Shown here: positions 1 to 64,000 of the stretch, in pieces
Layout: each line of letters begins with the position of its first letter
How positions within the stretch are numbered: the stretch's first letter is position 1
Assembly: GCF_046119375.1 (NCBI RefSeq)
Contig: NW_027362762.1
Location: forward strand, 129,704,001 to 129,768,000
From: Phyllobates terribilis
Taxonomy: Eukaryota
Length of the DNA: 64,000 nucleotides
Direction of reading: 5' to 3'
Made by a program: the position numbers and the translations under genes
The notes under the pieces: model-generated
What the model saw: the letters and a program-made list of their open reading frames with translations, nothing else
The model's database searches: none
What the model was told of the DNA's origin: nothing

Positions 1-1320
1 GGTCGTACTAACGCTATCAAACTCTATCACAAACAAGAACCTGGTGAAACTATAGAGTAGTACGATTTCACCAGTTTATACCCGTACGTCAATAAAACAA
101 AAGTGTACCCCATAGGACATCCTAAAATAATCTATGACCACTTTGGTTATATCAAGCAGTACTTTGGCATCGCCAAAGTGAAAGTCTACCCGCCCAGGGA
201 TTTGTTTTTCCCTGTGCTCCCTGTTGAAATGAACAAAAAATTGATCTTCCCCCTCTGTCACACATGCGCGTTGCATTCAGAAGCGGATCCCTGCGCTCAT
301 TCAGAGGAAGAGAGTGCTCTGACGGGTACGTGGTGCACGATAGAGATAGAAATGGCTTTGGAGAAGGGTTACAGACTCACACACATTTACGAGGTGTGGC
401 ATTTTGAGGAGACGATGACCGATCTATTTGCGCAGTACATCGATTTACATCTTAGACACAAACAGGAAGCCTCGGGGTATCCCTCGTGGTGCACGGACGA
501 AACCAAGAAAAAAGACTATGTAGCCGCCTATCTTGAAAAAGAAGGTATAAAGTTAGACCCCGATCATATAGAACCAAATTCAGCTAAAAGACAAATCGCC
601 AAACTATTCCTAAACTCTTTATGGGGAAAGTTTGCGCAGCGTTCTAATTTACCTACCACCAGCGTCGTGAACAACGCTGATGAACTCTTTGAGTATGCCT
701 TTCTCCCGTACTATGAGATTTCTGAGTTAAACTTTATCAGCGACGATACGGCGACTGTCAATTGGAAATACACAAAAGAACACCGCACCGTCAACAAAAA
801 CACCAACATTTTCATTGCATGCTTCACTACAGCTTATGCGCGCTTAGAATTGTACACCCTTCTAGACAAACTGCAGGAGCGCTGTCTTTACCACGACACA
901 GACTCCGTCATTTTCGTAAGTCGTGACGGCGAGTGGCAGCCTCCCTTAGGTGATTACCTGGGTGAACTCACCAGCGAAATACCCCAGGGGAGTCACATCA
1001 CAGAATTTGTATCCGCCGGTCCAAAAACTTACGGCTACAAATTAAACACGGGTGACACGATCTTGAAAGTGAAAGGTATCACGCTTAATATCGCTAACGC
1101 TGGCGTTATCAATTTCGACAGTCTAAAAGATTTAGTGTTAGCTTACATGAACTCTGCAGATCCTGGAAATGAAAAGACGATCGTTGTAGAGCAGAATGGT
1201 ATTGTGCGGATCAAAAAGTACTGGGATATTGTAACGCGACCCCTACGCAAAACTCAACGCTGCGACTATACCAAGAGGCAGTTGTTTGATGACTTTACTT
1301 CTTTACCCTACGGGTATTAA
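1..1320 (+). pseudogene. polB: Protein-primed family B DNA polymerase (pPolB), C-terminal part; in-frame TAG at 58-60
   Basis: Frame 1 reads GRTNAIKLY...IE*YDFTSLYPYV (motif A DxxSLYP), KLFLNSLWGKF (motif B), LYHDTDS (motif C), GPKTYGY, and ends LPYGY*. The ORF track start at 103 is an internal GTG after the stop. Confidence 0.93.
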
Positions 1321-1505
1321 CGATGAATTCCCTTTTCTTCAAACAACTGACATACCTTTATCTCCGCTACAGGTGCAGAATACGCTACTGACTACCGTAC
1401 CATCAAACGACCGACGCGTAGCTATAGATAGAGTCGTGAAGTCTAAAGAGAAACGTGCTCGACGAATTTACTCCGTGGCGCTACAGGTCTTAAACATACA
1501 ACATC

Positions 1506-1921
1506 ATGGATCCCCGGTTACAACACCCATTCTCATGCATTCTAGCGGGCCCCTCTAACTCAGGAAAATCCTATTTTGTCAAACAGGTTTTAGCTCACGC
1601 GACAACACATTTATCTCACAAACCCGATAATATTGTTTGGTTTTATTCTTGTTGGCAAAAAATGTACGATAAATTGAGTCATTCCTTCCCCAGTATTCGT
1701 TTTATCGAAGGTTTGCCGCAGACGTTTGTAGATGACGAACTATTCCCGCCTGACATGATCAACTTGGCGGTGGAGGACGATCTCATGGAGGCCGCTAGCT
1801 GTAATTCAGAACTGGAAAAAGCATTTACTAAATACGTTCATCATAGAAGCTTGAGCCTGTTCTATTTGGTTCAAAATGTTTTTTGTCAGGGAAAAAAGAG
1901 TAGAACCATCACCTTGAATAC
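1506..1921 (+). pseudogene. A32/FtsK-like DNA packaging ATPase, 3'-truncated
   Basis: Walker A GPSNSGKS, Walker B-like AVEDDLM, then FTKYVHHRSLSLFYLVQNVF and SRTITLN, typical of Maverick ATPases. Similarity stops abruptly at ~1921, far short of a full ATPase. Confidence 0.88.
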
Positions 1922-2109
1922 CTTTTTCCATTTCTTGATTTGTGTATACCTCTAAGTGAATCTACAATAAATGTATATTTTTTTAAACACTTTTATTACG
2001 TCATTATTATGAACACTACAGAATGCTAACCCTAGGGATCCTGGGACTGCCTTTTCTCACAAAAACATGTCTTGACATGTTTTTCTTACATACGGCGCCT
2101 ACACATTAA

Positions 2110-2425
2110 CCTACAACCTTGGGTGAAGGGCATGTGGGCGGTCATGGGGGACGTAACAGAGGCTGAACTTTAACTGCTTCCGGGGCGGGGACGGAACTGA
2201 CGTAACAGATATTGGACACACATAGGGGCGGTAAGGGTTGGCTTCCGGGGGCGGGGACGGAACTGACGTAACAGGTATTGACACACATAGGGGTGGAGAA
2301 TGGGGAGGAGAGGGGAGGGGTTTAGACCGGAAGTGGATGCAGGACAGATGCCAAAAAGGGGCGGGGCACCTGTCAAAAACCGGAAGTGGACGTGTTGACG
2401 AGAGGTGGGTGCTCTTACTACTACT
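2110..2425. repeat. Putative Maverick terminal inverted repeat (right copy) with internal ~66-bp direct repeat
   Basis: GC-rich; two copies of CTTCCGGGG(G)CGGGGACGGAACTGACGTAACAG (2177, 2242); ends in ACTACTACT. The partner TIR is not in the window, so the inner boundary is a guess. Confidence 0.7.
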
Positions 2426-5400
2426 CATATTCCTATGAGAAGTAGATGAAATATGTTCCTGGGCATGTGTATTTGTGATATTTCACCCATAATCCCCAAA
2501 CAGAACAATAGTTATACCCATATTCCTATGAGAAGTAGATGAAATATGTTTCTGGGCATTTGTATTTGTGATATTTCACCCATAATCCCCATACACAACA
2601 ATGGTTATATACTTATTCCTATGAGAAGTAGATGAAAAATGTTCCTTGGCATGTGTATTTGTGATATTTCACCCATAATCCCCATACAGAACAATGGTTA
2701 TACACATATTCCTATAAGAAGTAGATGAAATATGTTCCTGGGCATGTGTATTTGTGATATTTCACCCATAATCCCCATACAGAACAATAGTTATACTCAT
2801 ATTCCTATGAGAAGTAGATGAAATATGTTCCTTGGCATGTGTATTTGTGATATTTCACCCATAATCCCCATACAGAACAATGGTTATATACATATTCCTA
2901 TGAGAAGTAGATGAAATATGTTCCTGGGCATGTGTATTTGTGATATTTCACCCATAATCCCCATACAGAACAATAGTTATACCCATATTCCTATTGAATG
3001 TAGATGAAATATGTTCCTGGGCATGTGTATTTGTGATATTTCACTCATAATCCCCATACAGAACAATAGTTATACCCATATTCCTATGAGAAGTAGATGA
3101 AATATGTTCCTGGGCATGTGTATTTGTGATATTATACCCATAATCCCCATACAGAACAATGGTTATACCCATATTCCTATTGAATGTAGATGAAATATGT
3201 TCCTGGGCATGTGTATTTGTGATATTTCATCCATAATCCCCATACAGAACAATAGTTATACCCATATTCCTATGAGAAGTAGATGAAGTATGTTCCTGGG
3301 CATGTGTATTTGTGATATTTTACCCATAATCCCCATACAGAACAATAGTTATACCCATATTCCTATGAGAAGTAGATGAAATATGTTCCTGGGCATGTGT
3401 ATTTGTGATATTTCACCCATAATCCCCATACAGAACAATAGTTATACCCATATTCCTATGAGAAGTAGATGAAATATGTTTCTGGGCATTTGTATTTGTG
3501 ATATTTCACCCATAATCCCCAAAGAGAACAATAGTTATACCCATATTCCTATGAGAAGTAGATGAAATATGTTCCTGGGCATGTGTATTTGTGATATTTT
3601 ACCCATAATCCCCATACAGAACAATAGTTATACCCATATTCCTATGAGAAGTAGATGAAATATGTTCCTGGGCATGTGTATTTGTGATATTTCACCCATA
3701 ATCCCCATACAGAACAATAGTTATACCCATATTCCTATGAGAAGTAGATGAAATATGTTTCTGGGCATTTGTATTTGTGATATTTCACCCATAATCCCCA
3801 AAGAGAACAATAGTTATACCCATATTCCTATGAGAAGTAGATGAAATATGTTCCTTGGCATGTGTATTTGTGATATTTCACCTATAATCCCCATACAGTA
3901 CAATGGTTATATACATATTCCTATGAGAAGTAGATGAAATATGTTCCTGGGCATGTGTATTTGTGATATTTCACCCATAATCCCCATACAGAACAATAGT
4001 TATACCCATATTCCTATGAGAAGTAGATGAAATATGTTCCTGGGCATGTGTATTTGTGATATTTTACCCATAATCCCCATACAGAACAATAGTTATACCC
4101 ATATTCCTATGAGAAGTAGATGAAATATGTTCCTGGGCATGTGTATTTGTGATATTTCACCCATAATCCCCATACAGAACAATAGTTATACCCATATTCC
4201 TATGAGAAGTAGATGAAATATGTTCCTGGGCATGTGTATTTGTGATATTTCACCTAGAATCCCCATACAGTACAATAGTTATACCCATATTCCTATGAGA
4301 AGTAGATGAAGTATGTTCCTGGGCATGTGTATTTGTGATATTTTACCCATAATCCCCATACAGAACAATAGTTATACCCATATTCCTATGAGAAGTAGAT
4401 GAAATATGTTCCTGGGCATGTGTATTTGTGATATTTCACCCATAATCCCCATACAGAACAATAGTTATACCCATATTCCTATGAGAAGTAGATGAAATAT
4501 GTTTCTGGGCATTTGTATTTGTGATATTTCACCCATAATCCCCAAAGAGAACAATAGTTATACCCATATTCCTATGAGAAGTAGATGAAATATGTTCCTT
4601 GGCATGTGTATTTGTGATATTTCACCTATAATCCCCATACAGTACAATGGTTATATACATATTCCTATGAGAAGTAGATGAAATATGTTCCTGGGCATGT
4701 GTATTTGTGATATTTCACCCATAATCCCCATACAGAACAATAGTTATACCCATATTCCTATGAGAAGTAGATGAAATATGTTCCTGGGCATGTGTATTTG
4801 TGATATTACACCCATAATCCCCATACAGAAAAATGGTTATACCCATATTCCTATTGAATGTAGATGAAATATGTTCCTGGGCATGTGTATTTGTGATATT
4901 TCACCCATAATCCCCACACAGAACAATAGTTATACCCATATTCCAATGAGAAGTAGATGAAGTATGTTCCTGGGCATGTGTATTTGTGATATTTCACCCA
5001 TAATCCCCATACAGAACAATAGTTATACCCATATTCCTATGAGAAGTAGATGAAATATGTTCCTGGGCATGTGTATTTGTGATATTTCACCCATAACCCC
5101 CAACAGAACAATAGTTATACCCATATTCCTATGAGAAGAAGATGAAGTATGTTCCTGGGCATGTGTATTTGTGATATTTCACCCATAATCCCCATACAGA
5201 ACAATAGTTATACCCATATTTCTATCAGAAGAAGATGAAGTATGTTCCTTGGCATGTGTATTTGTGATTTTTCACCCATAATCCCCATACAGAACAATAG
5301 TTATACCCATATTGCTATCAGAAGTAGATGAAGTATGTTCCTGGGCATGTGTATTTGTGATATTTCACCCATAATCCCCATACAGAACAATAATTATACC

Positions 5401-5480
5401 TATATTCCTATGAGATGTTGATGAGATATATCACCAGGCGTGTGTAACCCCGATATTCTACACATAATCCCAAATAGTTA
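2426..5480. repeat. 93-bp tandem satellite, ~32 homogeneous copies plus a degenerate last unit
   Basis: Unit CATATTCCTATGAGAAGTAGATGAAATATGTTCCTGGGCATGTGTATTTGTGATATTTCACCCATAATCCCCATACAGAACAATAGTTATACC starts at 2426, 2519, 2612 and continues to ~5401. Confidence 0.97.
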
Positions 5481-5667
5481 CAATCTGTTTTCCCTGGTTC
5501 TATTATTAAACTTTAATCCAGCCGTGTGGATGTGCTGATTCATTTTAGTATTTCCATTGAATTCCCTCTGATTTCTTTCTATATTACAGGTCAAGAGTTA
5601 AAAACTGCTGCTTCTTCTAATCCAGTATCAAGGCCAGAAGTCATTTCCTGGTCTGCATTTGAAAAAT

Positions 5668-5687
5668 GTGCTGCCATCTAGTGGTCG
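5668..5687 (-). promoter_or_regulatory. CTCF-consensus motif
   Basis: GTGCTGCCATCTAGTGGTCG; the reverse complement CGACCACTAGATGGCAGCAC fits the CTCF core. Motif match only. Confidence 0.5.
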
Positions 5688-6280
5688 AGTCTAGCATTGC
5701 AGCCCATCATCCCATCATCCCAATATGCAGTTTAGTACGTCCCAACAAAAAGGGCTCATACAAGTGACAAGTCCTGCACGACAATTGTCTATAAAGGGTT
5801 AATGACAGGTAGCAGGGTAGTCCTGCAGCATATCCACAAACAGTAATGTATGGTAGAAGGGCTGGAGGGTGAGCCTGCCACAGAGCCTACTAACATAGCA
5901 CATGTACAGTGGCAAGTTAAGTTTGGGCATCCCTGGTCAAAATTACTGTTATTGTAAACAGCTAAGCAAGTTGTAGATGAAATTATTTCTAAACGGCCTA
6001 AAATTAAAGATGACACATTTCCTTTGTATTTTAGGCACAAAAAATAGTATTTTTTTTTTTCATTTTAAAAATTACAAAAAAGTAAAAAGGGCCGTTGCAA
6101 ACGTTCGGGAACCCTTCTAGGTTTGTGTGCTCAGATAACTTTGACCAAGGTTTCAGACCTTAACTAGCCTGTTAGGGTTATGTCTTGTTCACTATCATCA
6201 TTAGGAAAGGCCAGGTGATGCAAATTTCCCAGCTTTATAAATACTCAGCCTCCTCTAACCTTGTGCCAAAAACAGCAGCA

Positions 6281-6690
6281 ATGGGTTCTTCTAAGCAGCT
6301 GCCTGGCACTCTGAAAATGGTGGAGGCCCACAAAGCAGGAGAAGGCTATAAGAAGATAGCAAAGCGTTTTCGAGTTGCCCTTTCCTTAGTTGATAATGTA
6401 ATTAAGAAATGGCAGTTAACAGGAACAGTGGAGGTCAAGAAAAGGTCTGGAAGACCAGGCAAAATTTCAGTGAGAGCTGCTCGTAGGATTGCTAGAGAGG
6501 CAAATTAGAACCACCACTCGACTGCAAAAGACCTTCAGAAAGATTTAGCAGAATCTGGAGTTGTGGTACTTTGTTCTACTGTTCAGAGACACCTGCACAA
6601 ATATGACCTTCATGGAAGAGCCATCAGAAGAAAACCTCTCCTGTGTCCTCACTATAAAATTCAGCTTCAGAAGTATGCAAAAACCATCTA
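6281..6690 (+). pseudogene. Tc1 transposase N-terminal paired-like HTH fragment; DDE domain deleted
   Basis: MGSSKQL...HKAGEGYKKIAKRF...VIKKWQLTGTV...SGRP; stop at 6506-6508; similarity ends ~6690. Confidence 0.85.
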
Positions 6691-6797
6691 AACAAACTTT
6701 TGCATCGGCACATTTTTCCTGTTTGTCATTTTTAAAATGTAAAAGATGAAAATATATTTTTGTTGCCTAAAATATAAAGGAAATGTGTCATCTTTAA

Positions 6798-7158
6798 AGG
6801 GGTATTCCTATCTCCCAAGATCCTGTCCCAATATATAGTAGGTGTAATAATAATAATATTAGCAAATACCTACAATTAGAAATGTAGTATAGTATTTTTG
6901 ATTCGCTATGCCACTTACCTCATGTGCAGGCATTGCAGGACCTTAGGTATCCATGGTTACGTCCACTGATAAAGTGACAGCTAGCTGCTAGTGGTCGTAA
7001 CCGTGGATACCTAAGTTCCTGTATTGCCTGCACATGAGTTAAGTGGCATAGCGAATCAAAAATACTATACTACATTTCTAATTGTAGGTATTTGCTAATA
7101 TTATTATTATTACACCTACTACATATTGGGATAGGATCTTGGAGATGGGAATACCCCT
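6798..7158. mobile_element. T2/Kolobok-type palindromic MITE
   Basis: TTAA|AGGGGTATTCC...GGAATACCCCT|TTAA with ~165-bp near-perfect inverted arms. Confidence 0.9.
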
Positions 7159-7608
7159 TTAACTTTAGGTCTTTTAGAGATCATTTCATCTTCAACTTGT
7201 TTAACTGTTCACAATAACAGTAATTTTGACCAGGGGTGCCCAAACTTTTACAGGCAACTGTATATGGTAGAAGGGCTGGATGTTGAGCCTGACACAGAGC
7301 CCTACTGACATAGCACACGTACGAGTATTACCCTGTATACTTATTTTTTTCAGTGTACATATAGGTTTGTCTACCATCATTTTGCAAGGTGTGATACTCC
7401 TGGCTGTACAATGGCTACCAAGTCAGGAATGTATTGTGCAACTAAAATTGGATTGGGTTTGATATTCTCTGGGCCTGCTACATTTCCAATGTGGTCAGTC
7501 GCACCACGCCAGAGGGTCAGATCACACAAGAAATTATAGAAAAAAACAATCTGCTGTGATTTCATGAAAGTTGGTCACTGCAAAGAAAATCTATACATTA
7601 TACCTTAA

Positions 7609-7959
7609 AGGGGTTGTACGAACTTAGGCTACAAGTCTGCAGTCACTCTTTGTGACTGCAGACTTGTGAATTCCCACACACTGCACATATGTGACCTTAA
7701 TTATGTGATTTGCATACTTCCGGTCACAATCCGATTATGTGTGTGTTCTACATTACTCAATACACTTGCATGAAGAGAAGCCGCACGAATCTAGTTGGCT
7801 CGTGACCGCATGTAGACAATCACATACTTGTAGTCACGAGACCGCCACTCCCGATGCCGAAGGATCCTCACAGCGTGCGGTGTGCACAATGTGATAATTC
7901 ACAATTCTGCAGTCGCATAGAGTGACTGCAGGCTTGTAGCCTAAGGCCAGATAACCCCT
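7609..7959. mobile_element. T2/Kolobok-type MITE
   Basis: TTAA|AGGGGTT...AACCCCT|TTAA; inverted arms (TTAGGCTACAAGTCTGCAGTCACTC / GAGTGACTGCAGGCTTGTAGCCTAA). Confidence 0.85.
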
Positions 7960-8013
7960 TTAATAGAAAGGATAGCACAGTGCACAGCAGTTACATTCCA
8001 GGAGAGAAGTTAA

Positions 8014-8302
8014 AAGGACTCTGTCAGCACAGAATGACAGTTCAAACTAAATACAGGCGCTCGGTGCATCACGGTGCAGCCATTCATTTAACTACACCTT
8101 CCTTCCCACCTGCTCAGTTTCCATCTATCTCCACCCTTCTCTAGCTCCACGAAGCCAGAGCTGTCAATCAAAGAAGTAGGTGGGGGTGAAGATAGAGAGG
8201 AAACAGGCAAGTTGGATGGTGTATTTAAATGACTGGCCACACCATGATAAACTGAGCGGAGGGACTTGGTTTGAATGGTCATTCTGTGCTGACAAATTCC
8301 AT
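8014..8302. mobile_element. T2-type MITE (GTCAGCACAGAATGAC family), intact copy
   Basis: TTAA flanks; arms GTCAGCACAGAATGAC / GTCATTCTGTGCTGAC. Confidence 0.8.
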
Positions 8303-8332
8303 TTAATATGTACAGAATGACTGTTCGAGTAC

Positions 8333-11300
8333 TAGTGATGAGCGAGCATACACGCAAGTACTCAGTACTTGCCCGAGCATCTCAGTACTCGAGATGCTCG
8401 GAGCTCGCCAAAAACTCTGTTTTCTCCGTCACACGGATCACATATAAGTTCACTCCAAACTCAGTCATTTGTAGTGAGCGTGGAAGATACTGTCCTCCAT
8501 TTAAAATGGGCAAGGCACGTGGCAAGGGACAGGGAACTGGACGTGATGGTGATGGTGCATGCAGAGGCCAAGGACAAGGCCATGGGCAAGCTGAAATTGT
8601 CCCCAGCCGCCACTATTTCTCCCGGTGTGCCGTCCCCGCATTACACAAGCATGTGTCCCAAAACATTAGCCGTACCCTCAACAGCACAGTTACCAGGAAA
8701 GTTCACCTAACCATGGACATGTGGACAAGTGCTTGTGGGCAGGGATGGTACATCTCGCTGATGGCACACTGGGTTAACACAGTGGAAGCCGGGACCCAGT
8801 CAGACCTTGGGACGGAACACGTCCTCCCGACGCCAAGGATTGCAGGCCCTAGGTCAATCAGGGTTGCCCCCACAGTCTACAGCTCCTGCACCTCATCCTC
8901 CTCACCCTCCTCCTCCTATTCAGCCTCCATCTCCGAAATGACCACATCAGTCACAAGCTGGAAGCACTGCAGCACTGCCTCGGCCAAGCGGCAACAGGCT
9001 GTGCTGAAGCTAATATGCTTAGGTGACAAACCGCACAATGCTGAAGAGTTATGGACAGCTCTGAAAGAGCAGGCAGATCTGTGGCTCACACCGCTGAACC
9101 TACAGCCAGGCATGGTCGTGTGTGACAATGGCCGGAACCTGGTGGCGGCTCTGAGGCGAGGCAAGCTCACACACGTACCATGCCTGGCCCATGTGCTTAA
9201 CCTCGTGGTTCAGCGGTTTCTCAAATCCTACCCGGAGCTGCCGGATCTGCTTGTTAAAGTACGCCGCCTGTGTGCCCATTTTAGAAAGTCAGCTACAGCT
9301 TCCGCCACCCTTGCCGTGTTTGCAGCTTCTGGCTCACAGACTGGTGTGTGATGTCCCCACACATTGGAACTCTACACTGCAGATGTTGGGAAGGATTTGT
9401 GAGCAGAAGAGGGCAGTTGTTGAGTACCAGCATCAACAAGGCCGTCGGTATTCAATTCAGACTCCACACATAAGACCTCAGGAGTGGAAATGGATGTCAG
9501 ACATACCTGTATGTACCATCCTCCAAAACTTTGAGGACTCCACCAAGATTGTGATCGGCAATGACGCCATAATTAACGTCACCATCCCACTTCTCTGTCT
9601 TCTGAAACGCTCTCTGCTCACAATCAAAGAGGATGCATTGCAGGCGGAGCACGATGAGATGGAACAAGGAACCATACAGGGTGATTACACACAGCCCAGC
9701 CTCATCTCATCCCAACGTGGATTGGGTGACAATGAGGAAGAGGAGGAGGAGGAGGAAGGACAGGAGCTAGTTTCATGCGCTATAGACGGTACTACCTGCA
9801 CAGCTGTCATAAAGTCTGTTCAGTGTGGATAGCCAGAGGACAGAGAGGAGGAGGAGAGCATGGTCAGTCATCCTCTTAGTGAGGACACGGAAGTCTTGCC
9901 TGTTAGTAGTCTGGCACGCTTTGCTGAGTTTATGTTACGCTGCTTTTCCCATGATCCTAGCATTCTCAAAATTTTGGGTGACAGTCATTACTGGTTGCTG
10001 ACACTTCTAGACCCACGCTACAAGGAGAACTTTATATCTCTTATTCCTGAGGCGGACAGGTCTACAAAAATGGGGCTGTACCAGAAGGCCCTGGTTCCCA
10101 TCTGAAAACGCTGGCGGCAGAGGGCACACTTCGTTGGACAACCAAGGAGTACAGGCGAGAGAGACACAACTTCAATCCAGCAGAGGCAGGGGAACACTGT
10201 CAAAGTTCTGGGAGAGTTTTCTCAGCCCCTCCCATCGCACAGGCCCTGAGGCGCGGGGTACTCTCACAAGGAGTGCAAAGTTTGGGAAGATGCTGAGGGA
10301 GTACCTTGCCGACCGTACCAACGTCCTCCGTCATTCCTCTGTGCCTTATAATTATTGAGTATCCAAGCTGGATACGTGGAATGAACTGGCTCTCTATGCC
10401 TTGGAGGTCCTGGCCTGCCCTTCCGCCAGCGTTTTATCAGAGCGGGATTTTAGTGCTGCCGGTGGAATTATAACTGATAAGCGCATCTGCCTGTCAACTG
10501 AAAATGCTGACATGCTGACTCTTATAAAAATGAACAAGGGCTGGATTGGGCCAGACTTCTCAACACCACCGAATGATAGCAGCGTAACATAAACTCAAAT
10601 CCAGTGTCTTTTCTTGGGAGGTGTATTCCCATGCACCTTTTCACACCCAGACATGGGTAAACGCTTCCTGATTTTGGCTATTTGCTCTTGTCCTCCTCCT
10701 TCTCCTCATCCTCCACCACCATATCACCAGGGTGACCGTGGTCTGTGATGCAACACCAACATAATTTTTTAAAGGGTGTTTTTGACGCCCGTAAAAAAAA
10801 ATGTTTATACAGTATGTTCATATATACCCCCCAGGAGTAAATCTTTGTCAGCCCATACACTTAGTGCATGGGCATTACAAGTATAGGAAACCCGCTCCTT
10901 TCTAATAGAGACATTTTTTTATGAGGCACTCCTCCACGTCTCTTCCAAGGGCCATTGGAGTGCCTCCCAATTTTTGGCAGCGCTTGCATTCACTGCATAG
11001 GCCAACACTATGGGAGACCCACTTCCTAATAATGGGAATATTTTTTTATGAGGCCCTCTACGTCTCTTCCAAGGGGCATTAAAGTGCCTCCAAATTTTTG
11101 GCAACCCCTGCATTCACTGCATAGGCAAACACAATGGGTGACCCACTTCTTAATAATGGGAACATTGTTTTCAGGAGGTCCTCTGACCTCCACGTCTCTT
11201 CCAAGGGGCATTGGAGTGCCTCCAAATTTTTGGCAACCCTTGCATTCACTGCATAGGCAAACACAATGGGAGACCTACTTCCTAATAATGGGAATATTGT

Positions 11301-12168
11301 TTTCAGGAGGCCCTCCTCTAAGTCTCTTCAAAGGGGTATTGAGGTGCATCCAAATTTTCAAAGTGGTATTGGGGTGCGTCCAAATTTTGGGCAGCCCTGG
11401 CACTCACTGCATACGCAATAACAGTATAGGAGACCCACTCTTTAGTAATGGGAACAATAAAACATAGCCGGCTGATGGCTGTCTATGAATAGTGAGGGCC
11501 GACTGCTGGCCCTTTAAGAATAATAAAGGCCGCCTGATGGCCCTATAAAAATAGGCTTTGTGACTCTCAGAGTTCCTCCTTCATAAATGAAACACGATGT
11601 GTCTGATGATATCTCACACACCACATGGCCAGATAAGGTTGTAAAATGTTAAAATGACATTTCCTGGTGAATGCATTTGTCACGGTTGAAAGCAATTCAA
11701 AAGTGAAAAAACGCATCAAAAACGCTTTGTGAACATAGCCCAAGGTGTGGAGGAGCACTTTTGTTTTTGCTTATTTATTTTGCTTTATATACAAGTCATT
11801 ACCCTGGAAAGGATGTTCCTTAACATATTTCCCAGGAAATTCCATTTTGGTTTCGTTTGGTATGTTTTATTGTGAGTCCATAAAAGTGGCATAATACCTC
11901 TGACAACGTTGTTGACAGAAGTGACCTGGGAGTCAGGAATGCTTCCAGGGGTCTTCCCCATGCTGTCCCCATGTCATTGGAGCACTGTTCCCATCGATTT
12001 GGACAATTTTTAGGCCCTCTGCAGACCGCTGGGGGGAGCCACCTGAAAAATGCTCGAGTTTCCCATAAACTTACATTGGGCTCGTTGCTCAGGTCGAGCA
12101 CCCGAGTATTCCAATGTGCTCGACCCTAGCATCGAGCACCCGAGCATTTTAGTGCTCGTTCATCACTA
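8333..12168 (+). mobile_element. hAT DNA transposon A (3836 bp), deletion derivative
   Basis: TIR TAGTGATGAGCGAGCA / TGCTCGTTCATCACTA; 8-bp TSD TCGAGTAC / TCAAGTAC; ~130-bp GGAGACCCAC...AATAATGGGAA repeats in the 3' part. Confidence 0.93.
8506..10592 (+). pseudogene. hAT transposase pseudogene lacking the BED finger
   Basis: MGKARGKG... joins directly to IVPSRHYFSR; HLTMDMWTS, VVCDNG, CLAHVLNL, TRW-like THWNST, ASVLSERDFS; several frameshifts and stops. Confidence 0.92.
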
Positions 12169-12302
12169 TCAAGTACAGTTGCTCGGTGCATCATGGCAGG
12201 GCCAAACATTTAAGTACGCCTTCTCATCTGTCTGTTTTCTATCTTCACCACCCCTTTTGTTTGATTGGCAGCTCTGGTTTGATAGAGCCAGAAAAGGGCA
12301 TA

Positions 12303-14563
12303 TGTAACATACCTGGCGGCGTCCTTGCATAGTGGTCCATCTCCCACTGTGCAAGAGCGCGCACTTGATCTCCTGTCCAGAATGTCTCTCTGGCTTCCCT
12401 CCATGCTGTCTGTTTGTGTCTGTTTCTGCTGCTTAAGGGCGGCGCCCGATCACTTCCTGCTTTTTGTACCTGCTGTGGGTCACACCTCTTGTGCGTCCTC
12501 AGCCTATTGCTGTCTGTCACCTGGTATATAGCTCAGCTGCGCCCATCTATCCCTGCCTGAGCATAGTGTTTCTTTCAGTGTGTGCTTGCACTCTGAAGGT
12601 GCCAGGTCCCGTTCTGTGTTCTCTTGTCTGCCTATCCTGGAGGCTGTATTTCCAGGCCTGTCTGAACACGCTCCTAGCCTGTTCCTCCTGCCTTCTAGGG
12701 GCCGATTACCTAGACCTGTTCCTGTATCTTGTCTGACCTGTCTGAACACGCTCCTAGCCTGTTCCTCTCGCCTTCTAGGGGCTGATTTACCTAGACCCGC
12801 TCCTGTATCTTGTTTGTCCTGTCTGAACACGCTCCTTGCCTGTTCGTCCTGCCTCTCTGGGGGCCGTATTCCCAGACCCGCTCCTGTATCCCGCTGCAGT
12901 GTCGGTCTCCTCCGTACACTCAGTTCCAGTCTGAACTCTCTCCTATCCTTTACCTGTTTTGCCTCTATGTCCGTTCCCTTCCTTTTTCTGCAGAGTCTGA
13001 ACTCGTACCTAACTCCTGCTTGTTGTCTCTGTACTCCCGTTTGTGAGTTTGTGGTCCACTCGCTACTTCACTGCAAGTACCCTGTGGGTGTCTGGCTCTG
13101 CCTTTCCCTTCCTGTCTGTTCCGTGTGAACAGAGCCCTGTCCCCCCTACTCAGCCTAGCCTGCTGTGACTCCTTTGCTCACCGCTCCGGCGGTTCTAGCC
13201 TGCTCTGACTCCTTTGCTCACCGCTCCGGCGGTTCTAGCCTGCTCTGACTCCTTTGCTCACCGCTCCGGCGGTTCTAGTCTGCTCTGACTCCTTTGCTTA
13301 CCGCTCCGGCGGTTCTAGCCTGCTCTGACTCCTTGCTCACTGCTCCGGCAGTCCTGTCCTGCCCTGCTTCTGCCCACTGCTCCGGCAGTCCTGTCCTGCC
13401 CTGCTTCTGCCCGCTGCTCCGGCAGTCCTGTCCTGCCCTGCTTCTGCCCGCTGCTCCGGCAGTCCTGTCCTGCCCTGCTTCTGCCCGCTGCTCCGGCAGT
13501 CCTGTCCTGCCCTGCTTCTGCCCGCTGCTCCGGCAGTCCTGTCCTGCCCTGCTTCTGCCCGCTGCTCCGGCAGTCCTGTCCTGCCCTGCTTCTGCCCGCT
13601 GCTCCGGCAGTCCTGTCCTGCCCTGTTTCTGCCCGCTGCTCCGGCAGTCCTGTCCTGCCCTGCTTCTGCCCGCTGCTCCGGCAGTCCTGTCCTGCCCTGC
13701 TTCTGCCCGCTGCTCCGGCAGTCCTGTCCTGCCCTGCTTCTGCCCGCTGTTCCGGCAGTCCTGTCCTGCCCTGCTTCTGCCCGCTGTTCCGGCAGTCCTG
13801 TCCTGCCCTGCTTGTGCTCGCTGCTCCTGCAGCCCCGTCCTGCTCTGTTCTTGCCCACCGCTTCGGGCGTTCCCTCTCTGCTGTGGTTGTCTACCGCATC
13901 TGCGGTTCTGTGACCCAGTCTGTACTGGGTCTTAACCTTTCTGTGCTCCAGCCCGTCCTTTCGGCCAGTACCTCCCTGCCTGCATACTCGCCTGTATCCA
14001 CCCATCTGCATACCTGCCGTGTTTGCTTATATCCACCAGTCTGTGCCAGCCTAACCTGCCTGTTCCTGAGTCCCAGTGTGTACTGGGTCCTATCCCGCCT
14101 GTGTTCCTACCTGCTAGTGCCTCCCTGTCTGCACTCTAGCTGTGCTTACCTGTACCCCTCTACCTGTATTGTTCCTGAGTCCCAGTGTGTACTGGGTCCT
14201 ATCCCGCCTGTGTTCCTACCTGCTTGTGCCTCCCTGTCTGCACTCTAGCTGCGCTTGCCTTTACCCGCCTGCCTGCATACCAGTCGTGCCTGCCTATACC
14301 CTCCAGTCTGTGCGCCAGCCTAACCAGCCTGATCCAGTAATCCCTGTGTGGGTCAACCCCCGTGTCCGGAGTTTGACCTGGAGTAGCACCTGGTCCCTCT
14401 GCCCGGTTTCTCCCTGGTGCACTGGCGTCGTATGCCGTCGTGCCATCTTGGTCGGATCGGCCAGATACTTAGTCACGCCCCTCCAGGCACTCTCCGGTTC
14501 ATGGTCCAGTGGAATCACTACAATCACACGCACACGCCGCTCAGCCCGGGCGTGTGCATAACA
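12303..14563. mobile_element. Long solo LTR (2261 bp)
   Basis: TGTAAC...ATAACA termini with a perfect 5-bp TSD GCATA/GCATA; no retroviral ORFs inside; TATA-like TATATAG near 12525. Confidence 0.8.
13171..13815. repeat. Minisatellites inside the solo LTR: 40-bp x ~4, then 37-bp x ~13
   Basis: CCTTTGCTCACCGCTCCGGCGGTTCTAGCCTGCTCTGACT, then GCTGCTCCGGCAGTCCTGTCCTGCCCTGCTTCTGCCC. Confidence 0.95.
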
Positions 14564-17203
14564 GCATAGATAGTATGAAAACAAGCAGGTGAGAAGGTGC
14601 ACTTAAATGTTTGGCCATTCCATGATGCACTGAGTGCCTGTGCTTGATTTGAACAGTCATTTTCTGCTGACAGAGTCCTTTTAACTCCTAAGATCTCATC
14701 CACCTCTCCATAGCCCATTGATTTCTATGCCACACTTACCTGCTCATCTCCCTCCCAGCTGCTGAAAGCTGCAGCTTTCAGAGCAGTTCTCATAATCATG
14801 GCTCTCACCAACTGGAGCCGTGTGCTTCTTCAAATATCCTATTATTTCTGTGTAAAGACTGTGTTCAGACACATAACAAACAACCTATACATAAATGTCT
14901 TACAGCAGAACTTGTGCTGAGCTTTATAGTTCTAATACTACAACTCTGCTACTCACTAGAACTTTTATTCAAGGAGTAGAGCCCTTCCTGCAGGATATCA
15001 GGAAGTAAGGAGCTTGTATAGCTCTGAGCTGCTCAGGGTAGTGATGAGTCTGCGACCGAGACAAAAAGCCAGCTCTCTGCTGGGAACGATGGGAGCCGTC
15101 ACCCCAGTGAGAGCCACTAAATTCTCTGGATGGCTCTCACTAGGCGTAAAATGACGGTATTTGGTGGTCAAAACCTCATCTACCCGAACCAAACCTTGCC
15201 CATTTATCGATTTCATTGGCTGGCTGCAAGTAGGCTGAGTTTTGGCCATGGGTGGGCAGGGTTACAGCTGCATTAATTTCATCTTACATGTGTGTTCATC
15301 TGTGGTGAACACATATTTTATAGGGATTCATTTAGATTCCAAAATGGCTGGCTCTTTTAATGAGCCAAGTGATCCAGATCACCAAAAAGAGCCGGACTGC
15401 CCATCACTAGTTCAGGAGACAATTTGTGAATACCCCTTTAACTCCTTTACCCCCGAGGGTGATTTGCACGTTAATGACCGGGCCAATTTTTACAAATCTG
15501 ACCACTGTCACTTTATGAGGTAATATCTCTGGAACGCTTCAACGGATCCCGCTGATTCTGAGAATGTTTTTTCGTGACATATTGTACTTCACGATAGTGG
15601 TAAAATTTCTTTGATATCACTTGTGTTTATTTGTGAAAAAATTGGAAATTTGGCGAAAATTTCACAATTTTCAAAATTTGAATTTTTATGGCCTTAAATC
15701 AGAAAGATATGTCACACAAAGTAGTTAATAAATAGCATTTTCCATCAGCACAACTTTGGAACCAATTTTTTTTTTATTAGGGAGCTATAAGGGTTAAAAG
15801 TTGACCAGCGATTTCTCATTTTTCCAACAAAATTTACAAGACCATTTTTTTAGGGATCACATCACATTTGAAGTGACTTTGAGGGGCCTTTATGACAGAA
15901 AATACCCAAAAGTGACACCATTCTAAAAACTGCACCCCTCAAGGTGCTCAAAACCACATTCAAGAAGTTTATTAACCCTTTCGGTGGTTCACAGGAATTT
16001 TTGGAATGGGGAAGAAAAAAATGAACATTTAACTTTTTTCACAAAAATGTTACTTTAGACCCAATTTTTTTTTTATTTTTGCAGGGGTAACAGGAAAAAA
16101 TGGATCCCAAAATTTGTTGTGCAATTTCCCCTGAGCATGCAGATACCCCATATGTGAGGAAAAACCACTGTTTGGGCGCAAGGCAGGGCTGAGAAGGGAA
16201 GGAGCGCCATTTGACTTTTTGAATGTAAAATTTGCTTGAATAATTATCGGACGCCATGTTGCGTTTGGAGAGCCCCTGATGTGCCTAAGCAGTGGAAACC
16301 CCCCACAGATGACACCATTTTGGAAGCTAGACCCCTCAGGGTACTTATATAGATGTGTGGTGAGCACCTTGAACCCCCAGGTGCTTCACAAAAGTTTATA
16401 ACATGGAGCCGTGAAAATAAAATTTTCACATTTTTCCCACAAAAATGTTTTTCAGCCCCCAGTTTTGCATTTTCATAAGGGTAACAGGAGAAATCGCACT
16501 ATGCAACTTGTTGTGCAATCTCCCCTGAGTAACCCGATCCCCATATGTGGGGGAAAACCACTGCTTGGGTGCACGGCAGGGTTCAGAAGGGAAGGAGCGC
16601 CATTTGACTTTTTGAATGTAAAATTTGCTTGAATAATTAGCGGACGCCATGTTGCATTTGGAGAGCCCCTGATGTGCCTAAACAGTGGAAAACCCCCACA
16701 AGTGACACCAGTTTGGAAACTAGACCCCTAGATGTGTGGTGAGCCCCTTGAACCCCCAGGTGCTTCACAGAAGTTTATTACATGGAGCCATGAAAATAAA
16801 ATTTTCACATTTTTCCCACAAAAATATTTTTCAGCCCCAAATTTTTTATTTTCACAAGGGTAAGAGTAGAAAATGGAACCTAAAAACTGGTGTGCAATTT
16901 CTCCTGAGTATGCCAAAACCCCATATGTGGGGAAAATACACTGTTTGGGCGAACGTCAGGGTTCAAAAGGGAAGGAGCACTGTGTGACTTTTTGAACGCA
17001 AAATTGTCTGGAATCAAGAGCGAACGCCATGTCGCATTTCTGGAACCCCTGATGTGCCTAAATAGTGGAAACCCCCCACAATTGACTCCATTTTGGAAAC
17101 TAGACCACTCAAGGATTTTATCAAGGGGTACAGTGTACATTTTGAACCCAGAGGTACGACAGCATTTGATAATATTAGGTCATCATATTGAATAAGTTGT
17201 CAT

Positions 17204-17502
17204 TAGTCTTGAGCGCAAGTGCTTGTAATTTGAGTTTGCATCGGGTCCTTGGGTATGCACAATGTATCGCGGATGCTCGAGTGACATGTTCGAGTCCCCG
17301 CCCCGCATGTTTCATGGTTGTTAGACACCCCAAAAGAAATGTATGGATTGCTTGTGCATGGCAGGCGACCCCAGCAACGTTTTTTTGGCCGCAAAACATA
17401 TGGGGCAGAGACTCAAGCATGTCACTCGAACACCCGCGATACTCAGTGCATACCAGAGCACTCGATGCAAACTCAAGTAGCGAGCACTTGCGCTCAACAC
17501 TG
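17204..17502. mobile_element. hAT MITE (299 bp palindrome) with the same TIR family as the large hATs
   Basis: TAGTCTTGAGCGCAAGTGCT / AGCACTTGCGCTCAACACTG; degenerate 8-bp TSD GTTGTCAT / GTCGCCAT. Confidence 0.8.
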
Positions 17503-17555
17503 GTCGCCATATCGTCATCATTTTTTTTTTCTTTAATTTTGAAAAAATCCCAACC

Positions 17556-17745
17556 CTATTACAACCCTAACCCAACCCTAACCCCAGCCCAACCCTAACC
17601 CTAGCCCAACCCTAAACCTAGCCATACCCTAGCCCACCCCTTACCCTAGCCCAACCCTAACCCTAGCCCAACCCTAACCCTAGCCATACCCTAGCCCACC
17701 CCTAACCCTAGCCCAACCCTAACCCTAGCACAACCCCAACCCTAG
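17556..17745. repeat. Telomere-like variant hexamer array (CCCTAA/CCCTAG/CCCAA)
   Basis: Repeated ~18-bp unit AACCCTAACCCTAGCCC. Confidence 0.9.
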
Positions 17746-20700
17746 AGTTTATTTTTTTATGCCGTTCCTTGTGTGGTATAAGTGATTAGACGACTTTATT
17801 CTTCAGGTCGGTGTGATTACAGCGATACCAGATTTATAACGGGTTTTTATGACTTACATCTGTCACACACGAAAAGACGCTTTTTTTGCAAAGACTAGTT
17901 TTTGCATCGCCATATTTTGAGAGCTATAATTTTTCCATATTTTGGCCAACAGAGTCATGTCAGGGCTTGTTTTTTGTGGGAAACGTTGCCGTTTTTATTG
18001 GTACCATTTTCGGGCACGTGATATTTTTTGTTCGCTTTCTCTTCCGATTTTTGAGAGGCAGAATAAACAAAAAACAGCAATTCCGGAATTGTTTTTTTTT
18101 TTATGCCGTTCCACGTGTGGTAAAATTGATAAGGCAGCTTTATTCTTCGCGTCAGTATGTTTACAGCGGTACTGCATTTATATAGTTTTTTATGTTTTGG
18201 CGCTTTTACACGATAAAAACTATTTTTCTAGAAAAAATAATTTTTTTGCATCGCTTTATTCTGAGAGCTATAACTTTTTGATTTTTAGGATGATGGAGCT
18301 GTATGGCGGCTTGTTTGCGGGACAAGATGACATTTTCAGCCGTACCATTTTTATTTACATTCGTCTTTTTGATCGCGTGTTATTCCATTTTTTATTTGGC
18401 GGTATGATGATTATGCATCGTTTTTTGCTTTGTTTTTTTATTTATTTTTTTACTGTGTTTAACTAGTGGGACAGTTTTATAGGTCAGGTCGTTCCGGACG
18501 CGGCAATACCAAATATGTGTACTTTTACTGGTTTAATTTTTTTTTATAATAATTAAATATTATGGGTACAATATATTTTTATTTTTTGGGAATAATTTTT
18601 TTCACTTTTTTTAAATATTTTTACAAATTTTTTTTTTTCACTTTTTTTTACTGTTACACATTGTCCCACTATGGGACTTTCACTTTTCACCTGATCGGCT
18701 GTATAGCATAGAGAGAAGCAGCTCCCTATGCCATGCAGCCTGTCATGCTGCACAGTTACTTTGGTCATGCACTGCGCATGACCAAAGTAACTTCCTGCCT
18801 CCTGGTGACCCGGATGTTGTCATGACGACATCGGGTTGTCGTGACAACATCCGGGAGCTGCCACAGACATAGCTGGACACCGGAGAGGAGGTGAGTACCA
18901 GCACTTACCTCCACTGTTACTCCCGCAATGCTGCGATAGACTTCGATCGCAGCATTGCGGGGGTTAATGTGCTGGTGCGGGACCGCTTGTGTGCGGGCGT
19001 GATCGCATTATGCATAATAGTATGTAGCTGGTCCATAAGTCCCAGGGAGCAGCTGCGTACTATTACTGACTTGGTCGGAAAGGGGTTAAAGAAATTCCGT
19101 GGAGCAATATTTCTCCAGGTTGCTAACAGTCCAGCCAGATAAAATCCTTTTTCATGTATCCATAATTGTGAAGCTGTTGGAACAAATGATCTTTCTTTCT
19201 TTCTTCTTTTTCTCTCTGTGTCACTTCATGTGGTAATAATTCTGGAACACTTCAACGTATCCCAGTGATTCTGAGAGTGTAGTTTCGTGATACATTATAC
19301 TTTCTATTACTGGTAAATTCAGGCCGATATGTTTTGTGTTTATTTGTGAAAATATTGGAATTTTGGAGATAATTTTTAATCTTAATATCCTTAAACCAGT
19401 TAGTTGTGTTGTACAAAATAATTAATACATATCATTTCCCATATGTCTATTTTACATCTATATAATTTTACAAACATCATTTTATTTTGTTATGATGTTA
19501 GAGGGGTGAAAAGTTTGGCAGCAATTTCTCATTTTTTTAAGAAATTTACTAAACTTGTTTCTTTAGAGACCTATCCAGATTTAAATGGACATTGCTGGGT
19601 CTATATATTGGAAGCTCAAGTGATACCATTTTAAAATCTGCACCCCTCAAATACCTCAAAACTGCTGTCAGGAAATGTTTTAATCCTTCAGGTACTACAC
19701 AGGAATTAACCACTTCACAACCTGGGAAATATCCATACGTCATGGAAGGGAAGGACTTCCCGACCTTGGACGTAGGGATACGTCGTAGGGAAAATGCATC
19801 ACCGTGACCGAGCACATGGTGATCGCATTAAGGTGCCTGCTGATTCTTGCAGCAGGGCACCTGGACTTGGCGTCACGGGAGGGGGGGTTTCGCCACCCTC
19901 CTGCAAATATGATCGCTGTGATTGCTTGTTGAATTCTGAACAGCCAATCACAGCGATTTCAGTGTTTCAGGCAATAAAATTGCCTGAAACACTGAGGTCT
20001 AGCTGTGATCGGTGCTTTAACAGCGTCACCAGCAGCCCAACGCTGATGGGAGCGGTCGGATGATGACATCCGATTGCACCAATCAGTGAGCAGAGATGCA
20101 ATTTTACCCCACAATGACCGCCCTGCACTTCCTCATTCTAGCTTGGAGACAGGGTCGGACTGGGGTGTCTGGGGCCCACAGGGAGAACTGACTCTAGGGG
20201 CCCACCTACAGCCATATGCAAATATCTGTTAACCGCTATCCCTGTTATAGTGGAGCATTGACTGGCGGCTCCTGCACATCTACTGTGCGACACTAACTGG
20301 GATGTACAATTACGGTAGTTTGCATTAAAGGGCTTCTTTGGTTAAAACAAGTTATCACCGATCCATGGGCTCTACAGGATAGGTGATAACTAGTGTTGAG
20401 CATTCCGATACTGAAATATCGGGTATCGGCCGATATTCGCGGTATCGGAATTCCGATACTTAATTCCGATACTTTTACAATATCGTATACCGGAATCGGA
20501 AGTTCCCATAATGCAATGAGCCATTTTCATTTTATTCAGCCAATGAGGATCCTAAGAAGTGTGGGCACATCCTGTTAGGCATGTAGGCATCTTAACTAAT
20601 GGCATGGCTGTGATTGGCTGCTGAAATGATGTCATGATGCACTATAAAAGCCGCCGCCGCCATTTTGAGCTCACTCTGCTGTGAATTCAGTTAGGGATAG

Positions 20701-20769
20701 GACGCTGTTGTTCTGAGGGACAGTTTTAGCTACCTATTTGCTCTATACTGCTTTACCCAAGCTACTTTC

Positions 20770-21560
20770 TAAATCACTGTGCCTTGCAGCGCTAGTGCAC
20801 AGTTCCCTGTGCTGTTCACCGCTGTCTGCAAGGTCTGTGTGTGTGAGTGCAGCTCACCCTGTAGTGTGTGCTTCAGCCAAGTCTGGTTGTAGTGCACTCA
20901 GTGTGTGTCACTGCCTCATACATTGTCCTTTTTTGCCAATTCATAATTTTTCCTGATATCTCCTATTAGTGTGGTGGTTCCATCTGTATTCAGCTAAATT
21001 GGTTCCAAACACACTATATAGGAGTAGATAGAGAAATTTTTTTCCGTCTTGCAGCACTAGTGCACAGTGCTCTGCATCTGTACTGTTCACCACTGTCTGC
21101 AAGGACTGGTGTGTGAGTGCAGCTCACCCTGTAGTGTGTGCTTCAACCACGTCTGGTTGTAGTGCACTCAGTGTGTGTCACTGCCTCATACATTGTCCTT
21201 TTTTGCCAATTCATAATTTTTCCTGATATCTCCTATTAGTGTGGTGGTTCCATCCGTATTCAGCTAAATTGGTTCCAAACACACTATATAGGAGTAGATA
21301 GAGAAATTTTTTTGGTCTTGCAGCGCTAGTGCACAGTGCTCTGCATCTGTACTGTTCACCGCTGTCTGCAAGGTCTGGTGTGTGAGTGCAGCTCACCCTG
21401 TAGTGTGTGCTTCAACCCCGTCTGGTTGTAGTGCACTCAGTGTGTGTCACTGCCTCATACATTGTCCTTTATTGCCAATTCATAATTTTTCCTGATATCT
21501 CCTATTAGTGTGGTGGTTCCATCCGTATTCAGCCAAACACACTATATAGGAGTAGATAGA
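20770..21560. repeat. ~268-bp tandem repeat x3 in the hAT-B 5' region
   Basis: CTTGCAGC(G/A)CTAGTGCACAG recurs at ~20783, 21049 and 21318. Confidence 0.85.
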
Positions 21561-21917
21561 GGAGCCTTTCTGCAGCATTGGGCCCTGCAGCCCCAGCCAG
21601 ATTAGTATTAGCCTATTTTTTGCAGCCTCATCTATTGCATTGTAGGTTACCTTCCTACATTGTAATAGCTACAAAAAGTTTGTGATACTATCGTTATTAC
21701 ATCTTTAGGCACATCCAGTGTCTTTTTGTGACAAAAAAAAACCTAAATAAAGTTCACCAAACACTCCACTTTACAGTTGTGTAGGCCACATTAGCTCATA
21801 TTAAAGTCTAGTCCACACTTTATAAAATTAGTGTTTCTTATACCTGTTAGCAGCTGTTCAGGAATAAGCACACTAAGCCCTTAGTACTTTTCTGCCTATC
21901 TTTATCAGTCTACCAAG

Positions 21918-24900
21918 ATGAAGAAGGCAGGGAGTAAGGCATGTGGGCGTGGGCGTGGGCGTGGAGTTTCTGCAGGGAGAGGACGTGAGGATTCTGTGCC
22001 TGCAGAGAGAGGACGTGGGGATTCTGTGCCTGCTGCGGGCACCAGTGACTCAGCATCCCCCAGTTTTACCAGGGAACAGTCCTTTATGCGCAGCTTTGTA
22101 GGAGCTAGCCGTACCCCACTGCTGCGCGAGGACCAAATTGAAGCCGTTGTCGGATGGATGGCAGCTAACGCATCGACTTCAATTAGTTCCAGATCCTCTC
22201 AGGTCCTGAGCACTGAAGAGCACCCATCTGTCTCTTCACCACCTGCCAAATTGCCCAGGCAGTCAGAGAGCCCTGGACAGGAGCCATCTCTACTTCTGTT
22301 CTCTGAATCTCTTGGCTTGGAAAGAGGGGGCCAGCCAAGCAGAATTCTAGAATTTGAAGAAGAGGTAGTATGCAGTGATGCGCAACCGTTTTGTCTCTCT
22401 GAATCTGAAGAGGCGGGTGGGCCAGTGCCTATGGTCAGCAGCACACCTCAGTACGCATCTGATGATGAGACTCAGGTGCCACTTTCTGGTGCGTACTGTG
22501 CTGTCAAGACTACCCAGGAGAAGCAGTTGTTTGAAGAGGGTGGTGTAGATGATGAGGTCCTTGACCCATCATGGCGTGAGGGACAGGAAGGTGGTGGGAG
22601 CAGCTCTGAGGAAGAGATTCCCCGAACGGCCCAAAAAGGAGGGAGAGGGAGGGGGCAGACTTGGTTGCCTGTAGCCTCCACTTCTGCACCCATTAGGAGC
22701 ATGGCTCTTCCAAAATCCAAAGCGGGCGCTCCCAAGACTTGCAGTGCCTGGTCCTTTTTTGACACAGTTGCAGATGACATTTGCTTTGTCAAATGCAAGC
22801 TGTGTAATCAGAAGGTGAAAAGAGGGAAAAGTGTCAGCAACCTCAATACCACAAATATGTGGAAACATGTGCGGACCAAGCACGTGGTGGAGTTACAAAA
22901 ACACACTGAAGACCTAGGCCAACCTACAGCGCCACCTACCACCTCTTCAGCTCGTGTTGTAGCCTCTTCCTCCAGCTCACACACAGCTGGGTCGGCTTCC
23001 TCACAGGATCGCCATGGAAGAATCTCTGGCACTGTTGTACAGAGACACAGTGTAATTCCACCCACAGCACCACTTTCCCAGTCATCCTCACACTCCCAGG
23101 CCAGTCTACAGTCATCGTTAGCACAGGCATGGGAGAAAAGGCGCCCATACTCGGCAAACCACCCCCGAGCACAGGCTCTGAATGCTGGCATTGCTAAACT
23201 ACTGGCCCTTGAAATGCTATCATTCAGGCTGGTGGAGACTGACACATTCCGTAACTTTATGGCATTGGCAGTCCCACAATACAACGTGCCCAGCCGCTTT
23301 TATTTCAGCAGGCAAGCCGTCCCTGCCCTGCAACATCATGTGGAGGGAAAAATTAAACATGCGCTACAAAACGCCGTCAGTAGCAAGGTCCACCTGACCA
23401 CCAATGCGTGGACCAGTAAGCATGGACAGGGACGATACCTTTCCCTCACTGCCCATTGGGTAAATGTTGTGGAGCCGGGTACAAATCTTGAGAGTGGCGC
23501 TGTACGTGTTCTGCCAACTCCAAGGATTGCAGGAATGCAGTCTGTACACATTGACTCCTCCTCATGCTCCAGTTCCTCTGAATCAGCGCTGCAGGAGCCG
23601 TCACGGTCTACCTCCACATCGACCCGTGAACGGTTACCTGTTATGATGACCGATATGAGCACAGCCGTGGCCAAACGTCAACAGGCCGTATTAAAATTAA
23701 TTTCTTTGGGGAATCGAAGCCACACAGCGCAGGAGCTCTGGAATGCCATCAAGCAGCAGAGCGACGTGTGGTTTGTGCCAGCGAATCTCCAGCCAGGCAT
23801 GGTAGTGTGTGACAATGGCCCAAAATCTGGTGGCAGCTCTGGGCCTAGGCAACCTCACTCACATCCCATGTCTGGCACATGTGCTCAACTTGGTCGTGCA
23901 GAGTTTTTTGAGGGACTATCCGGATCTTGATGCACTGCTTCACAAGGTCCGCATAGAGTGCGCTCACTTGCGGCATTCCAGCAATGCAAGATCACGCATT
24001 GCAGCTCTGCAGCGCCGATTACGTCTTCCGGAACATCGCATCATATGTGACCTACCCACCAGGTGGAATTCAACGTTACATATGTTGGAGAGGTTGTGTG
24101 AGCAGCAGGCAGCAGTAATGGAGTACCAGCTGCAGCAGGCGCAAACAAGTCGCAGTGCGCGCCGTTCACACTTCACCACCACTGAGTGGGCCTCTATGAA
24201 GGACATTTGCCACGTTTTGCGTGCCTTCGATTATTCCACGCGGATGGCGAGTGCAGATGATGCACTAGTCAGCATGACTATCCCCCTTATCTGCCTGCTT
24301 GAAAAAACACTGCAAGCACTAAGGGACGAGGTTTTGGAAGAGGTGGAGGATGAGGAGTCACAAATGCCATCTGCTTCTCTACAGTCTGCGCAACGTGGTT
24401 CCTCACAAAGGCCTAGGCAGGGGACACTTTGTGAGGAGGATGAGGAGGAGTCAATGGATGAGGAAGACATCTGTCCAGAGGAGGGAAGTACACAATGCTC
24501 TAGTAGTCAGTATCTAGAGCGAGGGTGGGGTGATGCAGAGCAGGCAGAGATCACGCCTCAAGCAGGGGACAGCGTTTCTTGGCCAGTTGGCAGTCTGCAG
24601 CACATGGTTGATTTCATGCTGCAGTGCCTGAGAAACGACCGCCGCATCGCCCACATTCTCAACACGGCTGATTATTGGGTGTCCACCCTCCTAGATCCTC
24701 GCTACCGGGACAACTTACAAAGCCTCATAACACCGTTGAACCGGGAGCGTAAAATGCGGGAGTACCAAGACGCACTGGTGCATTCCATCATGTTCTCCAT
24801 TCCAACCGAGAGCAGTGCTGCTAGTGCTTTACAAAGCAGCTCAGTGCGTCGAGGCAGTGGAGGAAGCTCTGCACAAAGAGGGAGCAGAAGCAGCGCCTCA

Positions 24901-25305
24901 GCACAAGGCAAGACCAGTATGGCCGAAATGTGGCAAAGTTTTGTGTCCCCGCCGCCACAAATGTCTACACCATCACAGACGGCTCCAGTCAGCAGGAGGC
25001 AATGTTTCCGTCAGATGGTGACAGACTACATGTCTTGCCCTCTTAGTGTACTCCCAGACGGCTCTTCTCCCTTCAAGTTTTGGGTCTGTAAGCTGGATAC
25101 ATGGCCAGAGCTTAGTCAGTATGCATTGGAGGTGCTAGCTTGCCCTGCTGCTAGTGTATTATCGGAACGCGTCTTTAGTGCCGCAGGTGGTGTACTAACA
25201 GACCGTCGCATGCGACTATCCTCCGATAACGTTGACCGGCTTACTTTTCTCAAAATGAACAAGGCCTGGATCTCTCATGAATTTGCCAGTCCTCTTCCAG
25301 AATAA
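21918..25305 (+). pseudogene. Near-intact hAT transposase (~1128 aa): one +1 frameshift (~23820) and first catalytic Asp changed to Asn
   Basis: BED finger WSFF..CKLC..KHVRTKH; HLTTNAWTS (AAT at 23403); VVCDNG; CLAHVLNL; PTRWNST; ASVLSERVFS; ORFs 21918-23930 and 23809-25305 overlap at the frameshift. Confidence 0.95.
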
Positions 25306-25371
25306 ATAATTGGTTGGCAACAGTATCCAGGTCTCCTGTTCTGTTCATGTTTCTACCACCTGAACTGTAAT

Positions 25372-27400
25372 CCCTGAGCTCCAACACCGCCAGTTGGCGC
25401 TCGGAAGTGTCGTCTGCACAGTCAACACTTGCTGCCGTGTTATTGGGGTTCAGTAACGTCAGCTGTTCCCCTGCTGTGCGGACGGCAATTTCTCCTGCTC
25501 TATCCACATTCTCACTACTACAGATTTGAAAGTTTCTCCAATTACACCTCTGGCTCCTCTGTTTTCAGTATTATCCCTGAGCTCCAACACCGCCAGTTGG
25601 CGCTCGGAAGTGCCATCTGCACAGTCAACACTTGCTGCCGTGTTATTGGGGTTCAGTAACGTCAGCTGTTCCCCTGCTGTGCGGACGGCAATTTCTCCTG
25701 CTCTGTCCACATTCTCACTACTACAGATTTGAAAGTTTCTCCAATTACACCTCTGGCTCCTCTGTTTTCAGTATTATCCCTGAGCTCCAACACCGCCAGT
25801 TGGCGCTCGGAAGTGCCGTCTGCACAGTCAACACTTGCTGCCGTGTTATTGGGGTTCAGTAACGTCAGCTGTTCCCCTGCTGTGCGGACAGCAATTTCTC
25901 CTGCTCTGTCCACATTCTCACTACTACAGATTTGAAAGTTTCTCCAATTACACCTCTGGCTCCTCTGTTTTCAGTATTATCCCTGAGCTACAACACCGCC
26001 AGTTGGCGCTCGGAAGTGCCGTCTGCACAGTCAACACTTGCTGCCGTGTTATTGGGGTTCAGTAACGTCAGCTGTTCCCCTGCTGTGCGGACGGCAATTT
26101 CTCCTGCTCTGTCCACATTCTCACTACTACAGATTTGAAAGTTTCTCCAATTACACCTCTGGCTCCTCTGTTTTCAGTATTATCCCTGAGCTACAACACC
26201 GCCAGTTGGCGCTCGGAAGTGCCGTCTGCACAGTCAACACTTGCTGCCGTGTTATTGGGGTTCAGTAACGTCAGCTGTTCCCCTGCTGTGCGGACGGCAA
26301 TTTCTCCTGCTCTGTCCACATTCTCACTACTACAGATTTGAAAGTTTCTCCAATTAAACCTCTGGCTCCTCTGTTTTCAGTATTATCCCTGAGCTACAAC
26401 ACCGCCAGTTGGCGCTCGGAAGTGCCGTCTGCACAGTCAACACTTGCTGCGGTGTTATTGGGGTTCAGTAACGTCAGCTGTTCCCCTGCTGTGTTCACGG
26501 CAATTTCTCCTGCTTTGTCCACATCCACTGTACTACACATTTTAAAGTTGCTCCAATTACACCTCTGGCTCCTCTGTTTTTATTCTTATCCCTGGGCTCC
26601 AGCACCGCCAGTTGGCGCTCAGAAGTGCCGTCTGCACAGTCAACACTTGCTGCGGTGTTATTGGGGTTCAGTAACGTCAGCTGTTCCCCTGCTGTGTTCA
26701 CGGCAATTTCTCCTGCTTTGTCCACATCCACTGTACTACACATTTTAAAGTTGCTCCAATTACACCTCTGGCTCCTCTGTTTTTATTCTTATCCCTGGGC
26801 TCCAGCACCGCCAGTTGGCGCTCAGAAGTGCCGTCTGCACAGTCAACACTTGCTGCGGTGTTATTGGGGTTCAGTAACGTCAGCTGTTCCCCTGCTGTGT
26901 TCACGGCAATTTCTCCTGCTTTGTCCACATCCACTGTACTACACATTTTAAAGTTGCTCCAATTACACCTCTGGCTCCTCTGTTTTTATTCTTATCCCTG
27001 GGCTCCAGCACCGCCAGTTGGCGCTCAGAAGTGCCGTCTGCACAGTCAACACTTGCTGTGGTGTTATTGGGGTTCAGTAACGTCAGCTGTTCCCCTGCTG
27101 TGTTCACGGCAATTTCTCCTGCTTTGTCCACATCCACTGTACTACACATTTTAAAGTTGCTCCAATTACACCTCTGGCTCCTCTGTTTTTATTCTTATCC
27201 CTGGGCTCCAGCACCGCCAGTTGGCACTCAGAAGTGCCGTCTGCACAGTCAACACTTGCTGCGGTGTTATTGGGGTTCAGTAACGTCAGCTGTTCCCCTG
27301 CTGTGTTCACGGCAATTTCTCCTGCTCTGTCCACATTCACTGTGCTACTTATTTAAAACTTGCTCCAATTAGGCCTCTGACTCCACTCTGTTTTTATTAT
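25372..27400. repeat. 203-bp tandem repeat x10 (two subtypes) in the hAT-B 3' region
   Basis: ORF track repeats with period 203; the GTGCGGACGGC/TTCTCACTACTACAG type switches to the GTGTTCACGGC/ATCCACTGTACTACAC type around 26450. Confidence 0.97.
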
Positions 27401-29130
27401 TTACCCTGGGTTCCAGCACAGCCAGCTGGTTCTCGGCAGTGTCTTTGGCACGGGTACTCCCTCCTGCCCAGCCTGGTTCCAGCACGCCAGCTGTTTCCGG
27501 GTAGTGTCAACGTCACTTTGCCTCCAATGCGTTGTCCTGTCGTGTTGCGGTCGGGTTAGCCGACTCTATGGTGCCTGCAGTTTAGGTGACTCCTATGTGG
27601 GCTGCGGGATCTGGCAATGAAGGCTGGTTCCATAGTGCCAATAGGACAAGCACCCCCTGTAGGACTGTGGGTTTTGGTAACTGCGGCCGGCTCGCGGACT
27701 TGAACTTTTTTTTACATGGGTACCTTCTGCTACCCATCCGGGTTCCAGTACCGTCAGCTGGTTCTCGGCAGTGCCTTTGGATTAGGTGCCTCCTTCTCGG
27801 TATCCAAGTTCCACCAACGTCTGCTGGTCCTTGGTAGTGCTTTCTGGCACAGGTACCTCCTGCTTAGTAACCGAGTTCCAGTAACATCAGCTGGTCCTCG
27901 GTAGTTCCATTGGCTCTTGTACCTTCTGCTACCCATCCGGGTTCCAGTACCGTCAGCTGGTCCTCGGTAGTTCCATTTGCTCTTGTACCTTCTACTACCC
28001 ATCCGGGTTCCAGTACCGTCAGCTGGTTCTCGGCAGTGCCTTTGGATTAGGTGCCTCCTTCTCGGTATCCAAGTTCCACCAACGTCTGCTGGTCCTTGGT
28101 AGTGCCTTCTGGCACAGGTACCTCCTGCTTAGTAACCGAGTTCCAGTAACATCAGCTGGTCCTCGGTAGTTCCATTGGCTCTTGTACCTTCTGCTACCCA
28201 TCCGGGTTCCAGTACCGTCAGCTGGTCCTCGGTAGTTCCATTTGCTCTTGTACCTTCTACTACCCATCCGGGTTCCAGTACCGTCAGCTGGTTCTCGGCA
28301 GTGCCTTTGGATTAGGTGCCTCCTTCTCGGTATCCAAGTTCCACCAACGTCTGCTGGTCCTTGGTAGTGCTTTCTGGCACAGGTACCTCCTGCTTAGTAA
28401 CCGAGTTCCAGTAACATCAGCTGGTCCTCGGTAGTTCCATTGGCTCTTGTACCTTCTGCTACCCATCCGGGTTCCAGTACCGTCAGCTGGTCCTCGGTAG
28501 TTCCATTTGCTCTTGTATCTTCTGCTACCCATCCGGGTTCCAGTACCGTCAGCTGGTTCTCGGCAGTGTCTTTGGCACGGGTACTCCCTCCTGCCCAGCC
28601 TGGTTCCAGCACGCCAGCTGTTTCCGGGTAGTGTCAACGTCACTTTGCCTCCAATGCGTTGTCCTTTCGTGTTGCGGTCGGGTTAGACGACTCTATGGTG
28701 CCTGCAGTTTAGGTGACTCCTATGTGGGCTGCGGGATCTGGCAATGAAGGCTGGTTCCATAGTGCCAATAGGACAAGCACCCCCTGTAGGACTGTGGGTT
28801 TTGGTAACTGCGGCCGGCTCGCGGACTTGAACTTTTTTTTACATGGGTACCTTCTGCTACCCATCCGGGTTCCAGTACCGTCAGCTGGTTCTCGGCAGTG
28901 CCTTTGGATTAGGTGCCTCCTTCTCGGTATCCAAGTTCCACCAACGTCTGCTGGTCCTTGGTAGTGCTTTCTGGCACAGGTACCTCCTGCTTAGTAACCG
29001 AGTTCCAGTAACATCAGCTGGTCCTCGGTAGTTCCATTGGCTCTTGTACCTTCTGCTACCCATCCGGGTTCCAGTACCGTCAGCTGGTCCTCGGTAGTTC
29101 CTCAGCCTTCTTGTACTTTCTGCTACATTT
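27400..29130. repeat. Complex repeat block: 265-bp units built from ~65-bp subunits, plus a 1127-bp-spaced duplication
   Basis: Identical ORFs at 27586/28713 (spacing 1127) and 27754/28019 (spacing 265). Confidence 0.92.
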
Positions 29131-29179
29131 CCAAGTTCAAGCTTTTTGAAATGGTTCTTGGTAATCACTCTGGATCTCC

Positions 29180-30060
29180 CTGACGAGGACCCTGAAGACG
29201 AGGACCCTGAAGACCAACCCGAAGAAGACGAGGACCCCGAAGACGATGACCCTGAAGACGAGGACCCTGAAGACCACCCCGAAGAAGACTAGGACCCTGA
29301 AGACGAGGACCCTGAAGACCACCCCGAAGAAGACGAGGACCCTGAAGACCACCCCGTAGAAGACGAGGACCCTGAAGACCACCCCGAAGAAGACGAGGAC
29401 CCCGATACGAGGACCCAGAAGACCAACCCGAAGAAGACGAGGACCCAGAAGACGAGGACCCGGAAGACGACCACCCTGAAGACCACCCTGAAGAAGACCA
29501 AGAAGATGACCCTGAAGAAGTTGACCAAGAGGACAAAGAAGAGAAGACAAGTACCAAGATACAGAAGAACAAGAGACAGAAAACCAAGAAGCAGAAATAC
29601 AAGAAGCTGCAGAACAAAAAGCGGAAGAACATTAAGCATAAGATTAAAATTCAGAGCAAAAGATAATATCTAAATTATAAGCAGAATATGACTAAGCAGT
29701 GTATGGGGGTGAGTCCGTTCCTCCTCGTGGTGCCCCTGGAAAAGACCTGCTGCTGCAGGCCAAACTGAACGCGGACAAATCCTGTTGTGAATCTTTTGTG
29801 ACGGGCAGAACGAAAGGTGTAATGTCCAACCTTTTATAGATAACAACTACAGGAATGCCTGTCACAAATAAGAATATGATGAAGAAGAAGAATATGAAGA
29901 AGATGAAGAAGTAGAATATGAAGAATGTAAAAAAAAGAATAATACGAAGAAGGTGAAGAAGAAGAAGGTGAAGAAGAAGTGGATGAAAAAGATGCTGAGG
30001 ATGATGAAGGAGAAAGTGTGGGAGAAGTAAAAAAGAAGGTGAAGAGCATGGAAGTAGTGA
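29180..30060 (+). repeat. Purine-rich, triplet-phased low-complexity tracts (GAC/GAG/GAA/CCT)
   Basis: Reads DEDPEDEDPEDQPEED... (29182-29635) and EYDEEEEYEEDEE...EEGEEEEG (29870-30060) with frameshifts and stops. Confidence 0.85.
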
Positions 30061-30807
30061 AACATAAATATCTGACAAAATATAAAAATACTTAACATAG
30101 TTAATATTTCCGTAACTCAGAACATCTTAAAAAAATAGTAATTCCTGCTATTCCATTTGATTGGGCTAAACCTCTATGCCTTTATTGTCTCCCCCACCTC
30201 CCCCAATACATTCTACATTATTCTTAGTTGTTTTCCTTCATGTAGAATTAACCTACAAGGAAAGAAAGGGTTTATTTTAATTCCGATATTTATGTCCCAT
30301 TGACTTGCATTGGTTTCCGGTATCGGAATCGGCGATATCCGATACTTTTTCGGTATCGGTCCGATTCAATCCGATCTGATATTTTCCGATATCGGAAGGT
30401 ATCGCTCAACACTAGTGATAACTTATTGATCGCTTGGGTCCGAACATTGGAAAACGCACCTATCGGAAGAATGGGGAAGTTTTATCCCTGACAGGACACT
30501 TATCCCAATTTTAAAATGCAGCGACAGCTGGGACGTCTGACCGCAGCTCCATTCATTCTCTTGGGGGCTTCCAAAAAAGAGCAGCGCTCACAGCCACTGA
30601 CGGAATGAATGGATTAGTGGTCGCATCTCACATGCAGCTTCAGTCTAATGGGGAGAAAAGCTCCACATTCTGCCAATTGTGTCCCAGCAGTCAGACCCCC
30701 ACCAATCAATATTATCACTGATCCTGTGGAGAGGTGATTACTTGTTTTCACCGGAGAACCCCTGGAAGTGCATCTCTGCTGCTCTGGTCTAAGTATTTAA
30801 TCTCTAA

Positions 30808-31010
30808 AGCCACGGCCCCACTATCAGTATTTGGTCAGTATCTGGTCAGTATTTTTTTTCAGGAGTGGGAGCCAAAACCAGGTGAGGAACAATCAGAGAA
30901 AAGGTAGAATAGAAACAAGTCACCAATTCTGCATTTATCACCCACTACTTGTTTTGGCAGCGACTCCTGAGAAAAAATACTAACCAAATAATAATGGTGG
31001 GGCTGTGGCC
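30808..31010. mobile_element. PIF/Harbinger-type MITE
   Basis: TAA|AGCCAC...GTGGCC|TAA, inverted arms CAGTATTTGGTCAG; near-identical inverted copy at 46685-46885. Confidence 0.8.
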
Positions 31011-31454
31011 TAATGGAAAAAAATCTTTTCCTAGTTAATATCAGCAAGAACAAAATGACCGCCATACAAAACACAGTTCACTATATCAACACCAATAATA
31101 CCACATACAAAAGGGACAAATATCATCACACCATGACTAGATCACATATTACCACCACATAGTGACCGAATAATACCACATACAAGGAACAAATACGGTC
31201 ACACCATGACCAGACCACATATTACCATTCCAAAGTGACCAAATACTACAATACTGATCATGAATACAAACCACAATACTAACAACACTGTTATTACCAC
31301 CAGCGACATTATACACAGGAGCTCTGTATATAGTGCCAGTGTGCAGGTAACACAGTGATCACCAGTGACATTATAAACAGCAGCTCTGTATATAGTGTAT
31401 ACGTAATACAGTGATCACCAGTGACATACACAGGAGCTCTGTATATACTATATA

Positions 31455-33037
31455 CACACGTGGTCAGAATTGTTGGAACCCCTCGTTTAATGAAAGAAAA
31501 ACCCACAATGGTCACAGAAATAACTTGAATCTGACAAAAGTAATAATAAATTAAAAATCTATGAAAAGGAAGAAATGAAAGTCAGACATTGCTTTTCTGC
31601 TTCCACAGAATTTTTAAAAAAATTAAACTCATGAAATAGGCCTGGAAAGAAATTATGGTACCCCTGAAAATAATGTGACAAAAGGGACATGTTAAATCAA
31701 GTTGTGTCCACTAATTAGCATCACAGGTGTCTACAATCTTGTAATCAGTCAGTGGGCCTGTATATAGGGCTACAGATACTTACTGTGAGGTTTGGTGACA
31801 TGGTGTGTACCACACTCAACATGGACCAGAGGAAGCAAAGGAAAGAGTTGTCTCAGGAGATTAGAAAGAAAATTATAGAAAAGCATGTTAAAGGTAAAGG
31901 TTATAAGACCATCTCCAAGCAGCTTTATGTTCCTTTTACTACACTGTGACATATTATTCAGAAACTTAAGATCCATGGGACTGTAGCCAACCTCCCTGGA
32001 CGTGGCTGCAAGAGGAAAATTGATGACAAATCAAAGAGACGGATAATATGAATGGTAGCAGAAGAGTCCAGGAAAACTTCTAAAGAGATTAAAGGTGAAC
32101 TTCAAGCTCAAGGAACATCAGTGTCAGATCGTACTATCCATCATTGTTTGATCCAAAGTGGACTTCATGGGAGACGACCAAGGAGAACACCATTGTTGAA
32201 AAAAAAAATAATAAAAAAGCCAGACTGGAATTTGCCAAACTACATGTTGACAAGCCACAAAGCTTCTGGGAGAATGTACTATGGACAGATGAGACAAAAA
32301 TGGACGTTTTTGGCAAGGCACATAAGCTCTATGTTCACAGACGGAAAAATGAAGCATATCAAGAAAAGAACACTGTCCCTACTGTGAAACATGGGGGAGG
32401 CTGTTATGTTCTGGGGCTGCTCTGCTGCATCTGGCACAAGATGTCTTGAATCTGTGCAGGGTACAATGAAATCTCAAGACTATCAAGGGATTCTAGTGAG
32501 AAATGTGCTGCCCAGAGTCAGAAAGCTTGGTCTCAGTCGCAGGTCATGGGTCTTGCAACAGGATAATGACCCAAGAATGGCTAAGAGGAAAACATTGGAC
32601 TATTCTGAAGTGGCCTTCTATGAGCCCTGACCTAAATCCTATTGAGCATCTTTGGAAAGAGCTGAAACATGACGTCTGGAAAAGGCAACCTTCAAACACG
32701 AGACAACTGGAGCAGTTTGCTCATGAGGAGTGGGCCAAAATACCTGTTGAGAGGTGCAGAAGTCTCATTGACAGTTACAGGAATCGTTTGATTGCAGTGA
32801 TTGCCTCAAAAGGTTGTTCAACAAAATATTAAGTTAAGAAGAACCATCATTTCTGTCCAGGCCTATTTCATGAGGTTAATTTTTTTTTTTTAATTCTTTG
32901 GAAGCAGAAAAGCAATGTCTGACTTTCATTTGTTCATTTTCAAAAATTTGTAATTTATCAGATTCAAGTTATTTGTGTGACCATTGTGGGTTGTTCTTTC
33001 ATGAAACAAGGGGTACCAACAATTTTGACCACGTGTG
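31455..33037 (+). mobile_element. Full-length Tc1 element with long (~200 bp) inverted repeats
   Basis: TA|CACACGTGGTCAGAATTGTTGGAACCCCT ... AGGGGTACCAACAATTTTGACCACGTGTG|TA. Confidence 0.95.
31821..32832 (+). pseudogene. Tc1 DD34E-type transposase pseudogene
   Basis: MDQRKQRKELSQE...GKGYKTISKQL; VLWTDETK; TVKHGG; LQQDNDP; WPSMSPDLNPIEHLW; ends KGCSTKY*; multiple stops, frameshifts and a short deletion after DNDP. Confidence 0.95.
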
Positions 33038-33479
33038 TAGTGTAAGTGTACATGTAATACACTGACTCACCAGTGACGTCTCTAGGTGAAGTCCTTCATC
33101 TTCGCTTTTCTTCTTCATCAGGTACAGACGGCCATCACTTCTTCCAGCCAGGAATCGTCTCTGCAGAAAATAACACACAGTCACCAATAACTGATCTCTT
33201 CTAGAGAATATTCCCACTCCCCCCCCGACTTCTACACTATACCAGTTGAAGAAAAAAAGCAACATAGTGCCATCCTGCACAGTAACAGGACTCCTCTTTT
33301 GTCCCATCCCATGGAAAACAGTTTCCTAAAAAGTAAATTATATTACAGAAGTAATAATGTAATAATAATAATTGGAATCTAAAGTAATAATGTTCCCCAC
33401 TGGCCACCACAAACTAATGAAGTATGTTCCTCAATCTGGCCCTCAAACAGTAATTAAGTCCCTTGTCCAGCCAGGCACC

Positions 33480-35550
33480 CCCATATGTCCCTTCTGGCCC
33501 CCATATGTCCAGGGTGGCCTCTCCATATATTTATCCTAGCCCACATGTATCGAGCCTGCCCTCCCCCCCATATATCCATCCTAGCCCCCATGTGGCCAGC
33601 CTGCCCCCCCCACATATCCATCCTTGCCTCCATGTTTCCAGCCTGCACCCCCCATATATCCATCCTGGACTCCATGTATACATCCTGACACCCCCCTGCA
33701 TATATCCCTTCTGGCCCCCATTTGTCCAGTGTGACCCCTCCATATATTTATCCTAGCACACGTGTATCGACCCTGCCCCCTCCCATTTACCCATCCTAGC
33801 CCCCCATGTGGTCCATCCTGGACTCCATGTGTCCAGCCTCCCCCCATATATCCATCCTGCCCTTCCCCCTGCATATATCCATCCTGACACCCCCCCATAT
33901 ATCCATCCTGCCCCCCCATATATCCATCCTTGGCTCCATGTGTCCAGCCTGCCCCACCCATATATCCATCCTGGCCTCCATGTGTCCAGCCTGCTCCCCC
34001 TACATACCATCCTGGCCTCCATGTGTCCAGCCTGCCCCCCCATATATCCATCCTGGCCTCCATGTGTCCAGCCTGCCCCCCCCATATATCCATCCTCGCC
34101 TCCATGTGTTCAGCCTGCCCCCCCATATATCCATCCTGGCCTCCATGTGTTCAGCCTGCCCCACCCCATAGATCCATCCTGGCCTCCATGTGTCCAGCCT
34201 GCCCCCTCCCATATATCCATCCTGGCCTCCATGAGTCCATCCTGCCCCCCCCCATATATCCATCCTGGCCTCCATGAGTCCAGCCTGCCCCCCCATATAT
34301 CAATCCTGGCCTCCATGAGTCCAGCCTGCCCCCCCATATATCCATTCTGGCCTCCATGTGTCCAGCCTGCCCCCCCATATATCCGTCCTGGCCTCCATGT
34401 GTCCAGCATGCCCCCCATATATCCATCCTAACCTCCATGTGTCCAGCCTGCCCCCTCCATATATCCATCCTGGCCTCCATGTGTCCAGCCTGCCCCCCCA
34501 TATATCCATCCTGGCCTCCATGTATCCAGCCTGCCCCCCCATATATCCATCCTGGCCTCCATGTGTCCAGCCTGCCCCCCATATATCCATCCTGTCCTCC
34601 ATATGTCCAGTCTGCCCCCCATATATCCATCCTGACCTCCATGAGTCCAGCCTGCCCCCCCTATATATCCATCCTCGCCTCCATGAGTACAGCCTGCCCC
34701 CCCCATATATCCATCCTGGCCTCCATGTGTCCAGCCTGCCCCCCCCATATATCCGTCCTGGCCTCCATGTGTCCAGCATGCCCCCCCATATATCCATCCT
34801 GACCTCCATGTGTCCAGCCTGCCCCCCCATATATCCATCCTGGCCTCCATGTGTCCAGCCTGCCCCCCCATATATCCATCCTGGCCTCCATGTGTCCAGC
34901 CTGCCCCCCATATACCCATCCTGTCCACCCCCCTTTGCCTAGGTCCAGCCAGGGTCCCCCCTTGTGTGTCCAGCCAGGGCCCCCCCTTGTGTGTCCAGCC
35001 TGGACCTCCGCTTGTGTGTCCAGCCAAGGCCCCCCCTTGTGTGTCCAGCCGGGCCCCCCCTTGTGTGTCCAGCCAGGGTTCCCCCTTGTGTGTCCAGCCA
35101 GGGTTCCCCCTTGCGTGTCCAGCCAGGGTTCCCGCCTCGTGTATCCAGCCAGGGCTCCCCCCTCGTGTTTCCAGCCAGGGCTCCCCCCTCGTGTGTCCAG
35201 TTTGGCCCCCCTCGTGTGTCCAGCTTGGCCCCCCCTCGTGTGTCCAGCCAGGGTTCCCCCTCGTATGTCCATCTGGGGTTCCCCCTCGTGTGTCCAGCTG
35301 GGCCCCCCCTTGTGTGTCCAGCCAGGGCTCCCCCCTTGTGTGTCCAGACAGGGTTCCCCCTCGTATATCCAGCCGGGGTTCCCTCTCGTGTGTCCAGCTG
35401 GGCCCCCCCTTGTGTGTCCAGCCTGGGTTCCCCCCTTGTATGTCCAGACAGGACCCCCCTTTTGTGTCCAGCTGGGCCCCCCTTGTGTGTCCAGCCAGGG
35501 TCCCCCCTTTTGTGTCCAGTCGGCTAACCCCTTGTGTGTCCAGCCAGGGG
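33480..35550. repeat. C-rich minisatellite: ~40-bp unit switching to a ~25-bp unit at ~34940
   Basis: CCCCCATATATCCATCCTGGCCTCCATGTGTCCAGCCTGC, then AGGGTCCCCCCTTGTGTGTCCAGCC; followed by a CA tract and a hAT-MITE-like end CCAGACTGACCCTG at ~35930. Confidence 0.95.
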
Positions 35551-37074
35551 CCCAGACCATTGCACACACACACACACACACACAAAACACACACACACCT
35601 CTTACCTTCCTGCGCTCCCGTGCGGTGTCCTCCTTCTCCTGAGTTGCGCACCTCCTTCACAGCATGCGCATGACGATGACGTCATACGCTGGCCGGCGAA
35701 GGGAAACGCGCAGCTTCAGCTGCTTCACTGGGACGTGCGCCGCGGTGGTTCAGGTAATGAACGCCGCGTGCACGCGTCCCTGCATACACTGTGCCTGAGC
35801 TTTTAAAGGGCCCGTGCCCCTTAAAACCGCAGGATTTTTTTTTTTTGCTCTCTTCTCCCCCCTCTCCTCTGCAGCAGGGGGCGGGGCCCACCGGGAAAAT
35901 TCCCGGTATCCCGCCAACCCAGACTGACCCTGCTTGGAGATGTTGCAGGGCGATCACTGTGCTGTTTTGCTGTCGGATCTGCTGGGACTTGTGTTGCCAC
36001 AGACTATTTTAGCCTGTGCCATCGCTGCTGCTGTACCTCAAAGAAGAAAGTAGACGTCCCTAATCCGTTGATGACCTGTTCCTGTCTCCTGCTTTTTCCT
36101 AATCCACGCCAATCCTCCTCTCTCTAACCCCTTCCCTACCTCCCCTTCTGCTGCATAAGGGCATAAGTATTAAAAGTTTGAAAATTGCAAAATTTTCAGC
36201 ATATTTCCAATATTTTCACAAATAAACGCAAGTCAAATTGTACCACTATTATAAAGTACAATATGTCACGAAAAAAACTCTCAATCACTGAGATCTGTTG
36301 AAGCGTTCCAGAGTTATTACCTCATCAAGTGACACTGGTCAGAATTGTAAAATTTGGCCTTGTCATGAAGGTGAAAACTGGTTCAGGAGTTAAAGAGTTA
36401 ATGTAAAGTCGAGTGAAAAAAAAAATTGTAATTTTTACTTTAAAATGTTGCTTTAGCCCCATTTTTTTCACTTTTTCAAGGAATAGCACAAAAATGGACC
36501 CCACAATTTATTACCTAGTTTCTTCTGAGCGCACCAATATCCCACATGTGGTCAGAAACCTCTGTTTGGACAACCAACAGGGCTCGGAAGGGAAGGAGCA
36601 CCATTTGAATTTTGAAACACAAATTTGGCTGAAATAGATTGTGAACACCACGTCGCATTTGCAGAGGCACTAAGGTGCCCAAACAGCAGAAAACCACACA
36701 AGTGACCCTATTTTGGAAACTACACCCCTCAAGGATTTTATCCAGGGGTATAGTGACCTAGTAACCATAGGCGGATTATAATGAGGGCAATCTGGGCTAC
36801 CGCCCGGGGCCCGAGGCCTTAGGGGGGCCCACGGCCAGATTGCCCTCACTATAATGTTTTGTGCGCCATCATTGTTGGTGCAAGTGGTGTCGCGCCTCAG
36901 CCCCGGATCTCCTGCGCTGGTCCCCGATCAGCTGTTGAGGGGTCTGCAGTCTTAGCAGCCGCCGGCCGGCACTGTGCTCTTGCGTGCTGCTGTGCCCCGC
37001 CGGCGGCATCACTGCATAGCAGTCGCGGCTACGTCATGCACCACGCTATGCGCAGCCGTCAGCCTTCATGACAC

Positions 37075-37380
37075 AGAGCGCGGGAGATCCAAAAAAGGGT
37101 CCTGTCTGCGGCGCTGTGGCGGGCGTCGGTGGGACCTGTCTGCGGCGCTGTGTTCAAGGCGGCGGATGGCCCTATCTGCGGCGCTGTGGCGGGCGGCGGA
37201 GGGCCCTGTCTATGGCGCTGTGTCACGGGCAGCCGAGTGCCCTGTCTGCAGCGCTGTGTCCTGAGCGGCGGCGGAGGGCCCTGTCTGCAGCGCTGTGTCC
37301 CGGGCGGCGGAGGGCCCAGTCTGCAGCGCTGTGTCCTGAGCGGCAGAGGAGGGCCCTGTCTGCAGCGCTGTGGCGGGCCT
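37075..37380. repeat. GC-rich ~35-38-bp minisatellite
   Basis: GGCCCTGTCTGCAGCGCTGTG... repeated ~8 times. Confidence 0.85.
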
Positions 37381-37499
37381 TGCATTAAACTCTACTCACC
37401 TGAGTCCTGACCAATCCCAGGGATCCACTAATGCACACCTGGAGCTCTTCATCCTCCTCCATCTCAGGGATCTGGTGAGTGAGTGCCAACATGGAAACT

Positions 37500-38202
37500 T
37501 TTTAAATGTGTATATACAGTTGTTGTATATTCAATATATAGATGATACTGCTTAATATATATTATGTATGTGATATTACAATGGCTGTATATAATCCCAG
37601 TATCACCTGTATATTGTATGTACAGCAGTCTATATACATTATATTGGTGATACTGTGATTGCTGTATATATATTACGTAGTTGATACTGTATATATGTTA
37701 CATAGCTGATACTGTGATTCCTGTGAATAATTGCAATATCACGTATATAATGTATTCACAGCAGTAGCACTATCACATACATAATGTATATACAGAAGTC
37801 TGTATACAATATATAGGTGATAATGTTACTGCTGTGTATACATTATATACGTGATACTGCTGTATATATGTCACAAAGGTGATGCTGCAATTATACACAG
37901 CAAACACAATATCACTTATATATTATATAGGTGATAGTGAGACTGCAGTATATACAGTGTATACACAGCAGTCACAGTGTCACCTATATAATGTATATAC
38001 AACAGTATATACATTATATTGGTGATACTTCGACTGCTATATATACACACAATATATAAGTGATACTGCAACTGTGTATAGCTGCAGTATCTCCTATATA
38101 ATATATATGCAGCAGTCTCTGTGATATATATTTAGCAGTCGTGGTGTCTCCTACGTGATGTATAGTATATAGTATAATGCGGTCTTAATTATAACGTAGA
38201 GT

Positions 38203-38249
<47 letters not shown>

Positions 38250-38460
38250 AGAGAAGTTTATATAGTATGATGCTGTGTATATACTATAGTATATAGTGTG
38301 GAATCCCCACTATATATACTGGCACATCTCTACACTATATACGATGTAGTATACACACAGCTCCACTCTATATTCTTTTGTACAGTATATATTTATATGT
38401 ATATAACTGATTGTAGTATATACTGTGGAGCTGTGTATACTTCTCCTGTCCTGTATACTT
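37500..38460. repeat. Degenerate TA-rich tandem region including a (TA)n microsatellite at 38213-38245
   Basis: TATATA-rich periodic sequence; uninterrupted TA run. Confidence 0.8.
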
Positions 38461-38658
38461 GGGGTAATTCTTAGTATTTGCTCTTATATATGTAGATATA
38501 TAAGCACTCCGATTAATTGTCAAAAAAGTGGAGGACTCCTTATTAGCCCATGTGATAATGTTTCGGATCCACAACAGAACATTTCTCTGTTATGGAACTG
38601 AAATGTCGTCACATGGGCTAACTAATAGAGTCCACTGCTGAAGATTTGGTTCTGCTCC

Positions 38659-38897
38659 GAGTACCACTTCTCCTGTCCTATATATATATACTGCACAGTA
38701 CCACTTCTCCTGTCCTGTATATATACACTGCACAGTACCACTTCTCCTGTCCTGTATATATACACTGCACAGTACCACTTCTCCTGTCCTATATATATAT
38801 ACTGCACAGTACCACTTCTCCTGTCCTGTATATATACACTGCACAGTACCACTTCTCCTGTCCTGTATATATACACTGCACAGTACCACTTCTCCTG
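38659..38897. repeat. 37-39-bp minisatellite x ~6
   Basis: CTGCACAGTACCACTTCTCCTGTCCTGTATATATACA. Confidence 0.95.
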
Positions 38898-39247
38898 TAC
38901 ATGTTTTGTTCAAACCAAGTCTAAGAGTGCAGGTAGCGCTCAAAGATGTCTGGTGATGAGACCCCCAAGTTCCCCCCTCACATCTTAGATTGTTGTTATG
39001 CATTTCTTCATCTTTTTGTAAAATATTTCAAACTTTTTGCCAATATACTTGGATCGGAAGCCGGATCCTTCCAACCTCTCATGAATATTAATATTGAGCA
39101 GAATTAATTTCGGCCTATTGGTTCGGCCACCACAACAGTCACTGTCTCATGTGGCCCCTTGGGAAAATTAATCTATTCCCCACTCTATTATGTATAGTGC
39201 TGTACACAAGGTGTACAAGATCACCTGTGTATTACTCACATGACCTA

Positions 39248-40734
39248 CAGTGCATTGTGAAAGTATTTGGCCCCCTTGAACTTTTCTACCTTTTGCCACA
39301 TTTCTGGCTTCAAACATTAAGATATAAAATTTTATTTTTTGGGGAAGAATCAACAACCAGTGGGACACAATCTTGAAGTGGAACGAAATTTATTGGATAT
39401 TTTAAACTTTTTTAACAAATTAAAAACTGAAAAGTGGGGCGTGCAATATTATTCGGCCCCCTTGAGTTAATACTTTGTAGCGCCACCTTTTGCTGCGATT
39501 ACAGCTGCAAGTCGCTTGGGGTATGTCTCTATCAGTTTTGCACATCGAGAGGCTGAAATTCTTGCCCATTCTTCCTTGCAAAACAGCTCGAGCTCATTGA
39601 GGTCAGATGGAGGGCATTTGTGAACAGCAGTTTTCAGCTCTTTCCACAGATTCTCGATTGGATTCAGGTCTGGACTTTGGCTTGGCCATTCTAACACCTG
39701 GATACGTTTATTTTTGAACCATTCCATTGTAGATTTTGCTTTATGTTTGGGATCATTGTGTTGTTGGAAGATAAATCTCCGTCCCAGTCTCAGGTCTTTT
39801 GCAGACTCCAACAGGTTTTTTTCCAGAATGGTCCTGTACTTGGCTCCATCCATCGTCTTATCAATTTTAACCATCTTCCCTGTCCCTGCTGAAGAAAAGC
39901 AGGCCCAAAACATGATGCTACCACCAAGTTTGACAGTGGGGATGGTGTTTTGAGGGTGATGAGCTGTGTTGCTTTTACGCCAAACATATCGTTTTGCATT
40001 GCGGCCAAAACGTTTGATTTTGGTTTCATCTGATCAGAGCACCTTATTCCACATGTTTCGTGTGTTTCCCAGGTGGCTTGTGGCAAATTCAAACAAGACT
40101 TTTTATGGATATCTTGAGTGATCATGGGCTTTTTGGCTGCAGCTCTGATCAGTCTTCTCCTTGTTCGAGATGAAAGTTTAGAGGGACGGCTGGGTCTTGG
40201 TAGATTTGCAGTCGTCTGATACTCCTTCCATTCAATATGATCGCTTGCACAGTGCTCCTTGACATGTTTAAAACTTGGGAAATCTCTTTGTATCCAAATC
40301 CGGCTTTAAACTTTGCCACAACAGTATCTCGGACCTGCCTGGTCTGTTCCTTGGTCTTCATGATGCTCTCTGCACTTGAAACAGAACCCTGAGACTATCA
40401 CAGAGCAGGTGCATTTATATGGAGACTTGATTACACACAGGTGGATTCTATTTATCATTACCAGTCATTTAGGAGAACATTGGATCATTCAGAGATCCTC
40501 GCTGAACTTCTGGAGTGAAAGTAAAGGGGCTGAATAATATTGCACGCCCCACTTTTCAGTTTTTAATGTTAAAAAAGTTTAAAATATCCCAAAAATTTCG
40601 TTCCACTTCACGATTGTGTCCCACTTGTTGATTCTTCCCAAACAAATTAGAATTTTATATCTTTATGTTTGAAGACAGAAATGTGGCAAAAGGTAGAAAA
40701 GTTCAAGAGGGCCAAATACTTTCAAACTGCACTG
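39248..40734 (-). mobile_element. Tc1 element, Passport/RTTN/SSTN-like
   Basis: TA|CAGTGCATTGTGAAAGTATTTGGCCCCCTTGAAC ... GTTCAAGAGGGCCAAATACTTTCAAACTGCACTG|TA; ~210-bp inverted repeats with internal direct repeats. Confidence 0.93.
39467..40361 (-). pseudogene. Tc1 transposase pseudogene; second catalytic Asp changed to His; internal deletion
   Basis: MKTKEQTRQVRDTVVAKFKAGFGYK; FQQHNDPKH; WPSQSPDLNPIENLW; ends AAKGGATKY*; only 895 bp for a ~340-aa protein. Confidence 0.93.
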
Positions 40735-41850
40735 TATTAAAGGTGATCGCGTTACAGGTTACATGATACATCGGGTACCTGGGGGTGGGGCCCGCGCCTT
40801 CAAAACTGCCCGGGGCCCTGGCTACTCTTAATCCACCCCTGCTAGTAACCAATGAGCCACCGGGCTGCCCTGGGCTGTATCACATTACCAGTTTTTGGCG
40901 TAGAAAACAGTGTGGTGAGCCACTGGGGAGGCGCCAGATGTTGCAGAAGGGCCAGCTGGGGAGTGTAGTCTCACTGGCAGCAGATAATGATGTCACAGTA
41001 GCTGAACTGGGTCGCTGGACCCCTCAACGCTTCCCTCATGTCCACAACAATTTCAAAAGCGGGAGGTGGCACTTGTGGATGGTATAGGACCCCCCGGGGG
41101 CACTCCTGTAGCAGTGGTGTTTGGGTGCAGGTTTTGGAGTGCCGGTGATGTTTGTGCAATCCCAAGCAGCCAGACACGCAGGTGAACTTGTAAACATATC
41201 AATTTTACTGAAGGAGGTAACGGGGTACAGTCTCTCTTACAGGCAAAGTTCACAGTATATTGTGCATATGACAGTAATGGTTTTCTCCTCATGAGACAAG
41301 CACTGTTATGGCCCCTCAGGGCGGATGGAGCAGAGTTCTCTTCACTTGCTAGTGCAGGAAATGGTATGCACAGTCCAGGAAATATTAAACTGATGGAGGG
41401 ACCTTCACAGATTGGCTCTCTGTGGGAAACACACTAAAGTGTGGATGTACTCACTGTTTTTATCCCACCGTTCCCTCTTGCAGGGGGTAGGTTTAAACAA
41501 AGTTGGTGGCGTGGCAGCCACGTGGATCTGGTCCTGGCTAGAAGCAATCAGGATAACCAAAGAGCAGGAGAGTCCATGTACAGCATTCTCTCTCCTGACT
41601 AGAAGACACGGCACTCTTTTTGTGAAAGAGAATATGTGAGGAAAAATGTCCCCTCAGTGTAGACTGGCATTGAAAACTCTTCTCTGAGAGAATAATGTCT
41701 CTTCTCAATCTTCCTGAGGCTGCAGGAACCGCCCACAACTGGTTTGTACCAGTGTTCACTCAGTGTGTGCCCTGAGCTGGGAGGCTCCTCCCAGCCTTTG
41801 CTATGGCCACCTGTTGTGAGGAGAATAATCATTACTTCATATACACACAT

Positions 41851-41869
41851 TGGCCAGCAGATGGCAGTA
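41851..41869 (+). promoter_or_regulatory. CTCF-consensus motif
   Basis: TGGCCAGCAGATGGCAGTA. Motif match only. Confidence 0.5.
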
Positions 41870-42329
41870 AAGTACAATTTACAATGCAATGTATTATATC
41901 CCCTAACTCAGTGCACACATTGGAACAAATCTACTGCCACACTACAACTGTCTCATTTAGCTGTAGTAGAAAGGGTACCGGGATGCCACAACAGGTTCCA
42001 GCGCAATGTACGCATTTTTTAATGTTTTTATTTGTCCTGTTTAGGTTTTTGTGCTTGTTATATAATAAAGATTTATATTGTTAAAATTTAGGAAGTGCAA
42101 CAGATCTTTCGAACTTTTATTTCCTTCCTTTTTAGTTACATATGTTTTACATGTACTTTGGTTACCGCTCCATTATTATACAGGTGGTGCCTGATCCATT
42201 GGGATTTTTGGGTGTCTCATCTCTCCATTTAATAATTTCCTGGATGTCACTGTCTAAGAAATCGGGAGTCGGGAGCTATGATTCATTATGGATGTGCCAC
42301 AAGAGTCCGCTAATAATTCTAATAGCACC

Positions 42330-42988
42330 TTTAAGACACTGCTGTGTGTGTCAGCAGTGTGACACGTACCGGCGCCCGGGAATCAGTGGTACAGTTAGCA
42401 CTGTTCCCAAGTGCTGAGTGCTGAACGCTGCCCTCATCATTGTTCCTTGCTCGCGCTGTGATCAGCACGAGCAAGGGACAATGTTGGGAGCAGTAGTGTC
42501 TGCTCCCGAAGTGTCCCTGTGTAAAAATAAGAATAAAATAATAATATCCTTATACTCACTTTTCCGGAGATGTCCCCCGCTGTAATCCTCTGTCTACTGA
42601 TGATGAGGAGCAGGGGAGAATGAGCGGGGCCCTGCACTGAGCGGAGCTCACTGAGTGACAGGACACCGCTCCGCGCAGCTTCGGGGCTTGCTGGAGTGGC
42701 TCATTCTCTCCGGCACACAGTGGAGACACAGCGGGAGCAAAATACTACTCCCAACATTGTCTCTTGCTCGTGCTGATCACAGCGCGAGCAAGGAACAATG
42801 ATGAGAGCAGTGTCCAGCACCCGGCACTTGGGAACAGAGCTAACTGTACTGCTGATTCCCAAACGCCGGTACATGTGATCCTGATGCGGCACACGGTTGC
42901 CACACGTGTGACACACACAGACACACGGGACACGGATATCTCTGGTACCGGTTTTTCGGAAATATACGGACATGTGAAACCACCCTAA
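42330..42988. mobile_element. Palindromic MITE, probably Harbinger-type
   Basis: ~140-bp inverted arms (42365-42510 vs 42740-42880); right end CATGTGAAACCACCC|TAA; left end unclear. Confidence 0.6.
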
Positions 42989-43728
42989 CACACAGGCTTC
43001 CACTATTTTTGTAACACTGAACAGAGGGCCAGTTTAAGTTTAGTTGAAACCCTCAAAGTTACAAATTTGGTGACATTCCTGTCAAACGTTTGGGCCTATT
43101 CCCCCTTATATAGAAGAGATAGTTGCTCATGCATGTGGCCTGCTCTATAGGAGTCTATAGGAGTTTAAGAGATAACCAGCCAGCAATCACCTTGGATTTC
43201 AATGGACACAGTCATATGTATGCCAGGCCACCTCTCCATCTCTCTTTGGCTGAACAGAATCAATTAATGGGTATAAGGTGGCTCCAGTTTTATTGAGATG
43301 ATCAGGGTATACGCTATCCATATACCGAAAAAGTGATTGCAAGACCTTCATAGCTAGCCTGTGTAGAAAGTGGACGCATTATAGAATATCAAAGGGAATG
43401 AGCTGCAGCCTGCAAGGTGTGTAATGGGCTCCTTTGCACACACTGAACAACCAGTTCTGATCCAGATGTGATCTAACAGCCCATATCTAAGAATTAGCTT
43501 GGACAAAAAGATTGACTGGTAAAAGCCCCTAGTGACCCAAAATGGAGACTGTTCAGGGCATGTGCCACTTGTGCACTCCAAATAATCCAGACAGACTACA
43601 CCAAATGCCGCCCCTCGGTGCATCATGACGAGGCCAATGATTTACATACACCTTTCTATCTGCTTTTTTTCTTCAATCTCCAGCCTTCCCCCCTCTTCTT
43701 TGACAGCTCTGGCTTCATAGAGCCAGAG

Positions 43729-44022
43729 ATTTTTTTTTTTAACTGTCTTCCACTTGGTCTTGAGCCATGGTGACTTTATGCATGAATGATTTGTAGGAAG
43801 ATCGATCTTGTGCAAACCTAGATAGGTCCACAAGGGTCTTCTTCACCATTATCTTAATAGTATCAAGCCATCGGATTGCAGGTATTCCTCTTTGCCTTGT
43901 TCCTTCTATTCTTCCGACCATGATGTCCTTCTCCAGTGATTACTCTCTTCGTATGATGTGTCCAAAGTAGGCAAGTCGTAGCTTGGTGATCCTTGCTTCG
44001 AGAGACATGTCTTGCTTGATTT
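43729..44022 (-). mobile_element. RTE/BovB-like LINE, 5'-truncated 3' end with poly(A), inserted in a T2 MITE
   Basis: Minus strand: SLEARITKLRLAYFGHIIRRE*SLEKDIMVGRIEGTRQRGIPAIRWLDTI, the RTE C-terminal signature; T-run at 43729-43740; GCCAGA on both sides. Confidence 0.85.
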
Positions 44023-44235
44023 GCCAGAAAAGGGAAGAGGAATTCGAAAACAAGCTGGTGGGTAGGTGTATTTACTTAATTGGCCACGCCATGAAGCACC
44101 GAGCACCTGTACTTGGTGTAAACAGTCATTCTGTGCTGACAGACTCTTTGTAACCTAGCAGCACTGTTTGATGGAGATACAGCATCAGCTGCAGCTATGG
44201 TGGAGAGACAGCAAATGGTGGTAAGTTAACTGTTA

Positions 44236-45399
44236 GGCTATGTGCCCACGATGCAGAAATGAAGCAGAAAACTTTTGCAGCATTTCTGCATCTCCCTGGC
44301 AAAAAAAACGCATGCGGATTGTACATGCGTTTTCCCTGTGTAATACATGCGGATTCACATGCGTTTCCGCATGCGGATTGACAAGCGCTTTCAAAGCGAT
44401 TTTAGCATCACTTTGAAAGTGCTTGACAACTAGGTCACACTATATAAATCCATGCAAACAGCATGGATTTATATAGTGTGACCTTTAGAATGGTTAAAAA
44501 TAAAAAAATAAACCTTGATACTTACCTTCCGATGGCCCGGCGTGTGTTGCTGTGCTCCTTCCTGGCTGCCAGCTGATTGCGGGACACTGCAATGAAAGAC
44601 CTGCCGTCACATGACTGTGACGTCAGCGCAGGTCCTTCAGTCTGCTAGCAAGCACAGGGAAGGAGACCGGGGGCCGTCGGAAGGTGAATATAATCTTTAT
44701 TTTTTATTTTATTCTTTTTTTTATGGTACCTGGGTGTGGAGGAGAGTCTTCTCTTCTCCACACTCGGGTACCATTCGCACATTACAACGCGCCAATTACG
44801 CAAGTACAGATGCAGTCTTGCAGAATTGGCGCGTTCTAATGCAAGTCAATGGCGGCAAAAACGCAGCGCTTCCGCAAAATTAATGGACATGCTGCGGATT
44901 TTTGAGCGCAGCATAAACGCTGTGGAAAAATCCGCAGCATGGGCATTGACATTGCGGCTTGTCATTGGAGACCATGGGGGGCGGATAACCAAGCGTTTCC
45001 CAAGCGTTTATGCTGCGGAAGTTCCGCAGTATATACGCTTGTAAAACGCTACGTGGGCCCACGATGCAGAATTGAAGCAGAAAATTTCCGCAGCATTTCT
45101 GCATGTCCTTGCACGTAAAAACACACGCGTTTTTGAAGCGTTTTGATATGCGGATTTGCCGTGCATTTTTCAAATGCATTGAGTAGGCAAATCCGCATGC
45201 GGAAACGCACAAATAATGGACATGCTGAGGATTTTTCCGCACAGAGAATCCGCTGCAGAAAATTCCGCAGCATGTGCACAGAACATGCGGATTGTCATTG
45301 GGGACCATGGGGCACAGATTACCAAGTGTTTTAAAAGTGTTTCTGCTGTGGAAATTCCGCAGCAAAAACGCTTGAAAAACGAATCGTGGGCACGTAGCC
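44236..45399. mobile_element. PIF/Harbinger-type non-autonomous element
   Basis: TTA|GGCTATGTGCCCACG ... CGTGGGCACGTAGCC|TTA; internal repeat of the left end at ~45050; ATGCGG/CCGCA motifs. Confidence 0.82.
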
Positions 45400-45629
45400 T
45401 TATATCTTGCTGCTATACTGTATATAGCAGTTCCTCTAGACTGCACTGCATGACATCTCATTTCTTGGTGGCATTAGTTTCTCCTGTTATCTTCTATGTT
45501 GTGATGATGAAGATAATAGTTCCTGTATGTCCCAAGTAAAACTGTTCATTCTCTCATCAATCCTGATCGTTCTGTTGAAATCTGCAACACTGCTTTCTAA
45601 CACTTCAAGGTTTTAAAGTGCCTCTTTAA

Positions 45630-46134
45630 TTAAACCCGAACCTCCAAAAATGCTATTAACCTGCAGATATAGTGATAATATACAGGTAAGTAGCGTTTAA
45701 ATCATGCCTTGCTGCCATACAGGAGCAGTGGCTACAAGGAGAAAATTAAAGGGGTTATCCACTATTCGAATAACTCCTTCTCAATGACAATATTTCCCTT
45801 ACAGCCGCTCGCTTCCAGTCATCAGGGCGGTACAGAGGACTATTACCGACACATTGATTAACAGTCAGATGTGCACACACACCCTGCAGAGCCGGCTGTT
45901 CATCGTTATGCCGGGAAGTGATTTGATCCGCGCTCACTGTGTAATGAGCAGTGACTATCACATTCCTCTGCACAGTGCTGGTGGAAGTGAGCAGCTGCAG
46001 GGAGGATATAACTTCACTTTCTCCCTGTAGCCGCTGCTCCAGTATGGCATCCATACATAGTTTAAACGCTATTTACCTGCATATTGCCCCTATATCTGAA
46101 GGTAGGTAGTGTTTCAGGAGGTGACAGGTTCCCT
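45630..46134. mobile_element. T2-type MITE (possibly nested pair)
   Basis: Inverted arms CAGGTAAGTAGCGTTTAAA / TTTAAACGCTATTTACCTG; end GACAGGTTCCCT|TTAA; internal TTAAAGGGGTT at ~45746. Confidence 0.6.
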
Positions 46135-46684
46135 TTAACATCTTCCTTTATTTCAGAGCTTTCTTTCCCTTTAGCCTTATAGAAAATGTTTAAAGCAAAT
46201 CTGAAAAGGGCAGCAGAAAAGTGACTGCATCAGCAGGTCAATAATTGCAAGACTATTTATGTATATTAGTAGTTTATGAGTTATACTTTAGATGTATTCA
46301 TTTACTGTACACCAGTTGCTGCTTCTAAGTATATTTTTACCTTACAAAGGAAATCAATCATTAAAAGATCCTCACAGCTACAAAGCATATGCTGCATTGA
46401 CACAGAAGCAGCATTTTGTGTAAGAGATGAATGCACCTAGAGACATATTAGAAAAAAAACATCATGGAGCAGGTGTGCACAGCACACATCAGGCGCCTTC
46501 CTGACATCGATACATTAGAGACGTCGACCTATATAATCATACATTTACTGACACAGTGTTTGATGTCTACATTTACAAATACTGTATACTTTTAAAACCA
46601 AATCCCTAAAAATTGACTTATGTAAGGCGGAAATTCTATGGTGATATCATCACAGGGTTTCCTTACTGGGAGCTGTGTATGTGA

Positions 46685-46885
46685 GGCCACAGCCCCACTA
46701 TCAGTATTTGGTCATTATTTCTTCTTAGGAGTGGGAAAAAAACAGGAGTGGGTGATAAATGCAGAATTGGTGACTTGTTTCTATTACACCTTTTCTCTGA
46801 TTGTTCCTCACCTGGTTTTGGCTCCCACTCCTGAGAAAAAATACTGACCAAATACTGGCCAAATACTGATAGTGGGGCTCTGGCC
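46685..46885. mobile_element. PIF/Harbinger-type MITE
   Basis: TGA|GGCCAC...TGGCC|TTA; inverted copy of 30808-31010. Confidence 0.8.
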
Positions 46886-48078
46886 TTAGGCTATGTGCGC
46901 ACGTTCAGTATTTGCAGGAGATGTTTCTGAGTGTTGGCAGGCAAAATGCTAAATGAGAAGTTTTTGCTGTGTTTTACATGCATTTTTTATGTTTTTTTAC
47001 TTTTGACTGCGTGAAAAACGCTGCAAAAATGCTGAAAGAATTGACATACTGCAGGTTTTCAAAAAAGCGTTGAAGGGTCAAATCTGCAAGGAAAAAATAA
47101 GGAGCATGTGTATAAGATTTCAGAAATCCCATTCACTTTGCTCGCACAGTAAATGTTGCATTTTTTCTGCCGCAAAAACGAGCTGAAAAAAAATCACTGT
47201 AAACATGCTTTTAGGGTATGTTCATGGGTAGCTTTTTTGTGCATTAAAAACACAGATTATGATAAGAAAACTGAATAGAAAACTGAAGTTGAAATTGCGT
47301 ATGATTTTGATGCGTTCTTGATACATTTCACCTTTTGCTTTTTTAATCTTAATGGGGAAAACCTGCAGTAAAAATATTAAAAAACGTACTGCAGGTCAAA
47401 AAGCACCTGTTTGAATACGGTTTTAAAAATCTCATTAATTTTATTGTTATTGTAAACACTAAGTTTTATTTTGCAGGAAAAACACATCAAAAACGCAATG
47501 TTCACAAAAATGTAACCTCACCCTCCCTGTTGTGATTTTTATTCCATGCAATTTTTTTGTGCTGGGAAACAACACTGCGTTTTACAATAACAAAACCCAA
47601 GATAAAAACATAATAAACAAATACCCTGCAGTAAATAAATGAACAGCAATAGTGCATGAAAATAAATAGGGTGCTTAGTTAGTTAGTTAATTTTGAATAA
47701 AAAAAAGTAAAAGCCATCCCACCACGTTACGGTGACCCTATTCGGGACGGTCCTAACCTCTAGTATTAAAACCTTACCATTTGTCAAATGACATGTGGAT
47801 AAGGACTGAAGGGCTGAGAAGGACTGAGACCCGGCTAATGAACACCCAGGCATGGAGAACTACATTAATGTAATGTCCAGCTCAAAGGAAAAAGACAAAT
47901 GAAACCGAATGCACTTAGCGGTGATAAAAATTTATTTGCTGGCTTCCAGTACATATGTTGATTTCCACAAGGACAAGTTAACAAAAGGCCTATAGTCCTT
48001 TCTTTGCGAACATCACATTAGACAAATGGTAAAATCTTTGATGAAAGTTTCCTTTCAAAGTAAAATGTAGTGTGATAA

Positions 48079-48749
48079 TGTCACGTGACGGTAGTTTGAT
48101 ATCCCGGGTCTAGGGGCTCCTTCCCTATCCCTAAAGCTAGGGTCGCCCTAGCTATCCCTGCTTCCCGGATTACTTCCAATGGTGAAGATGCCGGGGCCAC
48201 ATACCTTGCTGAGCTCCTGAATCCGCCTTTTTCTGTCTCCTCCCCCACCCCGGGAAGTGGGGAGTAGTTGTATATAAGAATGCACCAACCAGACTAACAA
48301 GGGCAGACATACAGGGATAAATGAAAATACCAATCATAGAAATATGCACTCACAAACAGCAGATTGGAACACCGGGAGTAAAAGGAAGGAACAACAAAAT
48401 AAGAGAGGATGAGGATATGCACACAGAGCAACAGCCTTTAGATCAACACTCCAAACGCCTCCTCAACAAACACCTCCAACTCCACCCCAGGCCATATGAA
48501 ACTAACACTGGCAATCCTGATTGTCAGAGGCGAGTATATATAGGAGAGGGGAGTGGTCAACACTGAACAGCTGAGACCATCAATGCTGGAGAGTTCTAGC
48601 AGCTCTCAACTAAATAGATTAACCCCTGCACTGCTAGCTGAATACTGCACGTTTAATATGATAGTGAAGTGCTTCTAGTCAGTGCAGGAGTACATGAAAT
48701 CAGACGCTGCGGTCTTCTGGCCCCTCTCTGTTGCGGTAAACCAGTAACA
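48079..48749. mobile_element. Solo LTR (671 bp)
   Basis: TGTCACG...GTAACA termini, perfect 5-bp TSD GATAA/GATAA. Confidence 0.85.
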
Positions 48750-49782
48750 GATAACATATAAAAAAGACCCTCTAAAAAAAGGTGGCCATCCCATTTGAAA
48801 ATCCAGTGCAAATATGCGGGCTCTACATTGCATGAAAATGAGGGTTCCCTGCATGTAACAAGTGATATGCAGTGCCTGTTACTGTACTACTCATGCTAAT
48901 CTAATGATAGTATATTACAATATTGCCGAAAATGCATTAAAAACTTTTTCCTAGAGTCAAGTTCCTATGTGCTTTGAGTTTGACCCTGGACGTGACACTT
49001 TTCGCTCTGTATATAAATGTAAGCTATGAAATGTTGAGCCCTGGTTAATGCTTTCTGCTGACTCTCACATGATCTAATCTATCCCAGCTTTAGCTACAAA
49101 TATGCAATGTGAAAACCACACACAGAAATCTGCTGAGTAAAGTCTTCTCATCTCTGTGCTGCAAACTGAGGTAAAACAGAGGCCTATGCTCTCAGTGGGT
49201 CTTCATGTAACAGTGAATGTTCTGGCAACATGTTCTACATTATTCTACGTGGCAGAAAAGGGGCCATGCATGCATTTACTGCCAGCAAGAGACTGCTCCT
49301 CAAACTGTTAATTCGGAGCAAAGGCCAAACCTAGATTTATTATCGAGATGAAGTTTACCTTCTTACACACCACATAGGTAGGTGAAGCTCTGCATTCATA
49401 ATCTGTTTTCATATGTTCTATCTTTCGAGTATGAAGTGCGCTTTGGATGATGATTATTTCATGTGATCAAGTATATATCCTAATGGATCCTAGATGCATT
49501 AGATTAAAGCCAGCCAAACCCGCCATTATCAACTGCATCAGTCAATCATCTACTGTGTATGGGGCCTCTCGACTTTCCCCAACAGATGATGTCAGGGAGA
49601 AAAGGATCATACCCTTTTGTTCTCCAGGGAATAAGACGCTCACAGAGGTGTAGATATGTTTCTGTCTCCCCCTCTCCCCATTGAAGACACATGAACACTC
49701 AGCCAAGATTAACATTTATGTGTATAGGGAAGTCAGATAGCTCATTTGACCGACAGTTATCTAAGGTGTATGGTCAGCTTGA

Positions 49783-50609
49783 AGAGGACTTTTCATCAGT
49801 TTAAGCATGTTAAACTGGGCACATCATGGAATAGTGGCTTCAGAAATGAATAAAACATAGTTTTTATTCTTTAATTTCTCATCTCTGTTGTGGAGATATT
49901 AGCTTGAAAAGTTTAGATTCTAATTTTCGCTAAGACCAAAGGGGCATTAGTAGAGATTCATCTCTGAAGGTTCCCAGAGAATGTCATACCTGACTTTTTC
50001 TCTGTGAGACATATAATGACACACAGCCCTGCACCGTACACTGATCTCAATATCTACTGTGAGTAAAAGTGGGGAAGGGGTGTAGAGAAAAGCTGTGTGT
50101 CATTATAAACATCTTCTGCATCTGCAGCTCTCAACCCATGGTAATGTCAGTGTGGGAGGAGAAGGAGTAGAGTACAGCTGACAGTGCCTTGGGAGGAGAG
50201 CTGCAGATGCAGAGGTGTTTGTTATGACACACAGCTCTGATTTACTCCCCTCCCCCACTTGTAATCACAGTAGGTACTGGCAGTGACATCAGTGAGAAGA
50301 GTAGGGCTATGTCTCATTACATGTCTTTCCATGTCACACAGAAAAAGCCGGGTCTGATATTCTCTGGGAGAATGTTCTTTTTTTTACCCTGAATGATGCC
50401 TCCTGCTTATGAGTGGTCAATGTCATACAGGGAAAGTGTAACTGCCCCCAGAGACGAGTCTCTGCTAGTGGAAATTAGAATCTAAACTTTGCAAGCTAAT
50501 ATCGCTGCAACAGAGATGATCAATTAAAAATAAAAAAAAGGAAGTTTATTCAGCCCGTTTCCATAATGTGGCCAGTATAACATGCTAAAACTGATGAAAA
50601 GTTCTCTTT
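49783..50609. mobile_element. Degenerate T2-type palindromic MITE
   Basis: GAGGACTTTTCATCAGTTTAAGCATG / CATGCTAAAACTGATGAAAAGTTCTC plus inner arms (TTAGAT TCTAATTT.. / AAATTAGAATCTAA). Confidence 0.6.
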
Positions 50610-50628
50610 GATATAGATGTAAGACTAA

Positions 50629-50808
50629 GGCCACGCTCAGATCTTCAGTATTTGGTCAGTATTTGTAAGTCAAAACCAGGAGTGGAACAATCTGAGGAAA
50701 AGTATAATAGAAACATGTCACCACTTCTGTATTTTTTACCACTCCTGGTTTTGGCTTACAAATACTGACGTAAAATACTGACCGAATACAAAAATTGTAA
50801 ACGTGGCC
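50629..50808. mobile_element. PIF/Harbinger-type MITE
   Basis: TAA|GGCCACG...CGTGGCC|TAA; same family core as 30808. Confidence 0.8.
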
Positions 50809-52439
50809 TAACACTGAGTCTAAGAAGGGGAAGAGCATCTTTCAATTTTGTGGCCTTGATGCTTGCAACAGTCACCAACGACTTCACTAGGATCACTACG
50901 GTGCTGACCCCACAACACTCAGTTGATCTTTGTACCAGTGCCCTTTTGATCAGAACTTGTACTTGTGTGACAACCCCTATTATATAAATTATATTGACAA
51001 ATGTATTGGGACACACAACTTATTCATTAAATTTAGGTTTCTATATTCAGTCCCAATGCAACAGGCAAATAAAATCCAGCCGAGATAAAAAAAAAAAATT
51101 GTATCTGGTTCTAACGGAAATAAAATCTTCAATATTTATTAGGCAACCATTAAAAGGAACATGTAGTAAGATAGTATCATCCACAAAAACTCATAGGAAT
51201 CATCAATGCGTTTCTGGTGCTTGTTGCTCGCTTACATTGCTTTTCTATAGATGTATATAATATGTGCATATCTATAGATGTATAATATGTATATATCTAT
51301 AAGATGTACAATATCCAGCCCCTCGCCATGCTGCCTGCCTTTACTAAAATTTGTGAAAGAACGACTCGTTATAAAAACTCACTGATACCAGCGCGGTCCT
51401 GTAATAGGAGGCACTTGTGTAACAAGTCAGATCATGACGTTTCTTCCCTCCTAAATATTCTAGCGTCACCTGTGAATGGTATTATTGAAAAGTGGAAACG
51501 TTTAGGAACCACAGCACCACAGACCACATAAAGTTACAGAGCATGGTCGATGCAAGCTGAGGGGCATGTTGTATAAAGTCACCAATGCTCTGCTTACTCC
51601 ATGACTGCAGAGCTCTAATCCTCCTCTGGCCTTAACATCAGCAATAAAACTGTGCACCGCAAGCTTTGTGTCCTGAGTTTCCATGGCTTAACAGCTGCAT
51701 GCAGATCTTACATCTGCAAGCACAATGTCAAGCGCTTGATGGAGTGGTGGAAAGCGACCACCGCTGGACTTATCACAATTCACTATCTGGCAATAGTGTT
51801 GAGCGAGCATGCTCGACACTGCTCGGTACTCGCCCGAGCATCTCACTACTCGGGATGTTCGGCGAGCACCGAGCATTTTCGGGTTACTCGGGCGGGAGCT
51901 CGGGTCTCCGCCCTGCATGTTTGGCGCTCTTTACAGAGCCAATGAACATGCAGGGATTGCCAGTCACTGTAATGCCGCAGCCTTGTTGGTTGTGGGCATT
52001 ACAGTGATTGGCTGGCTGCGCAGCGTCACCTCGAGTATTTAAAACCGGGCGCCGCCATCTTGGACACAGTCGCTCCGGATCAGACAGTGTAGGGAGAGTG
52101 CTGCTGAGCTAGGGAGAGATTTATACTGCAAAATAGGTAGTGTAGGGTCTCTAAAGCCTGCAAAATCAAACAAACAGTCCTTCTGAGGACTAATATCCAT
52201 CCCAGATATCAGGCAGGCAGTTTGGCAGGCAGGCTGTATAGGAGACGCAGTGGTTATACCAACAAACACTGCACTACATTCCTGTGTGCTGCTGCTGCTC
52301 AAATTGCTAGACTTAGCCCCAGGTCTCAGGGGCCAGGAAAAATCCTTTTTTTTTCATCTAAATCCTCTTCTTTTTTTTTTTCCTCAGTCAGACTGTACAA
52401 ATACCCGTCTTATTTACCTTTTGGTATTTTTTCGCCCCC

Positions 52440-53180
52440 CCAAAAAAATTTGAGTGTGTCTGTGAGTGTTCAAACACAAATATATCTGTTTAAAAGAGTC
52501 TGGTTTCGGCCAGATAACTAGAACTATGGATTTGCAGTTCCACGGTTCAATTCTCTGCATTATCCACTTTTTTGCCTTTTTTCCATAAAAAAACAGTTTG
52601 AGTGTCTCGCTGACTGTTCAGACACAAATATATCTATTTAAAAAAGTCTGGTATACGCCAGGAAATTAGAACTGTGGTTTTCCTCTTCCATGGTTCAAAT
52701 CTGGGTGTTATCCACCTTTTTGCCTTTTTTACATAAAAAAAAACAGTTTCAGTGTCTCGCTGACTGTTCAGACACAAATATATCTGTTTAAAAAATTCTG
52801 GTGTAGGCCAGAGAACTAGAACTGTGGTTTTGCTCTTCCACGGTTCAAATCTGGGTGTAATCCACCTTTTTGCCTTTTTTACATAAAAAAAAAACAGTTT
52901 CAGTGTCTCGCTGACTGTTCAGACACAAATATATCTGTTTAAAAGATTCTGGTGTAGGCCAGAGAAATAGAACTGTGGTTTTCCTCTTCCACTGTTCAAA
53001 TCTGGGTGTAATCCACCTTTTTGCCTTTTTTACATTAAAAAAAAACAGTTTGAGTGTCTCGCTGACTGTTCAGACACAAATATATCTGTTTAAAAGATTC
53101 TGGTGTAGGCCAGAGAACTAGAACTGTGGTTTTCCTCTTCCACGGTTCTAATCTACTCTTTATTACCCTTTTGCCATTGA
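52440..53180. repeat. ~150-bp tandem repeat x5 upstream of the hAT-C transposase
   Basis: ACAGTTT(G/C)AGTGTCTCGCTGACTGTTCAGACACAAATATATC at 52594, 52744, 52895 and 53046, plus a diverged first copy. Confidence 0.93.
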
Positions 53181-53214
53181 TAGTGCGAGTGTAAGCTATT
53201 TTACTTCATTTACA

Positions 53215-56200
53215 ATGGGCAAGGCGCGTGGCAAGGGACGTGGAACTGGACGTTCTGGTGATGGTGCGTGCAGAGGACGGGGCCGTGGCCAAGGTGAAAA
53301 TGTGCTACAACCAACAGCCACATCTTCTCGCTCCCAGTTCTTGACCGAATTACTAGGGAAGCACACAACAACACCACTATTGCGAACTGATCAGTTGGAA
53401 CAGGTTATTAATTGGATAGCAGATAATACTTCCAGTCACCTGGGCACCACCACCTCCAGTCTGTCTTCCACACGGTCAAGTCTTAGTAGCCGTGAGTCTC
53501 GACCGCATATGCCTCCTCACCCTGATGCTCCTTCCTCCCACCATGCTGAGTGTCGTCAGACAGCAACTGATCCCACAGTTGGACACTCTGAAGAGCTGTT
53601 CACTGGTCCATTTCCATATTTGGGCCCCTCACCTGCTCCGCTTGAAGTGGTGGAAGAGGAGATCCCATGTAGCGATGGCCAAATATTTGAACAGCCACGG
53701 CCACAGGAAGGCGACGCTGGCAATTTGTCACAAGAGGTGGACGATGACGAGACACAATTGCCACGAAGAGAGGAGGAGGACCGTGGTGCAGAAGTGGAAG
53801 AGGAGGAGGTGGTGGATGATCTAGTAACTGACCCAACGTGGCAGGAGGACACGCAGAGCGAGGCCAGCAGCACACAGGGGGAGGGAGGCAGAGTACCCCA
53901 ACAGGCAGGAAGAAGCAGTGTGGTGGCCGCAGACAGAAGGCGGGCAACCGTTCCCCGTAACACCAATACGAGGGACGTTGCCAGTACAACCGGTAGGTCT
54001 TCCAGAGTCTGGAATTTTTTTAAAGACTCTGCTGATAACCCCAAAAAGGCCATTTGTACCACCTGCCAGGCTAGCATCAGCAGGGGTGACAAAACTACCA
54101 GCCTGACCACCACCAGCATGATCAGGCACATGTCAGCAAAGCACCCGACTTTGTGGGGCGAACCCCAGGGTCCACGACCAGTGTCAGCGGGTGTCACCAC
54201 TGCTTCTTCCGCTGTTGTGCATGTAAGAGAACCCCCTGTTGTGCGTGCAAGGCAATCCCCTGTCCATACTGCATGCAAAGATACCCTCTCCTCTCAGTCT
54301 TCACTTGTTATGGCAGTTTCTCAAGAAACAGCATCAACGTCCACGTCCCACCGCAGCGTTCAATTGTCCATATCCCAGACCTTTGAACGAAAGTGCAAAT
54401 TCGCAGCCAAAGCCCCACAGGCCACAGTCCTAAATTTGCACATTTCACGACTGCTTGCGTCGGAAATGCTGCCTTTTAGGCTAGTGGAGACGGAATCCTT
54501 CCGCAACCTTATGGCGGTGGCCGTCCCTCGGTACTCGGTCCCCAGCTGACACTATTTTGCCCGGTGTGCCATCCCCGCACTACACAAGCACGTGTCCCAA
54601 AACATCTGCCGTGCCCTCAACAACGCAGTTACTGGGAGAATCCACCTGACAACGGACACGTGGACAAGTGCTTGTGGCCAGGGACGGTACTTCTCCCTGA
54701 CGGCACACTGGGTAAACATAGTGGAAGCCGGGACCCAGTCGGACCTTGGGACGGAACACATCCTCCCCACACCGAGGATTGCGGGCCCTATGTCAGTCAG
54801 AGTTGCCCCCACAGTGTACAGCTCCTGCGCTTCATCCTCCTCCTCCTCCTCATGTTCAGCCTCCATCTCAGATATCACCACATCAGTTACAAGCTGGAAG
54901 CACTGCAGTACTGCCTCACCCAAGCAGCAACAGGCTGTGCTGAAACTCATAAGCTTAGGTGATAAACCTCACACTGCTTGTGAGTTGTGGACAGCTGTGA
55001 AATAGCAGGCAGATCTGTGGCTGAGACCGCTGAACCTACATCCAGGCATGGTCGTGTGTGACAATGGCCGTAACCTGGTGGCGGCTCTGAGGCGAGGCGA
55101 GATCACACAAATACTATGCCTGGCTCATGTGCTTAACCTCGTGGTTCAGCGGTTTCTTAAATCGTACCCCGAGTTGCCAGCTCTGCTCATCAAAGTACGC
55201 CGCCTGTCAGCTCATTTTCGGAAGTCGGCTACAGCTTCCGCCGCCCTTGCTGTGTTGCAGCAGCGTTTGCAGCTTCCGACTGGTGTGTGATGTCCCCACA
55301 CGTTGGAACTCTACCCTCCACATGTTGCAAAGGATTTGTGAGCAGAAGAGAGCAGTTGTGGAGTACCAGCTGCAACAAGGCCGTCGATATTCAGGTCAGA
55401 CTCCACACATAAGTCCTCAGGAGTGGACCTGGATGTCTGACATATGTACCATCCTGACAAACTTTGAGGAGTACACCAAGATGGTGAGTGGTGATGACGC
55501 CATCATTAGCGTCAGCATCCCACTTGTCTGTCTTTTGCAACACTCCCTGCAGAGAATTAAAGAGGAGGCATTGCAGCCAGAGTATGATGAGATGGATCAA
55601 GAAGCTGTAGTGGGCGATTACACACAGCCCAGCCTCATCTCATCCCAACGTGCATTGGGGGACAATGAGGGAGAGGAGGAGGAGGAGGAAGAACAAGAGC
55701 TGGTATCATGCGCTGTAGATGGTAGTACCTGTACAACTGTCATACCGTCGGTTCAGCGTGGGTGGCCTGAGGACAGGGGGAAGGAGGAGGAGGAGAGCAT
55801 GGTCAGTCGTCATCTTGGTGAGGACACGGAAGTCTTGCCCGTTACCAGTCTGGCACGCATGGCTGACTTTATGTTACGCTGCCTTAACCGTGACCCTCGC
55901 GTTGTCAAAATGTTGGGTGACAGTCATTACTGGTTGGTGACGCTTTTAGACCCCCGCTACAAGGAGAACTTTCACTCTCTTATTCCTGAGGTGGAGAAGT
56001 CTACAAAAATGGGGCAGTACCAGAAGGCCCTTGCTGCAGAACTGTTAAAAAACTTCCCATCTGAACACGCTAGCGGCAGAGGTCACAGTTCGTTGCCCAA
56101 CCAAGGCGTACAGGCGAGAGAGACGCAACTCCAATCCAGCAGAGGCAGGGGAACACTGTCAATGTTCTGGGACAGTTTTCTGACACCCGCCCAGCTTACA

Positions 56201-56560
56201 GGCCCTGAGGTGCGGGGTACTCTCACAAGGAGTGGAAAGTTTCAAAAGATGGTGAGGGAGTACCTTGCCGACCGTACCAGCGTCCTCCGTGATTCCTCTG
56301 TGCCTTTTAATTATTGGGTATCCAAGCTGGACACTTGGAATGAACTCGCTCTGTACACCTTGGAGGTCCTAGCCTGCCCTGCCGCTAGCGTGTTATCGGA
56401 GCGTGTTTTTAGTGCCGCTGGGGGAATTATAACTGATAAGCGCACTCGCTTGTCAAATGACAATGCTGACAAGCTGACCCTTATCAAAATGAACAAGGGC
56501 TGGATTGGGCCAGACTTCTCATCACCACCAAATGACAGCAGAGTAAGAAAGTCAAATCCA
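53215..56560 (+). pseudogene. Full-length hAT transposase pseudogene (two nonsense codons, one frameshift)
   Basis: BED finger VWNFF..CTTC..RHMSAKH; HLTTDTWTS; VVCDNG; CLAH; PTRWNST; SERVFS; TGA at 54547, TAG at 55003, ~8-bp deletion near 55277. Confidence 0.95.
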
Positions 56561-56699
56561 CTGTGTTATTTCGAGAGGTCTATTCCCATGCACCGCTTCA
56601 CACCCACACATGGGTATACGCTTCCTCATTTTGGCTGTTTTTTGCTCTTCTCCTTATCCTCAGCCTCCACCACCACTATACCACCAGGTTGACCGTGGT

Positions 56700-57830
56700 C
56701 CGTGAGGCCAGCATAGCAAGTTCCTCCGTCCTAATTTTTGGCAGCTTTTGCTTGGAAGGCATAGGCAAAGACTATGGGAGACCCACTCCCCAATAATGGG
56801 AATAATGTTTTTAATATGCTGTACTGCATGACTCTTGTAAGGGGCGTTGGAAGTTCCTCCGTCCTAATTTTTGGCAGCTTTTGCTTGGAAGGCATAGGCA
56901 AAGACTATGGGAGACCCACTCCCCAATAATGGGAATAATGTTTTTAATATGCTGTACTGCATGGCTCTTGTAAGGGGCATTGCAAGTTCCTCCGTCCTAA
57001 TTTTTGGCAGCTTTTGCTTGGAAGGCATTGGCAAAGACTATTGGAGACCCACTCCCCAATAATGGGAATAATGTTTTTAATATGTTGTACTGCATGGCTC
57101 TTGTAAGGGGCATTGCAAGTTCCTGCATCCTAATTTTTGGCATCTTTTGCTTGGAAGGCATAGGCAAAGACTATGGGAGACCCACTCCCCAATAATGGGA
57201 ATAATGTTTTTAATATGCTGTACTGCATGGCTCTTGTAAGGGGCATTAAAATCGTCTTGTTAAGCTACTGTGACCTCCACATCTCTTTCAAGGGTCATTG
57301 ATATTGTCTTTTAATTCCACTGGGACCTCCACGTCTCTTCCAAGGAGCATTGATATTGTCTTTTTATTCCACTGTGACCTCCATGTCTCTTCCAAGGGGC
57401 ATTAAAACCGTCTTGTTAAGCTACTGTGACCTCCACGTCTCTTCCAAGGGGTATTAAAACCGTCTTGTTAAACCACTCTGAACTCCACGTCTCTTCCAAG
57501 GGGCATTAAAATCATCTTGTTAAGCTACTGTGACCTCCACGTCTCTTCCAAGTGTCATTGATATTGTCTTTTTATTCCACTGGGACCTCCACCACTCTTC
57601 CAAGGGGCATTGATATTGTCTTTTTATTCCACTGAGAGCTCCACCACTCTTCCAAGGGGCATTGATATTGTCTTTTTATTCCACTGGGACCTCCACGTCT
57701 CTTCCGAGGGGCATTAAAACCGTCTTGTTAAACCACTCTGAACTCCACGTCTCTTCCAAGGAGCACTGAAATGTTGTTTTTAATTACCTCTAACCTCCAC
57801 GACCACGACTCTTCCAACGGGCATTGCATT
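56700..57830. repeat. 133-bp repeat x4, then ~52-bp repeat x ~10, in the hAT-C 3' region
   Basis: GGAGACCCACTCCCCAATAATGGGAA at 56777, 56910, 57043 and 57176; GACCTCCACGTCTCTTCCAAGGGGCATT units follow; both motifs are shared with hAT-A. Confidence 0.92.
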
Positions 57831-58199
57831 TTCTCCTAATTTTAGTCAGCTTTTGCTTTTCAATGAATAGGCGAACACTAAGGGAGACCCACTCCCCAAT
57901 AATGGGTAGAAGGTTTTTAGTACGCTGTAATCCACGTCTGTTTCAAGGGGCATTGCAGTTCCTCATAATTTTTGGAAAGCCTTCCATTCACTGCTTAGGC
58001 CAACAGTGTACAGGAGACCCAGTTGCTATAAATGGAAAAAACGGTTTAGTTAAGGCCCTCTGACCTCCATGTCACTTCCAAGGGGCATTGGAGTGCCTCG
58101 AAATTTTTGGTAGGCATTGCACTCACTGTATGCCCTATAACTGTGTAGCCAAACCGCTCCTTTTGGTACAGAAACATATCCTACAAGACATGTGTGGTT

Positions 58200-59970
58200 G
58201 ACTGGCCTGATATTGATGTGAATGGTCCCAATTCCTCCTGCTCTTTCTCCTTTGCCACCACCTCATCCATCACCATTCATCACCTGAAGCTTTTTTTTAA
58301 CGGGAGTCATAGAACTGGGATAGTAGCAGGAAAACATCCAGCAATCCTCGGAGGAGGTAGGATATGCGCCAAAACGCTGACCACCTCAGGCCTAGCCGCT
58401 ACTCCATACATGCGCTTGCATTCCAAGAAACACAAAGCTAAGGAGAAGGTTGGCCTCATGATCATGAATAATTTACTCATTGTGTAGGAGTACGACCACT
58501 GCTGCTGTCTACCTTCTGAACTTTGTGTTGAAGCCTGATTGACCCAGGACCCGCAATCCTCTATGTCTGGAGGACGTGTTGCATCCCAGTGTCCAACTGT
58601 GTCCCGGTTTCCACAATATTAACCCAGTGTGAAGGCGACAGTGAGATGGACCATCCTGGCCACATTCACTTGTCCACGTGTTTATGGTTAGGCTGTCCTT
58701 CCCACTAAATGCACTGGGGAGGGCATAGGTAATGTTTTGGTATGCGCGCTTGTGTATAAGGCGCACCGGGACAAATAGGGGCGGCTGGGGACCGTTTATG
58801 GACACCCGGCCACCACCCCCAGACGGCTGGGGACCATGTGTGGGCACTCGGCCGCGGGCGGCTGGGGACCGAGTATGGACACCCGGCCGCCCCCTGGCGG
58901 CTGGGGACCAAACGTGGACACCCGGCCGCCGGGCGGCTGGGGACTGAGTATGGATACCAGGCCGCCGACGCAGCCATGACGTGGTGGCCAGATTCCGCCT
59001 CCACATGCCTAAAAGGCCCAATTTCAAGTGCAAGCAAGCAGTATGGTATTGCAGCCTGGGGGTGGGTGTGTGGCAGGCTGCATACTAGCGCTTGCATTGC
59101 AAGGAATGGGGGAGGTACAATTGAACACTGCCCTGTGACAAGGACTTGAACGGAGATAGTTGCAAGTCTGCAACGACAGGTGCAGGGCGGGAGGCATCTT
59201 CGCATGTGCCAAGAACAGGGGGTTGGCGTGCACACATTACAGTGGAATAGGCTGTCCTTCCCACTAAATGCACTGGGGAGGGCACAGGTAATGTTTTGGT
59301 ATGCGCGCTTGTGTATAAGGCGCACCGGGACAAATAGGGGCAGCTGGGGACCGAGTGTGGACACCCGGCCGCCGGGCGGCTGGGGACTGAGTATGGATAC
59401 CAGGTCGCCAACGCAGCCATGACATGGTGGCCGGCGTCTGCCTCCACAAGCCTAAAAGGCCTCATTTCAAGCGCAAGCAAGCTAGCAGTATGGTATTGCA
59501 GCCTGGGGGTGGGTGGATGGCAGGCTGCACACTTACGCTTGCATTCCAAGAAAACAAAGCAAATGCTAACTTCTATCATCATCATCATGCTCCTCACCTT
59601 GGCACTCTCAACTCCCCTGATGGAGAAGCCAGTGCCCACCGGAGGAGTCTGGTTGTCTGGTGGGCTCGTCCAATACTGCCCTAAAGCAGGCCAGGCTAAG
59701 AAAAGTGTGGGGAAGGTTCCCGGGACAAATAGTGGCGGCTGGGGACTGAGTATGGAGACCTCGCCGCCGACGCAGCCATGAGGTAGTGGCCAGCTTCGGC
59801 CTCCTCCAAACTAAAAGGCCCCATTTCAAGCGCAAGCAATAGTATTGCAGCCTGCGGGTGGGTGGGTGGTTGGCTGCATATTTGCGCTTGCATTGCAAGG
59901 AATGGGGGAGGTACAATTGAACACTGCGCTGGGACAAGGACTTGCACGGGGATAGTTGTAAGTCTGCATC
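58200..59970 (-). pseudogene. Inverted, duplicated hAT transposase fragments inside hAT-C
   Basis: Minus strand reads LLALE(I/M)(G/R)PFR(H/L)VEA..MAA..YSVPSR and continues with sequence like ...NTWTSECGQ..HWVNIVETG, homologous to 54250-54810. Confidence 0.8.
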
Positions 59971-61566
59971 TTCTGATGCGGCAAGGATGACTTCTGATGG
60001 GCACACTTTTAGGCAGTGACCTGGGTGTCAGAGATGCTTCCAGGGGTCTTCCCCATGCTGTTCCCATGTCTTTTCAGCACTGTATGCATGTGTCACACAG
60101 CACATGGCCAGATAAGATTGTAAAATGTTAAAATGACATTTCCCGGTGAATGCATTTGTCACGGTTGAAAGCAATACAAAAGTGCAAAAACGCATAAAAA
60201 TTGCTACTTGTGAACATAGCCCAAGGTGTGGAGGAGTATTTTTGTTTGTGGTTATTTATTTTACCTTATACATAAGTCTTTACCCTGGAAAGGATGTACC
60301 TTAACATATTTCACAGGAAAACAGTTTCAGTTTCGTTTTTGAACGTTTTATTGTGTGCCCGTAAAAGTGGCTTAATACCTCTGACCACGTTGTTGACAGC
60401 AGTGACCTGGGGGTCAGAAATGCTTCCTGGGGCGATCCCCATGATGTCCCCTTATCATTTGAGCTCTGTCACTATTGTCTTGGGCACTTTTTAGGCTTTC
60501 TACAGACTGCCGAGGGTGCCGCCGCAAAAATGCTCGGGTCTCCCATAGACTAACACTGGGCTCGTTGCTCGGGTCGAGCACCCGAGTATCACGGTGAGCT
60601 CGGCCAGAGCTTCGAGCACCCGACCATTTTAGTGCTCGCTCAACACTATCTGGCAACTTATGGACGAGTCTGGGTTTGTCAAATTCCAGGAGACTGTAAG
60701 GAGATGTGTAAGTCGTGTACCAGGGGTTTTCTTCAGGACACGGCAGAGTTACGGATGAAGAAAACCAACTCTTACACAGTTCGTTCTCAAGAAAAACTAT
60801 TTTAACCAGACAATAGAAAACATTCATAACATTCTGCATACATTTGCCAAACAGTTGGACCCTCTGTGCTATACAGCGCGGCACTCAAGAGATCTGTATT
60901 TACTCTTTCCTCTGCAAATTTGCCTATTGGCGTGCCTGTCTAAACTGACCCACTATTACCGGCTTACACCCTGAGAATTAGGTTAATTGTATGAGTGCAA
61001 CGTAGAGAGTAGCCTGCGGTACAGCACCGGAGTTTACAAACTTAACAACATTTTCCTATATTTTCCCAACCAAATCTCCCTCTCCCTTCTCGTAATGTCT
61101 TCAGTAAACTCAGAGAAATAGTCCATCCTCAACTGCATAGAAAATACCCCAGAAATTACTGTGACAGTGGTTTAGCCGTGAGTGAAGTCTATCGCAGTTA
61201 AATAACTGTCCAATAATACAATGCTCCGCAGAAACTTTCTCCTGAAACAGAATGAAGTTCAAGTTTTGATCCGGAGTCCGTTTTGTGCCGCGTCGGCACC
61301 TGAGCGTGGATTTGGATTTTTAGTTATTGAACAAACAGAAAATGTGGCAGCAGATCCGTATGTCCTGGATGCTGAAGATACCAATAAACGTATTTTACAT
61401 CAGTCATTTTGCCTAAATATTTAACTACAGGCTATATCTCAGCCTTAGATATTTTGGCCCCAAAATGTTATGTGATGCATGCACAGTTACTCACTGCGGG
61501 GCCCTTCCAACCGGTGAGCAGTAATAATGATGCTTGTGGCTTGAGTCCTCAGCGGCGCCCTTCACC

Positions 61567-61747
61567 TCTCACTGTGGGTCCTGGCCTTTATCATCTTTTA
61601 ACAGCGTTCCTGACAGAAATCTCCTCAAATCTGGACAGGTTCTGGTCACGAGCAAGTCTCACTGTGGGTCCTGGCCTTTATCATCTTTTAACAGCGTTCC
61701 TGACAGAAATCTCCTCAAATCTGGACAGGTTCTGGTCACGAGCAAGT
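61567..61747. repeat. Perfect 90-bp tandem duplication
   Basis: TCTCACTGTGGGTCCTGGCC...GAGCAAGT at 61567 and 61657. Confidence 0.95.
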
Positions 61748-63147
61748 TCAGCTCCAATCTGCCACTTCTCTGCTGTCTGTGGGATGCTCCCAGATGCAGA
61801 TGCTGCTGGATCCTTTCCAGCAGGTCCTTTTACTGTTTAGGACATCTCTCGACTGCACTCAAGATGGCCACACTTCCACTTTCTGTGTCTCATGAGTCAG
61901 TCTGTAACCCCTCCTTTGACACTTCTGTATGCATTATACAGTCTTTCAACAATACTTTGGCAACAGCGACATCTTATGGCCAGATAATAACATTGTAAAG
62001 AAGCAAAATATATTTACAAGTGCAGTGTTACACTGGTATGAATACAGTTATACACAACTATATCACCCAGATGGATTGACACACATCTCACAGATGGACA
62101 TATTGTCCATGTTCCCCCTTGAAGAACAAGTGTATTATTATGTTGTGTAATGTGAACTATGACATGCTTTAATAGTGTTAATGTTGTATGTTGCCCTACA
62201 ATAGGGAGAGTTAGAGTTAAGATTGGGAGTAGTCAAGAGTGGGAGGGGACAAGATGAAGGGAGAGAGACATTTTCTCATCAGAACGTCAGATTGAGCCCA
62301 GTGTGCATAGAAAGTAGACCTAAGGTCTAATGTGAGCAGTGCCACATGATGTGGGTGTCCCTAATGTGAGAGGAGACTGAAACAGAGGATAGCGAGATCC
62401 TAGCGGAACAAAGGAGAGAAGTGACCGAAAGGTAGAGAGATTGATTGGAGATGGGTCCAGGGGAAGGACGCCTAGCAGTACGGCCCAGAGTTTTTAACTC
62501 CAAGAGGTAAAGGGCCAAGACGGGACAGAGTATGTGAGATGAAAAAAGTGACCTGGGCGGGAGTTCCAGAATGTCAAGGACAGAGAAAATAAGTACCAGC
62601 CATACTTGCAATATAGTTCCCTAGAAGGAAAAGAAGGTGCGGAACCGCGGGTGGAGAATAGGACTGTTGCTAACTGAACTATAGTTCTGAATAATTTTTC
62701 TATTTTTCCATCGACAAAGCCGTATGAGTGCTTGTTTTTTTGCGGGATGAGTTTTACTTTTGAATAAAACCATTCATTTTATCATGTAATGTACTTGAAT
62801 GCAGGAAAGAAATTCCAAGTGAGGCAAAGTAGCGAAAAAAGCGCAATTCCGCAATTTTTTTTGTTAGTTTTTTTTATTTACAGCACTCAATATACAGTAA
62901 AAATGACTTGGCAATGTTATTCTCCAAAGCAGTGCAATTACGTCAATACCAAACATGCACAGATTTTTTTTTATGTAAATGATGAAAAAAAAAATTGGAA
63001 ATTTGTAAAAAAAAACATTTGAAGTAATTTTATATTTTGATAGAGCAGACTTTTACAGATCAACCAGTCACATATGCTATGTACAGCAATACCACAATTT
63101 TGCTGTATATAGCAAAACTTACTGTCTCCTATGAACACTGGCCACGG

Positions 63148-63721
63148 TGTCACGCAAGGTGTGGGAAAGACTAAGTGCAACACGAAGGAAAGAGGGGAAG
63201 GGAGCCCAGACACTAGGGAAAGGGGGAGTGGAGACCTCCCAGGCTAATCTGATATCACCCTGTCTTCCCTATCGTCCCTATATTGGTTCCTCACCAATCG
63301 CCGCACAGGAACCTAAACCCTGTATTTTCCTAGAGCTTAGCCCTGGATAGGAAAGGGGGGATTTGCACTAGTCAGTCCCCACTAACAACTAAAGACAACA
63401 AGGGAGACAAACACGGGGGAAAGTAACTTAGCTTGAGCCTACTTCAGAGAGATTACACCACACGTCCTCCTAGCGTGGAATGAACCTGAGGAAGTAAGCA
63501 GACTGCAATAACTCCAAGCCTTCACCAGGGAACATGTGAATATCACCGGCAACTCCCTGTAGCAAACAGAAAGAATTTAAACACCCAGGCCTGGGGTCAA
63601 TTAGCAGGAGGGAGGTAGCCGCTGGGTCAAAGAGTGAGACAGATTTAAGAAGGTGTCTGTAATGCCAAACGAAGAGATCTTCTGCAACCAACTGCAGGGC
63701 GACTGTCTGTCACATCTGACA
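63148..63721. mobile_element. Solo LTR (574 bp)
   Basis: TGTCACG...CTGACA termini; 5-bp TSD CACGG/CATGG (one CpG-type change). Confidence 0.72.
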
Positions 63722-64000
63722 CATGGGCTGGCTCTCAAAGGAGTACCGTCATAAAAGGCAAGGGGTCTTCAGCAGAACCCCAGCTATCATACCAACTCAT
63801 TGGTGCCCCGCAATCACGTTGGGCACAGACTGACAGCAGCATTTCACAGGGTAACAGCCATTGGTGGAGCTTCTGATCCCACATCAAAGTCAGGAAGCTG
63901 ACATTGGATGTTCCAGTACCTCCAACGTTAGGAAGGGGTTAGTACCTATGGATTTTGACTATGATGTTGTAAACGCTCCTATAGTTGCAATGTGTAGGTG

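What the first reader, a model, noticed from the sequence alone, without database searches (positions are those of the whole stretch)
1..2425. Endogenous Maverick/adintovirus with lightly decayed polB whose gene modules are cut off in mid-ATPase and fused to the terminus
Seen: pPolB has only one stop in 1320 bp. The ATPase breaks off after SRTITLN at ~1921, followed by an AT-rich segment with AATAAA (1966) and then the terminal repeat. Known: complete vertebrate Mavericks also encode integrase, protease and capsid genes. Inference: this is a relatively young non-autonomous deletion derivative that kept the replication gene and a terminus, so it could be replicated or packaged in trans by an intact sibling.
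Basis: partly seen in the sequence, partly recalled or inferred. Interest (0 to 1): 0.7.

Follow-up and report, generated by a model that had tools for sequence, protein, structure and literature searches.

The report
Mirror-image defective Maverick virus fossil
This is one arm of a 7.9-kb, single-copy remnant of a virus-like Maverick element with broken genes, whose two ends are mirror copies of the same end; it likely arose when a copying DNA strand folded back on itself, and about a quarter of its relatives in this genome show the same mirrored-end layout.

Summary
The window holds the right arm of a 7,946-bp element with a 6-bp target duplication. The left arm, upstream of the window, is an inverted copy of the same polB-ATPase end (99.0% over 2,192 bp). 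The strand switch lies on a native 8-bp inverted repeat. Integrase, protease and capsid genes are absent. polB was not kept: it lacks about 504 of 1,355 codons, and both arms share the stop. The 'AT-rich segment' is part of the terminal repeat. The ATPase-repeat junction is single-copy, so this is no amplified non-autonomous family.

The wider pattern is the point: 16 of 61 resolved family members have the same end at both termini, with no junction shared among the 14 mapped in full, and 15 of the 16 have target duplications. Divergence patterns suggest most formed at or near integration, like copy-back or snap-back defective viral genomes. For this copy, repair in place remains a close rival. 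Nine literature searches found no description in Mavericks; the layout is known in mariner MITEs. This scan has noted fold-back Polintons before in other genomes.

The parts
1..1922 (+). Right arm of the inverted duplication. It begins upstream of the window; the whole element is G000:C2:129698480-129706425 = L011 1480-9425.
   Evidence: L011 6731-8922 matches L011 5634-3443 inverted, 22 differences in 2,192 bp, no gaps
1..1320 (+). C-terminal part of the protein-primed polymerase gene; about 504 N-terminal codons lost at the fold-back upstream
   Evidence: Pfam PF03175; 73-77% identical to frog proteins; codon count
58..60 (+). Premature stop, present in both arms and private to this element
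   Evidence: 13 of 13 sibling stretches covering the codon are sense; the exact 27-mer occurs twice in the genome, once in each arm
1506..1922 (+). First 139 codons of the ATPase gene (P-loop GPSNSGKS); packaging role inferred from position and recalled motifs
   Evidence: weak profile hits only (Pfam AAA_16 E 0.005; PHROG ATPase E 0.016)
1920..1922 (.). Junction J3: ATPase joined to the inside of the terminal repeat over 3 bases of overlap; about 1.45 kb missing relative to the native end
   Evidence: single copy
1920..2425 (-). Right terminal inverted repeat, inner ~100 bp missing, 11-bp internal deletion, ends in (ACT)3; includes the AT-rich segment and AATAAA 1966
   Evidence: alignment of 22 repeats; 95.3% to the left repeat
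2426..2431 (+). 6-bp target site duplication CATATT (other copy at L011 1474-1479)
2422..5429 (+). Host 93-bp tandem array into which the element inserted; the array continues left of the element in the same orientation and phase

Best explanation
The window holds the right arm of a single-copy, gene-broken Maverick derivative whose two ends are inverted copies of the same polB-ATPase end, likely made when a strand copied inward from that end folded back on a native 8-bp inverted repeat and copied itself, probably in a free replicating copy that a helper's integrase then inserted. Shown: 7,946 bp; both termini; 6-bp target duplication; arms 99.0% alike; three junctions (fold-back with 8-base overlap, ~850-bp deletion near the centre, ~1.45-kb deletion at window 1920); no integrase, protease or capsid genes; polB truncated and stopped. 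Inferred: (1) synthesis started at the polB-side terminus, stalled about 5.1 kb in and self-primed across a 65-nt loop; (2) the template already carried the stop and five other private changes, so it was a defective or decayed copy; (3) integration used integrase supplied in trans; (4) the two deletions came during copying or later, the central one relieving the long palindrome (general knowledge, not tested). It has not multiplied since. It is one of 16 such same-end elements found among 61 resolved family members.
For: Mirror layout and junctions. Native 8-bp inverted repeat with 65-nt loop at the switch, exact in 2 of 4 siblings that held the anchor and the closing helix of the predicted fold in 3 of 4; background about 3 such repeats per kb. 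Family: 35 ordinary, 8 left/left and 5 right/right among 48 marker pairs, plus 10 ordinary and 2 same-end from follow-up. Timing in the family: duplicated interiors are not younger than terminal repeats (pooled divergence ratio 0.83 against 0.72, 14 elements); large insertions inside duplicated arms lie in one arm only in 3 of 3 cases; the two repeats of same-end elements share more rare variants than those of ordinary elements (31 shared/156 differing in 12 elements against 11/153 in 8; Fisher p 0.005, per-element rank test p 0.034), as expected if the whole end was copied before the target duplication was made. Tight fold-backs also occur at C11:254.99, C7:325.48 and C7:104.83 Mb; the arms at C11:254.99 are as diverged as unrelated siblings.
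Against: This copy is the outlier: its arms share 6 private changes against 22 differences (ordinary repeat pairs 3 against 151, Fisher p 0.0005), including a nonsense change, while its two terminal repeats share 0 strictly private changes (2 rare ones) against 12-14 differences. That fits a later duplication in place at least as well. No donor copy with the same stop exists in the assembly. Repeat and arm ages do not differ significantly either way (ratio 0.58 against 0.43, p 0.45). The family statistics rest on small counts, several thresholds were tried, and four elements carry most of the shared-variant signal. One same-end element (C11:276.5 Mb) has arms that differ in a 69-bp length variant, which a single-template copy-back does not explain.
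Confidence: 0.55

Rival explanations
1. Rearrangement in place. A normal element inserted here and decayed; a later break was repaired by fold-back synthesis and a second template switch into the far terminal repeat, deleting about 8.3 kb and duplicating about 3.1 kb in inverted form.
For: 6 private changes including the stop are shared by the arms, none strictly private shared by the two terminal repeats; no donor; short overlaps at all three junctions (8, 3, 3 bases); needs no more events than the favoured model.
Against: Repeat and arm ages are not distinguishable (p 0.45). Across the family the duplications look as old as the insertions, whereas random later breaks should spread through time. 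The CpG share of shared changes is no different from that of arm-specific ones in other elements (21 of 80 against 209 of 727), so 4 CpG changes of 8 here do not prove decay at this locus.
Confidence: 0.36
2. One reading: a simple deletion derivative that kept its polymerase gene and is multiplied in trans as a non-autonomous family.
For: Both termini and the target duplication are intact; plain deletion derivatives exist in the family.
Against: The element is an inverted duplication; polB lacks about 504 codons and has a stop; the junction is single-copy; the centre is single-copy among 40 scored of 200 candidates.
Confidence: 0.03
3. Assembly artefact: a fold-back chimeric read or a misjoin of two family copies.
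For: Palindromes and high-copy repeats are hard to assemble (general knowledge).
Against: The arms differ at 22 sites, 16 of them transitions, and carry different deletions; they share variants seen in no sampled sibling; the flanking array is direct and in phase with a 6-bp duplication, not mirrored; 14 other same-end elements have their own target duplications.
Confidence: 0.04
4. Two independent family copies, one inserted into the other in opposite orientation, then trimmed.
For: Nested copies occur in the family (C2:602.2 Mb).
Against: The arms are twice as close to each other (1.0%) as siblings are (median 2.2%) and share private changes; no inner terminus or inner target duplication at the centre.
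Confidence: 0.02

Closest known systems
Vertebrate Mavericks/Polintons (Barreat and Katzourakis 2021, PMC8097293; passages and section 7 read)
   Same: (AGT)2//(ACT)2 ends, 6-bp target duplication, pPolB-ATPase-small ORF-ORF module; siblings carry the integrase, capsid and protease module pointing away from the first, the layout the paper gives for the cane toad element; native size about 14 kb.
   Different: This copy has lost the second module and carries the first one twice, mirrored. The passages read describe defective copies by stops, frameshifts and insertions, not by duplicated ends. The paper's screen required both integrase and polymerase hits, so it would miss elements like this one.
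Copy-back and snap-back defective viral genomes (review PMC13506859; passages read)
   Same: One genome end copied in reverse complement onto the other end, giving a panhandle or near-palindrome; essential genes lost; occurs alongside plain deletion forms.
   Different: The review places copy-back forms mainly in negative-sense RNA viruses. Here they are DNA, integrated and inherited. Formation by the viral polymerase is inferred, and interference or enrichment is not shown. Similar adenovirus molecules are recalled; the paper could not be opened.
mariner MITEs with one end replaced by the other (Wallau et al. 2014, PMC4161770; passages read)
   Same: Replacement of one end by the other, giving unusually long inverted repeats; the authors call the origin elusive.
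   Different: Those are short cut-and-paste derivatives that amplified into sublineages and always duplicate the 5' part. Here both ends are used (9 left/left, 7 right/right), arms reach 4.6 kb and no junction was seen twice.
Adintoviruses (Starrett et al. 2021, PMC8502044; passages read)
   Same: PF03175-type polymerase, rve integrase and a double-jelly-roll-like capsid gene in siblings.
   Different: OTU domain and Alpha/Beta placement not tested; 'defective' does not occur in that text.

Membership tests
Vertebrate Maverick/Polinton | Protein-primed family B polymerase gene | tested here: met
   PF03175 in both fragments; present but truncated and stopped
Vertebrate Maverick/Polinton | Terminal inverted repeats with (AGT)2//(ACT)2 ends | tested here: met
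Vertebrate Maverick/Polinton | 6-bp target site duplication | tested here: met
   CATATT on both sides
Vertebrate Maverick/Polinton | Retroviral-like integrase in this copy | tested here: not met
   No such sequence in L011 1480-9425; present in siblings (rve E 5.4e-15)
Vertebrate Maverick/Polinton | Major and minor capsid and protease genes in this copy | tested here: not met
   Absent here. In siblings: 439-aa ORF scores 0.99 to Atlas clusters where 14-30% of members carry DJR-like_dom; protease only weak (Peptidase_C5 E 0.005); minor capsid assigned by position only
Vertebrate Maverick/Polinton | A32-like packaging ATPase | tested here: inconclusive
   P-loop present; only weak generic hits, none in solved structures; label rests on gene order in PMC8097293 and recall
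Adintovirus Alpha/Beta classes | OTU domain and polymerase tree placement | not tested
   No tree built; PF03175 match fits the Alpha definition read
Copy-back/snap-back defective viral genome | One end duplicated in reverse complement, with internal strand switch | tested here: met
Copy-back/snap-back defective viral genome | Made by the viral polymerase during free replication | tested here: inconclusive
   Family-level timing favours it; this copy is ambiguous
Copy-back/snap-back defective viral genome | Helper-dependent propagation or interference | not testable with these tools
   No amplification seen in the assembly
Amplified non-autonomous sublineage (MITE-like, Wallau definition) | At least two copies with the same junction and different flanks | tested here: not met
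   1 match for J3; 1 full-length match for the centre among 40 scored

The most novel reading that the evidence does not exclude
Mavericks throw off copy-back and snap-back defective genomes at a high rate during free, protein-primed replication, and these are integrated in trans: about a quarter of this frog family's insertions are such molecules. The germline would then hold a fossil sample of a DNA virus's defective-genome swarm, and its junctions would be direct evidence of how a never-cultured vertebrate Maverick replicates.
Probability: 0.5. Interest if true: 0.72.

Novelty: new variant of a known kind. Interest (0 to 1): 0.5.

Why it matters
The single locus is an ordinary gene-broken remnant. 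The family pattern matters more. Vertebrate Maverick particles have not been observed (abstract of PMC8097293) and their replication is a model, not an observation (recalled). Mirrored-end copies with their own target duplications are what strand-displacement copying from a terminus, with template switches, would leave, and they make the model testable from genomes: junction positions, loop lengths and allele states. They also warn annotators: screens that need both polymerase and integrase miss these forms, and their long inverted arms can be mistaken for true terminal repeats.

Tried and rejected
Read support: contigs of 4 public runs (at most 4 samples, 2 studies) laid on the element and on window 1855-1985 showed no listed contig bridging J3 (8 pieces not shown); such holes prove nothing, and the 'opposite strand' joints only reflect native polB continuing across the 140-bp inverted piece. 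No RNA holder listed on record. CpG argument for decay at this locus: 4 of 8 shared changes are CpG transitions, but the control shows no enrichment, so it was dropped. Two small right/right elements of similar size (C7:325.48, C9:81.15 Mb) were suspected to be one amplified derivative; their junctions differ. Left-end-only hits on unplaced contigs are segmental duplicates (99% over 6 kb with flanks, 3 of about 12 checked) and were not counted. No left- versus right-specific positions were seen in the 514 bp of repeat that the window keeps, so the origin of the right repeat cannot be read directly. The anchor method found no exact left anchor for J2 and J3; their 3-base overlaps come from BLAST ends and loose ends. 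C3:444.68 Mb (divergent subfamily) was left out of the sibling panel and out of the counts in 64 and 67. C1:325.39 Mb has no recoverable right end. Literature: nine full-text searches listed no paper on same-end or copy-back Mavericks; two older papers could not be opened, subscription papers and repeat databases are not held, and no supplements were read, so absence in print is weakly tested. No polymerase tree was built.

Full report
Observation. Window 1-1320 is the C-terminal part of a protein-primed family B polymerase with one stop at 58-60. An ATPase frame starts at 1506 and leaves the family sequence at 1920-1922. The element ends at 2425 in ACTACTACT, followed by a 93-bp tandem array. 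A search of the own genome (10.6 Gb) with window 1780-2080 scored 40 of 463 candidates. Only the window matched over the full length; 38 of the other 39 long hits began at window 1920 and one two bases earlier. So the AT-rich stretch with AATAAA is the inner part of the terminal repeat, whose native length is about 617 bp. The best-scoring named relatives of the polymerase are frog proteins at 73-75% identity, so the host is probably a frog.

The whole element. The upstream stretch (L011) shows a 7,946-bp element at G000:C2:129698480-129706425. CATATT is duplicated on both sides, and the array runs in the same orientation and phase on both flanks. From left to right: a full terminal repeat; on the minus strand an ORF at the PZ position (stop at codon 173 of 250), a 126-aa ORF at the PM position, an open ATPase and the C-terminal part of polB; a short centre; then on the plus strand polB, the cut ATPase and the right repeat (PM and PZ are labels by position from PMC8097293). 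The two arms are inverted copies, 22 differences in 2,192 bp. Mapped on a decayed sibling counted from its polB-side end, the element reads 1-4139, deletion, 4990-5129, strand switch, 5056 down to 1949, deletion, repeat position 497 down to 1. It therefore has the same end twice and nothing of the other module. Siblings carry that module: integrase (rve, E 5.4e-15), a weak adenovirus-type protease hit, a 439-aa ORF near clusters with a double-jelly-roll-like family, and a 255-aa ORF assigned by position. The two modules point away from each other, as reported for the cane toad element.

The switch. The two sides overlap by 8 bases. In siblings these 8 bases form a native inverted repeat with a 65-nt loop: exact in 2 of the 4 siblings that held the anchor, and the closing helix of the predicted DNA fold in 3 of 4. 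Such repeats occur about 3 times per kb, so a random break would rarely land on one. This points to self-priming by a 3' end that folded back (inference). The right-arm polymerase begins at this switch and lacks about 504 of about 1,355 codons.

Copy number. The ATPase-repeat junction has 1 match in the genome at up to 2 mismatches. The centre matched in full only here, among 40 scored of 200 candidates. The stop is absent from 13 of 13 sibling stretches covering it, and its exact 27-mer occurs only in the two arms. The element has not multiplied and no donor is present in this assembly.

The family. Markers just inside each end gave 61 right-end and 80 left-end hits. Of 48 inward-facing pairs within 70 kb, 35 were left/right, 8 left/left and 5 right/right; 45 hits stayed unpaired. 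All 13 same-end pairs were fetched: each is an inverted copy of one end with its own junction, and 12 of 13 have a 6-bp target duplication, one of them with one mismatch. A terminus pattern gave 198 hits, about 100 elements, of which 100 places were listed. Of 17 further ends fetched, 10 resolved as ordinary orientation, 3 belonged to 2 more same-end elements with target duplications, and 4 stayed unresolved; these were read at their ends only. With the window's own element the count is 16 same-end among 61 resolved (26%), 15 with target duplications. Four are tight fold-backs with loops of about 60-150 bases; the rest switch over longer distances. Junctions into the inside of the repeat, like J3, also occur in five other elements, each at a different place.

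When did it happen? For the family, three lines favour formation at or near integration. Duplicated interiors are as diverged as terminal repeats (pooled ratio to sibling diversity 0.83 against 0.72 over 14 elements; ordinary repeat pairs 0.89 over 7). Large insertions inside duplicated arms lie in one arm only, 3 of 3. The two repeats of same-end elements share more rare variants than ordinary pairs, 31 against 156 differences versus 11 against 153 (p 0.005; rank test p 0.034), spread along the repeat though not significant in any third alone. Counts are small and more than one threshold was tried. For this copy the picture is mixed. Its arms share 6 private changes, including the stop, against 22 differences (p 0.0005 against ordinary pairs), so the template had already changed before it was duplicated. 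Its two repeats share 0 strictly private and 2 rare changes against 12-14 differences. Their age does not differ from that of the arms (p 0.45). A CpG signature did not survive its control. I put 0.55 on formation in a free copy from a defective template followed by integration in trans, and 0.36 on repair in place.

Artefact. No public contig was seen to bridge the junction, which is uninformative. Internal evidence argues for a real locus: transition-rich differences between arms, different deletions in each arm, shared private variants, and direct, in-phase flanks with a target duplication.

Comparison. By ends, target duplication and sequence it derives from a vertebrate Maverick, but it fails the gene-content test for an intact member. 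In layout it matches copy-back and snap-back defective genomes as defined in PMC13506859 (passages) and mariner elements with one end replaced by the other (PMC4161770, passages). Nine searches found no report for Mavericks; PMC6431247 (passages) and PMC8502044 (passages) did not mention such forms in what was shown. Earlier notes of this scan describe fold-back Polintons in other genomes; they came after my reading, are unchecked and are not counted as support. None was on record for this genome.

Verdict. The high share of mirrored-end copies in the family is the real lead. Novelty: new variant of a known kind. Interest 0.5.

Noticed in passing
Termini of family members: The number of terminal AGT units varies between 2 and 3, often differing between the two ends of one element, including this one; this would fit slide-back initiation by a protein-primed polymerase (mechanism recalled).
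   Followed up: partly
L058/L059, G000:C11:276.51 Mb: A left/left element with a target duplication whose two arms differ in a 69-bp length variant near the repeat's inner edge, as if two different genomes recombined.
   Followed up: partly
L082-L084, G000:C2:602.23-602.25 Mb: An older left/left element with a target duplication holds a second family copy nested inside it.
   Followed up: partly
L092-L094 (contigs C37, C297): A lone left end about 0.95 kb long is part of a larger unit repeated at 99% identity on unplaced contigs; segmental copies, not new insertions.
   Followed up: partly
L030 1535-5878: A 1,448-codon open retrotransposon pol frame (protease, RT, RNase H, integrase) lies inside a sibling Maverick.
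   Followed up: no
window 21885-25302 and 53152-56689: Two similar pairs of long open frames (681 + 499 and 465 + 533 codons) with an RG-rich start; they look like DNA-transposon genes by recall, not tested.
   Followed up: no
window 17549-17745: Degenerate (AACCCT)-like array far from any contig end.
   Followed up: no
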